This document shows positions 1-64,000 of a stretch of DNA of 64,000 nt, piece by piece. The stretch spans positions 928,001-992,000 of the forward strand of contig CBDANF010000002.1 of NCBI GenBank assembly GCA_965197475.1. The letters run 5' to 3'. The notes beneath the pieces were generated by a model. The model worked only from the letters and a program-made list of their open reading frames with translations, was not told where the DNA came from and searched no databases. This DNA comes from Candidatus Poribacteria bacterium (GTDB lineage: Bacteria > Poribacteria > WGA-4E > WGA-3G). Each line of letters opens with the position of its first letter. Position 1 is the first letter of the stretch. Position numbers and translations under genes: made by a program.

Positions 1-9881: not shown

Positions 9882-10399
9882 TGGCAGTGATTGTAGATAC
9901 AAATGTAGCTTTAGTCGCCAGTGGCCAGTCAGAACAGGCATCTGAGGATTGTGTCGCAGTTTGTGCTGAGAAGCTTGGACAAATTAACAATGGTGAAGTG
10001 AAATTAGTTTTGGATAATCAGCGGCGAATCATTGATGAATACCGGGGACATCTAAATCCAGATGGTCAACCCAGTATCGGCGATGTGTTTCTCAAATGGG
10101 TAGAGATGAATTGGGCAAATCCTGCACGGTGTGATTTAGTTTCAATTACACCTGTTGATGGTTCAGAGAATGAGTTTGAAGAGTTCCCAGATGATCCAGC
10201 GTTGGATAGTTTTGATCCAGATGATCGGAAATTTATCGCTGTCGCATGTGCACATTTAGAGAGACCTCCTATTTTGCAGGCAGTAGATAGTCAGTGGTTA
10301 GATTTCCGCAACGCATTCCGTCGAAACGGTGTGACAGTGGAGTTTATTTGCGAGGATGATATACAACGATTGCATCGGAGCACTGGAACGGAAAAGTGA
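9881..10399 (+). CDS. PIN-like domain protein, translationally coupled to the ATPase
   Basis: VIVDTNV at the N-terminus, DPDDRKFIAVA and a later acidic residue; 1-bp stop/start overlap. Confidence 0.7.
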   Translation: MAVIVDTNVALVASGQSEQASEDCVAVCAEKLGQINNGEVKLVLDNQRRIIDEYRGHLNPDGQPSIGDVFLKWVEMNWANPARCDLVSITPVDGSENEFEEFPDDPALDSFDPDDRKFIAVACAHLERPPILQAVDSQWLDFRNAFRRNGVTVEFICEDDIQRLHRSTGTEK

Positions 10400-10459
10400 A
10401 GGCTTGCTGAATGAGGTTTTGCGGTTATGAACAGTTCTTGTCTTGTTGACAAATTCTGT

Positions 10460-10488
10460 TTGACAAATAGCAAATTTTAACGTATAAT
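10460..10488 (+). promoter_or_regulatory. Perfect-consensus sigma70 promoter at the start of the second cassette
   Basis: TTGACA-N17-TATAAT. Confidence 0.75.
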
Positions 10489-10547
10489 TGCCACATGATA
10501 TGTTTCTGGGATATTTAAAAGGATATATAAACTAATGGAGAATTACA

Positions 10548-10817
10548 ATGTCTGCCGAAAGAATGACTGTGGAGGAGATGTCTAAGAAATACCCAAACGA
10601 ATGGCTGTTTATTATTGAGCCTGAAATTCGCGAGGGTACTACTATCCTTGTCTCTGGGATAGTTCAAGTTCATAGCAAATCGCGCGATGATGTGTCCGAG
10701 GCATCAAGGAAATTCAAGGGTGATGCAGCTATAAGGTGGACGGGTGATGACACATCTCAAGAACGAAGACCTAAAATGCCTTTGTATAGACCAAGAAATC
10801 TACAACTTATCTCATAA
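10548..10817 (+). CDS. Small hypothetical protein (DUF5678-like)
   Basis: GGAG RBS; KKYPNEWL...VHSKSRD pattern. Confidence 0.6.
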   Translation: MSAERMTVEEMSKKYPNEWLFIIEPEIREGTTILVSGIVQVHSKSRDDVSEASRKFKGDAAIRWTGDDTSQERRPKMPLYRPRNLQLIS

Positions 10818-11044
10818 ATCACTTGTAGTGAAAGGACTCTGTATCTTGTATGTCTCGGTTATGGAAATGCTATTCTAACAAAAAAATGAAAATAATCATG
10901 TAAATTACTTCAGAGATAAGAGGTTGTTCTTGGGCAAGTCTATACGGGTAGAATGGATAAGATTTTTCTTTGAACAAAAATTGTAGGTTGTAGTATAATT
11001 TAAATGGATGGGTTAGCCAAACCTCATAAAGAAGGGATGAATTT

Positions 11045-11830
11045 ATGCACTTTGATAATTTTGAACCTATTGAACATAGACCTAGTACTTTATATAATGT
11101 CATTTTTGAAATTCGTTTTCCTGATATTCTAAGAATAGCAAGTGAACTACCTGTTCTTTTTCAGGATTCTGTAATGAAAGAAGGTTATACTGAATTTGAA
11201 CAAGGATCCACTTCTAATCTGACTGGGCGAGTTGAAAATTATCTGCCGGACGATTTTAGAGCCTTTCATTTCTTCACTGAACAAGGGGACTGGCATTGTG
11301 TTTTAAGCAGAAATTCTCTCGGTTTACATTGCCTAGCAAATTACATGAATTCTAGTGATTTCAGGCAGAAATTAGAAAAAATTTTACAAATATTTTGTAA
11401 AATTTACACAGTTCCTTATTTCACTCGTGTTGGTATTAAACATGATAATATGGCAAATAGTGTATTTCTCCCGAATCTACAAGTGGACTTACAATCTTTT
11501 ATACCAGAATATATTTTTCCTCTGTTAAAGACATCTGTAGCAAACGATATTTTGAACTTGCAAACACAATCTGTATTTGATGACGGTGAAATAAGAGCAA
11601 TTGTAACACATTCTCTATTGCAAGTATCTGGAATATTTGCTCAAAAGCAGGTATCTAATGAGTTATCGTACGTGGTTGAGGCAGATTGTTTTTATGAACA
11701 AAAAATAGGAGTAAGAATAGATGAGATTCTCAGCAAATATGATAGACTCCATGAATTATGGTGGAATATCTTTCAGTGGAGTATCACCGAAGATTTACGG
11801 ACTGTCATCACAGAAACTTCTAACGTCTAA
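11045..11830 (+). CDS. TIGR04255-family protein
   Basis: VIFEIRFP, RVGIK..N, DCF, IFQWSIT..LR. Confidence 0.75.
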   Translation: MHFDNFEPIEHRPSTLYNVIFEIRFPDILRIASELPVLFQDSVMKEGYTEFEQGSTSNLTGRVENYLPDDFRAFHFFTEQGDWHCVLSRNSLGLHCLANYMNSSDFRQKLEKILQIFCKIYTVPYFTRVGIKHDNMANSVFLPNLQVDLQSFIPEYIFPLLKTSVANDILNLQTQSVFDDGEIRAIVTHSLLQVSGIFAQKQVSNELSYVVEADCFYEQKIGVRIDEILSKYDRLHELWWNIFQWSITEDLRTVITETSNV

Positions 11831-12632
11831 ATATGCTAATTTTCCTTCTCAAATATTAGAATATACTCAAGGTTTTGATTCAACAGGACATATTCAAAAA
11901 AATGTTTTGACATTGCCTGTGCCTACCACACAAACGCAAACACCAGCAAAGGCAACTATAGGTTCCATATCTGAACTTCTGGACGATAAAAACACACGTT
12001 TCAAGTATGATTTATTAGAATTTGAAAATCAAAAAAGACGACCCCAAGATTTTTTCTTAAATATGATTGATGACAAATTCAATCCGCAAAAGAAAATGGG
12101 ATATAATAGACCTGAAGTTTCAAATAAAAGTTTTTGGGAACACATGACACCTATTAATAGAACGAGAGACCCAATTATATCATATAAGCAGCAGGATACT
12201 ATAAAACGGATTTTTAAAGACTTGCTGAAAAAGCCTAACAGGGTATCTAGTAAATTGGATCTCCGTATTCAGCAAGATGAAATCTCAAAACAATTTGATG
12301 TGGTGAAGGAATGGAAAGAGAGCTGGAGTGAACATGGTTTAGAAAAACCTAATGATTTAACTATATCTCATGCAGAAACTGTGATAGAAACATTATTAAG
12401 CTTAATCATTCCTGCTGACTATAGATTTATTACACCATTCATTTCTGGTGATGGTGATGGTAATGTAACAGCAATATGGTATAACCAAAAACGTCAATTA
12501 CATCTTAAAATCGGAGAAAATGATGTAGAATACTTTAAAGTTTGGGGTACGAATATTAATACAGAAATGGAAGTTGATTTTCTAAAATTTGAGCATTGTT
12601 TAGAACTCTGGAAATGGTTAATTAATGGATAA
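11721..12632 (+). CDS. Hypothetical protein (true start probably downstream of 11721)
   Basis: Long AT-rich ORF overlapping both neighbours; C-terminal W.E.G...P...DG.V.A.W pattern. Confidence 0.6.
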   Translation: MRFSANMIDSMNYGGISFSGVSPKIYGLSSQKLLTSKYANFPSQILEYTQGFDSTGHIQKNVLTLPVPTTQTQTPAKATIGSISELLDDKNTRFKYDLLEFENQKRRPQDFFLNMIDDKFNPQKKMGYNRPEVSNKSFWEHMTPINRTRDPIISYKQQDTIKRIFKDLLKKPNRVSSKLDLRIQQDEISKQFDVVKEWKESWSEHGLEKPNDLTISHAETVIETLLSLIIPADYRFITPFISGDGDGNVTAIWYNQKRQLHLKIGENDVEYFKVWGTNINTEMEVDFLKFEHCLELWKWLING

Positions 12633-13128
12633 TCAAGATATTGTCCGAGATGATGAAGGTCTCTATAGGAGAGTTCCAGCGGAGTTAAAAGGTATAGCCT
12701 ATTCGGTTGTGAATGGACAATTCAAAATTCTCCCTGCGGCATTTAGGGATAGAGCGTTAACTCCATCTGTATATAGAGCTGAATTAATAAATCACGATGC
12801 TAATTTACCTCAAGAAAAAGTAGAAGACGGAGTTGTTGAAATAACAACCATACAAATACGCCAAATAGGAAGTGTGGTGACTAAAGATGAGGGACAAGTT
12901 ATCAAAGAACATTCTGTGGATGTCATTGCTGATCCTGTTGTTGCCACTAATTCTATTCTATTAGACTCTGCACATGCACTAATTGTTGTAAATCCAAAAT
13001 ACCTTGGCTCAAAAAACAAGCAAAGGAATACATTTGATTTGTTAAAAATAGCACTTTCTACGCTTGCTAATGAAAATGGATGGATAATAGAACCAACTCC
13101 GCCTCAATCTAATAGCATTGATAGTTAG
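12625..13128 (+). CDS. Hypothetical protein, possible ADP-ribosyltransferase-like toxin
   Basis: LYRRVP...AF...SVY...DP...AHALI pattern; 8-bp overlap with the upstream gene. Confidence 0.55.
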   Translation: MDNQDIVRDDEGLYRRVPAELKGIAYSVVNGQFKILPAAFRDRALTPSVYRAELINHDANLPQEKVEDGVVEITTIQIRQIGSVVTKDEGQVIKEHSVDVIADPVVATNSILLDSAHALIVVNPKYLGSKNKQRNTFDLLKIALSTLANENGWIIEPTPPQSNSIDS

Positions 13129-13405
13129 TGGTGTATTTATAGTGAGGCATATATGTCAAATCGTAACACGAGTGTATCGTTAAAATATATGCTGTGTAAC
13201 AGTCAAGTAAATTGTCAGGCGTGTTTCTCTCTTATGGTTACACGCCTATATCTTTTCTAATGAGGCAGGGGAAGAGTCAATAGTTACTGAGCAACTTTGA
13301 TAAATATCAGATTATATTTTAGAAATGGTATTAGATGATATACAACGATCGCAAAGGAGCACTGGAGCGGAAAAGTGAAGGCTTGCTGAATGAGGTATTG
13401 GAATT

Positions 13406-14692
13406 ATGAGACGTTATCCTGAATATAAAGAGAGTGGTGTGGAGTGGATTGGAAAGATGCCACAGGATTGGGAACTTGTCAGAGGCAAGTTTATATTAAG
13501 TCATAAAAAAGAGATAAATTCTGATTTCCAATGTGACAATTTGCTCTCACTTACTCTAAACGGTGTCTTGAGAAAAGATATGAATTCAGCTGAGGGACTT
13601 AGACCAAGTGATTATGCAACTTATCAGGTTTTCTACCCAGAAAATCTTGTGTTTAAGTTAATTGATTTAGAGAATATTCAGACGAGTAGAGTCGGTATAG
13701 TTCCTGAAAAAGGTATTATGAGTCCCGTATATATTAGACTTGAGAGTAACAGTGATTTACACGAAAGATATTACTTCTATCAATACTATGATTTGTACAA
13801 GAAACACATTTTCAATTTCTTAGGAAAGGGTGTGCGTTCTTCCCTTAGTCCATCAAATTTATTAGAGATTCCGTTGGTCTTCCCAACGCCCTCTGAACAA
13901 ATCCAAATCGCCAACTTCCTTGACCGCAAAACCGAACAGATTGACGAACTCATCCGCATCAAAGAAAGACGGATAGAACTACTGCAGGAACAACGCACCG
14001 CACTGATAAATCAGGCAGTGACAAAGGGGCTTGACCCAAATGTGGAGATGAAACCGTCGGGCGCGGAGTGGATTGGGGAGATACCAAAGAATTGGTGTAA
14101 AGTTACCGTTGGTAATTTAGGAAAGGTGATCACAGGTTATACTCCACCAACCCAAAATATAGAGTATTTTGGCAATAAGTATCCCTTCATTACTCCGACG
14201 GACATAATGACAGATTCTCGTACCGTTCAAACTGAACGTTTTTTATCTCAGAAAGGTCATGAATATAATAAGAGTCGCTTGCTTCCCAAAAATGCTGTTT
14301 GTGTCACCTGTATTGCAAGCATCGGTAAGATTTGCATGACAACTGTCTCCAGCATAACGAATCAACAAATAAACAGTGTCGTAGTGAATCAAGACAAATA
14401 CAATCCATGCTTTGTCTATTATCTTTTAAAAAACACAACAGATGTAATTCAAAGTGTCGCAAATAGCGCGACAACTCCTATAGTCAATAAATCAACCTTT
14501 GTAAACATCAATATTTGTGTTCCACCACTAAATGAGCAAACCCAAATTGCTAACTTCCTTGACCAAAAAACCGAACAGATTGACGAACTCATAGCCGCAG
14601 AACATCAAAAAATTGAACTCCTTAAAGAATACCGTCAATCCCTCATCTCCGAAGCAGTGACTGGCAAGATAGATGTCCGAAACGAGGTTTAG
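13406..14692 (+). CDS. hsdS: Type I RM specificity subunit
   Basis: YPEYKESGVEWIG; two TRDs each followed by EQ.QIANFLD.KTEQIDELI; AVTGKIDVR. Confidence 0.95.
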   Translation: MRRYPEYKESGVEWIGKMPQDWELVRGKFILSHKKEINSDFQCDNLLSLTLNGVLRKDMNSAEGLRPSDYATYQVFYPENLVFKLIDLENIQTSRVGIVPEKGIMSPVYIRLESNSDLHERYYFYQYYDLYKKHIFNFLGKGVRSSLSPSNLLEIPLVFPTPSEQIQIANFLDRKTEQIDELIRIKERRIELLQEQRTALINQAVTKGLDPNVEMKPSGAEWIGEIPKNWCKVTVGNLGKVITGYTPPTQNIEYFGNKYPFITPTDIMTDSRTVQTERFLSQKGHEYNKSRLLPKNAVCVTCIASIGKICMTTVSSITNQQINSVVVNQDKYNPCFVYYLLKNTTDVIQSVANSATTPIVNKSTFVNINICVPPLNEQTQIANFLDQKTEQIDELIAAEHQKIELLKEYRQSLISEAVTGKIDVRNEV

Positions 14693-14695
14693 ACC

Positions 14696-17600
14696 ATGCC
14701 GACATATACAGAAGAAAGATTTGAAGATCACATTGAAGCACATCTGAATCAGTCGGGCTACCAGTCGTTACAATCTACTGACTACGATGAATCTCTCTGC
14801 CAAATACCCGATGAGACGTTAAAGTTTATTCAAGACACGCAATCGGAGGAGTATCAAAAACTGGAACGTCAGTATGGCACGGATACACCAATTAAACTTT
14901 TGGACCGTGTGAATAGAGAAATCGACCGTCGTGGCGTAAATGACCGTCGTGGCGTGCTGGACGTGTTACGGAATGGCGTTAAGGATCGGGGTTGTCACTT
15001 TAAACTGGCATACCCACCACCATCAAGTGACATGAACCCCGAACATAAAGAATTCTACGATAAAAACCGATTCTCACTAATTCGGCAATTGCACTATTCA
15101 CAGCAGAACGAGAAATCGGTTGATATGGTGTTGTTCCTCAACGGTCTACCGTTAGTAACAATGGAACTGAAAAACAGCCTCACAGGACAGACGGTGGCAG
15201 ATGCAGAGAAACAGTACCGAACAGATCGGGATCCGAGAGAACCGTTGTTCCAATTTAAGCGGTGTCTGGTTCACTTTGCGGTGGGCAACGAGAAGGTGTC
15301 CATGACAACGCGATTGCAGCTTGACAAAACACGGTTCTTTCCGTTTAACAAGGACATCGAAAATCCTGTTAATCCGAATGGACACAAAACCGCATATTTG
15401 TGGGAGGACATCCTGCAGCCTGATAACCTGATGGAATTAATCTATAACTTTATTCATGAGCAAGAGGCCACAGAAAAGGTTTACGATCCCAAAATTGCAA
15501 TGGTAAAAGATGTGAAACACAACGTGCTTATATTCCCTCGATACCATCAACTTGATGTGATTCGTAATTTGAAAGCTACTATCGTCAATGAGGATGTGGG
15601 ACATAACTATCTGATCCAACACACCACAGGAAGCGGCAAATCAAACTCCATCGCGTGGTTAGCACATCTGCTAACACATCTTTACAGTGATAAGACACAG
15701 ACAAAACGTATTTTCGACTCTGTCATCGTTGTAACCGATCGACGCGTGCTTGATAGGCAGCTGCAGGAGACGATCAAGCAGTCGGAGCAGGTTGAAGGAG
15801 TCGTTCATTCTGTTGATAAGAACTCGGCACAACTCAGGGAATACCTTGAATCTGGTAAGAACATCATTATCTCAACGATTCAGAAGTTTAATGTAATAGC
15901 AGAGACGATCGGCGCGCTCAAAAGCAAGACCTTTGCAGTAATTATAGACGAAGTGCACTCCTCACAGACAGGCGAGTCCGCACGAAACCTCAGAGCCTCA
16001 CTCTCAAGAGGGATAGAGCAAGAGGAAAATATAGAAGATAATGACCCAGACGAGGTAGAATCAGATATTGATGCTAAAATTATTGCGGAGATGGAACAGC
16101 GTAGGATGCAGGATCATATCTCCTATTTCGGTTTCAGCGGCACACCGAAAAACAAGACTTTAGAACTGTTTGGACGAAAAAATGAAGATGGTGCATTTTT
16201 TCCATTCGACGTTTATCCGATGCACCAGAGCATCAGCGAAGGTTTTACACTGGACGTATTACAGAACTACACGACCTTTAAGCGGTATTTTCAACTGGTG
16301 AAAAGTGTTTCGGAGGATAAGGAGTACGAAAAGGCGCGCACACTTCGCACACTCACCAATTACGTTGACCTGCAACGCCACAGTATTGAGATGAAAACCA
16401 AGATAATGTTGGAACACTTCATCGAACACACGGCAAAAACGATACAAGGTAAGGGACGTGCAATGTTAATCACACCGTCCCGATTGCACTGTGTCAGATA
16501 CAAGCAGGAGTTTGATAAACAGATGCGTGTAATGGCACTTCCTTACGGTTGTCTGGTGGCTTTCAGTGGCACAGTGACCGATAAAGATAACGGACTGGAT
16601 TATACTGAAAATGGGATGAATGCGTTGCCTCCAGGGGTTAAGACAGAAGATGCATTCAAGGATCCACAGTATCGGATTTTGATTGTGGCTAATAAGTTCC
16701 AGACCGGATATGATGAACCACTATTACAGACAATGTATGTTGATAAGAAGTTAGAGGGGTTGCAATGTGTTCAGACTCTGAGTCGACTGAACCGCGTCAT
16801 GTCCGGTAAAACAGATGTGTTGGTGCTTGACTTTGTGAATGACCCAGAACAGGTACAAGAAGCGTTTCAACAATACTATGGGACCACGACACTCGCGGAG
16901 GAGACGGATCCGAACAAGTTGTATGACCTACAGAGCCTTTTAGAAGGTTTTGACCTTTACGACGAGGAGACCATTGAGAAATTCTGCGGTATTTTTTATA
17001 GCAAGAATAAACCTGACGAATTGCTGCAGGGCATCCTTGATGGTGTTGTTGAGAAATGGTCCGAACGTGAAACAGATGAAAGAGAGGAGTTTCGTTCTGC
17101 CTTACAAAGTTATATCCGACTCTACGGATACATCTCACAGTTGATTACCTTTAACGATGTGGCGTGGGAAAAGTTGTATATCTTTGGTCGCCACCTGAAC
17201 AAGAAACTACCGAAGCGGGAACACTCGGACTTACAAGGTCTCCTTGAGTCTGTGGACTTGGATTCGTTTCGAGTGCAAAAGACCTATGAAAACCTAAACC
17301 TTTCCCTTGACCCACGGGATAGTGAGTTAGAAGGGATAAGCAGCGGTGTGGGTGCAATCAGAGAACCTGAGCAGGATTTCCTCTCCAATATCATTAACAC
17401 GCTAAACGATGCCCATCAGACAAATTTTACATCAGGAGATAAGGTTGACATTGCGACTATTAACCAAAAAGTGTTAGATCACGAAGAACTTCGGCAGGTA
17501 ATTGATGGTGATAATACGGAGACCAACAAAAGGTATAAGTTTGATCAAGTGATTGATGAGATTTTATTGGATTTTGTCAATAGCAAACTGGAACTCTATA

Positions 17601-17698
17601 CGAAATTATCAAAACCAGAGATCAATGACGATCTCAAGCAACGTCTCTATCAAGCCTATTGTGAGCAACCGTCTACCGCCGTGCAAAGGAGCGATTAG
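14696..17698 (+). CDS. hsdR: Type I RM restriction subunit
   Basis: D.VLFLNGLP..MELKN, HTTGSGKS, IIDEVHSSQ, KFQTGYDEP, QTLSRLNR. Confidence 0.95.
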   Translation: MPTYTEERFEDHIEAHLNQSGYQSLQSTDYDESLCQIPDETLKFIQDTQSEEYQKLERQYGTDTPIKLLDRVNREIDRRGVNDRRGVLDVLRNGVKDRGCHFKLAYPPPSSDMNPEHKEFYDKNRFSLIRQLHYSQQNEKSVDMVLFLNGLPLVTMELKNSLTGQTVADAEKQYRTDRDPREPLFQFKRCLVHFAVGNEKVSMTTRLQLDKTRFFPFNKDIENPVNPNGHKTAYLWEDILQPDNLMELIYNFIHEQEATEKVYDPKIAMVKDVKHNVLIFPRYHQLDVIRNLKATIVNEDVGHNYLIQHTTGSGKSNSIAWLAHLLTHLYSDKTQTKRIFDSVIVVTDRRVLDRQLQETIKQSEQVEGVVHSVDKNSAQLREYLESGKNIIISTIQKFNVIAETIGALKSKTFAVIIDEVHSSQTGESARNLRASLSRGIEQEENIEDNDPDEVESDIDAKIIAEMEQRRMQDHISYFGFSGTPKNKTLELFGRKNEDGAFFPFDVYPMHQSISEGFTLDVLQNYTTFKRYFQLVKSVSEDKEYEKARTLRTLTNYVDLQRHSIEMKTKIMLEHFIEHTAKTIQGKGRAMLITPSRLHCVRYKQEFDKQMRVMALPYGCLVAFSGTVTDKDNGLDYTENGMNALPPGVKTEDAFKDPQYRILIVANKFQTGYDEPLLQTMYVDKKLEGLQCVQTLSRLNRVMSGKTDVLVLDFVNDPEQVQEAFQQYYGTTTLAEETDPNKLYDLQSLLEGFDLYDEETIEKFCGIFYSKNKPDELLQGILDGVVEKWSERETDEREEFRSALQSYIRLYGYISQLITFNDVAWEKLYIFGRHLNKKLPKREHSDLQGLLESVDLDSFRVQKTYENLNLSLDPRDSELEGISSGVGAIREPEQDFLSNIINTLNDAHQTNFTSGDKVDIATINQKVLDHEELRQVIDGDNTETNKRYKFDQVIDEILLDFVNSKLELYTKLSKPEINDDLKQRLYQAYCEQPSTAVQRSD

Positions 17699-17758
17699 GG
17701 AAAGTGGTGGAGCGACACCGCGGGTATCTGTTCAAGCACCTGCTGTGAATCTTGGTAA

Positions 17759-18949
17759 ATGGAATCATCAAATACTATGGCACAAAATTCTACAAACATC
17801 CCCTTCTGGCGAGATATTCGCGTTCTACGCGTACTGTTCCAAATCCTTTTTCTCGTTGGAGTATGCTTGTTAGCAGGTGTTCTCTACACAAATATGTTAA
17901 AAGGGTTGAACGATCTCGATTTAACGCTCAACCTTGATTTTTTGGGAAATGAAGCGGGATTTGGTATCTCCGAAAGTATTATTGAATATGACCCTTCAGA
18001 ATCGTATCTCAAAGCTTTTTGGGTGGGGGTGCTCAATACCCTAAAGGTTAGCTTGATAGGAATTGTATGTGCAACAGTATTGGGACTCTTTTTCGGCATC
18101 GGTCGATTATCAAGCAACTGGTTGATTCGAAACATAGCGACTGCCTATGTTGAATGTTTCCGTAATATTCCGCTCCTACTTCAGATATTGTTTTGGTACA
18201 CTGCAGTTATAAGGCAACTTCCCTCAGTTAGCAAAAGTATTTCGCTTTCAGAATCGGTGTTCATTAATAACAGAGGAATATATTTACCTTCACTCATACC
18301 AACCCCGGAGATAAGATTTTGGCTCGGTTTTCTGGTTGCGGGTTTTCTATTAGCTGTAATTCTCTACATGTGGCGGTGGCGAAAACTTCAAAAGTTGGAT
18401 CGTCCCGGTTTTCGAGCTAAGTGGGCACTTCCTGCTTTCCTTATAGTTGCAGTCTTTGGATGGTTTCTCACACCGGGCAGACCGTTGACGCTGGATTTAC
18501 CGGCCCTTGAAGGTTTCAACTTCATGGGAGGGCTACGGTTTACGCCCGAATTCTCTGCACTTTTAATTGGGCTCTCTATGTATACGGGAGCATTTATAGC
18601 TGAGATCGTGAGGAGTGGTATACAGGCAGTAGCAAAAGGACAGCGGGAAGCCGCAAATGCTGTCGGTTTAAAAGCAGGACAGACGTTACGTCTAATTGTT
18701 CTACCCCAAGCTGTTCCCATCATTGTTCCACCACTTACGAGCCAGTACCTGAACCTCGCGAAAAACTCAAGTTTAGCAGTCGCAATCGGTTTTCCAGACC
18801 TATTTAGAATTGGAGAAACCATGATATCTCAAACTGGACAATCAATCCCCGTTTTTGCAATGATTATGGTAAGTTATCTGATAATGAGTCTTACGACATC
18901 AGCTGCTATGAATTGGTACAACAACCGGATTACCCGGATTAGAAGATGA
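17759..18949 (+). CDS. aapQ: Amino acid ABC transporter permease
   Basis: Multiple TM helices; FRNIPLLLQ, AEIVRSGI, KGQREAA, KNSSLA. Confidence 0.9.
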   Translation: MESSNTMAQNSTNIPFWRDIRVLRVLFQILFLVGVCLLAGVLYTNMLKGLNDLDLTLNLDFLGNEAGFGISESIIEYDPSESYLKAFWVGVLNTLKVSLIGIVCATVLGLFFGIGRLSSNWLIRNIATAYVECFRNIPLLLQILFWYTAVIRQLPSVSKSISLSESVFINNRGIYLPSLIPTPEIRFWLGFLVAGFLLAVILYMWRWRKLQKLDRPGFRAKWALPAFLIVAVFGWFLTPGRPLTLDLPALEGFNFMGGLRFTPEFSALLIGLSMYTGAFIAEIVRSGIQAVAKGQREAANAVGLKAGQTLRLIVLPQAVPIIVPPLTSQYLNLAKNSSLAVAIGFPDLFRIGETMISQTGQSIPVFAMIMVSYLIMSLTTSAAMNWYNNRITRIRR

Positions 18950-19010
18950 TGAAAGTATGTCTGTTGATGTGCTGTCAAAATATACGTATTAATACAAGGA
19001 ACATCACATA

Positions 19011-20192
19011 GTGGAAGCACAAGAAGATATTCAACAAATTAAACCTCCAACTCACGCGAAAGGACTGGCGGGTTGGCTTAGGGAAAACCTATTTAGCACT
19101 TGGTATAACGTCCTTCTGACCTTAGCGGCTCTTACGTTTCTATTTTTTATTTTTAAGGGTTTTTTGACGTGGGCGTTCACAGGTGCAAAGTGGAGCGTTA
19201 TTCCTGCCAACCTTCAACTTTTTGCAGTCGGTACTTATCCGAGGGAACATATCTGGCGTGTATGGAGCGTGATTTATATTTTAAGCGTGTTGATAGGTTT
19301 GAGTGCTGGAATATGGAGTGGATTGGTTCGCCGATTTGCCGTTGTGATCGGTGGTATTTGGTTGATTGGTGCCCTTCTCCCTTTTGAACTCTCAACTCGC
19401 GGATGGTTCTTAGGTGCAGTCGCTTTGATAGGAATCTCTCTTTTTCTGGGGCGTGGTCGGAACAGTTTGCGACGTTGGATTTTGGGATGCTGGCTTCTCT
19501 CTTTTCCCTTGATAATGATAGTGCTACATGGGTTCGGAGAAAATGCTGTGCTGACAAGCAAATGGGGAGGGCTGCTCCTTACACTAATTCTGGCAGTTGT
19601 GGGGATTGTCGTTTCCTTTCCGCTTGGTGTGTTTTTAGCACTCTGCCGCCAGAGTACGCTACCAGCTATCCGATGGGTTTCAACTGCCTATATTGAAACG
19701 GTTCGCGGCGTTCCTTTAATAACAATCCTGTTCATGGGAAGTGTCTTAATACCGATCTTTATGTCGGGTATTGAAATTGACCAAGTTTTACGGATGATGA
19801 TCGGAATAACCCTCTTTTCTGCAGCATACATGGCAGAAAACATCCGTGGCGGACTGCAATCGATTCCCAGAGGGCAACATGAGGCTGCGCAAGCAGTGGG
19901 ACTCAATTATGTGCAGACGATGTTGTTTATCGTTTTACCACAAGCACTCCGTTCAGTGATACCCGCAATTGTTGGGCAGTTTATAGCACTCTTTAAAGAT
20001 ACATCTTTAGTGTCTATCATTGGGCTCATTGATCTATTAGGTGTTGCCAAAAGCGTTATCGCAAATCCCGACTGGCAAGGTCTTCAAGCCGAGGTATATC
20101 TGTTCGCCGCAGTTATCTATTTTGTTTTCAGTTATTCAATGTCCTATGTCAGCAAGGAAGTTGAAACATCCCTCGGTGTAGGAAAAATGTAG
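19011..20192 (+). CDS. aapM: Amino acid ABC transporter permease
   Basis: WLRENLFS.W, RGVPLI, AENIRGGLQ, FKDTSL. Confidence 0.9.
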   Translation: MEAQEDIQQIKPPTHAKGLAGWLRENLFSTWYNVLLTLAALTFLFFIFKGFLTWAFTGAKWSVIPANLQLFAVGTYPREHIWRVWSVIYILSVLIGLSAGIWSGLVRRFAVVIGGIWLIGALLPFELSTRGWFLGAVALIGISLFLGRGRNSLRRWILGCWLLSFPLIMIVLHGFGENAVLTSKWGGLLLTLILAVVGIVVSFPLGVFLALCRQSTLPAIRWVSTAYIETVRGVPLITILFMGSVLIPIFMSGIEIDQVLRMMIGITLFSAAYMAENIRGGLQSIPRGQHEAAQAVGLNYVQTMLFIVLPQALRSVIPAIVGQFIALFKDTSLVSIIGLIDLLGVAKSVIANPDWQGLQAEVYLFAAVIYFVFSYSMSYVSKEVETSLGVGKM

Positions 20193-20229
20193 CATCTTTT
20201 AATCGCAAATCCCGTTAAGGAATATAAAA

Positions 20230-20991
20230 ATGGCAAATCTTGAAAACGCTCCGAATGACCCAATTATTATCTGTGAAGATGTCCACAAATGGTATGATGA
20301 GTTCCATGTCCTCAAAGGGATTACCACCTCTTTCCAAAAAGGCGAAAGAGCGGTGATATGCGGTCCCTCTGGTTCAGGAAAATCTACGTTTATCCGTACA
20401 ATTAACCGATTGGAGGAACATCAACGGGGTAGAATCATCGTTGAAGGCATTGAGCTTACGAATGACCTCCGTAATATCAATCTTATCCGTCAGGAAGTTG
20501 GTATGGTCTTCCAACAATTCAACCTATTTCCGCACTTGACGAACCTGCAGAATATAACGTTGAGTCCCATTAGAGTGAGAAAACTTTCGAAAAGTCAGGC
20601 TAAATCTGAAGCTTTGGCATTATTGGAACGGATGGATATTGCTGATCAAGCGGAAAAGTATCCCTCAGAGATTTCGGGTGGACAGCAGCAACGTGTCGCA
20701 ATTGCGAGGGCCTTGGCAATGGAACCCAAGATTATGTTATTTGATGAACCGACAAGTGCGCTTGATCCTGAAATGATAACGGAAGTATTAGATGTGATGC
20801 GTGAACTCGCACATTCAGGTATGACAATGCTGGTTGTTACGCATGAGATGGGATTTGCACGTGAAGTTGCTGATCGGATACTCTTTTTTGATGAGGGAAT
20901 GATTGTAGAGGATGCAGCACCAACAGATTTCTTTGATAACCCGCAGCATGAACGCACAAAACTTTTTATTTCGCAAACGCTGCAACATTAG
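20230..20991 (+). CDS. aapP: Amino acid ABC transporter ATP-binding protein
   Basis: [35 protein letters not shown]. Confidence 0.93.
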
Positions 20992-21104
20992 GATTTATAC
21001 TTGGAACCAGAGTTGGGGTATAATCAGGAATTTAATTGATGAAAACAGAATATGATTTTTCAAAAGGTGAACGTGGTAAATTCTATGATGTGAGGCACAA
21101 ACGG

Positions 21105-21863
21105 ATGCGGTTAAAAGATAAAATAGCTATTGTCACAGGAGCAGGACGCGGTATCGGCAGAGCAATCGCCATTCGGTTTGCCGAAGAGGGAGCTAAAGTT
21201 GTCGTTGATGATGTAAACGATGACATCGGAATAGCAACCGTTTCCGTTATAACCGGTGCAGGCGGCGAAGCATTGTTTGTGAAGGCTGATGTCTCTGATG
21301 CCAAGGATGCGGAAAAACTCATTGCTCAGACTGTTGATACATATCAAACAGTTGACATACTCGTAAATAATGCTATCTGTTCCACAGAAAACGTTTTGAA
21401 TAATAATTGGGAAGCAAACTTAGCAGTTGCACTTCAAGGTACCAGTCATTGCACCAACGCAGTTATACCAATTATGCAGCAGGGAGGCGGCGGTAGTATT
21501 GTCAATATCGCATCAGTCAACGGTCTCATCGGACTGCAGGGAATTCATGCGTATTCTGCAGCAAAGGGAGGCGTTATCGCGTTGACCCGCTCTATGGCAG
21601 TCACACACGGTAAAGACAACATCCGTATCAACTGTATTTGTCCTGGCACCGTGCAAACCGAAGTATGGGAGCCGATGATCGAACGGAATCCGCGTATCTT
21701 GGACGAAATCACGCCGTGGTATCCACTGGGACGCATCGGAAAACCTGTGGACATTGCCAACGCCGCGCTTTTCCTTGCATCCGGTGAGGCAAATTTTGCG
21801 ACAGGGGCGGTTTTTGTCATTGATGGCGGATTGACCGCTGGTAACCACCAGTTTCCAATTTAA
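21105..21863 (+). CDS. SDR-family oxidoreductase
   Basis: TGAGRGIG, NNA, YSAAK; start placed at MRLKDK after a GAGG RBS. Confidence 0.92.
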   Translation: MRLKDKIAIVTGAGRGIGRAIAIRFAEEGAKVVVDDVNDDIGIATVSVITGAGGEALFVKADVSDAKDAEKLIAQTVDTYQTVDILVNNAICSTENVLNNNWEANLAVALQGTSHCTNAVIPIMQQGGGGSIVNIASVNGLIGLQGIHAYSAAKGGVIALTRSMAVTHGKDNIRINCICPGTVQTEVWEPMIERNPRILDEITPWYPLGRIGKPVDIANAALFLASGEANFATGAVFVIDGGLTAGNHQFPI

Positions 21864-21972
21864 ATTTCGCATCTTTGTAGTTCAGAATCGTTAATCTTAA
21901 AAGACACATTTGATCTTATATTGCAATTTACTAATAAAGTCAATCAACATCAAATTCACAGGGAGATACGCA

Positions 21973-22824
21973 ATGGTAACACAAGAACAAGTTGGCTTTT
22001 TTCAGGAAAACGGATATCTCAAGTTTGGTAAAGTTTTAGACAGCGATGGCATAGAAGCCATGCGCGCGGGGTTAGATACCATCATTGAATTAGAACTCAA
22101 TGATGGCGATGATTCATCACCGGAATTCAAGTACGGGCATGACCGCCAAGGACAGCGACTCAATAGAGGCAGAGATCACCCGCGCGCAATCCATCAATTC
22201 GTCAATATGTGGAAACGTGAACCCAGTTACGAGGCAGCTATCCATAATCCGCTCATTGCTGGAACAGCGCGTGCATTACTGGAGACTTCTGAAGTGCGTC
22301 TCTGGCATGATCAAGTTATTTCCAAACCACCACAAGATAACGGACATTTTGGCTTTCATCATGATTTCTTTTTCTGGCCCCTAAGTCCTCCGAACATTGT
22401 GAGCTGCTGGCTTGCTTTAGATGATGCCACGGTGGATAGCGGTTGCATGCACGTTATGCCGAAAAGCCACAAAGACGAACATTTCTCAGTTACAGCAAAA
22501 GCAGAATTTGATGCGGAAACCGCAAAAGCACGCGAAGAAGGACGTGAACCGCCACCGAATCCGTGGACAGAAAGACGGGGCTTGGACATAAGCCACGGTA
22601 TTCCAGTGGAGTTAAAAGCGGGCGAGTGCATGTTTCATCACTGCCTCAATTTTCACGGAACACCACCGAATGTTACAGATCACCAACGTCGTGCGTTTGT
22701 CATGATCTTTATGGCGCAAGACGTTTGCTATAACAACGCGCAATCATCGGGGCACGTCCTTGTCCCAACAATTGAGGTTGCGGATGGTGAACCGCTTGTC
22801 GGTGATGGATTTCCGGTGGCATAA
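21973..22824 (+). CDS. Phytanoyl-CoA dioxygenase (PhyH) family protein
   Basis: FHHD...W, WLALDDAT..SGC, FHH..FHG..N....RRA; GGAG RBS before 21973. Confidence 0.9.
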   Translation: MVTQEQVGFFQENGYLKFGKVLDSDGIEAMRAGLDTIIELELNDGDDSSPEFKYGHDRQGQRLNRGRDHPRAIHQFVNMWKREPSYEAAIHNPLIAGTARALLETSEVRLWHDQVISKPPQDNGHFGFHHDFFFWPLSPPNIVSCWLALDDATVDSGCMHVMPKSHKDEHFSVTAKAEFDAETAKAREEGREPPPNPWTERRGLDISHGIPVELKAGECMFHHCLNFHGTPPNVTDHQRRAFVMIFMAQDVCYNNAQSSGHVLVPTIEVADGEPLVGDGFPVA

Positions 22825-22842
22825 CGAGGTTTGAATACTGAA

Positions 22843-24072
22843 ATGAAAGATTCAACGTTTATTACAAGAGTTATTCTGAAAAACTATAAGAGTATCGCCG
22901 CATGTGATGTGCAATTACAACCTCTGACGTTTCTTGTAGGTCGAAATGGGTCTGGAAAGAGCAATTTTCTTGATTCGCTGCGGTTCGTTTCCGATGCTTT
23001 GAATTCATCATTGGAACACGCAATACGCGATCGTGGAGGTATCAACGATGTTCGCCGTCGTTCTCGGGGACATCCAAACCATTTTAGTATTGGGTTTGCA
23101 TTTACTTTACCGAATAGTGCTACGGGACACTATATCTTTAGCATTGGATCTCGTCCACGTGGGGGATACGAGGTTCAGTCTGAAACGTGTATATTTCAGA
23201 GGCAATACTTCCATGTGAATAAAGATTCTGTAGTTACGACTAGTGTAAAGGCTGCACCGGCTGCTGTAACAGATCGTCTCTATTTGGTAAATGCTTCTGG
23301 GTTGCCCGAGTTTCGTCCTGTCTACGATGCGTTTTCTCGGATGGGATTTTATAATTTCAATCCAGATATAATCAGAGATCTCCAAGCACCGGACCCTCGC
23401 GATGTTCTCGCTCGGGACGGAAGCAACCTGACAAGTGTACTCAATCAACTCTCATCTTCTGTCAAGAAAGACATTGAGGAATATCTGGCATTGGTAGTTC
23501 CTAGTGTGCATAGCGTAGATGTAGAAAAGTTTGGGCACAAGGAAACATTGGAGTTCAGACAGGATGTTGCAGGTGATAAATATCCATGGCGATTTCTGGC
23601 AAACAATATGTCTGATGGTACACTCCGTGTATTAGGAATGTTGGTAGCACTTTTTCAAGGAGATCAGGACGCGCAAAAGCGCGTGCCACTCGTGGGAATT
23701 GAGGAACCAGAGATTGCACTTCATCCAGCAGCAGTAGGAGTGTTGCTGGATGCGCTTCGTGATGCTTCCCATAAGACACAGGTTATCATCACCAGTCACA
23801 GTCCAGATCTACTTGATAACAAGGACCTTGATGTGGATTCAATTCTTGCTGTTGAAGCGCATGGTGGAAACACTGCAATCGCCCAAGTAGATGAGGCTAG
23901 TAGGTCTGTAGTACGAGATCGATTGTTTACAACAGGTGAACTTCTACGTCTTGATCAATTACAACCCGATCCAGCGTCTGTTGCTGCTGCTGCAAAAACT
24001 AAACAACCCACTTTATCTGATTTACAGAACGGGAATCTTAACCAACCGAAGAACAAGGAAAAGGACAGATGA
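22843..24072 (+). CDS. SMC-like AAA_21 ATPase
   Basis: NYKSI, GRNGSGKSN, MSDGTLR, IEEPE..LHP, TSHSP. Confidence 0.88.
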   Translation: MKDSTFITRVILKNYKSIAACDVQLQPLTFLVGRNGSGKSNFLDSLRFVSDALNSSLEHAIRDRGGINDVRRRSRGHPNHFSIGFAFTLPNSATGHYIFSIGSRPRGGYEVQSETCIFQRQYFHVNKDSVVTTSVKAAPAAVTDRLYLVNASGLPEFRPVYDAFSRMGFYNFNPDIIRDLQAPDPRDVLARDGSNLTSVLNQLSSSVKKDIEEYLALVVPSVHSVDVEKFGHKETLEFRQDVAGDKYPWRFLANNMSDGTLRVLGMLVALFQGDQDAQKRVPLVGIEEPEIALHPAAVGVLLDALRDASHKTQVIITSHSPDLLDNKDLDVDSILAVEAHGGNTAIAQVDEASRSVVRDRLFTTGELLRLDQLQPDPASVAAAAKTKQPTLSDLQNGNLNQPKNKEKDR

Positions 24073-24686
24073 CCGTTAAAATTGGCTGTATTGTTGAGGG
24101 AGATGGCGAAGTTGAAGCTGTCCCTGTCTTGATTCGGCGTATAGCGTGGGACCTCTATCCAGAGCTACCGATTATTGTAGAGCGTCCAATACGTGCACCT
24201 AGAAATCTGGTGGTTAAAGCAGATGAACTTGAGCGAAGAGTCGAATTAGCAGCTCGAAGGGTTGATGGACAGGGGGTTATTTTTATAATCCTTGACAGCG
24301 ATGTTGAATGTCCTGCTGAACTGGGACCTGCACTACTTGACAGAGCATCGCAAACTCGTAGCGATTTACCAATTGCTGTTGTCCTTGCAAAGCAAGAATT
24401 CGAGGCGTGGTTTCTTGCCGCCGCCGAATCACTTCGCGGACAAAGAGGATTAAAAGACGATATTGATTCTCCAAACGATCCAGAGGCAATCCGCGATGCA
24501 AAGGGATGGCTTAGCAAGCGAATGGAAGACAGCAGAACGTATCGTGAAACGCGCGATCAAGCCGCATTCGCAGCACTCTTTGACATTGAACAAGCGCGTG
24601 AAGCAGACTCATTTGACAAATGCTACCGAGACATCGTTCGTCTCCTTGAAGAATTGCAGAAAGCAAATGATTCAACTAATGAATAA
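24069..24686 (+). CDS. DUF4276-family (TOPRIM-like) protein
   Basis: IVEGDGE, ILDSD, EFEAWFLA, Y.ET.DQ, SF; ATGA overlap with the ATPase. Confidence 0.8.
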   Translation: MTVKIGCIVEGDGEVEAVPVLIRRIAWDLYPELPIIVERPIRAPRNLVVKADELERRVELAARRVDGQGVIFIILDSDVECPAELGPALLDRASQTRSDLPIAVVLAKQEFEAWFLAAAESLRGQRGLKDDIDSPNDPEAIRDAKGWLSKRMEDSRTYRETRDQAAFAALFDIEQAREADSFDKCYRDIVRLLEELQKANDSTNE

Positions 24687-24745
24687 ATGTAAGAAAAAGA
24701 ATATTGACTATCGTATCAAATTTACCAACTAAATGGAGAATTCAA

Positions 24746-26149
24746 ATGGAAAACAAACCAAATGTCATTTTTATATTAACAGACGACCAAGGACCTTGGG
24801 CAATGGGTTGTAGTGGTAACGACGAGGTACGCACACCCTATATTGACCAACTTGCCTCAGAAGGCACACGTTTTCCCAACTTCTTCTGCACGAGTCCTGT
24901 GTGCTCACCTGCACGCGCAAGCCTGATGACAGGACGCATTCCATCAGCACACGGCGTACACGACTGGATTCGCGATGGGAACATGCCACCTGACCCCGCA
25001 AGGTATCTTGAAGGGTTAACTTGTTATACCGATGTTCTCACAGAGAATAATTACACAGTAGGATTGAGCGGTAAATGGCATCTCGGTGATAGTTTAACAC
25101 CACAACACGGGTTCAGCCACTGGTTTGCTTTACCCACTGGTGGTAGCCAATACAACAATGCGAATATGATACGAGATGGACAAGTAGAGCAACAACCGGG
25201 CTACCTCACTGATGTTATCACCGAGGATGCATTAGAATTTATCTCCGCAAATAGCGAAGGACCTTTCTATCTTAGTGTCAACTATAACGCGCCGCATACG
25301 CCGTTTAACGGGCATCCACAAGACATCGTGGATTCTTATGACGATTGTCCATTCAAGACATGTCCACAAGAGTCGTTACATCCATGGGCAGTACAGGGGG
25401 CAGCAGCGCACATGGGCAATCGCGAGTCGTTGAAAGGTTATTTTGCAGCCATAACAGCACTCGATTTAAACGTCGGACGGATTTTAGATCGACTCGGTGA
25501 GTTAGGTATCCGCGAGAATACGCTTGTTGTCTTTAGTAGCGATAACGGCTATTCGTGTGGACATAACGGATTTTGGCACAAAGGCAATGGCACGTTCCCA
25601 CTGAATATGTATGAGAATTCGGTCAAGGTTCCCTTTGTTATCAGCCAACCCGGCAGAATTCCTGAAGGACGTGTCAGTGAGGCGATGGTAAGTCAATACG
25701 ATTTCATGCCGACACTTCTGGATTATCTCGGTTTGCCCGATCCGAATGATGATATGTCACCTGGAAGAAGTTTCGTCTCGGCACTTTCCGGTGAAACAAA
25801 CGATGCCCAAGATGAGATCGTTGTCTTTGATGAATATGGTCCTGTCCGCATGATCCGTACGCAAGAGTGGAAATATGTCCACCGTTATGCTTACGGTCCG
25901 CATGAACTTTACAATTTAACAAAAGACCCGCGTGAACGGAATAACCTTGTAGACGAGAAGGAGCATAACGCACTGATAGGCGATCTGCGGCGACAGATGG
26001 GAGCATGGTTTGAGCGATATGTAGTACCGGAATTGGATGGCGCAAGATGTTCGGTCACCGGCGGCGGACAAGCAGCAAAGATTGGAGAAGGGAATTATGG
26101 TGAAAATTCCTTCCATCCAAGATATGCACCACCTCGACGAAATGTTTAG
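24746..26149 (+). CDS. Formylglycine-dependent sulfatase (no signal peptide)
   Basis: PNVIFILTDDQG, CSPARAS.MTG, GKWHLG, SSDNG. Confidence 0.93.
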   Translation: MENKPNVIFILTDDQGPWAMGCSGNDEVRTPYIDQLASEGTRFPNFFCTSPVCSPARASLMTGRIPSAHGVHDWIRDGNMPPDPARYLEGLTCYTDVLTENNYTVGLSGKWHLGDSLTPQHGFSHWFALPTGGSQYNNANMIRDGQVEQQPGYLTDVITEDALEFISANSEGPFYLSVNYNAPHTPFNGHPQDIVDSYDDCPFKTCPQESLHPWAVQGAAAHMGNRESLKGYFAAITALDLNVGRILDRLGELGIRENTLVVFSSDNGYSCGHNGFWHKGNGTFPLNMYENSVKVPFVISQPGRIPEGRVSEAMVSQYDFMPTLLDYLGLPDPNDDMSPGRSFVSALSGETNDAQDEIVVFDEYGPVRMIRTQEWKYVHRYAYGPHELYNLTKDPRERNNLVDEKEHNALIGDLRRQMGAWFERYVVPELDGARCSVTGGGQAAKIGEGNYGENSFHPRYAPPRRNV

Positions 26150-26233
26150 ATGATACATATTCATCTGAGTCGGATGCGCTGAATGCTAAATGTGCATTCA
26201 GCGTTGATGTAGTAGCATCAATGGAGGAAAGAC

Positions 26234-27772
26234 ATGTCAGATCAGGAGAAAAACAAAAGCAGAAATATATCACGCCGGAGTTTTTTGAAGAACGTAGGCA
26301 CCAGTACTGTTGCTGCTGCAGTTGCTCCAGCGATCTTGATCGGTGCAGAGAAAACAGGAGAAACCCAAATGCAAAACCAACCAAATGTCATTTTTATTCT
26401 AACGGACGACCAGGGACCTTGGGCAGCAGGATGTTGCGGCAACGACGAGGTGCGAACTCCGTATATTGACCAACTCGCTTCAGAAGGCACGCGTTTTCCC
26501 AATTTTTTCTGCACAAGTCCTGTTTGCTCACCGGCGCGCGCAAGTCTGATGACTGGACGTATCCCTTCAGCACACGGTGTCCATGATTTTATCCCTACCG
26601 GGAACATGCCCCCCAACCCTATACGCTACCTTGAAGGACTCACCTGCTATACCGACGTACTCGCTGACAATGATTACACTGTCGGGTTGAGTGGCAAATG
26701 GCATCTCGGCGATAGCTTAAGCCCACAACACGGGTTTAGTCACTGGTTTGCTATGCCCTTAGGTGGAAGCAAATACAACAACGCCAATATGATTAGAGAT
26801 GGGAAGGTAGAGGTGCAACCGGGCTACCTCACTAACGTAATTACTGATGACGCATTGAATTTTATCTCCGAGAATCAAGAGGGACCATTCTATCTCAGTG
26901 TCCACTATAATGCACCACACACTCCATTCAATGGACATCCAAAAGACATCGTGGCTTCTTATGACAATTGTCCGTTTAAGACATGCCCACAGGAAGCATT
27001 GCATCCGTGGGCAGGGCGAGGATCGTTACCGCACATGGGTAATCGCCAGTCGTTGAAGGGTTATTTCGCTGCTATCACAGCACTTGATTTAAATGTCGGA
27101 CGGATTTTAGATCGACTCGGTGAGTTAGGTATCCGCGATAACACGCTTATTGTTTTCAGTAGTGATAACGGCTATTCATGTGGACATAATGGATTTTGGC
27201 ACAAAGGCAACGGAACGTTTCCGCTGAATATGTATGAGAATTCGGTCAAGGTGCCTTTTATCATGAGCCAACCCGGCAAAATTCCAGAAGGACGCGTCAA
27301 CGAAGCGATGGTAAGTCAATATGATTTTATGCCGACACTTCTCGATTATCTCGGCTTACCCGATCCCAATGACGATATGTCACCCGGTAGAAGTTTCGTC
27401 CCGGCACTTTCCGGTGAAACAAACGATGCCCAAGATAGAATCGTTGTCTTTGATGAATATGGTCCTGTCCGTATGATTCGCACGCAAGAGTGGAAATATG
27501 TCCACCGCTATCCTTACGGACCACATGAACTTTATGACTTAGTGAATGACCCGCGCGAGCGAAAAAACCTGATAGACGACAAGTCAAATAACGCACTGAT
27601 AAGCGATATGCGGCGACAGATGGGTGCATGGTTTGAACAGTATGTAATACCAAGATTAGACGGTACAAGATGTGCAGTCACCGGTAGAGGACAAGCTGGA
27701 AAGATTGGAGATGGGTTGTATGGTGAAGATGCTTTTCATCCAAGGGAAGGTAGACAACGTAAGAAGGCTTAG
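26234..27772 (+). CDS. Sulfatase paralog with a Tat signal peptide
   Basis: SRRSFLK twin-arginine motif; catalytic domain nearly identical to the upstream copy. Confidence 0.92.
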   Translation: MSDQEKNKSRNISRRSFLKNVGTSTVAAAVAPAILIGAEKTGETQMQNQPNVIFILTDDQGPWAAGCCGNDEVRTPYIDQLASEGTRFPNFFCTSPVCSPARASLMTGRIPSAHGVHDFIPTGNMPPNPIRYLEGLTCYTDVLADNDYTVGLSGKWHLGDSLSPQHGFSHWFAMPLGGSKYNNANMIRDGKVEVQPGYLTNVITDDALNFISENQEGPFYLSVHYNAPHTPFNGHPKDIVASYDNCPFKTCPQEALHPWAGRGSLPHMGNRQSLKGYFAAITALDLNVGRILDRLGELGIRDNTLIVFSSDNGYSCGHNGFWHKGNGTFPLNMYENSVKVPFIMSQPGKIPEGRVNEAMVSQYDFMPTLLDYLGLPDPNDDMSPGRSFVPALSGETNDAQDRIVVFDEYGPVRMIRTQEWKYVHRYPYGPHELYDLVNDPRERKNLIDDKSNNALISDMRRQMGAWFEQYVIPRLDGTRCAVTGRGQAGKIGDGLYGEDAFHPREGRQRKKA

Positions 27773-27850
27773 AATTTATCACATAAATACTATTGTAAAT
27801 AAATTCGCCCTACAAACATTTTCTGAAATGGTTCGTTAGAAAGGAGTGAT

Positions 27851-28696
27851 ATGGCGAGTGCGTTTGCCCCCGGCAACATTTCGTGTGTCTTTAAAATTAT
27901 TCACCATCCCGATCCGTCCCGTATGCATTCTCTCGGCATGGGTTTCACCGTCCAAGAGGGAGTAGAGGTTACCGTTTCTGAACATCATGAGACAAAGGTC
28001 CTATTTAACGGACAAGACATCAATTTTCCGACAGTCCGCGCTGTCGTCAAACGTCTAACCCAAAATACAGATGTCCCAGGCATAAAAGTAAATCTCACGT
28101 CCCCGCTTCCGCTGGGGTGTGGTTTCGGACTGAGTGGTGCTGCCTCACTTGCCACAGCTTACGCGATCAACGAGCTGATAGCATTACGTAAAGAAAATGA
28201 AGAGCTCGCCATGATTACGCATGTAGCTGAAGTTGAAAATCGGACTGGGTTAGGCGATGTTTGCTCGCAATACCACGGCGGATGCCTCGTTAAGTTGAAG
28301 GAAGGCGCGCCTTTAGTTGCCGATAAGTTGCCGATTCCTGAACAACCTATCTATTATCGCTACTTTGGACCAATTCAGACGAGCGAAGTACTCAGAAACA
28401 GTGAACAGACGAAACGTATCAACCGCGCTGCTGATACAGCGTTAGCCGTATTGCAAAAACTTACACGTACTCAGTCGAATCCTGAACTCTTTACCGCATG
28501 TTTTACAGTTGCAAAGCAATTTTCTGTGGAAAGCGAGTTACTCAGCGATGCGCGGGTGATTGACACGATTGCACAAATTGAAGAAGCAGGCGGTGTTGCA
28601 TCAATGATTATGTTAGGAAACGGGGTTTTTAGCACACACGCATTTGATGGTGCAACGGAGACACGACTTGTTGAAAACCCAGCGCGACTCATCTAA
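27851..28696 (+). CDS. GHMP kinase, archaeal-type pantoate kinase-like
   Basis: AFAPG.IS..F, PLGCGFGLSGA, H.AEV...TGLGDV, ASM.MLGNGVF. Confidence 0.78.
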   Translation: MASAFAPGNISCVFKIIHHPDPSRMHSLGMGFTVQEGVEVTVSEHHETKVLFNGQDINFPTVRAVVKRLTQNTDVPGIKVNLTSPLPLGCGFGLSGAASLATAYAINELIALRKENEELAMITHVAEVENRTGLGDVCSQYHGGCLVKLKEGAPLVADKLPIPEQPIYYRYFGPIQTSEVLRNSEQTKRINRAADTALAVLQKLTRTQSNPELFTACFTVAKQFSVESELLSDARVIDTIAQIEEAGGVASMIMLGNGVFSTHAFDGATETRLVENPARLI

Positions 28697-28717
28697 ATCA
28701 GTTGTTTTTACGTCTTA

Positions 28718-28806
28718 TACCAAATTAACGGGATTAGTCTTATTTTTTTGGGCAGACAGCGCGCTTACAAAGCGCGCCTACCGAGTGGGATCAAGTTAAT
28801 TTGGTA
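28718..28806. mobile_element. 89-bp MITE (TACC...GGTA ends, 3-bp TTA duplication)
   Basis: TTA|TACCAAATTAAC...GTTAATTTGGTA|TTA; sister element at 32978-33065. Confidence 0.75.
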
Positions 28807-28872
28807 TTATAGTAAAGTCTACGATTATTTGACACCATTAAAAGCACGCTTGCAAAGCATACTTACAGACTA

Positions 28873-30828
28873 ATGAGAACAATAGTCACACTTTTCTTAG
28901 CATTTTTTGTGGCATCTTCAGCCTTCTCTACGGTGGATTTTGAGGATGTAACCTTTGGGTTCAACAACGAATATAAATCAGGGAAATGGGCACTCCTGAA
29001 TGTTACCGTACGGAGTCAGAATGAACCTACTACGTTTAACGGGAAACTCACAGTTGAGGTTCACAATTCTTATTCAGACAAACCCATTTACCGTTATGCG
29101 ACTCCATTGCAGCTAAGTAAAACCGATCGGAAGCATAAAAAACTCTATATTTATTATCCAAAAACCAAAGTAAAACTACTCATACAACTAGTGCGATCAG
29201 AAAGATATGATCAGGAAATTGAGACATCTATTTCAGAACCACGTGCAATGCAGGAAATTATTCCACCAACACCGATTGCAAACAAAAACTATTTCGTGTT
29301 GGTATTAGCACCGAGTGGCGACAAAATACGAAAATTTATTGACAAAAAACAATTAAATGAAGATGGCACACGAGCACATATCAGATACCTTCCAAATTCA
29401 CACGCAATGCCGACACAGTGGATAGGTTATAGTGCTGTTGATCTGGTCGTTATTCGTGAGGTTTCCCTCACTGAGAGACGTATTTCTAAACAACAACGAG
29501 CAGCACTATTAGATTGGGTGCAGCGTGGTGGGACACTTGTTGTTTCAGGTGGTAGCAACTTTCGCTATCTAAAAGGTAGTTTTATTGAGCAATTTCTTCC
29601 GGTCAAATTGATACGTGAAGAGATAATTGATAAGGTGCCGCCTATCTTACAACAACAGTTGGGACTTAATACAAAAGATGTAGTATCAACGTTCAAGAGC
29701 ATTCACTTTGAACCTAAACTTGAATGTCACACTTTGCTCGGAACAGATGAACAGATTTACATCGCGAAACGAAACTTTGGGAGCGGACAGATTATATGTC
29801 TGGCGTTTAATTACAATGTTCCACCATTTTCAGAATTGAATGGAGGAGAAACCTTTTGGCGTTGGTTACTCAAAACCCATGGAAAATCACCCCGTTTTTT
29901 TGCGGATCGGTACTCGCCGTTTCGGCAACACGAGGAAAAGATTCATGAACAGTTTCTGTCGAAAATGCCGACACAGATTCCACTCGTCAAATTTTTGGCT
30001 GTTGTCCTACCGGTATATCTGCTCTGTTTTGGTGGTCTTCTTCTCTATGCTGGGAAACGTGGGCGTTCCTCACATAATAGAATTCGTCGTTACTGGATAG
30101 GAGGATTAATCTTTGTGCTAGTGTCCGTTAGTGCCATAAGTGTGGCGCGGACGGTCTTACCTAAAAAGATAGAGACGGACAAATTTTCAATACTATCGAT
30201 TTATCCTGAGCGGAAAAACGCGCACTTGCAAAGTTATGTTTCGCTTAGGACTGCTGCACGTACTAAAACATCAATTTCACTGACACCAAACACTTTTATT
30301 CGCCCTTTAAGGATTGAAAATGTCGTAAAATCAGCACAGTTCTCACAAGGATCAACGTCTCAGTTGCGAGAAACCACTATAGAACCGTGGAGTCCCAGCA
30401 CTTATGTGCGAGAAACTTTTTTTTCATTGGATACGCAAAAATCTCCAATAATGCTTGAGAATTCGTGGAGAATTAAAGGTGGAAAAGCAACCTACTTGGG
30501 AGATGTCACACTCGGAAAGAATAACATACGGTCACCAGATTCACCACCTGAAACGTTAAAAAAACTACCTCCTCACAAAGGGCTTAATGAAACTCGAAAC
30601 GCGTTTGCACAAATTTTACAGCGGGAAGGTATACTACAATATCTGTCTAAACTGGAAAACGGACTTACCATGGACAAAGCGCAGTTCCGCACTGTATTAA
30701 TTGGGTGGACTTCGCAGTTGGAACAGGTTTCAACAACGATTCCGCGCATGTCGACAGATGAAAATGTTAACGCAAATGATGAAACGTTAGTTATTTTATA
30801 TCTTAATGAAAAGAACACTGGAATGTAG
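28873..30828 (+). CDS. Hypothetical membrane protein with a GATase-like middle domain
   Basis: Signal peptide; ALLDWVQRGGTLVVSGG, G.GQI; two TM helices. Confidence 0.7.
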   Translation: MRTIVTLFLAFFVASSAFSTVDFEDVTFGFNNEYKSGKWALLNVTVRSQNEPTTFNGKLTVEVHNSYSDKPIYRYATPLQLSKTDRKHKKLYIYYPKTKVKLLIQLVRSERYDQEIETSISEPRAMQEIIPPTPIANKNYFVLVLAPSGDKIRKFIDKKQLNEDGTRAHIRYLPNSHAMPTQWIGYSAVDLVVIREVSLTERRISKQQRAALLDWVQRGGTLVVSGGSNFRYLKGSFIEQFLPVKLIREEIIDKVPPILQQQLGLNTKDVVSTFKSIHFEPKLECHTLLGTDEQIYIAKRNFGSGQIICLAFNYNVPPFSELNGGETFWRWLLKTHGKSPRFFADRYSPFRQHEEKIHEQFLSKMPTQIPLVKFLAVVLPVYLLCFGGLLLYAGKRGRSSHNRIRRYWIGGLIFVLVSVSAISVARTVLPKKIETDKFSILSIYPERKNAHLQSYVSLRTAARTKTSISLTPNTFIRPLRIENVVKSAQFSQGSTSQLRETTIEPWSPSTYVRETFFSLDTQKSPIMLENSWRIKGGKATYLGDVTLGKNNIRSPDSPPETLKKLPPHKGLNETRNAFAQILQREGILQYLSKLENGLTMDKAQFRTVLIGWTSQLEQVSTTIPRMSTDENVNANDETLVILYLNEKNTGM

Positions 30829-30866
30829 CCTCACGCTATTAAATGCAGGAGATGAGAGGTGAAGAG

Positions 30867-31802
30867 ATGGATGTGCTATCGCTTGGAATTTTTGTCGTTG
30901 ATGTGCTCGGAAGACCAATTGACCGTTTTCCTGAAAAAGGAAAATTGGTGCTTTTTGACGAACTGGAAATCCATACCGGTGGTTGTGCCAATAACACAGC
31001 GATTGCACTTGCACGACTCGGTATTTCCGTTGGGGCTATGGGTAAAATCGGTAACGACCATTTTGGAAATTTAGTTCTGCAAACTCTTACAGAAAATCGG
31101 GTTGATACAGCAGGCATAGAGCGGGATGCAAACGTGAACACCTCTTTTACATTCGTGGCGATTGCGTCCGATGGTGAACGGAGTTTCTGCCACTACATCG
31201 GGGCAAACGGTGAACTTTGCGAAGACGACCTCAATTGGGATATTATAAAAACTGCCAAAATTATGCACATTGCAGGTGCGCTTGTCATGCCCAAATTTGA
31301 TGGGCAACCAATGACGAATGTCCTCAAAAAAGCAAAAACATTCGGAATAACGACCTCTCTTGACACTGCATGGGACGCAACAGGCAAATGGTTGGAAACT
31401 TTGGAACCGTGTTTGCCGTTCGTTGATATCTTTCTGCCGAGTTTGACCGAAGCAGAACATCTGACGGGCACATCCGAATTGCGCGAAATATCCAAATTTT
31501 TGAGGAACTACGGCATCAGCACTATTGGAATTAAAATGGGTGAACGCGGTAGTTACGTTTCAACTTCTGAAGAAGAACTTTTTGTCCCGGCATATTCCGT
31601 TGACATCGTTGATGCGACTGGTGCTGGCGATGCTTATGTGGCAGGTTTTCTGGCTGGAACGGTAAAAGGATGGGATATTAAAACAACATCTGAATTGGCA
31701 TCAGCGACTGGTGCTGCTTGTGTAACCGCTATCGGAACCACCGCGGGTATCCAAAATCTTGAAGAAACCTTGAAAATCTGTAAAAATGGCACAGTATCGT
31801 AA
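30867..31802 (+). CDS. PfkB-family carbohydrate kinase
   Basis: GGCANNTA..LARLG, G.D.FG, DATGAGDAYVAG. Confidence 0.92.
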   Translation: MDVLSLGIFVVDVLGRPIDRFPEKGKLVLFDELEIHTGGCANNTAIALARLGISVGAMGKIGNDHFGNLVLQTLTENRVDTAGIERDANVNTSFTFVAIASDGERSFCHYIGANGELCEDDLNWDIIKTAKIMHIAGALVMPKFDGQPMTNVLKKAKTFGITTSLDTAWDATGKWLETLEPCLPFVDIFLPSLTEAEHLTGTSELREISKFLRNYGISTIGIKMGERGSYVSTSEEELFVPAYSVDIVDATGAGDAYVAGFLAGTVKGWDIKTTSELASATGAACVTAIGTTAGIQNLEETLKICKNGTVS

Positions 31803-31825
31803 GTGCGGAAATAGGAACTTACATC

Positions 31826-32755
31826 ATGAATGAGACTGCAATCGTTCAAACAGAAAACCTATCAAAATGGTATGGCGAAGTTATGGGCGTGAATGATGTT
31901 ACACTGACGATTCACCCTGGAATTACCGGTTTGCTTGGTCCCAACGGCGCAGGCAAAACGAGTCTACTCAAACTAATGACAGGTCAACTCAAACCGAACA
32001 AAGGGGATATCACTGTCTTAAATCAACCGGTCTGGAACAATTATCTCCTAACGCAGCGCGTTGGTTACTGCCCGGATATAGAGTTAGCCTACCAATTTAT
32101 GACCGGTTTTGAGTTCATCACTTTTTTCGCAACGTTGAGCAGATGTGAAAAAACGGAAGTGAGATTTCGGAGTCTGGATGTGCTTGAAACGGTGGATATG
32201 CTTCCAGCAAAGGACAAACCGATCGGATCCTACAGCAAAGGGATGCGGCAGCGCATAAAACTCGCCCAAGCACTCGTGCATGAACCGGAGGTTCTTTTCC
32301 TTGACGAACCGCTGACTGGACTTGACCCAATCGGTAGACGGCATATCATAAATCTGCTCGCAAAACTTGATGAACAGGGGATCAGTGTTGTTGTCTCAAG
32401 TCATATCCTATATGAAATAGAAGCGATGACAGAAACGATACTACTTATCCATCAAGGACGAATTCTTGCAGAAGGAACTATCTCTGACATCCGCGAACTG
32501 ATTGATGAACACCCGCATAAGGTCTTCCTAAATGCTGACGAACCGCGCCGTTTAGCACAAACCTGTCTTCCGTTCGATGATATTCTCAGCGTTACATTTG
32601 GTGATGCGGCAGGGGATGTTATCATTGAAACGGCAAAACCGGACGCTTTTTACGCCCGACTCCCCCAAATTCTCATTGAAAATAAATTGAACATATCCCA
32701 ACTCTACTCACCTGACGATAATTTATCTGCTGTCTTTAAGTATTTGGTTGGGTAG
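31826..32755 (+). CDS. ABC-2-type transporter ATP-binding protein
   Basis: GPNGAGKT, YSKGMRQR, LDEP..GLDP, SSH. Confidence 0.92.
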   Translation: MNETAIVQTENLSKWYGEVMGVNDVTLTIHPGITGLLGPNGAGKTSLLKLMTGQLKPNKGDITVLNQPVWNNYLLTQRVGYCPDIELAYQFMTGFEFITFFATLSRCEKTEVRFRSLDVLETVDMLPAKDKPIGSYSKGMRQRIKLAQALVHEPEVLFLDEPLTGLDPIGRRHIINLLAKLDEQGISVVVSSHILYEIEAMTETILLIHQGRILAEGTISDIRELIDEHPHKVFLNADEPRRLAQTCLPFDDILSVTFGDAAGDVIIETAKPDAFYARLPQILIENKLNISQLYSPDDNLSAVFKYLVG

Positions 32756-32836
32756 ATCGCCTTTTCTTGCATAGGTGCCAATTTAAGGACAGAGTTACGC
32801 GCTAATACCAAATTAACTTGACCCCATTTGGTATTA

Positions 32837-32961
32837 GTGGTTCTCTCGGCAACAAATTATGATATAAAGTCCAAGAAAAATTCCGAAAAAGCAAGTGGCT
32901 GTCTATATAGATAGTAGAACATCAATGTAAATATATAATAAATACCTAGCGAGAAAACCAC
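32837..32961. mobile_element. 125-bp MITE-like element with a TTA duplication
   Basis: TTA|GTGGTTCTCTCG...CGAGAAAACCAC|TTA (11 of 12 positions inverted). Confidence 0.55.
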
Positions 32962-32963
32962 TT

Positions 32964-33219
32964 AGCACACCTACTAATACCAAATTAACTTGATTCGACG
33001 TCTTCGGATAAAGTCGGCATTGCAAGGCACGGGGACCTTGCAGGACAAATCACGTTAATTGGGTATAACTATACTCTTACTCACTTTGCAGACCACTGTG
33101 AGAGATTTAGTCATGATCAGATAAACCGCTATCTTGCAGGGGATCGGCTCCCACCGCGTTTTGTCTGGGAAAGTGTCAAACCGCACTTGAAACAAACGCC
33201 AAATGGATATGTCATCTTT
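32964..33219 (+). pseudogene. IS701-family transposase N-terminal fragment
   Basis: After removing the MITE it reads STPTNYTLTHFADHCERFSHDQINRYLAGDRLPPRFVWESVKPHLKQTPNGYVIF. Confidence 0.75.
32978..33065. mobile_element. 88-bp MITE (TACC...GGTA ends, TAA duplication) inserted into a transposase relic
   Basis: TAA|TACCAAATTAACTTGA...CGTTAATTGGGTA|TAA; a collapsed third copy lies at 32803-32836. Confidence 0.78.
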
Positions 33220-33343
33220 ATTGACAATTCTTGTCATAAGTGTTATCATTAATTATATGAAATGTGATGCAGAGCGGTTCAGAGGGTATCCGCTAATTCC
33301 CGCATCATTATTTAACCAATATCCTCATTTAACCAATATCCTC
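33220..33343 (+). mobile_element. Isolated end of the IS1-family element (promoter, hairpin and IR) with a duplicated tip
   Basis: Near-identical to 5491-5604; ATTTAACCAATATCCTC is tandemly repeated. Confidence 0.85.
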
Positions 33344-33535
33344 AACTTTTTATCCATTTTAGGCAAAGCTTCCTCACTTTATTTCAAAAGGTTGCAATAG
33401 AATATATACGCTTTATGTTATATTGTCAATTAGATATGGTATAATTTGTTAATGGTGATATCCATACAACTTGTGAAAAATCGCTAAAATTCATAGACTT
33501 GTGCTCTAAATGTGCGTAAATTGCGCAAATTTATG

Positions 33536-33629
33536 TTGATTTTTTGTCGGAAAAAAAGTATAATAATCGTTATAAGACATTATTTTATAGTAAGGTTATT
33601 AAAATAATATATGTCTTATAACGATTATT
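33536..33629 (+). promoter_or_regulatory. Promoter overlapped by a 19-bp perfect inverted repeat
   Basis: TTGATT-N17-TATAAT (33536-33564); AATAATCGTTATAAGACAT (33562-33580) and its reverse complement (33611-33629). Confidence 0.65.
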
Positions 33630-33843
33630 GTAGGTTAGTTCTTTACAAAAAGTTAACCAGCACAAGTCGTTAATATAATAAGACTAGGATTTACGCAGGT
33701 TGCTCTTTTTACGCGCTATTTGGTTTGTAGTAGCGCAAATCCATTGCACGTTCTTGGTGATTTACGATCAATTTCGCCACGGAATCCAAATTTGCGTAAG
33801 TCCTATGGGTATTACTTGTTTCAAGAAAGGAGGACAAGAAACT

Positions 33844-36800
33844 ATGATCAACAAAATGAGAAATTGGACTGCCGTAGCAATGTTGTTCCTGTTCCTGTTG
33901 CCGCTGGCATCAGCCCAACTCACGCCAAACATCTGGAAGAAATTCATCGGCGAACCGGTCCCCGCGGGAACCCCTGATTTAATTGATTATTCTTATGCTG
34001 GCTATAAAAATGGCGTAGAAGGCATCCCCGAAGATTTTGCGTATACAGTGTTTAATGTTACTGATTATGGGGCAAATCCTGATGATGGTATCTCTGATAC
34101 TGCTGGTATTAGAGATGCCCTTGATGCAGCTGCAGTAGGAAACAGTATCGTCTTTTTTCCTCCCGGTCAATATGATGTATTACTTGATGATGATGTAAAA
34201 GATCCATTTATAGTCAGAGGACATCATGTTATTCTTCGTGGAAGTGGTGCTCAAGGTGCTGGCAGAGGTGGAACAACTATAAAGATGCACAATCAGCTTA
34301 CAGATCCTTATCAAAATCAATACCTGTTTATTCCACAAGGAGGTGATGCTGGTTGGGATGGAGCCCCACGCGTTAATGGTTCATTTCCAAGTGGAATAAA
34401 ATACTTTGATGTAAATAAGACAACACCACTTATAGGACGCAAATATATTGCAATAAGGGCATCCAATCTACTTGGAGAGGATTTTGATAAATATTCTTCA
34501 CGACCCTTAAAGAATATTTCTGAATTTTATACAGGAATTCATAAAGGTGTTAGTATTAGAGAATATCATGAGATTGATAGAATCGAAGGTAACCGTGTCT
34601 ATCTAAAAGCCCCACTCGTAACGCATCTAAAACACGGTATGATTGTCGTTTGGACCGATTTATCAGAGGGTATCGGTTTTGAAAATTTGCATATTGATGG
34701 TGGTTATGATGAAATTTATAGGCATTTACACTATTTTGGACGTGGTGGAATTAATTTATCTGGTACTGCACATTCATGGATCCGCCGATGTCGGTTTTCT
34801 AATGTTATTTCGTCATTTAGAGTGACTAACAGTTACGGCACTTCGGCAGTTAGCAATATAGTTGATGGTAGATTTGGACATAATTTAAGTGATTTTGTTG
34901 GTTCAACATATTGCTTGATCGCTTTTTTACATGATTATTCGGATAGAGGTATGTGGCATGGCGCGAATGTCTCGCATTGGTCGGTTGGAAATGTAGTATG
35001 GCATGTTAGGGGTCCATCAGCAAAGGGTCCTGATGTGCACGGTGCGCAGCCGCGCCATACGCTGTTCGATAATTACAGAAGTGTCAATCATCATACCAGC
35101 AGTGGTGGTGGAGGTTCCATGCCTAATCACCTTGATGGATATGTTCGCTGGAATAACACTGCTAATTCGAGTGTGACTCTTGACTTATGGGGACGTAGTG
35201 GAGGACGACGTTTGTTGGTCACGCAAGGTTCCCTGATAGGATACAAGGCGTTGGGTGGTGCCATCCCCCGCGACGCCTACTTTGAGGGATACGGCACGCA
35301 TGTCTCTCCTAATTCACTTTACGAGGCACAACTGGAGCACCGATTAGGGACACTGCCTGCGTGGGTAGATGCTTACAAAAAGATGGACAGAAAATTCTTG
35401 CAAAGCATTGTCATAGATCCAGGACACCCCATCACACCTTCCGATGAAGATGTCAACTTGGATCCATCTCAGGGTGGTCCGAAAATTAGCGGTCCGTGGT
35501 TATGGGTGCTGGTACCAGATGAACATTTTGACGGTACTACAGATCTGCTGGCAAAAGCAAGCGGTGGTAATGTTTCAGAAACGCAAATTGCTACTGACGG
35601 TGTGATAGTCGGAGACAAAGTTGGAGACTATGAATGGACACCTCTCAAAATAGGCAGTGGTGGTAATAACCTCAACGATATGGTGAGTAACCTCGGTTGG
35701 AACGGAAACAATCGTGTCATTTACGGTTTCATCACCTTAAATACACTGAAAGAACAGAACACAAAAATGTTTGTTGGAAGTGATGATTCCGTAAGGGTGT
35801 GGCTCAATGGAGAACTTGTTCACGATAAAATAAAAAGGCGGAGTGCAAGTGATTACAAAGAATCTTTTCCCGTTACCCTGAGGAAAGGAAAGAATTCGTT
35901 ATTAGTAGCTATTGACAATTACACCGGTGGATGGAGCGGTTTTTTTGGCTTTCAAGCAGATGCGGAATATACGGTACAAACTTTTTCTGGCATCGGATAT
36001 GCCATTTTCATTGATGATATCTTTAGCGGTGATACGTTTACTCTTGACATCTACGCAGAAGATGTGCCCGATTTAGTAGAATGGCAGTTTGACATAGCGT
36101 TTGATCCTTTACTGCTTGAAGCAATTGAGGTCCGCAAAGGTTATTTTTTAGAGTCGGAGGGTGGGACAACCTTCTTCCAGAATGGTGCAATTGATAATCA
36201 ATCCGGAAAAATAATAGGTCTTAGTGAAGTGGAACCTAATGGAAACAGTGTCAGTGGTACAGGCTTGCTGCTTACCGTAACCTTTTTAGCCAAAGCGGGT
36301 GGTAAGACACAATTGACACTCAATAACTTTCGATTCGGTGATAGTATTGGGCAATCAATCCCTACCGGACCACATGAAACTACGATTTCGGTGAAAGGAA
36401 AGCTGGCGTGGGATGTCAACGGAGATGGACAAGTAAACATTTTAGATATAGTTCTCGTTGCTCAAGACTTAGGGAAGCCTTCATCCGTTAATTCGCGAAC
36501 GGATGTCAACGGCGACGAGACTGTTAACATCTTAGACCTCGTCCTTGTGGCACAACACATGGGTGAAACAGAAATCGGAGCAGCACCTACTACTATCGCA
36601 ATAGAAGACGTAAAAGGATTAGACCCGGCAACCGTTCAAGCGTGGATAGAGCAGGCACGTGCTGAAGATGATGGATCACTCGCTTTCCAAAAGGGCATTG
36701 CAAATCTTGAAAGGCTTCTGGCATTGTTAATCCCTAAAAAGACAGCGTTGCTGCAGAACTATCCAAATCCGTTTAATCCCGAGACATGGATACCGTATCA

Positions 36801-37029
36801 ACTCTCCGAACCGGCGAAGGTTACCCTGACAATCTACGCTGTGAATGGAACAAAGGTTCGGACGTTAGCATTAGGACTGATGCCTGCAGGTATCTATCAA
36901 AGTCGCAGTCGCGCTGCCTATTGGGATGGAAAAAATGACGTAGGTGAGTCTATTGCGAGCGGTATCTATTTCTACACGCTAACCGTAGGAGGGTTTAAGT
37001 CAACGCGTAAGATGTTGATTCTGAAATAG
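33844..37029 (+). CDS. Secreted modular protein: beta-helix (pectate lyase 3/DUF4955-like), PA14-like, cohesin, dockerin and FlgD/T9SS-like C-terminal domains
   Basis: AGGAGG RBS and signal peptide; FNVTDYGA.PDDG.SDT, FFPPGQY, GSDDSVRVWLNG, WQFDIAFDP, two DVNGD..VNILD, LLQNYPNPFNPETWIP. Confidence 0.85.
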   Translation: MINKMRNWTAVAMLFLFLLPLASAQLTPNIWKKFIGEPVPAGTPDLIDYSYAGYKNGVEGIPEDFAYTVFNVTDYGANPDDGISDTAGIRDALDAAAVGNSIVFFPPGQYDVLLDDDVKDPFIVRGHHVILRGSGAQGAGRGGTTIKMHNQLTDPYQNQYLFIPQGGDAGWDGAPRVNGSFPSGIKYFDVNKTTPLIGRKYIAIRASNLLGEDFDKYSSRPLKNISEFYTGIHKGVSIREYHEIDRIEGNRVYLKAPLVTHLKHGMIVVWTDLSEGIGFENLHIDGGYDEIYRHLHYFGRGGINLSGTAHSWIRRCRFSNVISSFRVTNSYGTSAVSNIVDGRFGHNLSDFVGSTYCLIAFLHDYSDRGMWHGANVSHWSVGNVVWHVRGPSAKGPDVHGAQPRHTLFDNYRSVNHHTSSGGGGSMPNHLDGYVRWNNTANSSVTLDLWGRSGGRRLLVTQGSLIGYKALGGAIPRDAYFEGYGTHVSPNSLYEAQLEHRLGTLPAWVDAYKKMDRKFLQSIVIDPGHPITPSDEDVNLDPSQGGPKISGPWLWVLVPDEHFDGTTDLLAKASGGNVSETQIATDGVIVGDKVGDYEWTPLKIGSGGNNLNDMVSNLGWNGNNRVIYGFITLNTLKEQNTKMFVGSDDSVRVWLNGELVHDKIKRRSASDYKESFPVTLRKGKNSLLVAIDNYTGGWSGFFGFQADAEYTVQTFSGIGYAIFIDDIFSGDTFTLDIYAEDVPDLVEWQFDIAFDPLLLEAIEVRKGYFLESEGGTTFFQNGAIDNQSGKIIGLSEVEPNGNSVSGTGLLLTVTFLAKAGGKTQLTLNNFRFGDSIGQSIPTGPHETTISVKGKLAWDVNGDGQVNILDIVLVAQDLGKPSSVNSRTDVNGDETVNILDLVLVAQHMGETEIGAAPTTIAIEDVKGLDPATVQAWIEQARAEDDGSLAFQKGIANLERLLALLIPKKTALLQNYPNPFNPETWIPYQLSEPAKVTLTIYAVNGTKVRTLALGLMPAGIYQSRSRAAYWDGKNDVGESIASGIYFYTLTVGGFKSTRKMLILK

Positions 37030-37155
37030 TATCAAATGACCATAGGATAGCTGGAAGGCTGATGTTTATTGGCTTCCCAGCGATCGTTGATGAGTGGGTT
37101 GCGTTGGGATCGCGAGCATCCTCTTTGAGAAATGATGCGTTTAGCGATAAACGTG
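37030..37155 (-). ncRNA. Candidate structured small RNA in the 3' end of the element
   Basis: Lies downstream of a consensus promoter; four consecutive stems (CGTTTA/TAAACG, GCATC/GATGC, GCGATC/GATCGC, GCTGG/CCAGC). Confidence 0.4.
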
Positions 37156-37160
37156 TCTAA

Positions 37161-37189
37161 AGTATAGCAAAACCAGTAGCGGTTGTCAA
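37161..37189 (-). promoter_or_regulatory. Near-consensus extended sigma70 promoter pointing towards the element end
   Basis: TTGACA-ACCGCTACTGGTTTTGC(17)-TATACT with TG extension. Confidence 0.75.
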
Positions 37190-37256
37190 CCATATTTTCA
37201 AGGCACCTGCCCCGGTTTTGCGAAGTAAAGTTCGTCGGGAACATAGGATTAGGGTC

Positions 37257-38141
37257 TCATTGGGCTTCTCCTTGGTGAGTGGCTTCATCGTTTGAGTCTG
37301 AATTGGCAAGGTCTGCATCTATGGCTTGGAGTTGGTGCTGCGGTATGAGGTCGAGATATTGAGAGATCACACGTTTAGAAAGTCGTGTAATCTGTGAGAT
37401 TTTATCAATATCTGCGGTTGCTTTCCGAACGACTTTGACGCTCTCATAATCGCGAATGTATCGGTCAACTGCCTCCTTAGAGTGTTTGGTCTTTGCGGCA
37501 ATCCTGGGGGTGAGATGTCCTTGAAGATAGAGGGTTATGATCTCTTTCTTATGGGTAATAGCCCCCGATAAGTCATGGATATTGCCACGGGTGGGCAAGA
37601 GTTCTCCAGTGGTTTTTTGCCATTCATTAACATAATCACAGACAACGGCATCGCAGACATTGAGCAAAACTGCCAAGTCGAGTTGTGTCAATAATGCCCC
37701 TTGGTCATAAGCTTGATGACACCAGCGGACCAAGCGATTGATCCGCAATTGCCGGGAGGTGAAACCGTTGCGAAAGGATTCAATATCCTCTGCGGCGAGG
37801 TAAGTCAGGATGACGGGTTTCATGCGGGTTTTGACGATGGACTTTCCTCTTTCTGGATGCTCTTCAATAGGGACGGCCATCCAAACGAGTTGTCCATAAC
37901 TCAAGAAACGCTCATCCGGGAGTTGATCGCCGGTGGCGAGTTTCTCCAAAGGAAGGGTAATCACGAAATAGTCTTCAACGGTCTTAAGAATATCATCAAC
38001 AATGGCGGTGGCAGTGACTTCGCCTTTGTCATAACCATAGTCATTGAGAAAGCGGTGAATGAGCAACTGTCGTAGGGACTTATCGTTGATGCGTCTGAAT
38101 TTCTTCTCGTTGATTTGCGTGCGGGTTAGAGGTTTGCTCAT
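37257..38141 (-). CDS. DUF1670-like protein, paralog B
   Basis: AYDQGALLTQLDLAVLL, PTRGNIHD..AITHK, KHSKEAVDRY; ATGA overlap with paralog A. Confidence 0.8.
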   Translation of the reverse strand: MSKPLTRTQINEKKFRRINDKSLRQLLIHRFLNDYGYDKGEVTATAIVDDILKTVEDYFVITLPLEKLATGDQLPDERFLSYGQLVWMAVPIEEHPERGKSIVKTRMKPVILTYLAAEDIESFRNGFTSRQLRINRLVRWCHQAYDQGALLTQLDLAVLLNVCDAVVCDYVNEWQKTTGELLPTRGNIHDLSGAITHKKEIITLYLQGHLTPRIAAKTKHSKEAVDRYIRDYESVKVVRKATADIDKISQITRLSKRVISQYLDLIPQHQLQAIDADLANSDSNDEATHQGEAQ

Positions 38142-38938
38142 GAGAGGTCCCCCTTTTTTGTGTCCTCAGGTTCTGGGTGAAGGAGTTGGGTTATGCGATC
38201 TGTGTGTTGGTATTCCTCATAGAGTGAGAGATACTCGCGGATCAACCGGTCAGATAGATGGGTGATCAGGCGTATCTGTGCGTTAGGAAAGCCTTGATGA
38301 TGGAGCGTAGCGACTTGTGTAAAGTCTTTCAAGTAGCGGTAGACAGCTCGTTCGCTGTGGTTCGTCTTTTTCTCGATTTCGGTGAAGGTATAGGCTTTGA
38401 AATATAACTCCAGGACCTGGGTTTTATGAGAAGTGCCGGGGCCCATGTCGTGTTTCGTCCCGCGCGTCATAACGAAATACCCATCCTGCTTCAAGTGTCG
38501 AATGTCGCGTTTGACTGTAGCAGGACTGGTGGTTAATAATACAGCTAAATCCTCGTAGCTCAGTAAGGCATCTTGGTCATAAGCTTCTTGGGTCAATCGG
38601 AGGATCCGATGCCGTCTGAGTCCTGCGAGACCATAATTCGCTAAGACTTCAAGATCGGCGTTTGTGTCATTGAGAGTTAGCCGACAGGAAACTTTTTTCG
38701 CTAAAGCGATATGTTTACCTGCGGGTTCCTCTGCGGCGACTGCCTCGTAGCAGATTTGCCCTGATGTCAGGTGCACATCGGCGTGTTGTTCAAAGTAGGT
38801 GGAAATCTGTTTATAGTAGGCTTCAGCAACGAGAGGCATTAGATTAAAGTCTGCTGAAATCTTCTGAATAATCGCGGCTCTGGCATTCTTGGATTCGAGC
38901 CGAGTGATACCGTAAGCGGTATCCTTCTTGCGGTTCAT
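38138..38938 (-). CDS. DUF1670-like protein, paralog A
   Basis: EAYDQDALLSYEDLAVLL, TRGTKHDMGPGTSHK, NHSERAVYRY; GGAGG RBS 5 nt before the ATG at 38938. Confidence 0.8.
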   Translation of the reverse strand: MNRKKDTAYGITRLESKNARAAIIQKISADFNLMPLVAEAYYKQISTYFEQHADVHLTSGQICYEAVAAEEPAGKHIALAKKVSCRLTLNDTNADLEVLANYGLAGLRRHRILRLTQEAYDQDALLSYEDLAVLLTTSPATVKRDIRHLKQDGYFVMTRGTKHDMGPGTSHKTQVLELYFKAYTFTEIEKKTNHSERAVYRYLKDFTQVATLHHQGFPNAQIRLITHLSDRLIREYLSLYEEYQHTDRITQLLHPEPEDTKKGDLS

Positions 38939-39068
38939 ATTGACCTCCATGAATAGATTATCGGGGATCCGAGGACATCTACTCGTTAGTTTAACGAATA
39001 CTAATAGTATAACTCATGGGGTCATTTGATATAAACTATAAATAGCTCGCGGCTATTTCTTTCTGTCC

Positions 39069-39116
39069 GAGGGAACTCCGAATCGCGACCAGTCGGGAAT
39101 CGGAGTTCCCTCCTAC
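39069..39116. repeat. GTAG-type REP doublet; related hairpins at 41947-41970, 45620-45642 and 60610-60651
   Basis: GAGGGAACTCCG...CGGAGTTCCCTCCTAC; GTAGGAGCGACCTCC...GGAGGTCGCTCCTAC. Confidence 0.7.
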
Positions 39117-39141
39117 AACTTCTAAAAAGGAGAACTAATAC

Positions 39142-40479
39142 ATGAAAACGATACTATTTCTCATACTTTTACTATTAGCTTTTGTAACACTTACGTTTGT
39201 GCCGAATAGTTTTGCACAAGACGCTGCAGATGAAGTTATCTCAATACCGGACCCAACTTTAAAAGCGAGACTCTGTAAAGTATTTAATAAGCCATCTAAT
39301 TGCATAATCACAAAACAGGATATGGAAGGGTTAACGGAACTTGACATCATTGTCCTTAACCCCAGTGATGTCAGAGACAAAAACATTATAGGGCTTGAAT
39401 ACGCAATTAATTTAACAAAGTTTGAAATCCATCGCACGTATGTTAGCGATATAATGCCACTCTCAGGGTTAACAAAATTAACATGGTTACAGATGGCTGC
39501 TAATAAAATCATGGACATCAAACCCTTGGCAGAATTGACAAATCTGGAATTTTTACACTTGTCGACCAATAAAATTAGTGATGTCACACCCCTATCAGGG
39601 CTAACAAAATTAACAGGATTATTGCTTAGCAATAATCAAATCACGGACATCAGTCCGCTTGCCGAGTTGACAAATCTGAAGAATTTATGGCTTGATGGTA
39701 ATCAAATCATAGACATCAGTCCGCTTACTGCTTTGACAAATTTGACGCTTTTAGGTCTTAATGGTAATCAAATCATAGACATCAGTCCGCTTACTGCTTT
39801 GACAAATTTGACGCTTTTAGGTCTTAATGGTAATCAAATCACAGACACGGACCTTAACCTCCTCACTGTGTTTACAAATCTGACAAATTTAAGACTTAAT
39901 GATAATCAAATCACGGACATCAGTCCGCTTGCCGAGTTGACAAATCTGAAGTGGTTAAGTCTTCATGGCAACCAAATTAGCGATGTGAGCCCTCTTACAG
40001 AACTCACAAATCTCAAAACATTAAGAATTTACGACAATCCGATTAAGAACCGAAAACCGCTCCTCGCGCTATTGCAACAGAATCCGGGTATAAAAATTTA
40101 TCTTAAAAACAGTAGGGAAGCACTGCCAGTTACCCTATCCCATTTCAGTGCCGAACACACCGATGCAGGCATTATCCTCAAATGGACAACGGAGTCAGAG
40201 GTAGATAACGCGGGTTTTTATATCTACCGCAGCAAAACAAAGGACGGTGAATTCAAGGTTGTCAACACCGAACTCATTCAAGGTGCTGGCACTACAGGTG
40301 AACGCAATGAATACACGTGGACAGATACCACCGCTAAACCGCATACCTTCTACTATTATCGGATAGAAGATGTGTCGTATGCTGGAGAACAGGAGCAGTT
40401 GGCAACCGTTCGGTTGAGAGGGTTTGTATCCGCAAGCGGTAAACGGACTACAAGTTGGGCAGATTTGAAATCCCAGTAG
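39142..40479 (+). CDS. Secreted internalin-like leucine-rich repeat protein
   Basis: Signal peptide; IPD..L cap; about ten 22-aa L..N.I.DISPL..LTNL repeats; C-terminal LPVTLSHF...W.TESE.DN.GF...W..LK domain. Confidence 0.92.
   Translation: MKTILFLILLLLAFVTLTFVPNSFAQDAADEVISIPDPTLKARLCKVFNKPSNCIITKQDMEGLTELDIIVLNPSDVRDKNIIGLEYAINLTKFEIHRTYVSDIMPLSGLTKLTWLQMAANKIMDIKPLAELTNLEFLHLSTNKISDVTPLSGLTKLTGLLLSNNQITDISPLAELTNLKNLWLDGNQIIDISPLTALTNLTLLGLNGNQIIDISPLTALTNLTLLGLNGNQITDTDLNLLTVFTNLTNLRLNDNQITDISPLAELTNLKWLSLHGNQISDVSPLTELTNLKTLRIYDNPIKNRKPLLALLQQNPGIKIYLKNSREALPVTLSHFSAEHTDAGIILKWTTESEVDNAGFYIYRSKTKDGEFKVVNTELIQGAGTTGERNEYTWTDTTAKPHTFYYYRIEDVSYAGEQEQLATVRLRGFVSASGKRTTSWADLKSQ
39695..39841 (+). 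repeat. Perfect 66-bp tandem repeat (about 2.2 copies) inside the LRR gene
   Basis: Identical units start at 39695, 39761 and 39827. Confidence 0.9.
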
Positions 40480-40605
40480 TAATTTCTATAGTTCGTAGGT
40501 TGGCTAAGCGTAAGCGAAATCCAGTAAACGAAACCTAACCTACGACTTTTACAAATCCCTTGGACAAGGAAGATTTAGGAGTTTCTTCAAAGGCACAATC
40601 AATGG

Positions 40606-41658
40606 CTATTTGTTCTCTTCGGGAAATGGCGCGCGGATGTCATATCGCCCCTCAACAAATACCGGTAACTTTCCACCTTCAACCAAAAGATCAAGCGGGT
40701 TCGGGCGCGTCGTTAAGGGGAAGGTTACTACGTTCTGAATACGCAACGATTCGTAAAACGCCATTAGGATTTCTATTGTGCAGAGTCCATGTCTGCCTGC
40801 ATTGCGGTGCTCTTCAACATCGCCTTCAATCCATGCCAACATTTCTGAAAACTGATTCGGTTCGCTTTGGCGCGGTTTGATGGTCTGCCATCCTGAGGCT
40901 TTGCTATTCAGGAGTTCAATCGTGCCATCACCACCACGGCGGAGTTGACCATCATTGCCATACACAGCATCGCCACGAAGTCCCGGTCCCGGCAAATCAC
41001 TTTCATAGATGCCACGGATACCGCCTTCAAAGCAGATTTCCGCCATGCATAGGTCTTCGGTTCGGACACGGCGTTCCCAACGATCAGTTTTGCGTGCAAC
41101 CTGACCAATAAGCCATTGTGGTTCAGGATCACCGAGAATAAAACGCATTTCGTCAATCTCGTGTGTGCCGCGATTTAGTAATCCGTGCCCATCGCGACGT
41201 AGCATTGCTTGGGGTTGACCAATCGCCCCCTCTTGGATAAGTCGGCGTGCTTCGCAATTCTGACCGCTGAAGCGTCTCTGATGTCCGACAACCAATTTCG
41301 TGCCGTTCTTTTCGCAGGCATCCATCATGTCTTGTGCATCGCCAACTGAAGCTGCCATAGGTTTTTCAGTGATAACACCCAATGCTCCATTTTCAGCTGC
41401 GGCAATTGTCGGTGCTGCCCGCACACTCTGCCATGTGGTGATACTAACAATATCAAGTTCCTCTTTCTGGCACATTTCTTCAAAATCAGTGTAATGTGTT
41501 GGGAGTGAGAACTCATCAGCAAATTTTGCGGTGGAGTCGGCACTGATATCTGATGCGGTGACAACTTTGGCACGACCTGAACCGTTCCAACTCCGTGCAT
41601 GGGCACGCCCCATGCCACCACAACCGATTATGCCTACACGATATGTTTTTTCTGCCAT
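40606..41658 (-). CDS. Gfo/Idh/MocA-family oxidoreductase
   Basis: VGIIGCGGMG, EKPMA, GHQRRF, GTHEID. Confidence 0.92.
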   Translation of the reverse strand: MAEKTYRVGIIGCGGMGRAHARSWNGSGRAKVVTASDISADSTAKFADEFSLPTHYTDFEEMCQKEELDIVSITTWQSVRAAPTIAAAENGALGVITEKPMAASVGDAQDMMDACEKNGTKLVVGHQRRFSGQNCEARRLIQEGAIGQPQAMLRRDGHGLLNRGTHEIDEMRFILGDPEPQWLIGQVARKTDRWERRVRTEDLCMAEICFEGGIRGIYESDLPGPGLRGDAVYGNDGQLRRGGDGTIELLNSKASGWQTIKPRQSEPNQFSEMLAWIEGDVEEHRNAGRHGLCTIEILMAFYESLRIQNVVTFPLTTRPNPLDLLVEGGKLPVFVEGRYDIRAPFPEENK

Positions 41659-42188
41659 CTGTTTACCTCAAATAAGAAATATATGTTAATACTAACGTCA
41701 AGTTTATCAGAAATTGATACGCGATGCAAGTTAATTGTAAGAGGTCCTATGTATGACCCTTGACATCAACATAAATCTGTAATATACTTAAAATATGATA
41801 CTTAATTCTTGATACTGGGAGATGTAACACGATGCAGAAAAAATACAGTCTGCGCCGACGATAATCTATCCGGAATTGGATGGGAAGCCTGCGGAAATTG
41901 AAAATCTTCGATCGGAAAGGAGTGATTGAATTCGGGTATACCCTCTGTAGGTGTGACTTCCCGGTCGCGCCCCTCTAAATGCAAAGAAGACTTAGCAATT
42001 GAACTGCTCCGATCAGAAACAATAAAATAACATGTGTCTATTTTACTACAATTTCCACAAGACGTTTTTCAATGTACGCTTATTTTGTAACAAGTACACT
42101 GTTGGCATCGTTTATGCAAGACAATAAATAAGAAAAAGTTAAAAATTCTCGATGTGTATACCGGTTAGGTATTGATGAAGGAGAAAAA

Positions 42189-43460
42189 ATGCAAAAATTA
42201 ATAATCAACGGTGATACAAGACTTGAAGGTAAAGTTCAGATAAGTGGTTCAAAAAATGCTGTCTTACCTATCGCAGTCGCTGCTGCCATCCTTGGCGATA
42301 GTGTCAGTGTGCTTCACAATGTCCCAAACCTTACAGACGTAAAAACGCTTAGTGCAGTCCTTGAAGGTCTTGGTGCTTCAATAACACGAAAAAACAGTTC
42401 CCTCTACATTGAGCCGATAAACCGCATGGAGTACGAAGCACCCTACGATCTGGTGCGAAAGATGCGCGCATCCATATATGTTTTGGGACCGCTTGTTGCC
42501 AAACTCGGGCGCGCAAAGGTTTCTTTCCCTGGTGGGTGTGCTATCGGTCCGCGACCGGTTGATTTACACATCAAAGGTTTAGAGCATTTAGGTGCGCAAG
42601 TTGAGGTTAAAAAGGGTTATATCTACGCCCAGGCGGAGCGATTGGTCGGTGCCGAGATGGATTTAATTGGTCACCACGGTCCGAGCGTTGGGGCAACGGC
42701 AAACGTTATGATGGCGGCAACCTTAGCCGAAGGGACAACCGTTATCCGCGGTGCTGCGCGTGAACCTCACATCACTGATCTTGCCAAATTCCTCAATGCT
42801 ATGGGGGCAGATATAGAAGGTATCGGTACTTCTGTTTTAACAATTCAAGGTGTCAAACAGTTGCGTGGTACCGAACATCAGGTTATCTCAGACGATATTG
42901 AAGCAGGCACTTTTATGGTTGCAAGTGCAATCACTAACGGTGATGTTTTCGTGGAAGGTGTCACCCATCAACAAATCCACACTGTTGCAGAGAAACTAAC
43001 AGAAGCTGGCGTGCAATTAGATTGGGGTGACATAGGTGTACGCGTCACATCGCCTCGCAAACTCAAATCGATAGATGTCACCACCGCTCCATTCCCAGGA
43101 TTTCCCACAGATATGCAGGCACAGATGATGGGGCTGCTCACGCTCGCGTCAGGAACAAGTACTATCACCGAAAATGTTCACACTGATCGTTTCATACATG
43201 CCGCAGAACTCAACCGTATGGGTGCTGATATCAGGCTTGAGGGGCGCAAATCTGTTATTCATGGTGTTCCGTTCCTCAGTGGTGCACCGGTAATGGCTTC
43301 CGATCTGCGTGCTGGTGCTGTGCTTGTCGTTGCTGGAATGGCAGCTGCTGGCGAAACTGTTGTCTCGCGTGTTTACCATATTGACAGAGGTTATGAAGCA
43401 ATCGAGAAAAAACTCAACAATCTCGGTGCGGATATTGTCAGGGTCAATGACAGTGAATGA
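42189..43460 (+). CDS. murA: UDP-N-acetylglucosamine 1-carboxyvinyltransferase
   Basis: SGSKNA.LP, MRASI, PGGCAIGPRPVDLH, PGFPTDMQAQ, DLRAGA, HIDRGYE. Confidence 0.97.
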   Translation: MQKLIINGDTRLEGKVQISGSKNAVLPIAVAAAILGDSVSVLHNVPNLTDVKTLSAVLEGLGASITRKNSSLYIEPINRMEYEAPYDLVRKMRASIYVLGPLVAKLGRAKVSFPGGCAIGPRPVDLHIKGLEHLGAQVEVKKGYIYAQAERLVGAEMDLIGHHGPSVGATANVMMAATLAEGTTVIRGAAREPHITDLAKFLNAMGADIEGIGTSVLTIQGVKQLRGTEHQVISDDIEAGTFMVASAITNGDVFVEGVTHQQIHTVAEKLTEAGVQLDWGDIGVRVTSPRKLKSIDVTTAPFPGFPTDMQAQMMGLLTLASGTSTITENVHTDRFIHAAELNRMGADIRLEGRKSVIHGVPFLSGAPVMASDLRAGAVLVVAGMAAAGETVVSRVYHIDRGYEAIEKKLNNLGADIVRVNDSE

Positions 43461-43551
43461 GTCGTGTATGTATTGTAGGTTTATATGTTGCGAATTGTTG
43501 ATACACAAACCTTGTAAGCCCAATTGAAAGAACTAATACAAAACTAATACC

Positions 43552-44850
43552 ATGTTGCGAATTGTTGATACACAAACCCCCGAAAGTAAAGCCTTTCTTG
43601 CAAAACTAAACGAGCGAGGCAGGTTAACAGATGAAAATATTCTAAGAACTGTTCGCCGTACGCTGAGCGATGTGCAAGCAGAAGGCGATAAAGCTGTGGC
43701 TCGGTATACTCGCAAACTTGATTCCCCGCGACTTTCTACCAAAGGACTAAAGGTTCAACAGAAAGAATTTAAACAAGCATATACTGAAGTCCCTTCAGAT
43801 TTTATTGAGGCAATTGCACACGCTAAGAAGAACATTGAAAGTTTCCATCAAAAGCAGATGCAAACTTCTTGGGTCTCCACAGAGGCAGATGGAGTCTTAT
43901 TAGGACATCTCATCCGTCCCCTAAAGCGTATCGGAGTTTGTGTTCCCTCTGTTAGTCAACTCCTGGTTTCATCGCTGCTCATGAACGTAATACCTGCAAT
44001 TGTTGCTGGCGTTGAGGAAATTGCTGTTTGCATGGGACCCATGCGGAATCGTCAGATCAACCCACACATGTTGGTCGCAGCTGCAGAATGTGGCATGGAT
44101 GAGATTTACAAATGTGGTGGTGCACAAGCGGTCGGAGCGATGGCTTACGGCACGGCAACCATCTCCCCAGTTGATAAGATTGTCGGTCCTGGCAACCTGT
44201 ACGTCCAACTTGCCAAAAAAGAGGTTTACGGACACGTTGATATTGACAAATTAGCCGGACCAAGCGAAATCCTCGTCATTGCCGACAGCACTGCAGACCC
44301 CGATTATGTTGCCGCTGATCTTATTTCACAAGCCGAACACGGACCGGAGTGTTCAGCAATTCTTGTAACCCCTTCACGTGGATTTGCTGAACAGGTTAAA
44401 GCGGCAATTGAACTCCAGGCGCAAACTCTCCCTCGACAATATGAACTTGTAAAGGCTTTTGAAAATTACGGTGCCGCGTTTGTTGTCGAAGATTTAGCGG
44501 AAGCGGTTTCCTTTGCTAACCAAATTGCACCTGAGCACGTTGAATTACACGTTGAAAATCCATTAAACTGGATCGGTGAAATTCGAAATGCAGGTGCTAT
44601 CCTTGTGGGTCCTTATTCTCCTGAAGCTGTAGGGGATTACATTGCAGGACCAAATCACATCCTCCCTACAGGCACAGCAGCGCGCTACGCCTCTCCATTA
44701 AGCGTTCACGATTTTCTTAAAAAGACAAGCCTCATTTCTTACACCAAAACCGCTTTAGAGAAGGTTACACCAGATGTTGTGAAACTTGCAGAAGTAGAGG
44801 GTTTAGAGGGTCATGCCGCAGCCATGAAAATCCGATTTGAAGACGATTAG
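43552..44850 (+). CDS. hisD: Histidinol dehydrogenase
   Basis: GGAQA..A.AYGT, DKIVGPGN, AGPSE, SQAEH, APEH, GDY.AGPNH.LPT, EGL.GH. Confidence 0.95.
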   Translation: MLRIVDTQTPESKAFLAKLNERGRLTDENILRTVRRTLSDVQAEGDKAVARYTRKLDSPRLSTKGLKVQQKEFKQAYTEVPSDFIEAIAHAKKNIESFHQKQMQTSWVSTEADGVLLGHLIRPLKRIGVCVPSVSQLLVSSLLMNVIPAIVAGVEEIAVCMGPMRNRQINPHMLVAAAECGMDEIYKCGGAQAVGAMAYGTATISPVDKIVGPGNLYVQLAKKEVYGHVDIDKLAGPSEILVIADSTADPDYVAADLISQAEHGPECSAILVTPSRGFAEQVKAAIELQAQTLPRQYELVKAFENYGAAFVVEDLAEAVSFANQIAPEHVELHVENPLNWIGEIRNAGAILVGPYSPEAVGDYIAGPNHILPTGTAARYASPLSVHDFLKKTSLISYTKTALEKVTPDVVKLAEVEGLEGHAAAMKIRFEDD

Positions 44851-44896
44851 TCCGAACACGCCGCATTGTAGGAGGGCTTGTCAGCCCGATTTATTT

Positions 44897-45565
44897 ATGA
44901 AAACCAATATGCTTTCGAAACAGATCTCTCCAGTCGCCACATTCTCAATCGTTGGATATGATCTAAACAATGGTGATTTGGGAATTGCCGTGCAATCAAA
45001 GTTTTTTGCTGTCGGTGCAGTAGTGCCGTGGGCAGAAACTGGCGTTGGTGCTATTGCAACACAATCCTGGGCAAATACGACTTTTGGACCCAGAGGATTG
45101 GAATTGCTTAAGATTGGACTTTCAGCACAACAGACCTTAGACCATCTCATCAAGGACGATTCTGGACGGAAAACACGGCAGGTTGGTATCGTTGATGCAA
45201 ATGGTAACGTTGCAAACTATACAGGTGAAGAATGCCACGGTTGGGCAGGTGCTGTTTCGGGCAAAAATTACACTGCACAAGGTAATATCCTTGCTGGACA
45301 GGATGTTGTCAAAGCGATGGGAACAGCGTTTGAAAAAATGGAAGGCGAATTGGCGGATAAATTGATGGCTGCACTCTTTGCTGGACAGGAAAACGGCGGT
45401 GACAAACGGGGACAGCAGTCCGCTGCGCTGCTCGTTGTTAGAAAAAAGGGGGGTTATGGCGGTTTCAATGACCGTTACATTGACCTACGTGTTGACGATG
45501 CTGAAAAACCGATCCAGGAACTTCAGCGGCTCTTAGAAATCCATAAAAAATTCTTTCCACGATAA
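44897..45565 (+). CDS. DUF1028-family Ntn-hydrolase-like protein
   Basis: TFSIVG.D, GAIATQS, RQVG, QGN.L, GGDKRGQQSAA, DLRVDD. Confidence 0.88.
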   Translation: MKTNMLSKQISPVATFSIVGYDLNNGDLGIAVQSKFFAVGAVVPWAETGVGAIATQSWANTTFGPRGLELLKIGLSAQQTLDHLIKDDSGRKTRQVGIVDANGNVANYTGEECHGWAGAVSGKNYTAQGNILAGQDVVKAMGTAFEKMEGELADKLMAALFAGQENGGDKRGQQSAALLVVRKKGGYGGFNDRYIDLRVDDAEKPIQELQRLLEIHKKFFPR

Positions 45566-45698
45566 TCGCACCTCTACCCTATGAATCAACGCTGAATACG
45601 CATAAGGCATTTTGCGGGGCGCGACCGAGAGGTCACTCCTACAAAATCTGAGCAAATCCAAGATTCATACAAATTGACAATATTGACACCCTTCATAA

Positions 45699-46210
45699 GG
45701 GTATGTAAAGTTTTTGGCAATTTCTGAATCGCGGATTATGCGGATTGCACCAAATCAACGGTATGAATGCCTTTTGGCATTCCCCGGATTGCGCGGATTT
45801 TGGGAACTTGATGTCAAATCAATTGCAAATGCGCGCTTGATATTGGAAATCGGGGTTGAAAACCCATAACTTTCAATTTAGCGTGTGCTATAGTCAAAAC
45901 GATATTGATTTCCAAAGGCAGCAGCACCAACGGTGCGGAAGGTGTATAGAAAACGGTGTCAAACCTTCTTTAGCCCCAGCGGGGCGAAAGTTGTCCGATT
46001 TCGGTATATTACTTGGGTTCTACACCTTTCGCCCCGCTGGGGCTTATTGGATCATTCCTATGCAGGTTTTATACACCTTTCGCCCCGCTGGGGCTAAAAC
46101 ACATGTAAAATATAGGTTAAAATCCTTAAGTTGACAGTTATGGAAATCGGGGTTGAAAACCCCTCCTACAAGAGAAAGGGAATGGTTAATGCCAAAAACT
46201 TTACACACCC
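45699..46210. mobile_element. 512-bp non-autonomous element (MITE) with 21-bp inverted repeats and an 8-bp target duplication
   Basis: GGGT(A/G)TGTAAAGTTTTTGGCA at both ends; CTTCATAA at 45691-45698 and 46211-46218. Confidence 0.88.
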
Positions 46211-46352
46211 CTTCATAATCGGTATTTTGACTTTTCTCTCAAAATGTGGTATCATTTTATCCATTAACTGCGGTGGAGAAAAGAGTCTTCACCCACTATC
46301 CCATCATTATTTCTACAAATATATCATCTTTAGAAAAATCTGTTGAGGTACA

Positions 46353-46550
46353 ATGATGCAAAAACAGAAGCGGATCATAGCTATAGTGTTAGCCTGCTGC
46401 TTGTTACTTTGTGCAGTTCTTGTTTCAAATTATGCTTTCGGTCTGACAGGCGCGTTGGCTAACCTCTTTCCGATAAGCATACCGTTAGCGAGTTTCGAAC
46501 AGTTTCACGTCATCGCCCACGATAACTACTCCTATCATTTACCACCATGA
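46353..46550 (+). CDS. Small putative membrane or secreted protein
   Basis: GAGG RBS; basic N-terminus followed by a hydrophobic helix. Confidence 0.45.
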   Translation: MMQKQKRIIAIVLACCLLLCAVLVSNYAFGLTGALANLFPISIPLASFEQFHVIAHDNYSYHLPP

Positions 46551-47029
46551 TGTGTGTCTAATTCCTCTTTTTGCTCTAAAACAAGCGGGGGACGATTGAA
46601 ACGCTCACGAATCTTGTTCGCAGCTAAGAAAATGGCACGCATACGAATGATACGACGTGCCAACCGCTTTTTCCCCGGAAAATCGCTGATAATCAACCCC
46701 GATAAAATTGTTAATAAACCCTGTCCTGGGACTCCGGGTACCGCCAAAAGTGCTCCTACAACAATCAGCATACCCCCCACCAGATTTTTCAACAAAGAGA
46801 CAAAGAAACGTAAAACCGGATTTTTAATGGGGCGAACCCGCTTTGTTTCGTCGAAATAGTCCGGCGGCAGGAACGTTATCAACGCAGCACACCCGACAAT
46901 GCTCAACACTAAACTTGTTCCTGAGAAAATCCCCACAAATAGCCAGTGGTTTGCTATTAACTGCAAAAAAAGTAAAAACCACCCACTGATTACTTGCCAA
47001 CAAATTTTTAACGCATCAATCAACCACAA
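46535..47029 (-). CDS. Hypothetical membrane protein (PGPGW-like)
   Basis: LPPDYF, KNLVG, PGVPGQGLLTIL, DFPGK; start position uncertain. Confidence 0.75.
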   Translation of the reverse strand: MWLIDALKICWQVISGWFLLFLQLIANHWLFVGIFSGTSLVLSIVGCAALITFLPPDYFDETKRVRPIKNPVLRFFVSLLKNLVGGMLIVVGALLAVPGVPGQGLLTILSGLIISDFPGKKRLARRIIRMRAIFLAANKIRERFNRPPLVLEQKEELDTHHGGK

Positions 47030-47049
47030 GGGGTTTTTCTCCTAACACA

Positions 47050-47820
47050 CTATCGGCGCGAGATAGCACCGCCATCAACTGTCAAAATATCTCCGCTAAT
47101 ATAGCCAGCTTCATCCGAAGCGAGGAACAACACTGCTCCGATATAATCCCATACCGTAGCACGTCGCTCAAGTGGCGCATCCGGTGAAGCAGGTAGCAAT
47201 TCTGGAAGACTATTATCTTTAGGTAAATCTTGGGGAGCGTTCATTCCTGTCGGTGCACCACCGCCGGGTGCAACAGCATTCACAGTAATACCGTGCGGAC
47301 GAAGTTCTAACGCCAAGCTACGTGTCAATCTATTTACTGCTGCTTTGCTCACGCAATAACTTAAGACCCCGACATGTGATTCCTCAGCAAAGATAGACGA
47401 ATTATTTATGATCCGTCCCCGTATCTCCTGTGTTATCATTACCTTAGCAACTGCCTGTGCACACAGCAGACACCCCTTTACATTAACCGCCATCACGTTG
47501 TCAAAACCTTCTGCTGTCAACTCAAAAAGTGTTTGGCGATTAATAATTCCGGCGTTGTTGAAGAGAATATCAATTCGTTTGAATGTGTCCAATGTCGTCC
47601 CAACGGCAGCCTGAACCTGTGCAGGAACTGTGACATCTAATGGTACTGCAATCGCCTGTTCACCTTCAGCGCGAATTTCTGCGGCAACAGCATCGGCATT
47701 TCTGCCACCTGCGACTACTACTGACGCACCTTCACGCGCAAATGCTAAACAAGCAGCTCTCCCAATACCTAAAGGTCCGCCACCGCCTGTTACAAATGCT
47801 ACCCGATTTTCAAAACGCAT
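47050..47820 (-). CDS. SDR-family oxidoreductase
   Basis: VTGG...GIG, NNAG, YCVSK, VNAVAPG, VDGG. Confidence 0.92.
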   Translation of the reverse strand: MRFENRVAFVTGGGGPLGIGRAACLAFAREGASVVVAGGRNADAVAAEIRAEGEQAIAVPLDVTVPAQVQAAVGTTLDTFKRIDILFNNAGIINRQTLFELTAEGFDNVMAVNVKGCLLCAQAVAKVMITQEIRGRIINNSSIFAEESHVGVLSYCVSKAAVNRLTRSLALELRPHGITVNAVAPGGGAPTGMNAPQDLPKDNSLPELLPASPDAPLERRATVWDYIGAVLFLASDEAGYISGDILTVDGGAISRR

Positions 47821-47852
47821 CCGTTCCTTCTCCTAAAGTTGTCAACTTCTTT

Positions 47853-48185
47853 TCAGGCAAGTTTGCGGCGATGCTCCGCTAAATCTTCTCGCACTATCTT
47901 AGCGATTTCAGGTCCAATTTCCTCAAGTATTTCTTCTAACCCTTCCTTTTGGATAGAAACTGTGGGAATGAATGCACCCTTATCTAAGTCAATGGGGAAA
48001 CCTTCCTTTTGTTCAACACCGTTGCGGGCGAACCTAACTCGCGCCAAGAATAGCGGTCCGTAACCGTCTTCATACTGGAGTTCCACACGAAGGAATTCAA
48101 TAGCATCAGTACCTAGTACACGCCCGGATAGGTCAAGTGTCTTAATAGTGAGGTTGAACGAGGACTTAACTTTGTATCTGTTCAT
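47853..48185 (-). CDS. Small hypothetical protein
   Basis: AGGGG RBS before MNRYKV; directly follows the ART-like gene. Confidence 0.6.
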   Translation of the reverse strand: MNRYKVKSSFNLTIKTLDLSGRVLGTDAIEFLRVELQYEDGYGPLFLARVRFARNGVEQKEGFPIDLDKGAFIPTVSIQKEGLEEILEEIGPEIAKIVREDLAEHRRKLA

Positions 48186-48220
48186 GAGTGTACCCCTATT
48201 GGTTATCAAGGGTTGTGAAT

Positions 48221-48835
48221 CTAATAGTAAACCTCAAAACGATTCTTTACGGAAGTTGCGGGAATGTTGCCGTGGGCAAGAATCTCGGCATCCCGTAATG
48301 CTCTCACAAGTGTTTCTAATTCAATTGTTAAGTTCGGTGGACGCGGGGTGCCTTCACTTGAAGGCGGCTGCACCGAGTGCTGTTCCAGAAAATGTCCCAT
48401 ATTTCTCGGATCAACGATGCCTATCAAGAAATCAGGCAATCCATCGTGTTGGTAGGAAGGTCCCGGGCTGGTCGGGGACGGTAACGTCTGTGCAACTTCT
48501 TTGACTGGATCTAGGAGTTTTAAATCGGGCGGCAGCTGTTCCTGAATTTCAATTTCATGCACGTATGCAGGCTCGCTTGCGGTAGGAACCCTCGTGCTAC
48601 TTGACATAGCGTAACGCCAAGCGACTGCGTATGAATGGGTGATAGAAATGAAAGGACTGTTAACAGTGCTTCGCGCAATATGAAGCATCAATCGAGTTAT
48701 CGTGGATGTCATTTCGGGTGCTCTGGCAGTAAAACCGCGTTCTGTTGGGTCGTTGAGGTGCCAATAGGTACCAATGCCTGATCCGCGATAGAATATCGCC
48801 ATAAAATCTGTTGCTCCGTTCCCATTTTCCAACAT
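48221..48835 (-). CDS. Hypothetical protein with ADP-ribosyltransferase-like motifs
   Basis: FYRG...H...SPFISIT..YAVA..YA...DAEIL..G.IP. Confidence 0.6.
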   Translation of the reverse strand: MLENGNGATDFMAIFYRGSGIGTYWHLNDPTERGFTARAPEMTSTITRLMLHIARSTVNSPFISITHSYAVAWRYAMSSSTRVPTASEPAYVHEIEIQEQLPPDLKLLDPVKEVAQTLPSPTSPGPSYQHDGLPDFLIGIVDPRNMGHFLEQHSVQPPSSEGTPRPPNLTIELETLVRALRDAEILAHGNIPATSVKNRFEVYY

Positions 48836-49011
48836 GAATATATAAGTTTAACATTAATTTTAGTTCTGTGTCAAGTGGATTCTGCAGGTTCCAGGGCGAT
48901 TTAGTTTTCAGTTTTCTTTATATTTTTTCACAGATATAAACATTTTGCAGCTAGGAAAGAAGTAAGAACCGAGTTTTAAGAAAAACTCGGTTTCTAAGGT
49001 AACGGGCTAAC

Positions 49012-49434
49012 TTATTCTTGCGCGTGTTCGGCAAAGATATCCCAGGTGATTCCAAATTTGTCGGTACATTTACCGTAGTAGGAACCCCAGAACACGCAGC
49101 CCATCGGCATTACGATTTTGCCACCATCTGATAGTTTGTCGAAGACCTCGTCTGCGTGCAGTTTGCTGTCCGCCCCGAAGCAGAGCGAGAAGTTGTTGCC
49201 AGCGACACGCGGTGGACCGAACGATGAACAGGTATCGCTGCCCATCAGAACACTGGATCCGATCGGAAGGGAGACGTGCATGATACGATCAAGATCTTCC
49301 TCCGCAATGCCCATTTCTTTTGGACCCTCACGGAATGTTGAAATGTTCATGAACTCACCACCAAAAATGGAACGGTAGAATTCAAACGCTTCGCGGCAAT
49401 TATCGTTGAAAGTTAAGTACGGATTAAGTGCCAT
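49012..49434 (-). CDS. VOC-family (PhnB-like) protein
   Basis: LNPYL.F, A.EFY..IFGG, IMH, MGSD, FWG..YG..TDKFG..W. Confidence 0.9.
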   Translation of the reverse strand: MALNPYLTFNDNCREAFEFYRSIFGGEFMNISTFREGPKEMGIAEEDLDRIMHVSLPIGSSVLMGSDTCSSFGPPRVAGNNFSLCFGADSKLHADEVFDKLSDGGKIVMPMGCVFWGSYYGKCTDKFGITWDIFAEHAQE

Positions 49435-49757
49435 AAATTCCTCCTAAAAATGTGAATGTAATAATTATTCCAGGTAGTTAAACCTATTCATGCATAACAC
49501 GTTTAGGAGGTTATTTTGGTTTCAATTTGAATCGGATGTAAACTTTTGTATGAAGATTAAAAAATAATTCGGTAATTTTCTATCAATGCTCGGTGCGGTT
49601 AGGAAACCGCACCTACCGGGTTGGGGACCCTAAATTGACACCTATGGGTAGAGCTTGCGAAACCCAACATTGTCTGAACCATTTTCCCCTTGCAATCACA
49701 CACCGAATCACATATAATTGCCATTGTATCAAACATCAGCAAGCACAAAAGGACACC

Positions 49758-52700
49758 ATGCCATCTCTCAACATCAAACCTACGCACAAACCGATCAAAA
49801 CATACTACGCGGAACTGGAAAAATATGCGCAACTCGGTGCAGAAAACGAGGGCAGTGTCCGAGCCGCATTCCAAAACCTACTACAGCACTATTGCGGACA
49901 ATCCAACCTCACGCTCCTCTGCGAAAAGACGATCCACACCACAGACAATAGACGCATAACTCCCGATGGCGAAATCGTGGACGTTTACGGTTTACCACAC
50001 GGCTATTGGGAAGCAAAAGATACACAGGACGACCTACATAGCGAGGCGGACAAGAAGTTTGCGGCAGGCTACCCCTCCAAAAACATCGTGTTTCAATCGC
50101 CGACACACGCGCTCCTCTATCAAAACGGGCAGATGAGTCTTGACTTAGACATCACCGATGCAAAAAACCTTGTCCAAGTGCTACAAACCTTCTTTGCGTA
50201 CCAGGAGGAGAACATCTCGGCATGGCATGAGGCTGTTGCGGAATTCAGAGAGATTGTCCCCGAACTCGGTGAAAAATTGGCAGCGTTAATTGAAACTGAA
50301 CGTCAGAACAATCCACATTTTCATGAGGCGTTCTCCAAGTTTCATCAGCAGTGCCAAACCTCAATCAACCCGAACCTTTCCATCGCAGCAGTTGAGGAGA
50401 TGCTTATTCAGCATCTGTTAACCGAACGGATTTTCGCTACCATTTTTGATAATCGTGACTTCACCCGTAGAAATATCATTGCACGCGAGATTGAAACCGT
50501 CATTGATGTGCTGACCGAACGGACGTTGAACCGCTCCGAATTTCTCCGTCCTTTGAACCCGTTCTATGTGGCAATAGAGAAAACTGCCCGCACGATTACT
50601 GACTTTTCACAGAAACAGGGATTTTTGAATGCCGTTTATGAGCAGTTTTTTCAAGGCTTTTCCATCAAGGTAGCAGATACGCACGGCATCGTCTATACAC
50701 CGCAACCGATAGTAGATTTTATGGTGAAAAGCGTTGAACATATCTTGCAGACAACGTTTGGTCGTTCCTTGTCCGATAGTGGTGTGCATATCATTGACCC
50801 GTTTGTCGGCACAGGCAACTTCATTGTCCGTATTATGCAGGAACTTGACCCGATCGCTTTAGAACGAAAATACACAGCTGACCCACCAGAACTGCAATGC
50901 AATGAGGTGATGCTCCTACCATACTATATTGCCAGTCTGAACATAGAACATCAGTTTTTCACGACAACGAACCGATATGCCGCTTTTGAAGGTATCTGCC
51001 TCGTGGATACGTTTGAGATAGCAGAGGAACGGCAGATGTCGTTATTTGTGCCTGCCAATGCAGAACGCGTTGAAAAGCAGAAGCAGACACCGATGTTCGT
51101 AGTTATCGGCAATCCGCCCTACAATATGGGACAGGTGAATGAGAACGACAACAACAAAAATCGCAAATACGAGACCATGGATAAGAAGATTAAGGACACG
51201 TATGCGAAAGACTCTAAAGCAACGAACGTAAATAAACTCTACGATCCTTACGTCAAAGCGATTCGGTGGAGTTTGGAGAGAATTGGTGAGGAGGGAATTG
51301 TCGCTTTTATTACGAACAACAGTTTTCTTGATAGCATTGCGTTTGATGGTATGCGGAAACACCTTGCAGCAGATTGCGATGCAATTTACGTTCTGGATTT
51401 AGGTGGTAATGCACGGCGGGGATTGAAGGTCTCCGATGCCAATGTGTTCGGGATTCGTGTCGGGGTGAGCATCAATCTATTTGTAAAGAAAAAGGGAGAT
51501 TCATCAGAAAGACCGCAACTCTTTTACTATCGCACTGATGACCTGTGGAACAGAAAACGGAAGTTTGACTTTCTGAATGAAAGTCAACATGCAGGTGGTA
51601 TTGAATGGCAACCGATTCAACCGGATGCGCGGCGGACATGGCTCACCGAAGGACTCCACACTGAATTTGATACTTTTATGCCAATGGGGACCAAAGAAGC
51701 AAAGGCAGCAAAAAGTGATGTGGTGAACGTAATTTTCAAAACCTATGGTATTGGTGTTAACACGAACCGTGATGCATGGGTTTATAACTTCAACCGAGAT
51801 GTTCTTGCCCAGAAAATGATCCTTACGATTGAAACCTATAACTCGGAAATTAATCGATGGGAACGACGCACTGAACGGAATGCAAACATTGACGATTTTG
51901 TGTTGTCTGACGAGAAAAAAATAAAATGGAGTCGTAACTTAAAACAGGAATTGAAACGAAACAAAATCGCTGAATACGCTGAACAAAAACTGAGAAATTC
52001 ACTCTACCGTCCTTTCACAAAATCCTACCTATTTTTTGATTCCATTATGAATAATGAAGTTTCGCACATTTCTACTACTTTTCCCACACCTGAAACTGAT
52101 AAAGAGAATCGCGTGATTTGTGTCAACGGTATAGGAAATACCAAGCCTTTTCATACTTTGATGGTTGATGTGATACCTGATCTCCATCTTACAGGCGATT
52201 CTCAGTGCTTCCCCTTCTACACCTACGACGAAGATGGCGCAAATCGCCGCGAAAACATCACCGATTGGGCATTGGCACAGTTCCGCACACACTACAAAGA
52301 CGACTCCATCACCAAGTGGGACATCTTCCACTATAACTATGGCATCCTGCATTATCCTGCGTATCGTGAAAAGTATCAGGCGAACCTCAAACGCGATCTG
52401 CCGCATATCCCAACCCCCCTCGCCCCCCTTGACAGAGGGGTTGCTGCAGATTTTTGGGGATTTGCCAACGCAGGTGCGCGGTTGGCAGAAATCCATGTCA
52501 ACTACGAATCGCAACCCGAATACGATAAACTGAAGTTAGTGCAGAACCCAAACGTCCCGCTCAATTGGCGCGTTGAAAAGATGAAACTCGCCAAAGACAA
52601 AACCTCGCTTGTCTACAACGATTTCCTAACGCTTGACAGCATCCCTGCAAAAGCGTTTGATTATCGGCTCGGTACCCGTTCCGCGTTGGAATGGTTAATC

Positions 52701-52856
52701 AATCAGTATTGTGTCAAAACGGACAAGCGGAGTGGCATCGTCAACGACCCGAATCGTGTGGATGATCCGCAGTATATTGTGCGGTTGATTGGGCAGGTGA
52801 TTTCGGTTAGCTTGGCTACGGTGGATATTGTTGAGAATTTACCTGCGTTACGGTAG
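49758..52856 (+). CDS. Single-polypeptide RM enzyme (PD-(D/E)xK nuclease, N6-adenine MTase, type ISP-like specificity domain; no helicase)
   Basis: TPDG...WEAK, GIVYTP, DPFVGTGNF, GNPPY, YRPF; AGGA RBS before 49758. Confidence 0.88.
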   Translation: MPSLNIKPTHKPIKTYYAELEKYAQLGAENEGSVRAAFQNLLQHYCGQSNLTLLCEKTIHTTDNRRITPDGEIVDVYGLPHGYWEAKDTQDDLHSEADKKFAAGYPSKNIVFQSPTHALLYQNGQMSLDLDITDAKNLVQVLQTFFAYQEENISAWHEAVAEFREIVPELGEKLAALIETERQNNPHFHEAFSKFHQQCQTSINPNLSIAAVEEMLIQHLLTERIFATIFDNRDFTRRNIIAREIETVIDVLTERTLNRSEFLRPLNPFYVAIEKTARTITDFSQKQGFLNAVYEQFFQGFSIKVADTHGIVYTPQPIVDFMVKSVEHILQTTFGRSLSDSGVHIIDPFVGTGNFIVRIMQELDPIALERKYTADPPELQCNEVMLLPYYIASLNIEHQFFTTTNRYAAFEGICLVDTFEIAEERQMSLFVPANAERVEKQKQTPMFVVIGNPPYNMGQVNENDNNKNRKYETMDKKIKDTYAKDSKATNVNKLYDPYVKAIRWSLERIGEEGIVAFITNNSFLDSIAFDGMRKHLAADCDAIYVLDLGGNARRGLKVSDANVFGIRVGVSINLFVKKKGDSSERPQLFYYRTDDLWNRKRKFDFLNESQHAGGIEWQPIQPDARRTWLTEGLHTEFDTFMPMGTKEAKAAKSDVVNVIFKTYGIGVNTNRDAWVYNFNRDVLAQKMILTIETYNSEINRWERRTERNANIDDFVLSDEKKIKWSRNLKQELKRNKIAEYAEQKLRNSLYRPFTKSYLFFDSIMNNEVSHISTTFPTPETDKENRVICVNGIGNTKPFHTLMVDVIPDLHLTGDSQCFPFYTYDEDGANRRENITDWALAQFRTHYKDDSITKWDIFHYNYGILHYPAYREKYQANLKRDLPHIPTPLAPLDRGVAADFWGFANAGARLAEIHVNYESQPEYDKLKLVQNPNVPLNWRVEKMKLAKDKTSLVYNDFLTLDSIPAKAFDYRLGTRSALEWLINQYCVKTDKRSGIVNDPNRVDDPQYIVRLIGQVISVSLATVDIVENLPALR

Positions 52857-53019
52857 TAGGCACACTCCGTGTGCCGTAAACAAAAAAACACGTCCTTTGT
52901 AGGGCGTTTTGTAAGCATACTCTTCGCGGCTTTTGACATATTAATTTACTCACGATTAGCGATTGTGTTGAGGTGAAATATTTATAATCCTAAATGCTAC
53001 AGAATAACTTGATTTCACC

Positions 53020-53048
53020 TTGACTTTTATTGCTATATATGCTATAAT
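53020..53048 (+). promoter_or_regulatory. Putative promoter of the STAND gene
   Basis: TTGACT-N17-TATAAT with TG extension. Confidence 0.6.
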
Positions 53049-53156
53049 CTAATTAACGGTTTAATGTGGTGTTAAGATAGAATTCAATACAGAAATTCTT
53101 GTTTTGTCTTAATCCGACAAAACTTTTGAATTTGTTAAACATGAGGTGTTAATCCA

Positions 53157-56100
53157 ATGAATATGCAGAAGTCTCAAGAAAAAATTGAAGAATTGATGGC
53201 GTTGTTTCTATTTCGGGTTAAAAGTGCAAATGCAATGGGTAAGACAGACATCAATCGGATAGCTGAAACTGTGTTAATTCCACTGTTTTCAGAGATCTAT
53301 GGACATGAAGATTTGAGAAATTTAAATACATCTGAGAACCCTAATTTTCCTGCGATTGACTTGGGAGACAAAAAAACAAGAACTGCCTATCAAATCACAT
53401 CAGATCCTAGTTCCCAAAAAATTAAAGAAACTTTAACTAAATTCGTTGAACATGGACTGCACAATGAATATAATCATCTCATCGTCTATATTTTAACAGA
53501 AAAACAACAATCATATCGTGCAAAATTTGACGACATAATAAAAGGTAAATTTAGTTTTAACGCGAAAAATGACATAAGAGATTTTAAAGACTTGCTCAAA
53601 GAAATCTCAAGCTTTTCTATAGAGAAGTTGCAAAAGATAGAAGAGTTACTTGAGCAACAATTTGGTGAAGAAAAAGATGATCCTCAAGATATAGTGGATT
53701 GGATAGAATCTGTCAACAACTATTGGAGAGGTGAAGAAAGTTCAAGCAAGATTAAAATTGATCGTGAGATAGTACGTAATGACTTGTATGACTTTGCATC
53801 GCAAGACAACGGAATAGTTATCGGAAGTCCGGGGGTTGGAAAAACTTATTTACTCAAAGAACTTCTTCGTCATCTCAAATCAGAAGATATACCTCATTTA
53901 TTACTACCCATTGACCTGCTCGGTGACAGCAATCCCAAAGAGTGGCCGGATGGTTTTTCTTTTCAAGGTAATTTAATAGATGCTCTCAAGTCCGTCCCTA
54001 TTTCCGAGAAGAAAGGTATTATAGTTTTTGATGGATTTGATGCCGCAAGAGACGACAAAAAACGCAAAAACTTTTTGATTCTCATTCAACAGGCAATTCA
54101 GGAACTCGACAATTGGAATGTAATAGTAACGGTTCGGACTTATGACGCAAAAAAATCGAAGGAACTTTTAGCCTTGTTTAAAGGTCCTAATGAATCTGAT
54201 CAAACAAAATACCAGATTGAAAAGATTTTGTGTCGACATTTTAGTATTGCACCTTTCAGTCAGGACGAGATTTTGCATGCCTTAAATCAGATTGGATACC
54301 CCGAAACGATCTACTTAGAGGGTTCTGATGAATTTAAGTCTATCTTATCAAATCCTTTCAATATCTGGGTATTGGAGAACATCCTTAAGTTCTCATCACA
54401 TGAAGATATTAGAACTCTTAGCAAAATTCGTTCAGAAGTACAGCTGCTTGATCGGTTTTGGGAACAACGAATTGAGAATGAAAACAGTGAACGTGTTTTA
54501 CGACGTATCTCAAGTAAAATGGTAGAGAATCGTTCATTGATTGTGAAAATAGATGACATTTATGACAATGTGGACCTTGACAATCCAGAGAGGAGAATCG
54601 CTTGGGATAAGCTTCAGAGTGATGAAATCTTATCAAAGACATCTTCTACTAGACAACAACTTGCTTTTTCTCACAACATCCTTTTTGACTACGCCATTAG
54701 TGTCCTGCATATTGAAGACGATCCCAAAGAACTTGAAGCATTTTTGGAAATAGATCAGGCACGCGCTCTTTTTCTTCGTCCAAGTCTTACTTATTTTTTC
54801 ACTCGTCTCTGGTACTATAAACCAGATAGTTTCTGGCAAGCTTTCTGGCATATTTTACCAAAGGATCAATCCGTGCATTTACGTCTTGTCGCACGCTTAA
54901 TTCCACCAAGTGTTATCGCAAATGAAGCCCGTAAGGTTAAAGAACTGAAACCGCTTTTTGAGAAACTATCCAATCCTGATGATCTCATAAACAACGCAAT
55001 AATGTGGCTTCTACAATCCTTACGAACGCTTCAATCTGAGCATGACTCGCTCTGGATTGATTTTTTTGATCGGGTTTCGGAGCATTTGAATGTTAACTTT
55101 GCTATGGATTTAGCAACTCTTACTTCGGGAATACTTGACCGTGCTATTGAGACCGATAAGTCAGATATAATAAATACTTGTGGACGCATAGGGCGTCGAC
55201 TCCTTGAATGGGTTTGGCAAGAAAAAGAAACGAAGGCCGACGACTGGTATAACCGCCTCGGTGGTTATTGGGCAGTACCACTTGTTTCCAAAACATTTCA
55301 CACCAATGTTGAAGAATCTCGCGTACTTCTTGAAAAAGTTCTTAAACTTATGAATGAGGACAATTTTCCGATAGGCTTTTTGTCGCGGTTGTCTGAACAT
55401 ATAGACAAAATTTGGGATCATGATCCAGAATTTGCAATCTTAATATATCGTACTGTTTTTTCACACCAATTTACCAGTGAAGGAGAGACACAACGCGGTA
55501 CCCCTATTTTATCTATAACTACCTATCGGAGCCAAGATTTCAGTATGTGTCAATATCGTTTGGTAAAGCATTTCCACCAATTTCTGCAAGAAAATCCCAA
55601 ACCTGCAACACAAGCAGCAATCCAAAGTTTAAACTGCTTTATTGCTAAAGAACATGTTTTCCAGTTTTCCAGAAAAGATATGACAATTGAAGAATTAAAT
55701 GAACCGTTCGATATTCATGGAAAAACTGCAAATTTTGTACAAGACCATAGTTATATTTGGGACGCCCGAAGTTCTTCCGATGAACCAATTGAAATGGTGG
55801 ATTCTCTGTTTGAATACATTGCAGAATTGGCAGAGGATAAAGAAAAACATCCACTGCTCGATTCACTACTTGATGTATTTATTGATCATGTGGTGTTCGC
55901 TTTCTTCTGGAAAAGATTATTGAAAACTGCATCAAAGTTTCCTAAGGTTTTTGCACCACGTCTGTTTGAATTATGTATAGCGAAACCGATACTACTATAT
56001 CTTGAAGTTTCTTATGAACTTGGTCTGTTCTTAGAAAATGCTGCGTCTGAATTTTTATCTGACAACAAACTTCGCCAAATAGAAGAAAGTATCTTAGCAC

Positions 56101-57821
56101 TCCCTACTGAAGTTAAGGACCAGGAAAATGACGACTATCTTATAATGCATAGAAATAGTCTTCTTGCACGTATACCTAAGGAATTACTATCTACAGAAAA
56201 AGCGAAGTTAATTAGAGAAGAAATGGAGCATGAAAATAATGTTCCAGAGAATCGTCCACCAGTATCCTTTAACATATGGTCAGAATCTTACACAGAGGAA
56301 AAGTGGCTTAGAGATAAAGGTGTTGATACGACTACTCCTGAAAATGAGAAATTACAAGAATTTTCTCAAATTCTTGAACAATTCTGCAAGGATTGGAAAA
56401 AGGATGGTCCTACTTCGGAAGCCGCTAAATTGGTTTTGCCTCAATTGCAAATGGTTTACACTACTGTAACGAAAAACACAGCAGCAGATAATGAGATTGT
56501 CAATATACTCTGGCGTAAGCTAGTTGAGTGTGCAGCAATTCTCGCTGGAATTTCTGACAGTCTTGACAGTGATTCTTTTACATTTTGTCGTCAAGTAATC
56601 TTAGAAGGTGCAAAACATGAACTTCCCTTGCCTGACCCTCAATATGACGCTCAATATGATTCTACAGGATATTCACCATTTCCAAGACATGAAGCTGCGA
56701 AAGGGTTATCATTGCTTGCATATCACAAACCTGATACTGAAATATTAGATGCAATTGAAAAACTTGCTGACGATCCTGTTCCATCTGTCCGTATGTTAAC
56801 AGCAATGCAATTGACAAATGTGTATGCTAAAAATCCTGATAGATACTGGAAAATTATATATAAACGGTCAGAATTTGAGAGAAATCTTGTTGTTCAAGAA
56901 TGTCTCTATAGGACATTGAAACGTCTCGTAGCACATAATAAAGAGAATGAAAACAAGACAACGACCGTTATGGCTAAGTTACTTAACCATACGCCCTGTC
57001 CTGAATTAAAAATAGGAACATCAGACCCATTTATTAATTTGTTGATGTGGTTAGTGATAGAACGTGAAAATTCATGGGCAATAGACTTTATCAAAGATAC
57101 ATACTCCGATGATCCTATCCAACATTCAAGTTTGTTAACACGGATTGTTAGGCGGACAATGGAAAATTATGTGATTTCAGAGCAACTTGAATCTGATGGC
57201 GATCGTGAAATAGTTAAACGTGCAATTAATTGTGTTAGTGAAGTAATCACTGTTAGTTCAAAAAAGATTAAAGAACTATGTCTCAGCATAAATGAAAATA
57301 CAACTGAGGAAAAGCAGCAAAAATTACAGAATACTTACAGAGTGATTGATCAAGTGATATCAAGTCTTTACTATTCATTTGCACATGAGAAAGGGAAATC
57401 TGAAAATCAGACAGAGATAATCTCCAAGGAGATACGATGTCATTTTTATGAAGAAGTTAAACCTCTGATGCAACAAGTAATTGATTTCGCAGATGACTCT
57501 GAAACAGGTATCATGTTTGCTTCAACTGCACATGATTTCATTCAAGTTCTAACAAGTTTTCTTATCTGTAATCCAAAAGAAGTAATTCATTTTGTTGAAC
57601 TAGTTGCAAAGTCAAGCGAACGTTTCGGTTATAATCTTGATTCCATAGCGGTTAAAGATATCGTTGATTTCGTCGAAATTGTTCTTGCTGACTATAGGCA
57701 TGAAGTGCGAGATGACGAGGAAAGTTTGGAACATCTACTGAACTTATTAGATCTGTTCGCTAAAACAGGTTGGTCGGATGCACTTAACCTCGTTTGGCGA
57801 CTTGATGAGGTATTTCGGTAG
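53157..57821 (+). CDS. SMEK-domain STAND NTPase, Avs2-like anti-phage protein
   Basis: DIN..AE...NLN...NFPAIDLGD...QITS; GSPGVGKT; VFDGFD; VRTYD; NPF; FSHNILFDY; C-terminal LLDLF...GW..A..L..RLDEVFR. Confidence 0.78.
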   Translation: MNMQKSQEKIEELMALFLFRVKSANAMGKTDINRIAETVLIPLFSEIYGHEDLRNLNTSENPNFPAIDLGDKKTRTAYQITSDPSSQKIKETLTKFVEHGLHNEYNHLIVYILTEKQQSYRAKFDDIIKGKFSFNAKNDIRDFKDLLKEISSFSIEKLQKIEELLEQQFGEEKDDPQDIVDWIESVNNYWRGEESSSKIKIDREIVRNDLYDFASQDNGIVIGSPGVGKTYLLKELLRHLKSEDIPHLLLPIDLLGDSNPKEWPDGFSFQGNLIDALKSVPISEKKGIIVFDGFDAARDDKKRKNFLILIQQAIQELDNWNVIVTVRTYDAKKSKELLALFKGPNESDQTKYQIEKILCRHFSIAPFSQDEILHALNQIGYPETIYLEGSDEFKSILSNPFNIWVLENILKFSSHEDIRTLSKIRSEVQLLDRFWEQRIENENSERVLRRISSKMVENRSLIVKIDDIYDNVDLDNPERRIAWDKLQSDEILSKTSSTRQQLAFSHNILFDYAISVLHIEDDPKELEAFLEIDQARALFLRPSLTYFFTRLWYYKPDSFWQAFWHILPKDQSVHLRLVARLIPPSVIANEARKVKELKPLFEKLSNPDDLINNAIMWLLQSLRTLQSEHDSLWIDFFDRVSEHLNVNFAMDLATLTSGILDRAIETDKSDIINTCGRIGRRLLEWVWQEKETKADDWYNRLGGYWAVPLVSKTFHTNVEESRVLLEKVLKLMNEDNFPIGFLSRLSEHIDKIWDHDPEFAILIYRTVFSHQFTSEGETQRGTPILSITTYRSQDFSMCQYRLVKHFHQFLQENPKPATQAAIQSLNCFIAKEHVFQFSRKDMTIEELNEPFDIHGKTANFVQDHSYIWDARSSSDEPIEMVDSLFEYIAELAEDKEKHPLLDSLLDVFIDHVVFAFFWKRLLKTASKFPKVFAPRLFELCIAKPILLYLEVSYELGLFLENAASEFLSDNKLRQIEESILALPTEVKDQENDDYLIMHRNSLLARIPKELLSTEKAKLIREEMEHENNVPENRPPVSFNIWSESYTEEKWLRDKGVDTTTPENEKLQEFSQILEQFCKDWKKDGPTSEAAKLVLPQLQMVYTTVTKNTAADNEIVNILWRKLVECAAILAGISDSLDSDSFTFCRQVILEGAKHELPLPDPQYDAQYDSTGYSPFPRHEAAKGLSLLAYHKPDTEILDAIEKLADDPVPSVRMLTAMQLTNVYAKNPDRYWKIIYKRSEFERNLVVQECLYRTLKRLVAHNKENENKTTTVMAKLLNHTPCPELKIGTSDPFINLLMWLVIERENSWAIDFIKDTYSDDPIQHSSLLTRIVRRTMENYVISEQLESDGDREIVKRAINCVSEVITVSSKKIKELCLSINENTTEEKQQKLQNTYRVIDQVISSLYYSFAHEKGKSENQTEIISKEIRCHFYEEVKPLMQQVIDFADDSETGIMFASTAHDFIQVLTSFLICNPKEVIHFVELVAKSSERFGYNLDSIAVKDIVDFVEIVLADYRHEVRDDEESLEHLLNLLDLFAKTGWSDALNLVWRLDEVFR

Positions 57822-57858
57822 ATTTCTCATAAATATCTGCATTCTGAGGAACAATCAA

Positions 57859-57993
57859 ATGACTGCAGCAGTTATCATCACAGGTTCAATTCTTGGTGTA
57901 ATAGGTATCGGTTTTTCTATTTGGTCCATCATAAACACCAGAAAACGGTATTATGAAGAACATCAGAAACGAAAACACAGTGCAGAAGATTAA
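57859..57993 (+). CDS. Very small single-TM protein
   Basis: GAGGA RBS; hydrophobic helix followed by a basic tail. Confidence 0.45.
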   Translation: MTAAVIITGSILGVIGIGFSIWSIINTRKRYYEEHQKRKHSAED

Positions 57994-58094
57994 GAGTCCT
58001 ATCTTTCTGGCAATCCTGTAAATCAATACCGAATGTAGTATGCGCATTCGGCATTGATTTAGTGTTTTATAGGCTTTACGATAAGGATAAATTT

Positions 58095-58835
58095 ATGGGA
58101 ATTATAGAATGGCTAAATACAAATAATGGCGTGGTTATAGGCATTGCGACTGTTGTGCTTGTGGGCATCACAGGTTATTACGCCTATCTAACGTGGCGGA
58201 TGCTAAAAGCGAATAACACACCTGAAATTGCAGTTTCCCTCCGTCCTCACGAAGCGCACGTTAACCTCGTGATGCTTTGCATAGAGAATATAGGAACGGG
58301 AGCAGCCCATAATCTACAGTTCACAATTAATCCTCCTTCTATACCTAATCTTGACATACCATTTGAGAAAATCGGTTTTCTTCAAAATGGAATTGCCTAT
58401 TTTGAACCTGGTCGGAAGATTGAACAGTTTATCGTGAGTGCAACAAACAAGTTAGATGAACTAAAACAGACACCTTTTGAGGTTACTATTACGTATAGAG
58501 ATTCAGTGAACCATAAACATGAGCTCGCCTTTCATCTTGATTTTGGTGTTAATGAAGGCATGACACAGATTGACAGACCGCCACTTTTCGAGATAGCCAA
58601 GGCTACGAAAGACATGCAAAGGGATATACGCAATATTGCAACAGGTATTTATAAACCCACAATTCTTACGGAGACAGCGTCTGAACATCAACTGAAGCAG
58701 CGTGCCAATGCTCTGGAGACTCGGATAGCGCAACTCCCGAACGAGGTTCAGGAGGAAATATTACAAGAATTAGCTGCTGTTGTCACGAAGCGAGAGCAGG
58801 AAGTACGGGAAAAGAGCAAGATGAGGAAACATTAA
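58095..58835 (+). CDS. Hypothetical protein with an N-terminal TM anchor
   Basis: IATVVLV.IT.YYA..T, P.I, IEN.G.GAA. Confidence 0.7.
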   Translation: MGIIEWLNTNNGVVIGIATVVLVGITGYYAYLTWRMLKANNTPEIAVSLRPHEAHVNLVMLCIENIGTGAAHNLQFTINPPSIPNLDIPFEKIGFLQNGIAYFEPGRKIEQFIVSATNKLDELKQTPFEVTITYRDSVNHKHELAFHLDFGVNEGMTQIDRPPLFEIAKATKDMQRDIRNIATGIYKPTILTETASEHQLKQRANALETRIAQLPNEVQEEILQELAAVVTKREQEVREKSKMRKH

Positions 58836-58870
58836 AGGTTGAAGATTTATCATAAAGAGGAGGTGAGAAA

Positions 58871-59095
58871 GTGAAAATTCCAATTCATGTCCACTCTAAT
58901 AATGGTTGGGTAGTAGAAATTCCTGATGGCACGGAGGAACCGTTAACGGGGAACAATCAACAGTTATCTCTTGAGGAATTTGATAAAATAGCAGATCGGT
59001 TAGCAGAACTCTCTATGAAAATTCACGGTCCTGATGCCAAGCCGTTGTCCGATTACGCGATGAGCCGCGAAAGCATATACGAAGATCACCCATAG
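58871..59095 (+). CDS. Putative antitoxin
   Basis: GGAGG RBS; ends LSDYAMSRESIYEDHP; 2 bp upstream of a PIN gene. Confidence 0.7.
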   Translation: MKIPIHVHSNNGWVVEIPDGTEEPLTGNNQQLSLEEFDKIADRLAELSMKIHGPDAKPLSDYAMSRESIYEDHP

Positions 59096-59097
59096 TT

Positions 59098-59541
59098 ATG
59101 ATTTATCTGATTGACACCAATGTTTTGTTGGGATTTTCATATCCAGCTGATCAGAATTATCAAACCGTTCGATCTGCTGTTCATGAATTGTTGGCAAATG
59201 GTCATCAATTAAAGGCGACCCTCCAAAATTTCGCTGAATTTTGGAGGGCATCAACCCGACCCGCTGACGACAAGGGAAGCTTTGGGCTTACACCGTCTGA
59301 AACAGAACAGTTTTTGCAAAAATTGGAATTACTTTTCCCATTGCTGCCAGATTCACCTGATGTATATACCGAATGGAGACGACTCGCCGTGAAATATAGT
59401 GTATCAGGTAAAAAAGTTCACGATGCACGGTTAGTTGCAGCAATGATTTCTCATGGTATAACACATATCCTAACCTCTGATAAAAACTTTACCCGTTATG
59501 CTCCAGAAGGAATTGTCCGCGTTGATCCTGCGGCAGCTTAG
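59098..59541 (+). CDS. vapC: PIN-domain toxin
   Basis: YLIDTNVL, QN.AEF, HDARLVA, ILT.D..F. Confidence 0.88.
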   Translation: MIYLIDTNVLLGFSYPADQNYQTVRSAVHELLANGHQLKATLQNFAEFWRASTRPADDKGSFGLTPSETEQFLQKLELLFPLLPDSPDVYTEWRRLAVKYSVSGKKVHDARLVAAMISHGITHILTSDKNFTRYAPEGIVRVDPAAA

Positions 59542-59565
59542 CAAAAATTCCCTACCCACAAAACA

Positions 59566-60423
59566 TCAATCAGATTCCGGAACAGGCAACACCTCACGTT
59601 CAACCTCATGCACTTTGTCAGGAAAAGTCTCACCGCGAATCCACATCACAGGTTGCCCCTTATACGTTCCGTTCCCTTTTGCCCATTCTGCCTGTGCACT
59701 CAAGTAATGAGAGACATAACTACGCCGAAACCGCAGACTATGATTATCCGTGCTCTTATGTAAGAGATGACTGTGAAACCAGACGACGGCACCCGGTGGC
59801 ACTTCTACCGCAACACCGTCTTCATCGCGCGCACAGCGTGCCAGTTTGAATTCCCGCTGTTGTGAACCTTCAAGGTCATCATGCTCAAAAATATCGCCTT
59901 TGTGGCTACCAGGGATAACATAAAGACAACCGTTGTCCCGATCTGCTGGGTCAATAGCCGTCCACGTCCCGATGGTCGTTTCAGTATTAAACCTATTCCG
60001 AAAATAGAACTTGTCTTGATGCCAAGGGAAACCAATACCGATCTTAGGAGCCTTCCATATAAAAAGATTGTTGATACCGAGGATATCTGGACCCATCAGG
60101 TCAACAATTGGGTCAGTGAGGCGCGAATCACGTACACGGGTAAGGAATTCTGGGCAGAAACAACTTGGATGATGAATCTTATGCATCGCATAAATGCCTT
60201 GTTGCTCAATTTTTCCGTCTCTGACAAGTGCGTTCTGATCAATATGTGCAGACGGAAACGGACGTTTTCCGTCAACAATATCTTCAGCAACTTGACGGAG
60301 TGCATCGTTTTCCTCAGCGGTAAATACATCTAAGCGTATCAGATAGCCATTTTCGTTCCAAAAAGAAAGTTCTTCTGTGCTCAAATCAAAACGCCGTTCC
60401 TGCGGTGTGGATTTTGTGTTCAT
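59566..60423 (-). CDS. PhyH-family dioxygenase
   Basis: ENGY, WHQD, W.AID....NGCL.VIPGSH, FHS.LLHKS..N. Confidence 0.9.
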   Translation of the reverse strand: MNTKSTPQERRFDLSTEELSFWNENGYLIRLDVFTAEENDALRQVAEDIVDGKRPFPSAHIDQNALVRDGKIEQQGIYAMHKIHHPSCFCPEFLTRVRDSRLTDPIVDLMGPDILGINNLFIWKAPKIGIGFPWHQDKFYFRNRFNTETTIGTWTAIDPADRDNGCLYVIPGSHKGDIFEHDDLEGSQQREFKLARCARDEDGVAVEVPPGAVVWFHSHLLHKSTDNHSLRFRRSYVSHYLSAQAEWAKGNGTYKGQPVMWIRGETFPDKVHEVEREVLPVPESD

Positions 60424-60537
60424 CACATCTCCTATTTCTATGTTTTGGTTTGGGGAAATCCTAAGCATGCTGTATCATTATCAACTGCAAAGATAGTATC
60501 ATTTTTGACGAAAAAAGTCAAACACTACGAAGTCCCT

Positions 60538-60692
60538 TGCTGTGCAAAGTTCTTGACATTAACCACGTCCTCTTTCTTGTAGGAGGGGTTTGTAACCCCG
60601 ATTTCTTCCGTAGGAGCGACCTCCCGGTCGTGACCAGGAGGTCGCTCCTACAAAATCCGAGAACCACCCAATTGACAAAACTTTACATACCC
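60538..60692. mobile_element. Degenerate relative of the 45699-46210 MITE, carrying REP hairpins
   Basis: Right end AAAACTTTACATACCC; left end matches the IR at 16 of 21 positions; no clear target duplication. Confidence 0.5.
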
Positions 60693-60765
60693 TTACGAAC
60701 AGATTCCTTGCATTAAAAAGGAATTTGTATTATGCTATCCACATCCCGTATTAAGGAGAAAAAGA

Positions 60766-62271
60766 ATGAGTCTATTGGGTATAGATGTTGGTACAACAGG
60801 ATGTAAAGTCATTGCATTTCGCGAGGATGGCGAGATTCTTGCACAAGCTTATGGTGAATATCCGTTAATACACCCGCAACCCGGTTGGTCAGAATTGGAT
60901 TCAAACGTTGTCTGGGAAAATGTTTCCAACGGAATTCGCGAGGTTGGCACACAAACAAAAACAGATCCGATTGAAGCAATTAGCGTGGCATCACAAGGTG
61001 AAGCAGTGACACCCGTATCGGGAAACTGCGATGTTCTCGCAAACGCTATTACCACGTTTGATTCCCGTACCACAGGAATCTGCGAAGAAATACTACAAGA
61101 AATTACACCTTTAGAAGTGATGCAAATCACTGGCATGCCGCCGAGTAATATACACACACTTGCGAAATTGGTATGGATACAACGGAATCAACCAGAAATT
61201 TATAAAGAGGTGTGGAAATTTTTTGGCTTTGAAGACTTCGTTAACTTCAGGCTGGGTGTGCAACCTGTGGTGGATTACTCTCTCGCAGCCCGGACTATGT
61301 GCTTTGATATTATCAACAAGTGCTGGTCGGAAAAGATGCTCGGTTTGGCAAATGTGGACGTATCAATCTTACCAGACACAGTGCCTTCAGGCACTATCAT
61401 CGGTGAAATAGGCACTAAAGTTGCGGGAGAACTTGGCCTTCCCAATGGAGTCGTTGTTGTTGCGGGCGGACACGATCAACCGTGTGGTGCGTTGGGCGCA
61501 GGTATCATTTGCGGTGGAGAAGTAATGGACGCAACAGGCACAGTCGAGTGTATTGCCCCTGCATTTCCCGAACCGGTAGTCAACCCGCAGATGATAGACG
61601 GTAACTTTTCTTGCTATCCTCATGTCGTTGAAGGACTCTATGTTACGTTAGGATTTGTGTCAAGCGGTGGTGTTGTGCTGCGATGGTTTCGGGATACCTT
61701 AGCACAAGCAGAAGTGGCGCAAGCTGCGGCAGAGGGAAAAGATGTCTATGACATTCTGCTTGAAGATATTCCAGATGTGCCCGGTACTGCGATGCTGCTG
61801 CCTCACTTCACCGGTTCTGGAACACCACATCTTGATTTGGAATCGAAGGGCGCAATTGTCGGATTGTCACTTTCAACTTCCAAAAGTGAACTTGTCAAAG
61901 CGATACTTGAAGGCATTAGTTATGAAATAAAACAGAATCTCGCGATGTTGCAGGACGCAGGCGTTGTGATAAATGAGGTTCGCGCTATCGGTGGCGGTGC
62001 GAAATCGGAAAAATGGTTGCAACTCAAGGCTGATATGTTTGGTAAAAAGGTCATCGCGCTTGACATTTCGGAAGGTGTCTGTCTTGGAACTGCTATCTTG
62101 TCAGGAACGGCAATAGGTAAGTATAGTGGAATTGAAGAGGCGGTTGACCTATTAGTGAAACCGCGTGAGGTCTACTATCCGCGTGAGGAAATTGCGCAAC
62201 AGTACGATGAGAAGTTGAAAGTTTATGAGCAGATCTATCCCGCGATCCGTAATCTGAATGACCAATTGTAA
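60766..62271 (+). CDS. FGGY-family carbohydrate kinase (xylulokinase-like)
   Basis: LGIDVGTTG.K, GGHDQ, TGT, LPHF.G.GTP, GGGAKS. Confidence 0.92.
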   Translation: MSLLGIDVGTTGCKVIAFREDGEILAQAYGEYPLIHPQPGWSELDSNVVWENVSNGIREVGTQTKTDPIEAISVASQGEAVTPVSGNCDVLANAITTFDSRTTGICEEILQEITPLEVMQITGMPPSNIHTLAKLVWIQRNQPEIYKEVWKFFGFEDFVNFRLGVQPVVDYSLAARTMCFDIINKCWSEKMLGLANVDVSILPDTVPSGTIIGEIGTKVAGELGLPNGVVVVAGGHDQPCGALGAGIICGGEVMDATGTVECIAPAFPEPVVNPQMIDGNFSCYPHVVEGLYVTLGFVSSGGVVLRWFRDTLAQAEVAQAAAEGKDVYDILLEDIPDVPGTAMLLPHFTGSGTPHLDLESKGAIVGLSLSTSKSELVKAILEGISYEIKQNLAMLQDAGVVINEVRAIGGGAKSEKWLQLKADMFGKKVIALDISEGVCLGTAILSGTAIGKYSGIEEAVDLLVKPREVYYPREEIAQQYDEKLKVYEQIYPAIRNLNDQL

Positions 62272-62420
62272 TCGGTATTAGCGCGTAGGTTGGGTAAAGT
62301 TTACGAAACCCAACATGTTATTCCCATTATAACGGTTGCGGCGTTGGGTTTCGCTTGCGCTCTACTCAACCTATGAACTGTCTCATTCTTGTGGGAGGGC
62401 TTTCCAAGCCCGATATACCT

Positions 62421-63374
62421 ATGAAAAAACACGTCGTTGGAATAGACATCGGCGGCACGAAACTCGCGACCGTTGTTGCGGATGACACAGGAAAAATCCT
62501 GAGCAAAGTCCGCAGACCGACACGCGCAGAAAAAGGACCAGAGTATGCTATCCAGTTACTTTTTGAGATGGTTTATGAAGGTATTTCGCAAACAGGTTTG
62601 GAACAGAAAGCAATTTCAGCAATTGGTGTCAGTTGTGGCGGTCCATTAGACACAGAAACCGGAGTTGTTTATTCCCCACCGAATCTGCCCGGTTGGGATA
62701 CGTTTCCGCTGAAAACGCGACTTGAATCCGAGTTTAAGATACCAGCCACAATTGAAAACGATGCAAATGCATCCGCGCTTGCAGAATATCGGTTCGGAGG
62801 CGGCAGCGGTTACAATGCTGTGCTCTATATGACGATGAGTACAGGTATCGGTGGTGGGATTGTAATCAATGGGCAGATATATCACGGTGCCAACGATAGT
62901 GCTGGAGAGGTCGGTCACCAGATTCTATTGCCTGATGGTCCGCTATGCGGGTGTGGCAAACGCGGATGCCTTGAGGCACTCTGCTCAGGACCGGCTATTG
63001 CACGCCGCGCCAAAGAAGCGATTCAGAAGGAATCAAACTCTGCGATCCTTACGCTTACAGATGGAAATATTGATGCTATAAAATCGGAGCATGTGCTTGA
63101 GGCGGCAAGGCAAGGGGACGCATTGGCACTAAAGTTAGTTGACGAAACGGCATATTACATGGGTTGGGGTATCGCAAATCTTGTCAACATCATGAACCCT
63201 GACATTGTTCTGTTGGGAACGATCGCTATCGCCGCAGGAGACCTTCTACTTGATCCGATTCGACAGACAGTTTCTGCGTTTGCAATGGCGCGTCCAGCGG
63301 AAGCAGTTAAGATAATGCCGGCAGAGTTGGGTGAATCGTTGGGTGACCTTGCTGCTATCGCACTAGTAGTTTAA
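62421..63374 (+). CDS. ROK-family sugar kinase
   Basis: GIDIGGTK, ENDANA.ALAE, STGIGGG, GEVGH, CGCG.RGCLE. Confidence 0.92.
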   Translation: MKKHVVGIDIGGTKLATVVADDTGKILSKVRRPTRAEKGPEYAIQLLFEMVYEGISQTGLEQKAISAIGVSCGGPLDTETGVVYSPPNLPGWDTFPLKTRLESEFKIPATIENDANASALAEYRFGGGSGYNAVLYMTMSTGIGGGIVINGQIYHGANDSAGEVGHQILLPDGPLCGCGKRGCLEALCSGPAIARRAKEAIQKESNSAILTLTDGNIDAIKSEHVLEAARQGDALALKLVDETAYYMGWGIANLVNIMNPDIVLLGTIAIAAGDLLLDPIRQTVSAFAMARPAEAVKIMPAELGESLGDLAAIALVV

Positions 63375-63402
63375 TTCCTACTCAAAGTTGGAGAGAAACT
63401 TG

Positions 63403-63966
63403 ATGGAGAGAATCCAAAAATATATTTCGCACCTACAAGAAGTTTTAGCACGGTTAAAGTTGGAAGATGTGCGCCGATCCATACACGTAATAATGGATGC
63501 CTATAATGCGGATAAACAAATCTTTGTTATTGGCAACGGCGGCAGTGCATCTACTGCATCTCACTTCGCTTGTGATTTGGGCAAAGGCACAAGTGTTGCA
63601 GGTAAACCTCGTTTTCGTGTGATCAGTTTAACAGATAACATAGCAACAATGACAGCGTGGTCTAATGATGTCGCTTACGAAGATGTTTTCGTTGAACAAC
63701 TCAAAAATCTTGTGAACGCGGGTGACGTTGTAATAGGCATCAGTGCAAGTGGCAATTCTGAGAACGTTATTCGCGCGATGCAGCATGCCTCAGACATTGG
63801 CTGCAAAACCATCGGATGGAGCGGGTTTGGCGGTGGAAGATTGGCAACAATTTGTGATGTGAACGTTGTTGTTGATAGCAACCAATATGGCCCCGTCGAA
63901 GATGTACACTTGATTCTAAATCATGTGTTACATGCATGGATTCAAGAAGAATTTGCGTCATCATAA
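63403..63966 (+). CDS. SIS-domain sugar phosphate isomerase (GmhA-like)
   Basis: GNGGSA..ASH, ND..YE.VF..Q, ISASGNSEN, ED.H. Confidence 0.88.
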   Translation: MERIQKYISHLQEVLARLKLEDVRRSIHVIMDAYNADKQIFVIGNGGSASTASHFACDLGKGTSVAGKPRFRVISLTDNIATMTAWSNDVAYEDVFVEQLKNLVNAGDVVIGISASGNSENVIRAMQHASDIGCKTIGWSGFGGGRLATICDVNVVVDSNQYGPVEDVHLILNHVLHAWIQEEFASS

Positions 63967-64000
63967 AAAACATTTTGAATCGCCTGACCAACCTTGGATA

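Follow-up and report, generated by a model that had tools for sequence, protein, structure and literature searches.

A conserved outward-facing promoter and a putative RNA in the non-coding end of a mobile element of sponge bacteria

An RNA encoded in the non-coding end of an element has been described for IS1111 and IS110 elements (PMC11187229). The window analysed here, a 64,000-nucleotide stretch of a Candidatus Poribacteria genome, raises a similar question at positions 37030-37189, where the initial annotation proposed a dedicated strong promoter and a multi-hairpin small RNA inside the end of an element. Is an RNA made from this interval, from which strand, and does it act as guide, cofactor or regulator?

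The mobile element and its insertion site

The interval begins 4 nt in from the end of a mobile element of sponge bacteria that is previously undescribed. Its placement inside an element end was thus right and could be refined, the terminus being mapped to 37026 by a boundary that is sharp among 19 aligned copies. The element and its surroundings comprise the following features:

33700 to 37029, + strand: host gene, 1,109 aa, with dockerin, cohesin and a C-terminal sorting-domain-like end
37024 to 37025: AA from the last Lys codon of the host gene, with a second copy at 39040-41
37026 to 39039, - strand: the whole mobile element, 2,014 bp
37026 to 37049: subterminal sequence and terminal inverted repeat, reading ATAG TATCAAATGACC ... 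on the + strand; identity 0.98
37257 to 38141, - strand: second DUF1670 gene, 294 aa; Pfam PF07900, E 1.2e-61
38138 to 38950, - strand: first DUF1670 gene, 270 aa; Pfam PF07900, E 4e-62
39006 to 39035, - strand: candidate promoter of the two DUF1670 genes, TTTATA-18-TATACT, 9/12 hexamer matches, overlapping the other inverted repeat

The inverted-repeat partner of the 37026 end lies at 39020-39039. The genome holds 20 copies of the element (18 full length, one with a deletion and one of 444 bp), and relatives occur in other Poribacteria genomes; 63 of 121 genomes have such an end. DUF1670 pairs also exist outside the phylum, for example in Methanosarcina acetivorans. Insertion takes place in one orientation, into genes with a sorting domain (CTD-like), at the AA of their last Lys codon, and the terminal ATAG of the element rebuilds the Lys codon and the stop of the interrupted gene; the last codon and stop of the present host gene are rebuilt in this way. 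In Pfam searches this host gene matched FlgD_ig above the cut-off, and Por_Secre_tail and CHU_C below it. Sites of the same kind account for 69 of the 80 distinct insertion sites, whatever RNA variant the copy carries, and a TT (AA on the other strand) abuts the other element end at all 80. The AA at both junctions represents either a 2-bp duplication or a crossover core. Of 43 candidate gene ends in the genome, 18 are occupied; the site used by one element subfamily is an unrelated palindromic repeat. A whole gene family offers the element a safe place to insert, where the interrupted codon and stop are restored. Host-gene transcription would enter the 37026 end on the + strand, and the native palindrome of the host gene now lies 2 kb away.

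The two DUF1670 genes overlap each other by 4 nt. Pfam assigned their products only to DUF1670 and helix-turn-helix families, with DEDD, TnpB and IscB domains absent, and NCBIfam gave no match above cut-off; relatives in which two or three DUF1670 units are fused carry no other domains. The AlphaFold model of the first protein (mean pLDDT 89.7) consists of helices and winged-helix modules, and Foldseek returned no match to it in the PDB at E <= 0.001. Neither a catalytic nor a transposase or integrase domain was detected by Pfam, NCBIfam, PDB sequence search, AlphaFold with Foldseek, or the ESM Atlas, and the sole likeness found was to helix-turn-helix or winged-helix proteins. IS630 or Tc1-mariner-like elements have terminal inverted repeats, a 2-bp duplication and a DDE transposase; inverted repeats and a 2-bp AA are present here, but a DDE domain was absent by Pfam, NCBIfam, PDB sequence search and Foldseek. 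A full-text literature search on DUF1670 and PF07900 found no paper, and the element provides a first functional context for this family.

The outward promoter and its predicted transcript

Between the stop of the second DUF1670 gene (37257) and the terminus (37026) lies a non-coding stretch of about 230 nt with a conserved promoter, hereafter P_out. A 70-aa ORF (37244-37032, - strand) overlaps the interval, but it matches nothing in Pfam, and among relatives the open frame that closes with its stop ranges from 16 to 119 codons. A small protein was rejected on account of this lack of conservation, so that the earlier statement that the interval holds no credible ORF is correct in substance. 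Known RNA families were not found either: Rfam gave 0 matches at E <= 10 in 36000-40000, and 0 at the gathering score in the loci of 5 relatives. The promoter and the segments of the predicted transcript are as follows:

37184 to 37189, - strand: -35 hexamer of P_out, TTGACA, with a 17-nt spacer to the -10
37161 to 37169, - strand: TG extension and -10 of P_out, TGCTATACT; TATACT at 37166-37161, TG at 37169-37168
37102 to 37153, - strand: 5' hairpin domain of the predicted transcript, forming a long imperfect hairpin or two smaller ones
37090 to 37108, - strand: conserved C/A-rich stretch, CCAACGCAACCCACTCAT; identity 0.82
37080 to 37089, - strand: variable patch, CAACGATCGC; identity 0.55, the neutral rate; 29 variants
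37050 to 37081, - strand: terminal hairpin, GCTGGGAAGC / GCCTTCCAGC, with conserved loop AATAAACATCA

The motif that was annotated here, TTGACA-N17-TATACT with a TG on the - strand, proved sound, with 11/12 hexamer matches plus the TG, and it is conserved in 49 distinct element ends. P_out lies downstream of both DUF1670 genes, on their strand, and is aimed at the terminus. Its -35 TTGACA, a spacer within 17 +/- 1 nt, TG at -15/-14 and a -10 near TATAAT are those of the extended -10 class, and by its motif P_out is predicted to be a strong promoter of this sigma-70 type. It ranks best among the 6 promoter-like sites in 36000-40000, where shuffled sequences gave 6.9 +/- 2.6; the motif alone is not beyond chance, and what lifts P_out above chance is its conservation across element ends. 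Of the 49 distinct ends, 35 carry TTGACA as the -35. The other 14 carry TTGGCA (6), TTGATA (5), TTGAGA (1), TTGACC (1) or TTGGTA (1), only the last of which has two mismatches, the remaining 13 having one. TATACT is present in 46/49, TG in 47/49 and a spacer of 17 or 18 nt in 48/49, whereas the spacer sequence itself drifts, with 32 different versions. Mean pairwise identity was 0.90 for the -35, 0.94 for the TG and -10, and 0.66 for the spacer, against a neutral baseline of 0.58 taken from the four-fold degenerate sites of both DUF1670 genes. As judged by these identities, P_out is under purifying selection.

Transcription is predicted to start at about 37158-37154 on the - strand. The alternative fold of the 5' domain consists of two smaller hairpins, CGTTTA/TAAACG and GCATC..TTCT/AGAG..GATGC. 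The helices of the domain are paired in 72-96% of cells across homologues, and the CGTTTA/TAAACG hairpin (83% of cells paired) has compensatory changes in 3/6 pairs, while the hairpin arms show a sequence identity of 0.58-0.61, which is the neutral level. In a short family the domain has shrunk to one 6-bp hairpin; this family lacks 33 nt, one hairpin included, and this part of the RNA is therefore dispensable. The C/A-rich stretch is unpaired in most predicted folds. The short family has lost its first 10 nt (CCAACGCAAC) and kept the remainder, and the stretch is also kept in shortened derivatives of the element. The terminal hairpin, present in all families and in the shortened derivatives, is paired in 88-89% of cells, with a loop identity of 0.83. 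Its top pair varies (C-G 26, U-G 7, U-A 6), and its other pairs show no compensatory change. The terminal 50 nt of the element are nearly invariant. A scan of the interval yielded no terminator-like site, and a discrete small RNA therefore remains putative; P_out may do no more than read out of the element, as the initial annotation had cautioned.

The interval had been proposed to fold into four stems, one of which closes a 22-nt C/A-rich loop. We scored the proportion of cells paired in an alignment of 40 distinct homologues against 500 shuffles. Three of the stems were kept in 83-96% of cells, some with compensatory change, whereas the stem that closes the 22-nt loop, GCGATC/GATCGC (37113-37108 with 37085-37080), was paired in only 54% and was missing from the interval's own minimum-energy fold. 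Together the four stems paired in 80.1% of cells, a value reached by 1/500 shuffles, and their covariation score was 0.142 compared to 0.120 in shuffles (1/500) and 0.03-0.06 in slid controls. The minimum-energy structure paired in 85.4% of cells, with a covariation score of 0.093 compared to 0.076 (0/500). Pairs changed on both sides were not in excess (121/500 shuffles reached the observed value for the four stems and 331/500 for the minimum-energy structure), and nor were further pair types (459/500 and 436/500). Since related sequences can beat shuffles without any structure, the covariation signal across homologues is to be read as weak to moderate. RNAalifold gave almost no consensus structure for all 40 sequences (-0.08 kcal/mol) and no consensus fold for the long family (sense strand -0.3, antisense strand -1.4); for the short family, the + strand gave the better fold (-30.1 vs -16.1).

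With regard to the strand, both strands of the interval fold about equally well relative to shuffles: -27.8 kcal/mol on the - strand (z -1.98; 9/200 shuffles as good) and -39.2 kcal/mol on the + strand (z -1.94; 10/200). Over the 40 sequences the mean z-score was -2.34 for sense and -1.99 for antisense, and for two divergent representatives the fold was not better than that of shuffles (z +0.20 and +0.83). Over four helices, wobble pairs numbered 80 G.U compared to 42 A.C, favouring the - strand. The earlier caveat that two stems gain G-U pairs on the + strand holds for one stem, GCATC/GATGC (18 A.C vs 4 G.U), whereas the three other helices prefer the - strand (76 G.U vs 24 A.C). The strand evidence mildly favours the promoter's strand.

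The interval was found only inside element copies (20/20 in the genome). An intact promoter is missing from all five of the examined derivatives with internal deletions, which have kept about the last 105 bp of the element. The same deletion is found in two of them that sit in different host genes, and these two have therefore moved with no promoter in cis. Promoterless derivatives also retain the 3' two-thirds of the putative RNA, so that conservation of this part may be at the DNA level only. Element sequence is present in assembled metatranscriptome contigs from 4 studies, which report presence only, not strand, ends or level. Contigs from RNA runs break at 37025, 37160/37162 and 37189, and these breaks look like branch points of the assembly graph rather than RNA ends. 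No joint between two element ends is listed among these contigs, in which uncovered parts are uninformative.

Candidate roles of the interval

Several pairing partners were considered for the variable parts of the putative RNA. The variable patch was rejected as a target guide, all 29 variants using the same kind of target, and the two patch variants in the genome were, by eye, at similarly mixed targets. Nor did we find a partner for the patch inside the element, as exact complementary words of 7-12 nt occurred at no position common to the variants; a 10-mer identical to second-gene codons is present in some subfamilies only. Pairing of the RNA with the element's own mRNA was judged not significant. 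The best shared site of the duplex scan, at about 1290-1310 (second-gene codons RLVRWCHQ), had a mean of -22.9 compared to -15.4 +/- 2.3 kcal/mol over 180 bins, but the copies are related, a chance match would be inherited, and the short family is without the part of the RNA concerned. The terminal-hairpin loop (AAT NNN CAT) resembles the invariant target bases and scores second of about 4,000 element positions, at 4.1 bits compared to a median of 25.8 for true sites (weight matrix from 81 sites). It was rejected as a target mimic or guide, as it does not track the target, and the likeness is an unexplained resemblance. The expectation that loop sequences covary with insertion-site flanks was not borne out, one loop type being found both at sorting-domain gene ends and at the unrelated palindromic repeat.

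The reading that we favour, at slightly less than an even chance, is that a non-coding transcript is made by autonomous copies and serves as regulator or cofactor. What we infer is the existence of this RNA, the position of its 3' end, its binding by the proteins and its function. An element-encoded RNA, as first proposed, is plausible in view of the selection on the promoter and of hairpin arms that stay paired while drifting at the neutral rate; the guide role proposed with it is unsupported. P_out would fire towards the terminus and yield the transcript from autonomous copies only. The transcript would begin with the 5' hairpin domain, probably stabilising, followed by the conserved, unpaired stretch, rich in C and poor in G, by a neutral linker, by the second hairpin, and finally by the terminal ~105 bp in RNA form. 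As DNA, the same ~105 bp are the cis-acting end that shortened derivatives retain. The most likely function would be control of, or aid to, the element's own transposition. In one form, the RNA would be bound by both winged-helix proteins, which would also read this end as DNA, and it could serve as decoy, scaffold or dosage signal; in the other, transcription across the end would itself act against read-through from the host gene.

A smaller but appreciable chance falls to a promoter that works when two element ends abut, in an excised circle or a tandem dimer, where P_out would drive the DUF1670 genes and the ~135 nt downstream of it would be merely the first part of a long leader. P_out is strong, complete and directed at the terminus, no terminator-like site separates it from the end, and autonomous copies have conserved it, while it has gone from derivatives that express nothing. 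Moreover, IS1111 and IS110 use a promoter that is active in the circular form (PMC11187229), and integration from a circle would agree with the 2-bp AA at both junctions. However, the genes have a promoter-like site of their own at the other end, the -10 of which is kept as TAnACT among relatives, and in a circle the inverted repeats would be expected to form a long RNA hairpin between P_out and the genes. Abutted ends were found neither in the genome itself nor in any of 176 Poribacteria genomes, although they are not expected in assembled chromosomes anyway; none was present among metagenome contigs, a collection that has the end in 1 contig only. The persistent pairing of stems despite sequence drift would also be left without explanation.

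It is unlikely that the interval acts at the DNA level only, with palindromes that bind protein or form single-stranded-DNA structures, and with a P_out that lacks a functional RNA product, being either incidental and outward-facing or a barrier against read-through from the host gene. The retention of about the last 105 bp in promoterless derivatives and the near invariance of the terminal 50 nt agree with such a role, and so do the similar folding of both strands, the better + strand fold of the short family, the one helix that prefers the + strand and the missing RNAalifold consensus in the long family. The host gene, moreover, reads into the end on the + strand with its native palindrome 2 kb off. 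Yet an incidental promoter would not preserve its hexamers, TG and spacing in 49 variants whose spacer drifts, the ratio of G.U to A.C fits an RNA of the - strand and not duplex DNA, and derivatives have lost the part that contains the hairpin richest in compensatory changes.

A more ambitious proposal, which we regard as quite improbable, is that the DUF1670 proteins and the promoter-driven RNA form a new transposition machinery in which the RNA is an obligatory cofactor for donor-end recognition or catalysis. If true, this would be a new insertion-sequence family homing to the last codon of sorting-domain genes.

Very improbable, finally, is a programmable guide of the bridge RNA or seekRNA kind, whose loops would pair with target and donor ends and so set the insertion site. 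In its favour are the layout of genes, non-coding stretch and end, matching that of IS1111 (PMC11187229), the highly site-specific insertion in one orientation with only a 2-nt repeat, the room for an RNA partner left by two proteins with no recognisable catalytic domain, and the likeness of the loop to the target. There is no support for such a role of the RNA, since the variants share one kind of target, the patch drifts neutrally, a single loop type serves two target classes and matches far below true sites, DEDD, TnpB and IscB domains and an Rfam match are all absent, and promoterless derivatives have moved, though RNA may act in trans.

Comparison with known systems

Programmable recombination systems have recently come from insertion sequences whose non-coding end encodes an RNA, and for this reason the same layout, here with proteins of an unknown-function family that have no recognisable catalytic domain, merits a test at the bench. 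The setting would be unusual even if the RNA were only a regulator or a leader.

RNA-OUT of IS10 is a stable stem-loop RNA that is made from a strong outward promoter near the element end, is antisense to the 5' end of the transposase mRNA and regulates the element. P_out is likewise strong, outward-facing and near an end, but it is at the far end and on the genes' strand; its RNA would be sense to their 3' untranslated region, and an antisense overlap with the 5' end of the mRNA is not found. The omega RNA of IS200/IS605 TnpB elements comes from the 3' end of the element and overlaps the terminus, as the putative RNA would, but a TnpB or IscB gene and an Rfam match are absent here. DapZ and MicL are small RNAs derived from 3' untranslated regions by an internal promoter, and P_out, on the same strand and after the coding region, would similarly give a short RNA sharing the 3' part of the mRNA. 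In contrast to the putative RNA, these chromosomal regulators have defined terminators and seed regions. With regard to the insertion site, Tn7 inserts downstream of glmS through TnsD, and some integrative elements rebuild the end of a tRNA gene. They too use a conserved 3' end of a host gene as landmark and leave the gene product intact, but the target here is a paralogous gene family with 18 of 43 candidate ends occupied, and a transposase or integrase domain is undetectable.

In architecture, and in architecture only, the interval resembles the seekRNA or bridge RNA system of IS1111 and IS110 (PMC11187229). IS1111 has a non-coding region 3' of its gene, before the element end (PMC11187229), corresponding to the stretch between the last gene and the end here. 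Insertion is likewise specific in site and orientation, occurs in repeated chromosomal sequences and leaves no long duplication of the target (PMC11187229), and a promoter transcribing the non-coding stretch is shared too (PMC11187229), predicted here from its motif. The differences are that those elements have a DEDD transposase in place of two DUF1670 winged-helix proteins, that their promoter is assembled at the circle junction (PMC11187229) whereas P_out is complete and internal, and that covariation of any segment with the target and a match in Rfam are both lacking here. In ISPpu9, as reported in PMC12288879, the small RNA gene Ssr9 lies downstream of the transposition gene, as the putative RNA does here, and repeated palindromes are targeted, just as one subfamily of the present element sits in a palindromic repeat. 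ISPpu9, however, is a member of the IS110 family, and its RNA gene also occurs in solo copies (PMC12288879), whereas here all 20 copies of the interval in the genome lie inside copies of the element.

Element boundaries, proteins and insertion sites

Alignment of 19 copies with their flanks gave razor-sharp boundaries for the 2,014-bp element. On the + strand it starts with ATAG TATCAAATGACC at 37026 and finishes with GGTCATTTGATA(C/T)AAACTAT at 39039, ATAG + TATCAAATGACC forming the terminal inverted repeats, and AA flanks it on either side (37024-37025 and 39040-39041, 2 bp at each junction). AA together with the element's ATAG gives AAA TAG, which supplies the 1,109-aa + strand host gene with its final Lys codon and stop; beyond the other end, the flanking AA runs into what is left of the original codon and stop (R TRR), a remainder that varies.

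38950-38138, - strand: first DUF1670 gene, 270 aa (PF07900, E about 1e-61)
38141-37257, - strand: second DUF1670 gene, 294 aa (PF07900, E about 1e-61)
37189-37184, - strand: -35 box TTGACA, from the promoter scan
37166-37161, - strand: -10 box TATACT, 17-nt spacer after the -35, TG two bases upstream

The two genes are paralogous and overlap each other, and the region under study (37030-37189, - strand) lies downstream of both. This region occurs 20 times in the same genome, always within element copies; 18 of the 20 end pairs there are spaced about 2 kb, one carries a deletion and one spans just 444 bp.

Neither protein contains a known transposase domain. Helix-turn-helix or winged-helix likeness was all that NCBIfam, PDB sequence search, AlphaFold with Foldseek and the ESM Atlas returned; Foldseek of the AlphaFold model (mean pLDDT 89.7) gave no PDB match at E <= 0.001. 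At E <= 0.001 the family numbers 1,254 representatives, fused two- and three-unit forms among them, with no other domain in the eight fused or extended forms scanned; no paper turned up in full-text literature searches for 'DUF1670' and 'PF07900'. Since the proteins offer no evident means of movement, an RNA partner deserves attention. The wider element is nevertheless more remarkable than the RNA: neither of its two proteins has an assigned function or a catalytic domain that can be recognised, and it homes to the final codon of a gene family.

The element enters sorting-domain-like genes in a single orientation, at their last Lys codon, and rebuilds codon and stop. We use this name because, in the Pfam search, the C-terminal domain of the window's host gene hits FlgD_ig above the cut-off, with Por_Secre_tail and CHU_C as sub-threshold hits. 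Of the 19 aligned copies, 17 lie at ends of genes encoding ...TRKM[LV]IxK C-termini. An ad hoc pattern picks out 43 candidate gene ends in this genome, of which 18 are occupied. Relatives with 74-97% protein identity were found at 69 loci in genomes titled Candidatus Poribacteria. PF07900 is patchy in the phylum (35 of 121 genomes searched) and, among 14 control genomes, occurs in Methanosarcina acetivorans only. All full-length copies collected represent 80 distinct insertion sites, every one with the TT/AA dinucleotide at its junction; sorting-domain-like gene ends account for 69 of them and an unrelated palindromic repeat for six or seven.

One subfamily (loci L067-L070, L080 and L083) does not lie at gene ends and instead splits a palindromic repeat midway (...AAACCGAGTTTT TT, element, ...AAAACTCGGTTT); its close relative L054, with identical end sequence, is located at a gene end. 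Just past the element in the window lies a 44-nt perfect-stem palindrome (39069-39112, of the GGGAACTCCGAATC...GATTCGGAGTTCCC type, folding at -34 kcal/mol as part of a 71-nt piece). It has relatives at some 27 genomic positions and very high depth in RNA-library contigs, and probably represents the host gene's native downstream hairpin, now displaced by 2 kb. Two identical terminator-like hairpins (GCGGACTGATGTCCGT) on the - strand, 270 nt apart (39643-39658 and 39913-39928) inside a + strand leucine-rich-repeat gene, probably reflect the repeat units of that gene.

Promoter and fold of the putative transcript

The promoter matches 11 of 12 positions and is the best of six promoter-like sites in 36000-40000; the motif by itself proves little, because shuffles yield 6.9 +/- 2.6 such sites. 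Conservation was counted over 49 distinct versions of the element end from the copies collected. The -35 is TTGACA in 35 (one mismatch in 13, two in 1), the -10 is TATACT in 46, the TG is present in 47, and the spacer is 17 or 18 nt in 48, with 32 distinct spacer sequences. As a neutral yardstick we took the four-fold degenerate sites of both genes in 52 distinct elements with both genes intact (mean 0.58).

Mean pairwise identity along the element end
67 nt upstream of promoter: 0.67
-35 hexamer: 0.90
Promoter spacer: 0.66
TG plus -10: 0.94
C/A-rich unpaired stretch: 0.82
Variable 10-nt patch (37080-37089): 0.55 (neutral)
Terminal hairpin loop: 0.83
Terminal inverted repeat: 0.98

Judged by this conservation, the predicted promoter described in the initial annotation, TG included, is more than chance. 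The absence of a credible ORF was likewise borne out: a 70-aa ORF overlaps the region, has no family match and is not conserved, its frame being open for 16 to 119 codons among relatives. Against Rfam, no family matched this region at E <= 10, and five divergent relatives had no match reaching the gathering score.

For the 135 nt between the -10 and the end of the element, the folding energy is -27.8 kcal/mol on the - strand (z -1.98) and -39.2 kcal/mol on the + strand (z -1.94). Forty distinct versions of this stretch were aligned: 29 belong to a long family (about 137 nt) and 11 to a short one (about 104 nt), from which 33 nt are missing, among them one hairpin and the C/A-rich stretch's first 10 nt. 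RNAalifold found essentially no consensus structure over all 40 (-0.08 kcal/mol), -0.3 sense and -1.4 antisense in the long family, and two or three hairpins in the short family, better on the + strand (-30.1 vs -16.1).

Pairing in the four stems proposed initially
Cells paired: 80.1%; shuffles mean 78.2%, reached by 1/500; slid controls 36-44%
Covariation score: 0.142; shuffles mean 0.120, reached by 1/500; slid controls 0.03-0.06
Pairs changed on both sides: 8; reached by 121/500 shuffles
Further pair types: 24; reached by 459/500 shuffles

The last two measures are not above shuffles, given how many shuffles reach the observed values. Pairing is kept in 83% of cells of the CGTTTA/TAAACG helix (both-side changes in three of six pairs), 90% of CATC/GATG, 96% of TTCT/AGAG (variation through G.U only) and 89% of the terminal hairpin, where the top pair is the sole compensatory one (C-G 26, U-G 7, U-A 6). 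Three of the four stems thus hold; the fourth, which would close the 22-nt C/A-rich loop, pairs in no more than 54% of cells and is neither supported nor conserved. In the minimum-energy fold of the window the 5' part is a single long imperfect hairpin, and on the alignment this fold is 85.4% paired (score 0.093 vs 0.076 for shuffles, 0/500). Among nine folded representatives, the long family has the 5' hairpin domain, the short family a 6-bp 5' hairpin and all the terminal hairpin; two divergent members were no better than shuffles. The first-hairpin arms have neutral sequence identity (0.58-0.61) and nonetheless keep their pairing; no other observation points as clearly to selection acting on a single-stranded fold. 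The stretch is structured in part.

For the strand, we counted G.U pairs, possible on the - strand only, and A.C cells, which wobble on the + strand only.

Strand-informative cells (not independent, because the sequences are related)
First hairpin: G.U 21, A.C 8
GCATC/GATGC: G.U 4, A.C 18
TTCT/AGAG: G.U 19, A.C 0
Terminal hairpin: G.U 36, A.C 16
Total, four helices: G.U 80, A.C 42

Mean fold z-scores were -2.34 sense and -1.99 antisense over the 40 sequences, -1.87 and -1.14 in the long family, and -3.60 and -4.22 in the short. The evidence is mixed and leans toward the promoter's strand.

Non-autonomous derivatives

The end region is present in 63 of 121 genomes vs 35 of 121 for DUF1670 genes. 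Four of the 20 end-region loci retrieved are short bounded derivatives (L122, 169 bp; L115, 524 bp; L116, 537 bp; L131, 672 bp), and the element's own genome holds another.

C3:93847-94561 (same genome): 444-bp derivative

Short derivatives have both ends and no genes and are located at sorting-domain-like gene ends, one family having at least five copies in one genome. The 524- and 537-bp copies share a common internal structure and lie at the ends of two different genes, and so have moved since the deletion. The intact promoter is absent from all five derivatives; those of 169, 524 and 537 bp keep just the last ~105 bp of this end, and those of 444 and 672 bp keep more. The cis-acting DNA is therefore the last ~105 bp. 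The conserved C/A-rich stretch, the patch, the terminal hairpin loop and the inverted repeat all lie downstream of the 5' domain. The promoter and 5' hairpin domain belong to autonomous copies. Ends with an intact outward promoter and no DUF1670 gene at E <= 1e-10 occur in three genomes (G029, G070 and G076; loci L128-L130), and may be decayed copies.

Possible roles of a predicted transcript

Part of the stretch is present in 20 sequencing runs from eight studies, 14 of them recorded as RNA. Element sequence is present in RNA libraries (four RNA runs, four studies), as assembled contigs that speak for presence only, not strand, ends or level; the RNA-run contig breaks at 37025 and 37189 coincide with assembly-graph branch points. 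Our best reading, held tentatively, is a promoter-driven non-coding transcript of autonomous copies, a predicted RNA that most likely regulates the element's own transposition or assists it as a cofactor. The initial annotation was largely right in what it observed (promoter, lack of a conserved ORF, three of four stems) and partly supported in its interpretation: an element-encoded RNA is plausible, and the guide reading found no support.

It is rather unlikely that the outward promoter instead drives the DUF1670 genes from a circle or tandem form; abutted element ends numbered zero in the genome itself, in metagenome contigs (the end itself in one contig) and in 176 Poribacteria genomes, and assembled chromosomes are not expected to hold them. 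A role as DNA only, with an outward or barrier promoter, we consider improbable; it fits the cis-acting ~105 bp, and against it the pairing kept in the first-hairpin arms speaks for a single-stranded fold. A programmable guide RNA is very improbable: patch variants were not sorted by target, a single loop type is found in copies at gene ends and in the palindromic repeat alike, and the terminal-hairpin loop (AAT NNN CAT), which resembles the target's invariant Ile and Met codon bases on the other strand and ranks second of about 4,000 element positions against a target weight matrix, scores 4.1 vs 25.8 for true sites. No partner site for the patch or whole RNA stands out within the element. 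In most long-family members, the linker that follows the 5' hairpin domain (37102-37125, GATGC.AGCGA..CCAAC) is part-complementary to 37830-37870 (around element position 1300), the conserved codons RLVRWCHQ of the second DUF1670 gene; we judged this complementarity not significant, though it may represent an antisense contact.

As for known systems, a Pfam scan of both genes found the defining protein of bridge and seekRNA systems to be absent from the element. According to PMC11187229, IS1111-type elements depend on their 3' non-coding region, whether supplied in cis or in trans; they circularise, creating a promoter at the junction, and their insertion causes no duplication. The present element is alike in layout only.
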